Assembly: GCA_046538485.1 (NCBI GenBank)
Contig: JBKHIT010000104.1
Location: 1 to 10,274, forward strand
Reading direction: 5' to 3'
DNA: 10,274 nucleotides
Source: Candidatus Brocadiia bacterium
Lineage (GTDB): Bacteria; Planctomycetota; Brocadiia; SM23-32
The first letter of the stretch is position 1. Every line of letters begins with the position of its first letter. The notes below the pieces were generated by a model. The model did no database searches, was not told the origin of the DNA, and worked only from the letters and a program-made list of their open reading frames with translations. Of this stretch, positions 1-10,274 are shown one piece after another. The position numbers were made by a program, and so were the translations under genes.

Positions 1-46
1 AACCAGAAAGCTGGTTGCAAGGCCACGCACTTTACCGAATAGTTAC
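1..46. mobile_element. Putative insertion-sequence terminus (IS66-like GTAAC end) truncating the nuclease-like gene; the element would extend beyond the window
   Basis: The minus strand reads GTAACTATTCGG from position 46 to 35. IS66-family ends begin with GTAA, and this GTAA supplies the premature TAA of ORF 43..315. Confidence 0.4.
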
Positions 47-315
47 ATAGCGCGGTAGGTTTCTTTGCGGCCCAGATTTATGCTGTGTTTAGCTTGGACG
101 TAGATATTGCCGTCTTCAGAAGTGCGGATGAGAAGATCATCTACCGGATGTTCTGTTTCGCAGCGCAGAGACTCCAAGGTCGTGGATGCTCTTAGATCCC
201 AAGGGATAGAGACAGACTCCTCAGCCAAAATATGGACGGCAGCCCACGCAGCTATCCGATTCTGAAAAAGTATGCCTGTTTGCGTTGCCGCACCACCTGC
301 TGAAGAAGGACACAT
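43..315 (-). pseudogene. Truncated 5' stub of a PD-(D/E)xK nuclease-like protein, of the kind found at the N-terminus of STAND/AVAST-type or Cap4-like defence proteins
   Basis: AGGAG 6 nt before the ATG. The sequence GGAATQTGILFQNRIAAW...RCETEHPVDDLLI...YVQAKH fits the GxxYQ...E...DD...QxK pattern. The ORF stops about 14 aa after QAK, too short for a complete domain, and neither other frame offers an obvious continuation. Confidence 0.65.
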
Positions 316-321
316 AAGGTT

Positions 322-326
322 CTCCT
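322..326 (-). promoter_or_regulatory. Ribosome binding site of the nuclease-like ORF
   Basis: AGGAG 6 nt upstream of the ATG at 315. Confidence 0.6.
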
Positions 327-345
327 GAACAAAATTATTTACTCA

Positions 346-2121
346 CTATTCCACAAGCGGCTCCAGGGCATGCGGTTGATTCAAGACATGCTCGATGAGA
401 TCAACTGATGCGGCGGCAGCGAACTCTTGATGATCGTCCGTTTTTGAGCCGTCTCCCCAATCGCAAATGCTTTTGGCGACAATCCATTCGCAACCCTTTC
501 TCTCCGCAGCCGCAGCCATTCCGGCTCCTTCCATTTCACCGCCGATCGCATTGGGGAATCTTCTAAAAATGTCTTGTTTGAACTCAAGGTTATCGATCAG
601 CTTTTCACCCGATAGTATTGGTCCAACCTGATAGCTGCATTCCCTGCCATCAGGCGCTTGGAACCTCCAGCCAACCACATTGCGGAAACGATCAAGGATT
701 ACTGGCCCCGCCATGTGCTGAGCACCTCGATTCTCACTCGACGAGGTTCCAATACGTTCCGGTTCATACGCGATTATTCGCTCTGAAACGAGAACACTTC
801 CAATGTCCTGTTTCTCCGCGTCTTTCCCCATGGCAATCCCTGCCATGATTACGAGGGCAAGGTCCCACGCATCGATCATCTCTCCCGTTACAGTCAAAGA
901 GGCATCCCGACCTGTAGAACCCATTGCTGACATACAGAGTACAACATCCGTTACACCAATACGCCCCAAGAAATAGGTGTTACTGTTATGGGGCACCTTC
1001 AGCACCCTTTCCTTCCCCTTCAGAGGATGCATTTTCCTCAGTACCGCTTTTCTTTCGGTCTCAGTGGCAACCATAATCCCGACTGAGGGATGAGAAATCT
1101 CGCCGGCCTCATCGTATGAAGTCGACTGTATTGCAGGGATCTCAAGATTGTTCCATTGCTCTCCCGAATAATCGACCGGTGACGATTGGGAAGCCGGTTC
1201 ATTAGTAGAGGATTCCAAGGAGAGATCGGAAAGCAACAGCCGAATCGCAAACGCGGATGCCAGATTGACATCCATCGGGGAGTCTTTTGTCCCCAGGACC
1301 GAATAAAATGAGTCAGCGGAAATATTCTCAAGCTCCTCTACAAGCCCTTCCGGGCACCAAGCCTCGCAGTCGGTTAACATTTCCAAAGAAACTTCAACAT
1401 CGCCGTTCCATGCTTTGCGTTCAGCCCGAAGACCAGTTCCTTCTATGTTCTCCCATCCCAACCGGTGAAGTAAAAGTATCCAGTGGTTGGCATTCGGCGT
1501 GGATTCAGCTATTGGGACATCAATGACCACTCCATCTTCATACTGAGCAACTCCAGCCTGCCATCCCTGCGCAATGAATTTTCCAGGGACGTTCGGCACA
1601 TCGCCAAAGACGTACCGCACACCGGCCCGAGGCTGTCGAAATATCTGTGTCAACTGAGGCGCGTATACGTGTTTGTCAAGGTCGTCTGCTCCCGAGAGAG
1701 CTGCGGCGGCCGCATTTGCAAGTGATTGAAATGCCTCTACTTCTTCAGAAGGCTGCCCACAAAAGTAACCAGTACGAAGTTTCATCGGGACACTCACTGC
1801 ACGCACAACTCCAGAACCATCACGGATTACACCTTCTAATTCATCTTCGTCGAAGCATTCGTCCGGTCTCGGTTCTCGGTATCCGGGATTAGTGTTCGGC
1901 AGTGTGCGGACCACCGACCAATCCCACTTACCATACCGTCCTCTCTCTTCGCCTGATGGAATGTCACCGTCCATTCCGTCGAACCAGGTGGGACCACCCA
2001 GCTTGCTCCGCTCTTTGTCCGTCACCTCTACCAGCATGTGGTTCAAGCCACATGATTCTTTAGCACGAGACGAGAACTGCTCTGAGAGTATCTCCAATGT
2101 ATCATGCCAACCTGAGGGCAT
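346..2121 (-). CDS. Fusion of an uncharacterised N-terminal domain and a C-terminal nucleoside phosphorylase (PNP_UDP_1 / MTA-SAH nucleosidase-like) domain; putative defence effector
   Basis: 591 aa with AAGGA about 8 nt upstream of the ATG. The C-terminal ~245 aa (about 346-1090) carry VGIMVATETE, SAMGS, IMAGIAMG, DIGSVLVS, GPILSGEKLID, GGEMEGAG and KSICDWGDGSKTDDHQEFAA. A Ser/Pro/Glu-rich linker precedes this domain. Confidence 0.85.
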   Translation of the reverse strand: MPSGWHDTLEILSEQFSSRAKESCGLNHMLVEVTDKERSKLGGPTWFDGMDGDIPSGEERGRYGKWDWSVVRTLPNTNPGYREPRPDECFDEDELEGVIRDGSGVVRAVSVPMKLRTGYFCGQPSEEVEAFQSLANAAAAALSGADDLDKHVYAPQLTQIFRQPRAGVRYVFGDVPNVPGKFIAQGWQAGVAQYEDGVVIDVPIAESTPNANHWILLLHRLGWENIEGTGLRAERKAWNGDVEVSLEMLTDCEAWCPEGLVEELENISADSFYSVLGTKDSPMDVNLASAFAIRLLLSDLSLESSTNEPASQSSPVDYSGEQWNNLEIPAIQSTSYDEAGEISHPSVGIMVATETERKAVLRKMHPLKGKERVLKVPHNSNTYFLGRIGVTDVVLCMSAMGSTGRDASLTVTGEMIDAWDLALVIMAGIAMGKDAEKQDIGSVLVSERIIAYEPERIGTSSSENRGAQHMAGPVILDRFRNVVGWRFQAPDGRECSYQVGPILSGEKLIDNLEFKQDIFRRFPNAIGGEMEGAGMAAAAERKGCEWIVAKSICDWGDGSKTDDHQEFAAAASVDLIEHVLNQPHALEPLVE

Positions 2122-2129
2122 ACGTAGTT

Positions 2130-2134
2130 TCCTT
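2130..2134 (-). promoter_or_regulatory. Ribosome binding site of the nucleoside phosphorylase-domain gene
   Basis: AAGGA 8 nt upstream of the ATG at 2121. Confidence 0.55.
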
Positions 2135-2219
2135 TTGGGTCGCGAACTAAAGCTCTGTCGTCAATGCTTCAGCTGCAGTTATATTTTTGAATCCTGTGAA
2201 ACATCTGAGGCGGACAATA

Positions 2220-4262
2220 TCACACCCCACCGGTCGCTTTGTGGATGGCTTTTTGGAGGTCACCGTAGAAGACCGGGTCCACGTTCTCCACTATGTCTGC
2301 GCTCACTTCCAGGAAGTTGCGTTTGTTCTCCACCGGGATCAGGGCCTTTTTGGCTCCGTTGTCCATGCCGACCTGCAACGGTTCCACCAGTGATCGGGCG
2401 GGTTTTATGTTGCCCTGCACACTCATGTCGCCAAATACCAGCAGGCCGGGCAAGACCGATTCTTTCTGGAGCACCGAACAGCACGCCACAAAGAACGCCA
2501 CTCCCACCTCCGCCTCCACGTCATTCCCCATCAGATCTATCACCTCCGTGTGGATGTCGGAGCTGTCCAGCTGCTGGCCAAACCCCATGGTGCTTTTGTT
2601 CGAGAGCAGATAACTGAATGCACGTTTGAGCGATTCCTTCGTCGCACCGCTGGCCCCACCCTGGAGCTTGAGCTTGCCCGTGCCCGATGAGGTGTTCACC
2701 TCGATGCGATACAAACTCACGGTTCCGTCCGGACTGACAGAAGCCGTGTACACTGTTCCCGGGGGAAGGGGGTCGGGAGAGATGAGTTCACGACCTCCCT
2801 GCTCGGGGACCCCCACGAACTTCTCCTCGCCCGTCTCGTTCATGATATAACTGAAGGAGGTGTTGTAATACTCGAAACTGCCCATCTTCTTGAGCTGCTC
2901 TTTCACCCGTCGCCGCCCCTCCATCGCCAGCTGCAGTATCTCCTCCAGCTGCTCCTCCGTCACCTCCCCGTGCGGATACATGATCTTCATCAGTCCGGAA
3001 ACCGTACGCCGAACCGCCTTGCGGTCACGGGCGTTCAGGTGGGAGCCCAGGGAGAAGTGGTGGTCGATGATCTCGGTGAAGTTCCGGTTCCTCAGCCCCC
3101 GCATCGCCCCTGCCAGGTAGTCCACCACCAGCCCGTAATGATCGGTGAACAGCTCGTTCCGCATCTTGGGCAGCTCCCAGCCGGGCTGGTAGTAATGCAA
3201 CCGCACGAGGAACGCCATATCGTTCCGGATTACGTCGGGCAGAGGAGCAAACAGGTGACCGGTCTCCACCAGCACGTCAACGGGCTGATTGGTGTTGCCG
3301 AAGAAGGCTATACCCGCGTATCCACTCTCCTGTTCCCGTGCCCTCTGGTACTGGCCCGACTCGCAGTAGGTCTTCAGCGTGGTCACCACCTCCTTGGGCA
3401 TCTTCTGCAGATCCGCCACCTCGTCAAACCCCACCGCGTCCCATATCTGCACCATACCCTTCCGGCTTGAGTTCATGTAACCAAACATGTTGGCCACCGT
3501 TGTGGGGCCCGTCAGAAGAGCCGCATAGGGGCTAATTTCCTGCAACACGTAACTCTTGCCCGTTCCCCGCGGGCCCAGCTCCACGAGATTGAAATTCCGT
3601 TCGCACAGCAAAACCAGTCGGACGAGGAAAAGCAACTTGGTGCGCCGGTCCAGCTGGTCGGGCTCATAGCCTATGCTGCGCACCATCAGGTCAACCCACT
3701 CCTCGCTCGTGAACTCAGCTCTTGTCTTTTCATATTCGTCCGGGTCAAACGTGGCCAGTTGAATGGGATCCAGCTTCTCGATCCAGAAAGGATATTTGCC
3801 CTTGGTGTCCTCGTCATACTCAAACCGCACCTGCATCTGAGCCCAGACACCTCCGGTGAGCAAACGGTCGTATTCCCGCACAAAGTGGTCTGGAATGTGG
3901 AGGTAGCGGTGTCCAAAATTGGCCGCTTCGGCCCAGTATTTCGATTCCGTCAGCCTCACCTTCACTTTATCGATGAAGGTATGTTTCCCCTTCTCCTTGA
4001 CGAGGCTCTGAGCCTTCGGCCCCTCATCCGGATTGATGTAGTTGTCCGCCAGCGTCTCATTGACCACATTCAGCCCCATCTGGATGGCGGATTCGTCGGA
4101 GGAGGCGCAGTATTTGCCCAGAAGGTATTCCAGGACGAAACCGGGCACGTTGGCGCCGACTTTCACTTTCCGCACCAGGTCCTTCCGCACCACCTTGCCG
4201 GCAAATACGTCGTTGACCTTCTCATCAAGAGCGTCTCTATCAGGCACATTGTCCTCGTTCAT
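2220..4262 (-). CDS. brxL: BREX BrxL, AAA+ (MCM-like) ATPase with a C-terminal Lon-protease-like domain
   Basis: N-terminal FAGKVVRKDL...VLEYLLGKYC, Walker A GPRGTGKS, Walker B VGFDEV, PGWELPK, ARDRKAV, and Lon-like C-terminus (GDMSVQGNI, GAKKALIP). ATG at 4262 has GGGGA 7 nt upstream. An alternative TTG at 4268 overlaps the pglZ stop (TTGA). Confidence 0.95.
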   Translation of the reverse strand: MNEDNVPDRDALDEKVNDVFAGKVVRKDLVRKVKVGANVPGFVLEYLLGKYCASSDESAIQMGLNVVNETLADNYINPDEGPKAQSLVKEKGKHTFIDKVKVRLTESKYWAEAANFGHRYLHIPDHFVREYDRLLTGGVWAQMQVRFEYDEDTKGKYPFWIEKLDPIQLATFDPDEYEKTRAEFTSEEWVDLMVRSIGYEPDQLDRRTKLLFLVRLVLLCERNFNLVELGPRGTGKSYVLQEISPYAALLTGPTTVANMFGYMNSSRKGMVQIWDAVGFDEVADLQKMPKEVVTTLKTYCESGQYQRAREQESGYAGIAFFGNTNQPVDVLVETGHLFAPLPDVIRNDMAFLVRLHYYQPGWELPKMRNELFTDHYGLVVDYLAGAMRGLRNRNFTEIIDHHFSLGSHLNARDRKAVRRTVSGLMKIMYPHGEVTEEQLEEILQLAMEGRRRVKEQLKKMGSFEYYNTSFSYIMNETGEEKFVGVPEQGGRELISPDPLPPGTVYTASVSPDGTVSLYRIEVNTSSGTGKLKLQGGASGATKESLKRAFSYLLSNKSTMGFGQQLDSSDIHTEVIDLMGNDVEAEVGVAFFVACCSVLQKESVLPGLLVFGDMSVQGNIKPARSLVEPLQVGMDNGAKKALIPVENKRNFLEVSADIVENVDPVFYGDLQKAIHKATGGV

Positions 4263-4264
4263 CG

Positions 4265-6811
4265 TCAAATCCCCAGTTCCACAGGTATCTCGTCGGATTG
4301 GGCCAGCACCGCATCGCTGTCCGGATCCAGTATCATCACACGCAGGTCATCACATTCCTCCCGCGTCAGCATCAGGGTAACGGTGGCCTGCTGCATCCCC
4401 GGCTCCACCTCCACACACCCCGTGCTGCGGTCATATTCGGCATTGATGGCCATGCCCGCTTCTCCCACCTGTTCCCCATCGGAGGCCAGGATGACCCGAA
4501 GCGACACGCTTTCCCCGGCGAACAAATTCGTTCCAATGGACATCTGAACACTGAATGTGCGGTTCGTGATACGCTCGGGGCATTCGGTCAACGTGACGGG
4601 CGTCTCCTCTCTCGTCTCCCGTTTCTCCGGTATCTGGAACGCAATGACGGGCACAACCATCTCCTGGAGACTGCATCCACCGTGATGATAGCTCAGACCG
4701 CCCTGGGTCCGGAACACGCCCAGACCGGTGGGAAAAATGAAGTCCAGGTCCGAATCATATCCAAGTTCCACCCCGCTCACCCGCACCGCACCGGTGGGCG
4801 TTGATCCACCACGCCCGGCCCAGCACCGGCGGGCCAGCTTCACTATGTCGCCGCCCGGATTGTCGGTTCGCATGTGTTCGCCTTTCCGGCGGGCGAACTG
4901 GTAACCGTGATCGGCCGTGATGACAAATCGTTCAATACCCAGGTCCGCCAGTTTGCGCACGGCCCTGGCCACATTCCCCACCACGGTATCCATCACCTGG
5001 CGGGCCAGCAGCTCACTGCCCATCTCCGCCAGGGCATCGATTTCCTGAGAATGCACCATCACCACCGAGGCACCGTTCATTTTGCGTTTCAGCCGGGACG
5101 GAGGTTTCTGGAGTACGGCATCCAGTTTGAGTTCCGCCGAATCCGGTTCCCGGGCCTTCAGATACTTTATCCGATCCTTTCGGGTGCTCAGCATCGCATC
5201 CTTCAGTCGCACGCCCAGGTCACCTTTCTGTTCGACCACGGAGAAACTGGTGGAAGCCTCGGGCAGTAATGCCGCCATACCAACGGTGGTGACACTTGGC
5301 AGAGAGGCCGCTGCTGGCCGCACGGACAGGCCTTCTACATCCGACAATCGACGCGCCAGCATGACGCCCATCTCATACCGCAGGGCATCGACTGCAAAGT
5401 AGGCGGTGCGCTGATGTTTACCTTCCACCATGTCCTGGTAGATTCGCGTCTGTGGGAGGATAGAGCCGACGTTCCAATCCGCCTCCTGGAGGGATTCGGT
5501 AAAATTCGTGGCCATCTGCTGCAGAATCCGTTCCTGAATATCTCGGACATGGACAAGAGCCTGCTGTGCCTCACACTCTTCGTCCATCGTGGCGATCTGG
5601 CCCTCCAGCATACGGTGGAGCAGATCCACCTCGCACCAGCCGCCGTCACCGTCCGTGTAAGCGTCAATCCACCAGTCCGGTGGCCTTCTCGATCCCGACA
5701 TCTCATCCTCGACCCGGCGTATTTCCGCGGCTAGCTCAGCCATCAAACGGACGCATTCCCACTGCATCTGTCGCTGCACATCATTGCTCACCCAGAAGCT
5801 GCGGGTTTGCCTCTCCACCACATCCCGCACCTCTTCGAGGTTTCCCTCAGCAATACACTGATCACACCATTTCAGAAGCGCCTGCTCTTCAAAGGGGAAC
5901 GTATTTTCCGTCCCGAGTTCAGCCGCCTGGACGACATCAGGGGACAGACCAAGTTCCGATTCCACCCGAGTGGCCATGTCCGCGTACGCACTTTTGAAGT
6001 CCGATCGCAGTCCGGTCACCACTTTTTCGATTCGCCGGCTCTGCTCCTGCAGACTCGCAGCCGGTATCATCCCGAAAGCCTCCGGGTCGTCACCCCTGAA
6101 GTCGGATCGGAAATGATTGACCAGCACGTAGCGCGCACAGCGACTGCGCGCATCGGCAATATTATCATCCTCGTCCATCTTCAACCCGAGGCGCCCCTCC
6201 AGCAGTCGGAACAGTTCGCCGGTGGCGCCTTTCGCCCGTATGTCACCGTCACTGTCCGGATCGGCCAACCAGGCCGTCAGCATCCCCTCGCTGTCCTTGG
6301 CCCCCTCAAAGATGACTTTGAGTATAGAGGGTTTCTCCGTTTCCGCCCCCTGTTTGGCGAAGGCCACCACATCCTCATAGGTCAGGTTATCGGTCTCCAG
6401 CATGTCATCAATATCACCGTCGGTGTAGAACTCGCGCAACGCGAACCGTGCCAGTTGGGGAAGCTGGGGCTGATAACACTCCCCGGCCAGCTCCAGTTCC
6501 ATCAACAACGATTGCTCGCGATCCCGCTTTTCGCCGGGGATATAAATCAAAAGAGGGTCGGGCGCATCCACCTTCACCAGGGGCTCAACGGTGGCCCGGA
6601 CGGCCCAGAAGGATCCATCGTATTCGACCAGATTCGTTTCCACGTCCTGGATCGGGACGGTGGTGATTTCACCATTGCCGGCCTCGCCAGACTCACGCAG
6701 TTGCTTAATAAACGGTGCGAACTCCCCTTTTTCGTCATACCACACGACGACACGACGGTCTCTCAACTTTTGCGTCAGCTGTTGAGCAAGGTATTCTTGA
6801 AACGGGTTCAT
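4265..6811 (-). CDS. pglZ: BREX PglZ/BrxZ, alkaline phosphatase-superfamily protein
   Basis: 848 aa. N-terminal RRVVVWYD. PglZ-domain motifs YFAVDALRYE, LPSVTTVGMAALLP, EIDAL, ITADHG and YHHGGCSLQEMVVP. Directly upstream of brxL. Confidence 0.95.
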   Translation of the reverse strand: MNPFQEYLAQQLTQKLRDRRVVVWYDEKGEFAPFIKQLRESGEAGNGEITTVPIQDVETNLVEYDGSFWAVRATVEPLVKVDAPDPLLIYIPGEKRDREQSLLMELELAGECYQPQLPQLARFALREFYTDGDIDDMLETDNLTYEDVVAFAKQGAETEKPSILKVIFEGAKDSEGMLTAWLADPDSDGDIRAKGATGELFRLLEGRLGLKMDEDDNIADARSRCARYVLVNHFRSDFRGDDPEAFGMIPAASLQEQSRRIEKVVTGLRSDFKSAYADMATRVESELGLSPDVVQAAELGTENTFPFEEQALLKWCDQCIAEGNLEEVRDVVERQTRSFWVSNDVQRQMQWECVRLMAELAAEIRRVEDEMSGSRRPPDWWIDAYTDGDGGWCEVDLLHRMLEGQIATMDEECEAQQALVHVRDIQERILQQMATNFTESLQEADWNVGSILPQTRIYQDMVEGKHQRTAYFAVDALRYEMGVMLARRLSDVEGLSVRPAAASLPSVTTVGMAALLPEASTSFSVVEQKGDLGVRLKDAMLSTRKDRIKYLKAREPDSAELKLDAVLQKPPSRLKRKMNGASVVMVHSQEIDALAEMGSELLARQVMDTVVGNVARAVRKLADLGIERFVITADHGYQFARRKGEHMRTDNPGGDIVKLARRCWAGRGGSTPTGAVRVSGVELGYDSDLDFIFPTGLGVFRTQGGLSYHHGGCSLQEMVVPVIAFQIPEKRETREETPVTLTECPERITNRTFSVQMSIGTNLFAGESVSLRVILASDGEQVGEAGMAINAEYDRSTGCVEVEPGMQQATVTLMLTREECDDLRVMILDPDSDAVLAQSDEIPVELGI

Positions 6812-6850
6812 TCAGCTTCGCCCTTTCATATCTTCTCTGACATCTACAGC

Positions 6851-7594
6851 CTACTCGGAAAGCTTTTCAATGCAGTCCACCACGAATTCCAGTAGCAAGA
6901 CAGCACGGAGGGAGATGGCTTCCGAAGCATAATTGTTGTCTATACCATGGAGTATACGATTACGATTGAGCGGACTATCTGTCCTGAAATCTCCATAGAA
7001 TTGCTCGTTTACGAACCTCTTTACAGACGCATAACGCCTTTCGGAAACGGGCGGATAGGTAACAAAGCCTCCGTGCGGATAAAGCACCTTCTCAGCCTCT
7101 TCCCATGGAACGTCGGCCATTCGCAGGGGTTCAGTGATGACCGCATAAAGCCGCTCCTGTAAGATACGCTGGAGTTCAGATTTCGGAGATTGGTCTATCG
7201 CCCCGCCCCGCAATGTCCCTTCCACCTGCGCACACAGTACGGGGACAGAAAGTTCGTAATCCCCAGAGCAATGGGCATCCAGCGCCTTCTGGACTATGAT
7301 AATTCGATTTTCCAGACATTCTGCTTTGCCAAAACGAGGAATCACTTTCTCCCTGACATAGTCGGCATCGTAGCTATACACCATCGTATCGCTGATGATC
7401 GCGTCCACATTATTCTGTTCTTGGTCGAGAATAAATTCCACCAAATCCGCACATACTGAAAGGGGGAGGTTAGTGTCGGGCACCCATTCCGCACCAAGCA
7501 TAGTGTCACAGTACACCTGAATATTGTCTTCGACGTAAGATATCTCCTCAGCAAACTTTTTCATTGACTTCTCTGTTTTCTCGCATACCTGCAC
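6851..7594 (-). CDS. Hypothetical protein with a C-terminal HEPN-like motif (LNRNRILHG); putative toxin or abortive-infection RNase inserted between pglX and pglZ
   Basis: 247-aa ORF with a GTG start and GAGGAG 7 nt upstream (7602-7607). R-x4-H motif at 6947-6964, preceded by a helical YELSVPVLCAQVEG segment. Fills the gap between pglX and pglZ on the same strand. Confidence 0.7.
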   Translation of the reverse strand: MQVCEKTEKSMKKFAEEISYVEDNIQVYCDTMLGAEWVPDTNLPLSVCADLVEFILDQEQNNVDAIISDTMVYSYDADYVREKVIPRFGKAECLENRIIIVQKALDAHCSGDYELSVPVLCAQVEGTLRGGAIDQSPKSELQRILQERLYAVITEPLRMADVPWEEAEKVLYPHGGFVTYPPVSERRYASVKRFVNEQFYGDFRTDSPLNRNRILHGIDNNYASEAISLRAVLLLEFVVDCIEKLSE

Positions 7595-7601
7595 AATCAG
7601 A

Positions 7602-7607
7602 CTCCTC
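7602..7607 (-). promoter_or_regulatory. Ribosome binding site of the HEPN-like gene
   Basis: GAGGAG 7 nt upstream of the GTG at 7594. Confidence 0.65.
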
Positions 7608-7641
7608 GTTCTGTCTTACAACGAATTTGCCAAGTTGTCCC

Positions 7642-10227
7642 CTATACCGCCGGCGCCGACAGCAGATCCTCCAGGGCCGCTTTGACGGCGGTGGAGGTAC
7701 GTTCGTCGATGAGTTCGTTGATCTTTTCATCCGATACGTCACGGGGTTCCCAGTCGCCATCCTCGGTTTCCTCCCAGAAGACCTCCTCCAGGTCGTGGGC
7801 GATGGCGAGGTCGCGTCGATCGGCGCATTTTGGGACCACCCGTTCGGGCCAGAGGTGCATGGCCAGGTGGGCCCAGTCGTATTCTCCATCCACCAGCTTG
7901 CCCCACGTCTTCTTGCACCGTTTCTGCCACTTGCGGGGGGCGACCAGGCGCCAGAGGGGCGCGTAGTTGATGATGACACCATCGTTGAGGTTCGGGTTCC
8001 ACAGCGGCGCGACCCGGGCGACCTCATCCCGGAACTGGCGCAGTTCTTCCACAAACTCCTCCTGTTCCTCAACCTCCTTGCGCTCCCTGGATGAGGCATC
8101 CGAACCGAGAGCGCTGCGCATCTCGTTAAGTCGCCGTTCCTCATGCTGGAGTTTGGGCTCCACGTAGTCGTTCTGCACCTTGTACATCGTGTCACGGGTG
8201 AACCGATGATAGTAGAGCCAGACCGCATAACTGACGCTGGGGGTGGCGAGCTGCCAGTAGATGGGAGCATTACGGCGGCTCTTGGAGTATCGTTTTACAT
8301 GTTGAAGGAAGAAGCCGGTGTTCCCCTTTTTGCGGAAGTAATTGCGGAGGCTGTCGGCACCCTCGTCAATGATCTCGATCGCCTCACGGTACCTTTTGTC
8401 CCCATTTACTTCGCCCCACAATGTTCGGAAGACCTCTTGGATTCTCCGGAGTATGTCCTGCGGATGCCCCGGATCATCAACCAACACGCCTCCGGCCGCA
8501 ATCTTCACGGGATATTCTTGTAGCGGTTCGCTTTGTTCACTGAATTGAAGTTCAGCTGGAGCAACCGATGGGACAGGCGTGAAGGGGTCGTAATTATCTG
8601 CCACCTTTGGCGCTTCCCCCAAAGCAATTCTGATATCCCATCGGCCAAAGCCAACCCCTGCGGCGTAGCTGATTAGCTCCGAAATCCACTGCTCTACCTC
8701 CTGAGGATCAAGAACATCCATTTCACGACGTGCTTCAATTATCGTCTTGGGGTGGGCTCCAAACCTATAGCAAAGTAATTCCAACTTCCTGTCCGCGAAA
8801 AAGCTTTTTTTTGTCACTGCACGGCTACCACCAGAGTCGTTCACTTCCAGCTCTATTATGTCTCTAACCGGTTCTTCATATAGCTTAGCAAGCTCATTCA
8901 TCTCTTCAGGGGCGAGTGGTTTTTCAGGGAACATCCAAGGATGTTTGCCCATTTCTTGCTGAATGCTACTGATCGTCGACTCATTCAGTCCATACAGATC
9001 TTGCACCTTGCGCTCAATGGTCCCGGTCAGAGCAAGGATGGAAAGAGCACGGGTTTCAGACTGGTGCTTAGCGTCCTGGGCGAGGTCTATTAGCGAGCCC
9101 CCTGTCGATTCCCTATCTGCCTTCAGGATAATAGGCATCATATAACATTTTGACGTCTCCCTTTCAGTATCCTGCGCACGAAATTCTCGCCATACTTCTC
9201 TTACGATCGGGCCAATGTCCTTGCCTTTGTCTGAAAGCTCAGGGGGTAAGGGTATGCTTTGAACCACGCCCACTTCGTAGCTTCGAGCTGCACTTCCAGA
9301 GACTGCAGCGTCACCAGAGGCAACAAGCAACTCAATCATGTAAGCAACCGTTCGTGACATAAGAACACCGAGCAACGGCAAACTGTTCTTGGGATTCTCG
9401 CATATGACTGCATCCCCAGAATGGCTAAATATACAGCCCGGTGGTAACACGCGGGGGCTGAATCCACTCGCAGTTCGAACGCTCCAAGTGATTGCGGGAA
9501 GGAAGTAATACTCTGTGTTTTGAGGGCGGGAGCGAAGACGCCCAGAGTTTGGGCGAACGAAGTTTTTGATCTCCAAGCCATCATCTTCCCATCTCACACT
9601 CAAGTGGATATCCGCATAGTAAGGGGAATACTCGCCGCCTTTTGCGAGTGGCACCCAGGTCTTTCGTTGAACGGTTCGCCTTCGACAGCATTGTTGGAAA
9701 TCACCATTACTTGTCTTCCAGGCTGTGGCTTCTTCAGATCCTAGTAGATACTGAGGGGGAATTTCCCAGATAAGTCGAAGGAACCTATAATCGTCTGCTG
9801 TGACCAACCCCTGCTTGACCGAAGCTGACTCACCTTCAAGGCGAGGGTATGCGGCGAAAGCTTTCCTGATGTCATGCCCGGCCCAGTATGAAAATCTGGC
9901 TTCTGGCATCTTCATGAATGCGCGATCCATAACGACAAAAGCATGCTGCCGGCTTTTCGTCGGAGCGCTTATCGAATGAAGAAGCCCTGCTCTCTTATCC
10001 CTCGCCGCAAGAACACGGAAAAAATGACTAGGTATGCTTTCGTTTCGAGGTTTCCGTAGAATGCAGGTTGCCGCCTCAACTAACGCTCCGTCCAGCACCC
10101 CATGGCCAAGGTCAGCGGCTGAATCAAAAGAACACTGGTCAAGATGGATATTCCGCCGCCACTGGCTCAAGGTCGATTTGAAGAACTGTGTTCTGTTTAT
10201 GATGGCGCCGAGAAAACCATCGTCTAG
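7642..10227 (-). pseudogene. pglX: BREX PglX/BrxX adenine methyltransferase, 3' fragment (end of the MTase domain, target recognition domain and conserved C-terminus); 5' part missing or separated
   Basis: The 842-aa track ORF (7642..10170) extends upstream in frame as LDDGFLGAIINRTQFFKSTLSQWRRNI, which resembles PglX. It also has DLGHGVLDGALVEAA, VKQGLVTADDYRFLRL, WVPLAKGGEYSPYYADIHLSVRW, and the C-terminal motifs YSKSRRNAPIYWQL, WNPNLNDGVIINYAPLWRL and GEYDWAHLAMHLWPERV. No NPPY/F catalytic motif is in the window. In-frame TAA at 10258-10260. Lies upstream of pglZ and brxL. Confidence 0.85.
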
Positions 10228-10274
10228 CCTCGATTTTACGGCTATTGGCGCACAGAGTTAAATCCAGCCGCAAT
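10228..10274. mobile_element. Putative insertion-sequence terminus (IS1380-like inverted repeat) interrupting pglX; the element would extend beyond the window
   Basis: CCTCGATTTTACG at 10228-10240 resembles the ISEcp1 terminus CCTAGATTCTACG as recalled from memory. It abuts CTAG (10224-10227) exactly where PglX-like sequence ends. The PglX frame has a stop within this segment. Confidence 0.45.

Follow-up and report, generated by a model that had tools for sequence, protein, structure and literature searches.

A gene that follows brxL in a Candidatus Brocadiia genome (assembly GCA_046538485.1) encodes a nucleoside phosphorylase-like (PNP) domain fused to a long N-terminal region, and the question raised by this locus is whether its product is an effector of BREX or a protein that acts on its own. 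The window, by which we mean the whole stretch of DNA analysed, is 10,274 nucleotides long (contig JBKHIT010000104.1, positions 1 to 10,274). We refer to the product as X-PNP and to its N-terminal part as domain X.

Organization of the locus

The window contains the following features.

1..47, strand not given: multi-copy repeat at the contig end (depth 277 vs 25.6)
43..315, minus strand: 90-amino-acid remnant that matches the N-terminal end of the PADLOC candidate PDC-M54A; context only, another neighbour of defence type
346..2121, minus strand: X-PNP gene (P0001), an intact ATG-started open reading frame of 591 amino acids
394..1083, minus strand: PNP_UDP_1 domain (residues 347–576), putative immune-clade nucleosidase-type effector
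460..462, minus strand: D554 codon in KSICDWGD, candidate catalytic aspartate, nearly invariant
529..537, minus strand: E529-M530-E531 codons in the GGEMEG motif, aligned with the MTAN 'EME', nearly invariant
1054..1056, minus strand: E356 codon in the ATETE motif, candidate catalytic glutamate
1084..1221, minus strand: linker (residues 301–346), mostly low-confidence in the model and variable in sequence
1222..2121, minus strand: domain X (residues 1–300), alpha/beta, proposed sensor/regulatory module
2122..2219, minus strand: spacer from the brxL stop to the X-PNP start, 98 nt, with a ribosome-binding site
2220..4268, minus strand: brxL (Pfam BrxL_N, BrxL_ATPase and Lon_C; PADLOC BrxL, 2.2e-275); context only

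A sequence-only reading of this DNA had placed the gene 98 nt after brxL on the same strand with no intervening terminator. The open reading frame calls agree with this arrangement, and a simple scan for consensus matches found no terminator-like site on the minus strand of the spacer. The ribosome-binding site is of the AAGGA type and lies 8–9 nt 5′ of the X-PNP ATG. A 531-nt contig from a second sample of the same study spans the brxL/X-PNP junction (1755–2285) without differences, which excludes an artefact of a single assembly as the source of the adjacency. Within the protein, the linker falls below a pLDDT of 50 at residues 300–313 in one model and 305–318 in another, and its columns are poorly conserved in the homologue alignments.

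Relationship to BREX

The BREX locus is of type 1 and otherwise complete, split over two contigs: contig C68 carries BrxA, BrxB, BrxC and the N-terminal half of PglX, and the window carries the C-terminal half of PglX, PglZ and BrxL. The pglX gene is apparently interrupted by a multi-copy repeat, and BREX may therefore not be active. No repeats join orf247 to pglX.

BREX loci can carry embedded or appended genes, for example BrxU and BrxR, and X-PNP is like them in lying directly after brxL on the same strand, but it is not conserved with BREX at the other loci examined. None of 11 X-PNP homologue loci contains a BREX gene, and X-PNP is absent within 1.5 kb of all 16 other BrxL genes located in 300 genomes of the phylum; the genomes of those 16 loci also have no full-length X-PNP match in the phylum scan. 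GC3 is 0.507 for X-PNP versus 0.763 for brxL and 0.688 for pglZ. X-PNP thus lacks the conservation in BREX loci by which a BREX type 1 component would be recognised.

A BREX accessory or guard, co-transcribed with brxL and firing when BREX is inhibited or overwhelmed, would be consistent with the shared strand, the short gap free of terminator-like sites and the adjacency reproduced in the second sample. However, the two sets of comparison loci, the difference in GC3 and the apparently interrupted pglX make this highly improbable. The BREX-linked effector suggested by the sequence-only reading is therefore not borne out, a functional tie of X-PNP to BREX is not supported, and the case cautions against equating BREX adjacency with functional coupling. 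Literature searches by word matching found no paper describing the X-PNP architecture or a BREX-tied PNP gene, although Table S4 of Rousset et al. might list members.

The PNP domain

Residues 347–576 match Pfam PNP_UDP_1 (PF01048; E 1.6e-14), and the PADLOC 'Effector PN-superfamily' model matches the same domain (4e-14). The domain contains the motifs ATETE (residues 352–356), GGEMEG (527–532) and KSICDWGD (550–557), and the intact ATETE, EMEG and KSICD motifs of an MTAN-like domain reported from the sequence alone are thus confirmed by both the Pfam match and motif conservation. E356 is invariant (22 of 22 rows of the homologue alignment), and we take it to be the equivalent of MTAN Glu12; the PDB titles of the MTAN matches name the mutants Glu12Gln and Asp197Asn. 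E531 and D554 are conserved in at least 90% of the 22 aligned homologues, with two truncated rows as the exceptions. D554 aligns with the SD of the Staphylococcus aureus MTAN sequence 'VRAVSDLANGE', and the catalytic aspartate is retained in that it occupies the MTAN catalytic Asp position. It presumably also matches the catalytic aspartate that Rousset et al. (bioRxiv 10.1101/2023.01.24.525353) mutated in Cap17 and, as D353A, in DtcC.

The top NCBIfam match, which is also the best curated-family match, is MTAN (8.6e-18), the top PDB matches by sequence and by fold are MTANs, and the domain has the MTAN fold (TMt ~0.8) with the same catalytic motif positions as MtnN. These matches would suit a regulated housekeeping nucleosidase, in which an MTA/SAH-type salvage enzyme carries an extra regulatory domain, as would the mostly metabolic neighbours of the homologues and the gene content of genome G000, in which nothing matches MtnN at E≤1e-20 and PF01048 occurs in just one other protein. 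Such an enzyme is very unlikely, however, because X-PNP scores 64.7 bits against a curated cut-off of 169 with the MtnN model (NF004079) and so falls outside the MtnN equivalog, shares ~20% identity with MtnN, lies in a separate clade and, unlike MtnN, is fused to domain X and rare. In addition, just 4 of 61 genomes in the phylum sample have an MtnN match, so most do without MtnN, and domain X is elsewhere fused to TIR, Mrr nuclease, kinase and membrane modules.

In the more careful of two trees, the X-PNP family forms a 99/99 clade nested within a 100/98 clade of 53 PNP domains, among them fusions to TIR, TPR, EAD, Roco, receiver, reverse-transcriptase and NB-ARC modules, and is split from MtnN (three MtnN-type rows) at 96/84. 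A quick tree agrees on the separation from MtnN. The outgroups are of MtnN type only, the genome's other PNP forming too long a branch. The placement of the PNP domain apart from housekeeping MtnN, which the sequence-only reading had put forward as a check, therefore holds in both trees and, judged by sequence comparison, the domain appears to be of the defence type and is not a housekeeping MtnN. The nearest sisters of the family are NB-ARC+TPR and NNH6+WD40 relatives (94/97), and the family itself forms its own sub-clade on a stem of 0.49.

Receiver+PNP (L047), RT+PNP and NB-ARC+TPR+PNP proxies share the 100/98 clade with the X-PNP family, and membership in a Cap17/DtcC-type clade rests on these architecture-defined proxies because the tree contains no authentic Cap17 or DtcC sequences. 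L082, the sole PADLOC Cap17-type sequence in the tree, branches immediately outside the clade of 53 rows. When a profile was made from the PNP part of the family, it scored 120–315 bits on 47 PNP domains (46 metagenome ORFs, including L077 at 121 bits, and L003), 104 bits on the PADLOC Cap17-type match and 35 bits on true MtnN. Among the 46 related ORFs scanned, which were retrieved by motifs of the X-PNP family's own PNP domain and are thus its nearest kin by construction (a biased sample), 25 have further Pfam-recognised modules: TPR (6), TIR (3), TIR+Metallophos (3), EAD1/EAD8 (3), RVT_1 (2), and one each of COR, WD40+Roc+TIR, HEAT, receiver, NB-ARC+TPR, NNH6+WD40, WD40 and pYEATS.

Rousset et al. 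(bioRxiv 10.1101/2023.01.24.525353) describe a clade of this kind, partnered with Avs, pAgo, DRT8, Detocs and TPR, as consisting of ATP nucleosidases, and report ATP/dATP nucleosidase activity for every member of the wider clade that was tested, the eukaryotic proteins NLRN and DDAN among them. ATP/dATP depletion by X-PNP would follow by analogy with this clade. An immune-type protein with another chemistry, releasing a base so as to make a signalling molecule or using an NAD-derived or GTP-type substrate and not depleting ATP, is unlikely by comparison with these tested members and because a downstream receptor or partner gene is not conserved in 12 loci. In its favour are the distinct position of the sub-clade and the occurrence of TIR+X+PNP proteins (P0061), which suggests a combination of two nucleotide-processing activities. 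Kaur et al. 2020 (PMC7159879) likewise propose that, in the conflict systems of multicellular bacteria, planctomycetes among them, domains of the PNPase superfamily release a base and thereby produce a second messenger.

Distribution and neighbourhoods of homologues

Full-length X-PNP homologues are 585–600 amino acids long with 44–62% identity, and the named sources are Pirellulales, Isosphaeraceae and Gemmataceae MAGs and one Atribacteria record. Each of two scans of 400 genomes found no full-length X-PNP in further genomes of the phylum beyond the known carrier (0 of 400); both sampled the same phylum and the second added nothing to the first. X-PNP is present in 5 of 401 genomes of one order, and a single-protein query of the genome contigs returned one locus. 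The family has roughly 90 members. Its spread is rare and patchy, reaching at most about 1% of the related genomes.

An all-against-all BLAST of the neighbours at 12 loci revealed no conserved partner gene; matches are limited to the near-identical loci L007 and L008, two ParE-like genes and two generic kinases. Most of the genes that flank the 11 homologue loci have housekeeping or metabolic roles (IleRS, AlaRS, BipA, DapB, arginine decarboxylase and methyltransferases). Genes that resemble defence genes or toxins, namely a PDC-S60 fragment, a HipA-like PDC-M03A, a TIR-type effector and ParE/DUF6998, lie beside only four or five of the 11, a sample too small for a test of defence enrichment, and no locus contains a complete known system. 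The other PADLOC matches near homologues are generic ones to kinases, methyltransferases and HTH proteins. The sequence-only reading had counted homologues lying mostly outside defence islands as evidence against a defence role, and largely such a pattern is found: the neighbourhoods are mostly housekeeping, so that the usual defence-island evidence is weak.

Domain X and its effectors

Residues 1–335 of X-PNP have no match in Pfam, NCBIfam, PADLOC or PHROGs, consistent with the ~300 N-terminal residues without a family noted from the sequence alone. Domain X is rare, with 73 clusters among 1.84 billion representatives. Its model is confident (pLDDT 87.7, pTM 0.85), and the searches made returned no solved or viral structures resembling it.

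Several other proteins carry domain X with different effectors. It is joined to TIR at either end (P0089, P0090, P0097, P0106, P0107 and P0140), to Mrr_cat (P0111, P0118 and P0131), to Pkinase (P0096 and P0136), to the C-domain of the PADLOC candidate PDC-S54 (P0110, 8e-67) and to a domain like that of the PADLOC candidate PDC-M58A (P0091), and seven X-bearing proteins have 2–5 predicted membrane segments. Effector swapping of this kind is typical of immune sensors, and by this comparison domain X appears to behave like a sensor module that exchanges effectors.

Toxins, too, use PNP, TIR, Mrr, kinase and membrane modules, and ParE and HipA-like toxin genes lie near some homologues. Both points would be compatible with a toxin that serves in a toxin-antitoxin pair or in conflict between bacteria, with X as a delivery or neutralisation-binding domain. 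Such a toxin is nonetheless quite unlikely: a small antitoxin- or immunity-type neighbour is not conserved in the 12 loci, X-PNP (P0001) has no predicted membrane or secretion segments, and the effector is found on either side of X, unlike in C-terminal polymorphic toxins.

A viral origin of domain X was considered and rejected, since a search with the X alignment found no relatives in viral contigs. Internal duplication was likewise rejected (hhalign probability of 0.6% for the N-terminal against the C-terminal half). A two-copy complex prediction of domain X, run without controls, gave 'no answer' (score 0.00) and is evidence neither way.

Comparison with known systems

The PNP effector Cap17 of type III CBASS (Rousset et al. 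2023) is similar to X-PNP in having an N-terminal sensing part and a C-terminal defence-kind PF01048 domain, and the catalytic Asp and Glu are retained in both. However, the Cap17 sensor is the cyclic-oligonucleotide binder PF18178 and needs a CD-NTase operon, whereas X-PNP has no conserved neighbour, and Pfam and PADLOC scans found no PF18178 in X-PNP at E≤0.01 and no cyclase on the contig. X-PNP is thus not a CBASS Cap17, and the PADLOC Cap17-type model covers its residues 500–573 only. DtcC of Detocs also has a C-terminal PNP effector, and its receiver+PNP architecture is represented in the 53-row clade by L047; X-PNP differs in that it lacks a receiver domain (Response_reg) as well as genes for the DtcA kinase and the DtcB buffer protein, its neighbours being brxL and the PDC-M54A-like remnant, and is thus not a Detocs DtcC.

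The PNP-bearing Avs/NLR-like (STAND) proteins share with X-PNP the combination of sensor and PNP effector in a single polypeptide, but they are about 1000 or more amino acids long, and X-PNP has no NTPase module, has domain X as its sensor and has its PNP domain at the C-terminus and not the N-terminus. The PADLOC candidate PDC-M60C is similar over residues 412–581 (8.8e-14), that is, the PNP part only, and scans of the 10-kb contig found no match to its components A and B.

Proposed function

X-PNP is probably a single-gene sensor-effector with a new sensor domain. The undescribed sensor-effector of the sequence-only reading accordingly stands as regards its architecture, which is absent from PADLOC, Pfam and NCBIfam, and its putative sensor, but loses the tie to BREX. 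We moderately favour a self-contained immune protein, independent of BREX, whose PNP domain would cleave ATP/dATP by analogy. Domain X would keep the protein inactive and detect an infection cue; upon activation, the C-terminal PNP domain would cut the N-glycosidic bond of an abundant adenine nucleotide, by analogy with the Cap17-/DtcC-type ATP nucleosidases ATP/dATP, and this cleavage would starve the phage and arrest or kill the cell. Such a protein would act independently of BREX within a defence island that has BREX type 1 upstream and the PDC-M54A-like remnant downstream.

More tentatively, and with somewhat less than even confidence, domain X may be a ligand-sensing or pattern-recognition domain, its fold being without a match to solved or viral structures in the searches made, that defines an undescribed single-gene anti-phage family centred on Planctomycetota with at least six killing modules (PNP, TIR, Mrr nuclease, kinase, membrane-spanning and PDC-S54-type). 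Sensor-effector fusions with PNP modules are already known, and the proposed sensor is the new element; if it detects phage infection, it would be a new recognition module for bacterial immunity. X-PNP would then be a single-gene system from Planctomycetota that is well delimited and open to testing; literature searches not aimed at this phylum surfaced no papers on its phage defence.

Elements at the contig end

X-PNP sits between BREX and the defence-candidate remnant, which matches positions 2–80 of the 1657-position PDC-M54A profile (8.9e-30). A genome search found no other part of the PDC-M54A-like gene. The stop codon of the remnant (43–45) is located inside the repeat at positions 1–47; several contigs terminate in this repeat, and the same 46–55 nt recur at 10 further contig ends in the genome.

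Organization of the window and its BREX genes

The genome carrying the window spans 5.19 Mb in 143 contigs (88% complete), and all long ORFs of the window's 10,274-bp contig (C106) are on the minus strand:

7642–10170, minus: C-terminal part of PglX, a BREX gene (Pfam, PADLOC and NCBIfam)
6851–7594, minus: unassigned 247-aa ORF between pglX and pglZ
4265–6811, minus: PglZ, a BREX gene (Pfam, PADLOC and NCBIfam)
2220–4268, minus: BrxL, a BREX gene (Pfam, PADLOC and NCBIfam)
346–2121, minus: X-PNP (P0001), the 591-aa product under study, with N-terminal domain X and a C-terminal PNP domain
43–315, minus: 90-aa ORF with a partial match to PADLOC candidate PDC-M54A

The remaining type 1 BREX genes are at the end of a second contig, C68, which carries brxA, brxB and brxC together with the part of pglX that encodes its N-terminal half. 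The coordinates of X-PNP, its 98-nt spacer from brxL and its three PNP motifs, all first read from the sequence alone, are correct by ORF scan and alignment, and a second-sample contig from the same study spans the brxL/X-PNP junction (1755–2285) with zero differences. Another sample of that study (run X4) contributes a 714-nt contig with a variant X-PNP (window 1007–1720, 33 differences, ~95% identity), so that habitat also harbors related strains whose copy has diverged.

The 247-aa ORF matches nothing in Pfam, NCBIfam or PADLOC and has no similarity to PglX; its GC content (0.488) is low relative to its neighbors, it has a single weak PHROG match (phrog_28904, E 1.9e-4), and could be an accessory gene embedded at this point. 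Upstream of brxA on C68 are a 157-aa PD-Lambda-3_A-like ORF (3409–3882; 3.3e-18) and a 421-aa protein (5740–7005) with several HTH modules (RmrA, HTH_VI and CapH-type matches), which extend the defense island and may include a regulator.

The PNP domain belongs with immune-type fusions

Pfam places the PNP domain at residues 347–576 (E 1.6e-14), and PADLOC assigns P0001 only 'Effector PN-superfamily' and candidate PDC-M60C, each over the PNP part. Among curated NCBIfam families MtnN scores highest, but its 64.7 bits fall short of the 169-bit cut-off. Solved structures matching in sequence and fold searches are all MTAN or futalosine hydrolases (~20% identity, TMt ~0.8), and in the structure-match alignments GGEMEG aligns with the MTAN EME and KSICD with the catalytic SD.

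A metagenome scan with two motifs of P0001's own PNP domain gave 76 loci, nine of them full-length relatives and the rest PNP domains 30–48% identical inside other proteins. Recognizable extra domains are present in 25 of 46 scanned PNP-bearing ORFs (TIR, TIR with calcineurin-type phosphoesterase, TPR, EAD1/EAD8, COR, WD40+Roc+TIR, HEAT, receiver, reverse transcriptase, NB-ARC+TPR, NNH6+WD40, WD40 and pYEATS), the other 21 having unassigned extensions only. One relative echoes the receiver+PNP layout of Detocs DtcC, and others the reverse transcriptase–PNP layout of DRT8. Among the latter, L057 (861 aa) and L059 (919 aa) carry the PNP C-terminally, form a 100/98 clade with L060, and resemble a DRT8 variant mentioned in the available text of Rousset et al. 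(bioRxiv 10.1101/2023.01.24.525353). Three ORFs of ~775 aa (L019, L020 and L021) have a PNP close to that of P0001 at the C-terminus, joined to TIR and a calcineurin-type phosphoesterase, so each chain combines three nucleotide-processing modules.

A profile of the PNP part of the family (the full-length X-PNP proteins) scores 120–315 bits on the metagenome PNP domains and 104 bits on a PADLOC Cap17-type match from a same-phylum genome, versus 35 bits on true MtnN. A careful maximum-likelihood tree was built from 58 rows, omitting eight family rows, six near-duplicates and the genome's other PNP, whose branch of length 10 was wrongly placed in a quick tree. The family forms a 99/99 clade, nested within a larger clade (100/98, stem 2.26) that comprises 53 immune-type fusions, and is nearest to an NB-ARC, NNH6 and WD40 group (94/97, unstarred); the quick 73-row tree gives the same picture. 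The sequence-only reading had set Cap17 and DtcC against housekeeping MtnN as possible kin. Separation from MtnN-type rows stands (96/84); the Cap17/DtcC side is represented by proxies in place of authentic sequences, within a comparison set drawn with the family's own motifs, and the single Cap17-type proxy falls just outside the 53-row clade. That X-PNP is a regulated salvage enzyme, as its MTAN-like fold would allow, is very unlikely given this separation.

The available text of Rousset et al. describes a Cap17 clade of 1,038 genes with CBASS, Avs, pAgo, DRT8, Detocs and TPR partners, of which assayed members cleave ATP and dATP; by proxies, our tree appears to give the same picture.

Domain X is a candidate immune sensor

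None of Pfam, NCBIfam, PADLOC and PHROGs has a match to residues 1–335 of P0001, bearing out the earlier view that this region is unassignable. X is highly conserved all the same: dozens of positions are invariant across 22 aligned full-length relatives. Searched exhaustively with phmmer, 1.84 billion representatives yield 73 proteins with E≤1e-3, of which 47 reach ≤1e-10 and 21 reach ≤1e-30. Modeled alone from 43 aligned sequences (pLDDT 87.7, pTM 0.85), it has no Foldseek structural match in the PDB (best E 0.16) or BFVD (best E 0.039 at TM 0.08).

Modules fused to X among 41 X-domain relatives (Pfam, with PADLOC and hydrophobicity checks)
C-terminal PNP: main family, P0092, P0093, P0099, P0101
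TIR, N-terminal side: P0089, P0090, P0097
TIR, C-terminal side: P0106, P0107, P0140
TIR+X+PNP: P0061
Mrr-type restriction nuclease: P0111, P0118, P0131
Protein kinase: P0096, P0136
PADLOC candidate PDC-S54 C-terminal domain: P0110 (8e-67)
PDC-M58A-like domain: P0091 (1.9e-7)
Two to five predicted hydrophobic segments (simple Kyte-Doolittle window): P0120, P0123, P0124, P0128, P0132, P0133, P0135

A constant domain with interchangeable, putatively cell-killing modules on either side is a hallmark of immune sensors and adaptors, and X is probably one. Because effectors are joined on either side, activation is argued to be independent of fixed geometry, and X may work by induced proximity or oligomerization. 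The proposal of an undescribed sensor-effector survives, shorn of its BREX link on present evidence: the new element is the putative sensor X, and the PNP effector appears to be a further member of a known clade.

Faint matches below threshold also point to HNH (P0122) and alpha/beta hydrolase (P0139) domains. P0086, a 353-aa protein from a contig of 131,558 bp, is X alone, ending soon after the linker without contig-end truncation; either it is a free-standing sensor whose effector is encoded by another gene, or it is a degraded copy.

Distribution and neighborhoods

Named homologues are from planctomycete MAGs. In the phylum sample, full-length X-PNP is found in one of 401 genomes with the whole-protein query (the window's own) and in one of 401 with an N-domain query centered on G401 (that genome only); within one order it is in 5/401. 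No relative was found on viral contigs.

Eleven other X-PNP loci contain no BREX genes, and no neighbor is common to independent loci. Neighbors are mostly ordinary (tRNA synthetases, BipA, DapB, arginine decarboxylase, oxidoreductases, methyltransferases); defense- or toxin-like genes occur at 4–5 of the 11 (a PDC-S60 fragment, HipA-like PDC-M03A, a TIR-type effector, ParE/DUF6998), the other PADLOC matches being to generic kinases, methyltransferases or HTH proteins. This pattern weakens guilt by association and counts against X-PNP as a defense gene. The domain-level evidence is not overturned, because the sample is small, PADLOC coverage of planctomycete immunity is poor, and single-gene defense systems often stand alone. 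That X-PNP is a toxin is very unlikely; toxin-like genes lie near some homologues, and no partner gene is shared between these loci.

Relation to BREX

In a phylum sample of 300 genomes, 16 others carry BrxL (closest 74%, 73% and 59% identity); in none of them does X-PNP lie within 1.5 kb of BrxL, and none gives a full-length match in the whole-protein phylum scan. GC3 is 0.507 for X-PNP versus 0.763 for brxL and 0.688 for pglZ (genome GC 0.538). The methyltransferase gene pglX appears to be interrupted by a multi-copy mobile element in the assembled population, since the contig ends of C68 and C106 divide it precisely at profile positions 555/556, the ~52-nt end sequences recur at other contig ends of the genome (window 10223–10274 at eight, C68 14694–14746 at five), and their first 22 nt, read inward, agree at 18 positions, like insertion-sequence terminal inverted repeats. 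The tie to BREX inferred from adjacency thus finds no support here: co-transcription from the BREX promoter is possible, functional coupling is unlikely, and a role as BREX guard is highly improbable.

Putative mode of action

For a protein with this architecture, and with conserved catalytic motifs, we infer the substrate, trigger, on/off logic and outcome as follows. X would hold the PNP enzyme off until it is released by an infection cue, which might be a protein, a nucleic acid or a small molecule; adenine would then be stripped from ATP/dATP by the PNP domain, the energy and nucleotide pools would collapse, and infection would abort. Action on another substrate, or a signaling role such as that proposed for PNPase-superfamily domains of conflict systems in the available text of Kaur et al. 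(PMC7159879), is unlikely; ATP/dATP cleavage is the activity of the assayed Cap17-clade members.

The left end of the window

The 90-aa ORF (43–315) matches only positions 2–80 of the 1657-position PDC-M54A (8.9e-30), and a search of the genome did not turn up the remainder. Its stop codon (43–45) is within a repeat (1–47) that contains a short palindrome, occurs at ten other contig ends and has a depth of 277 versus 25.6.
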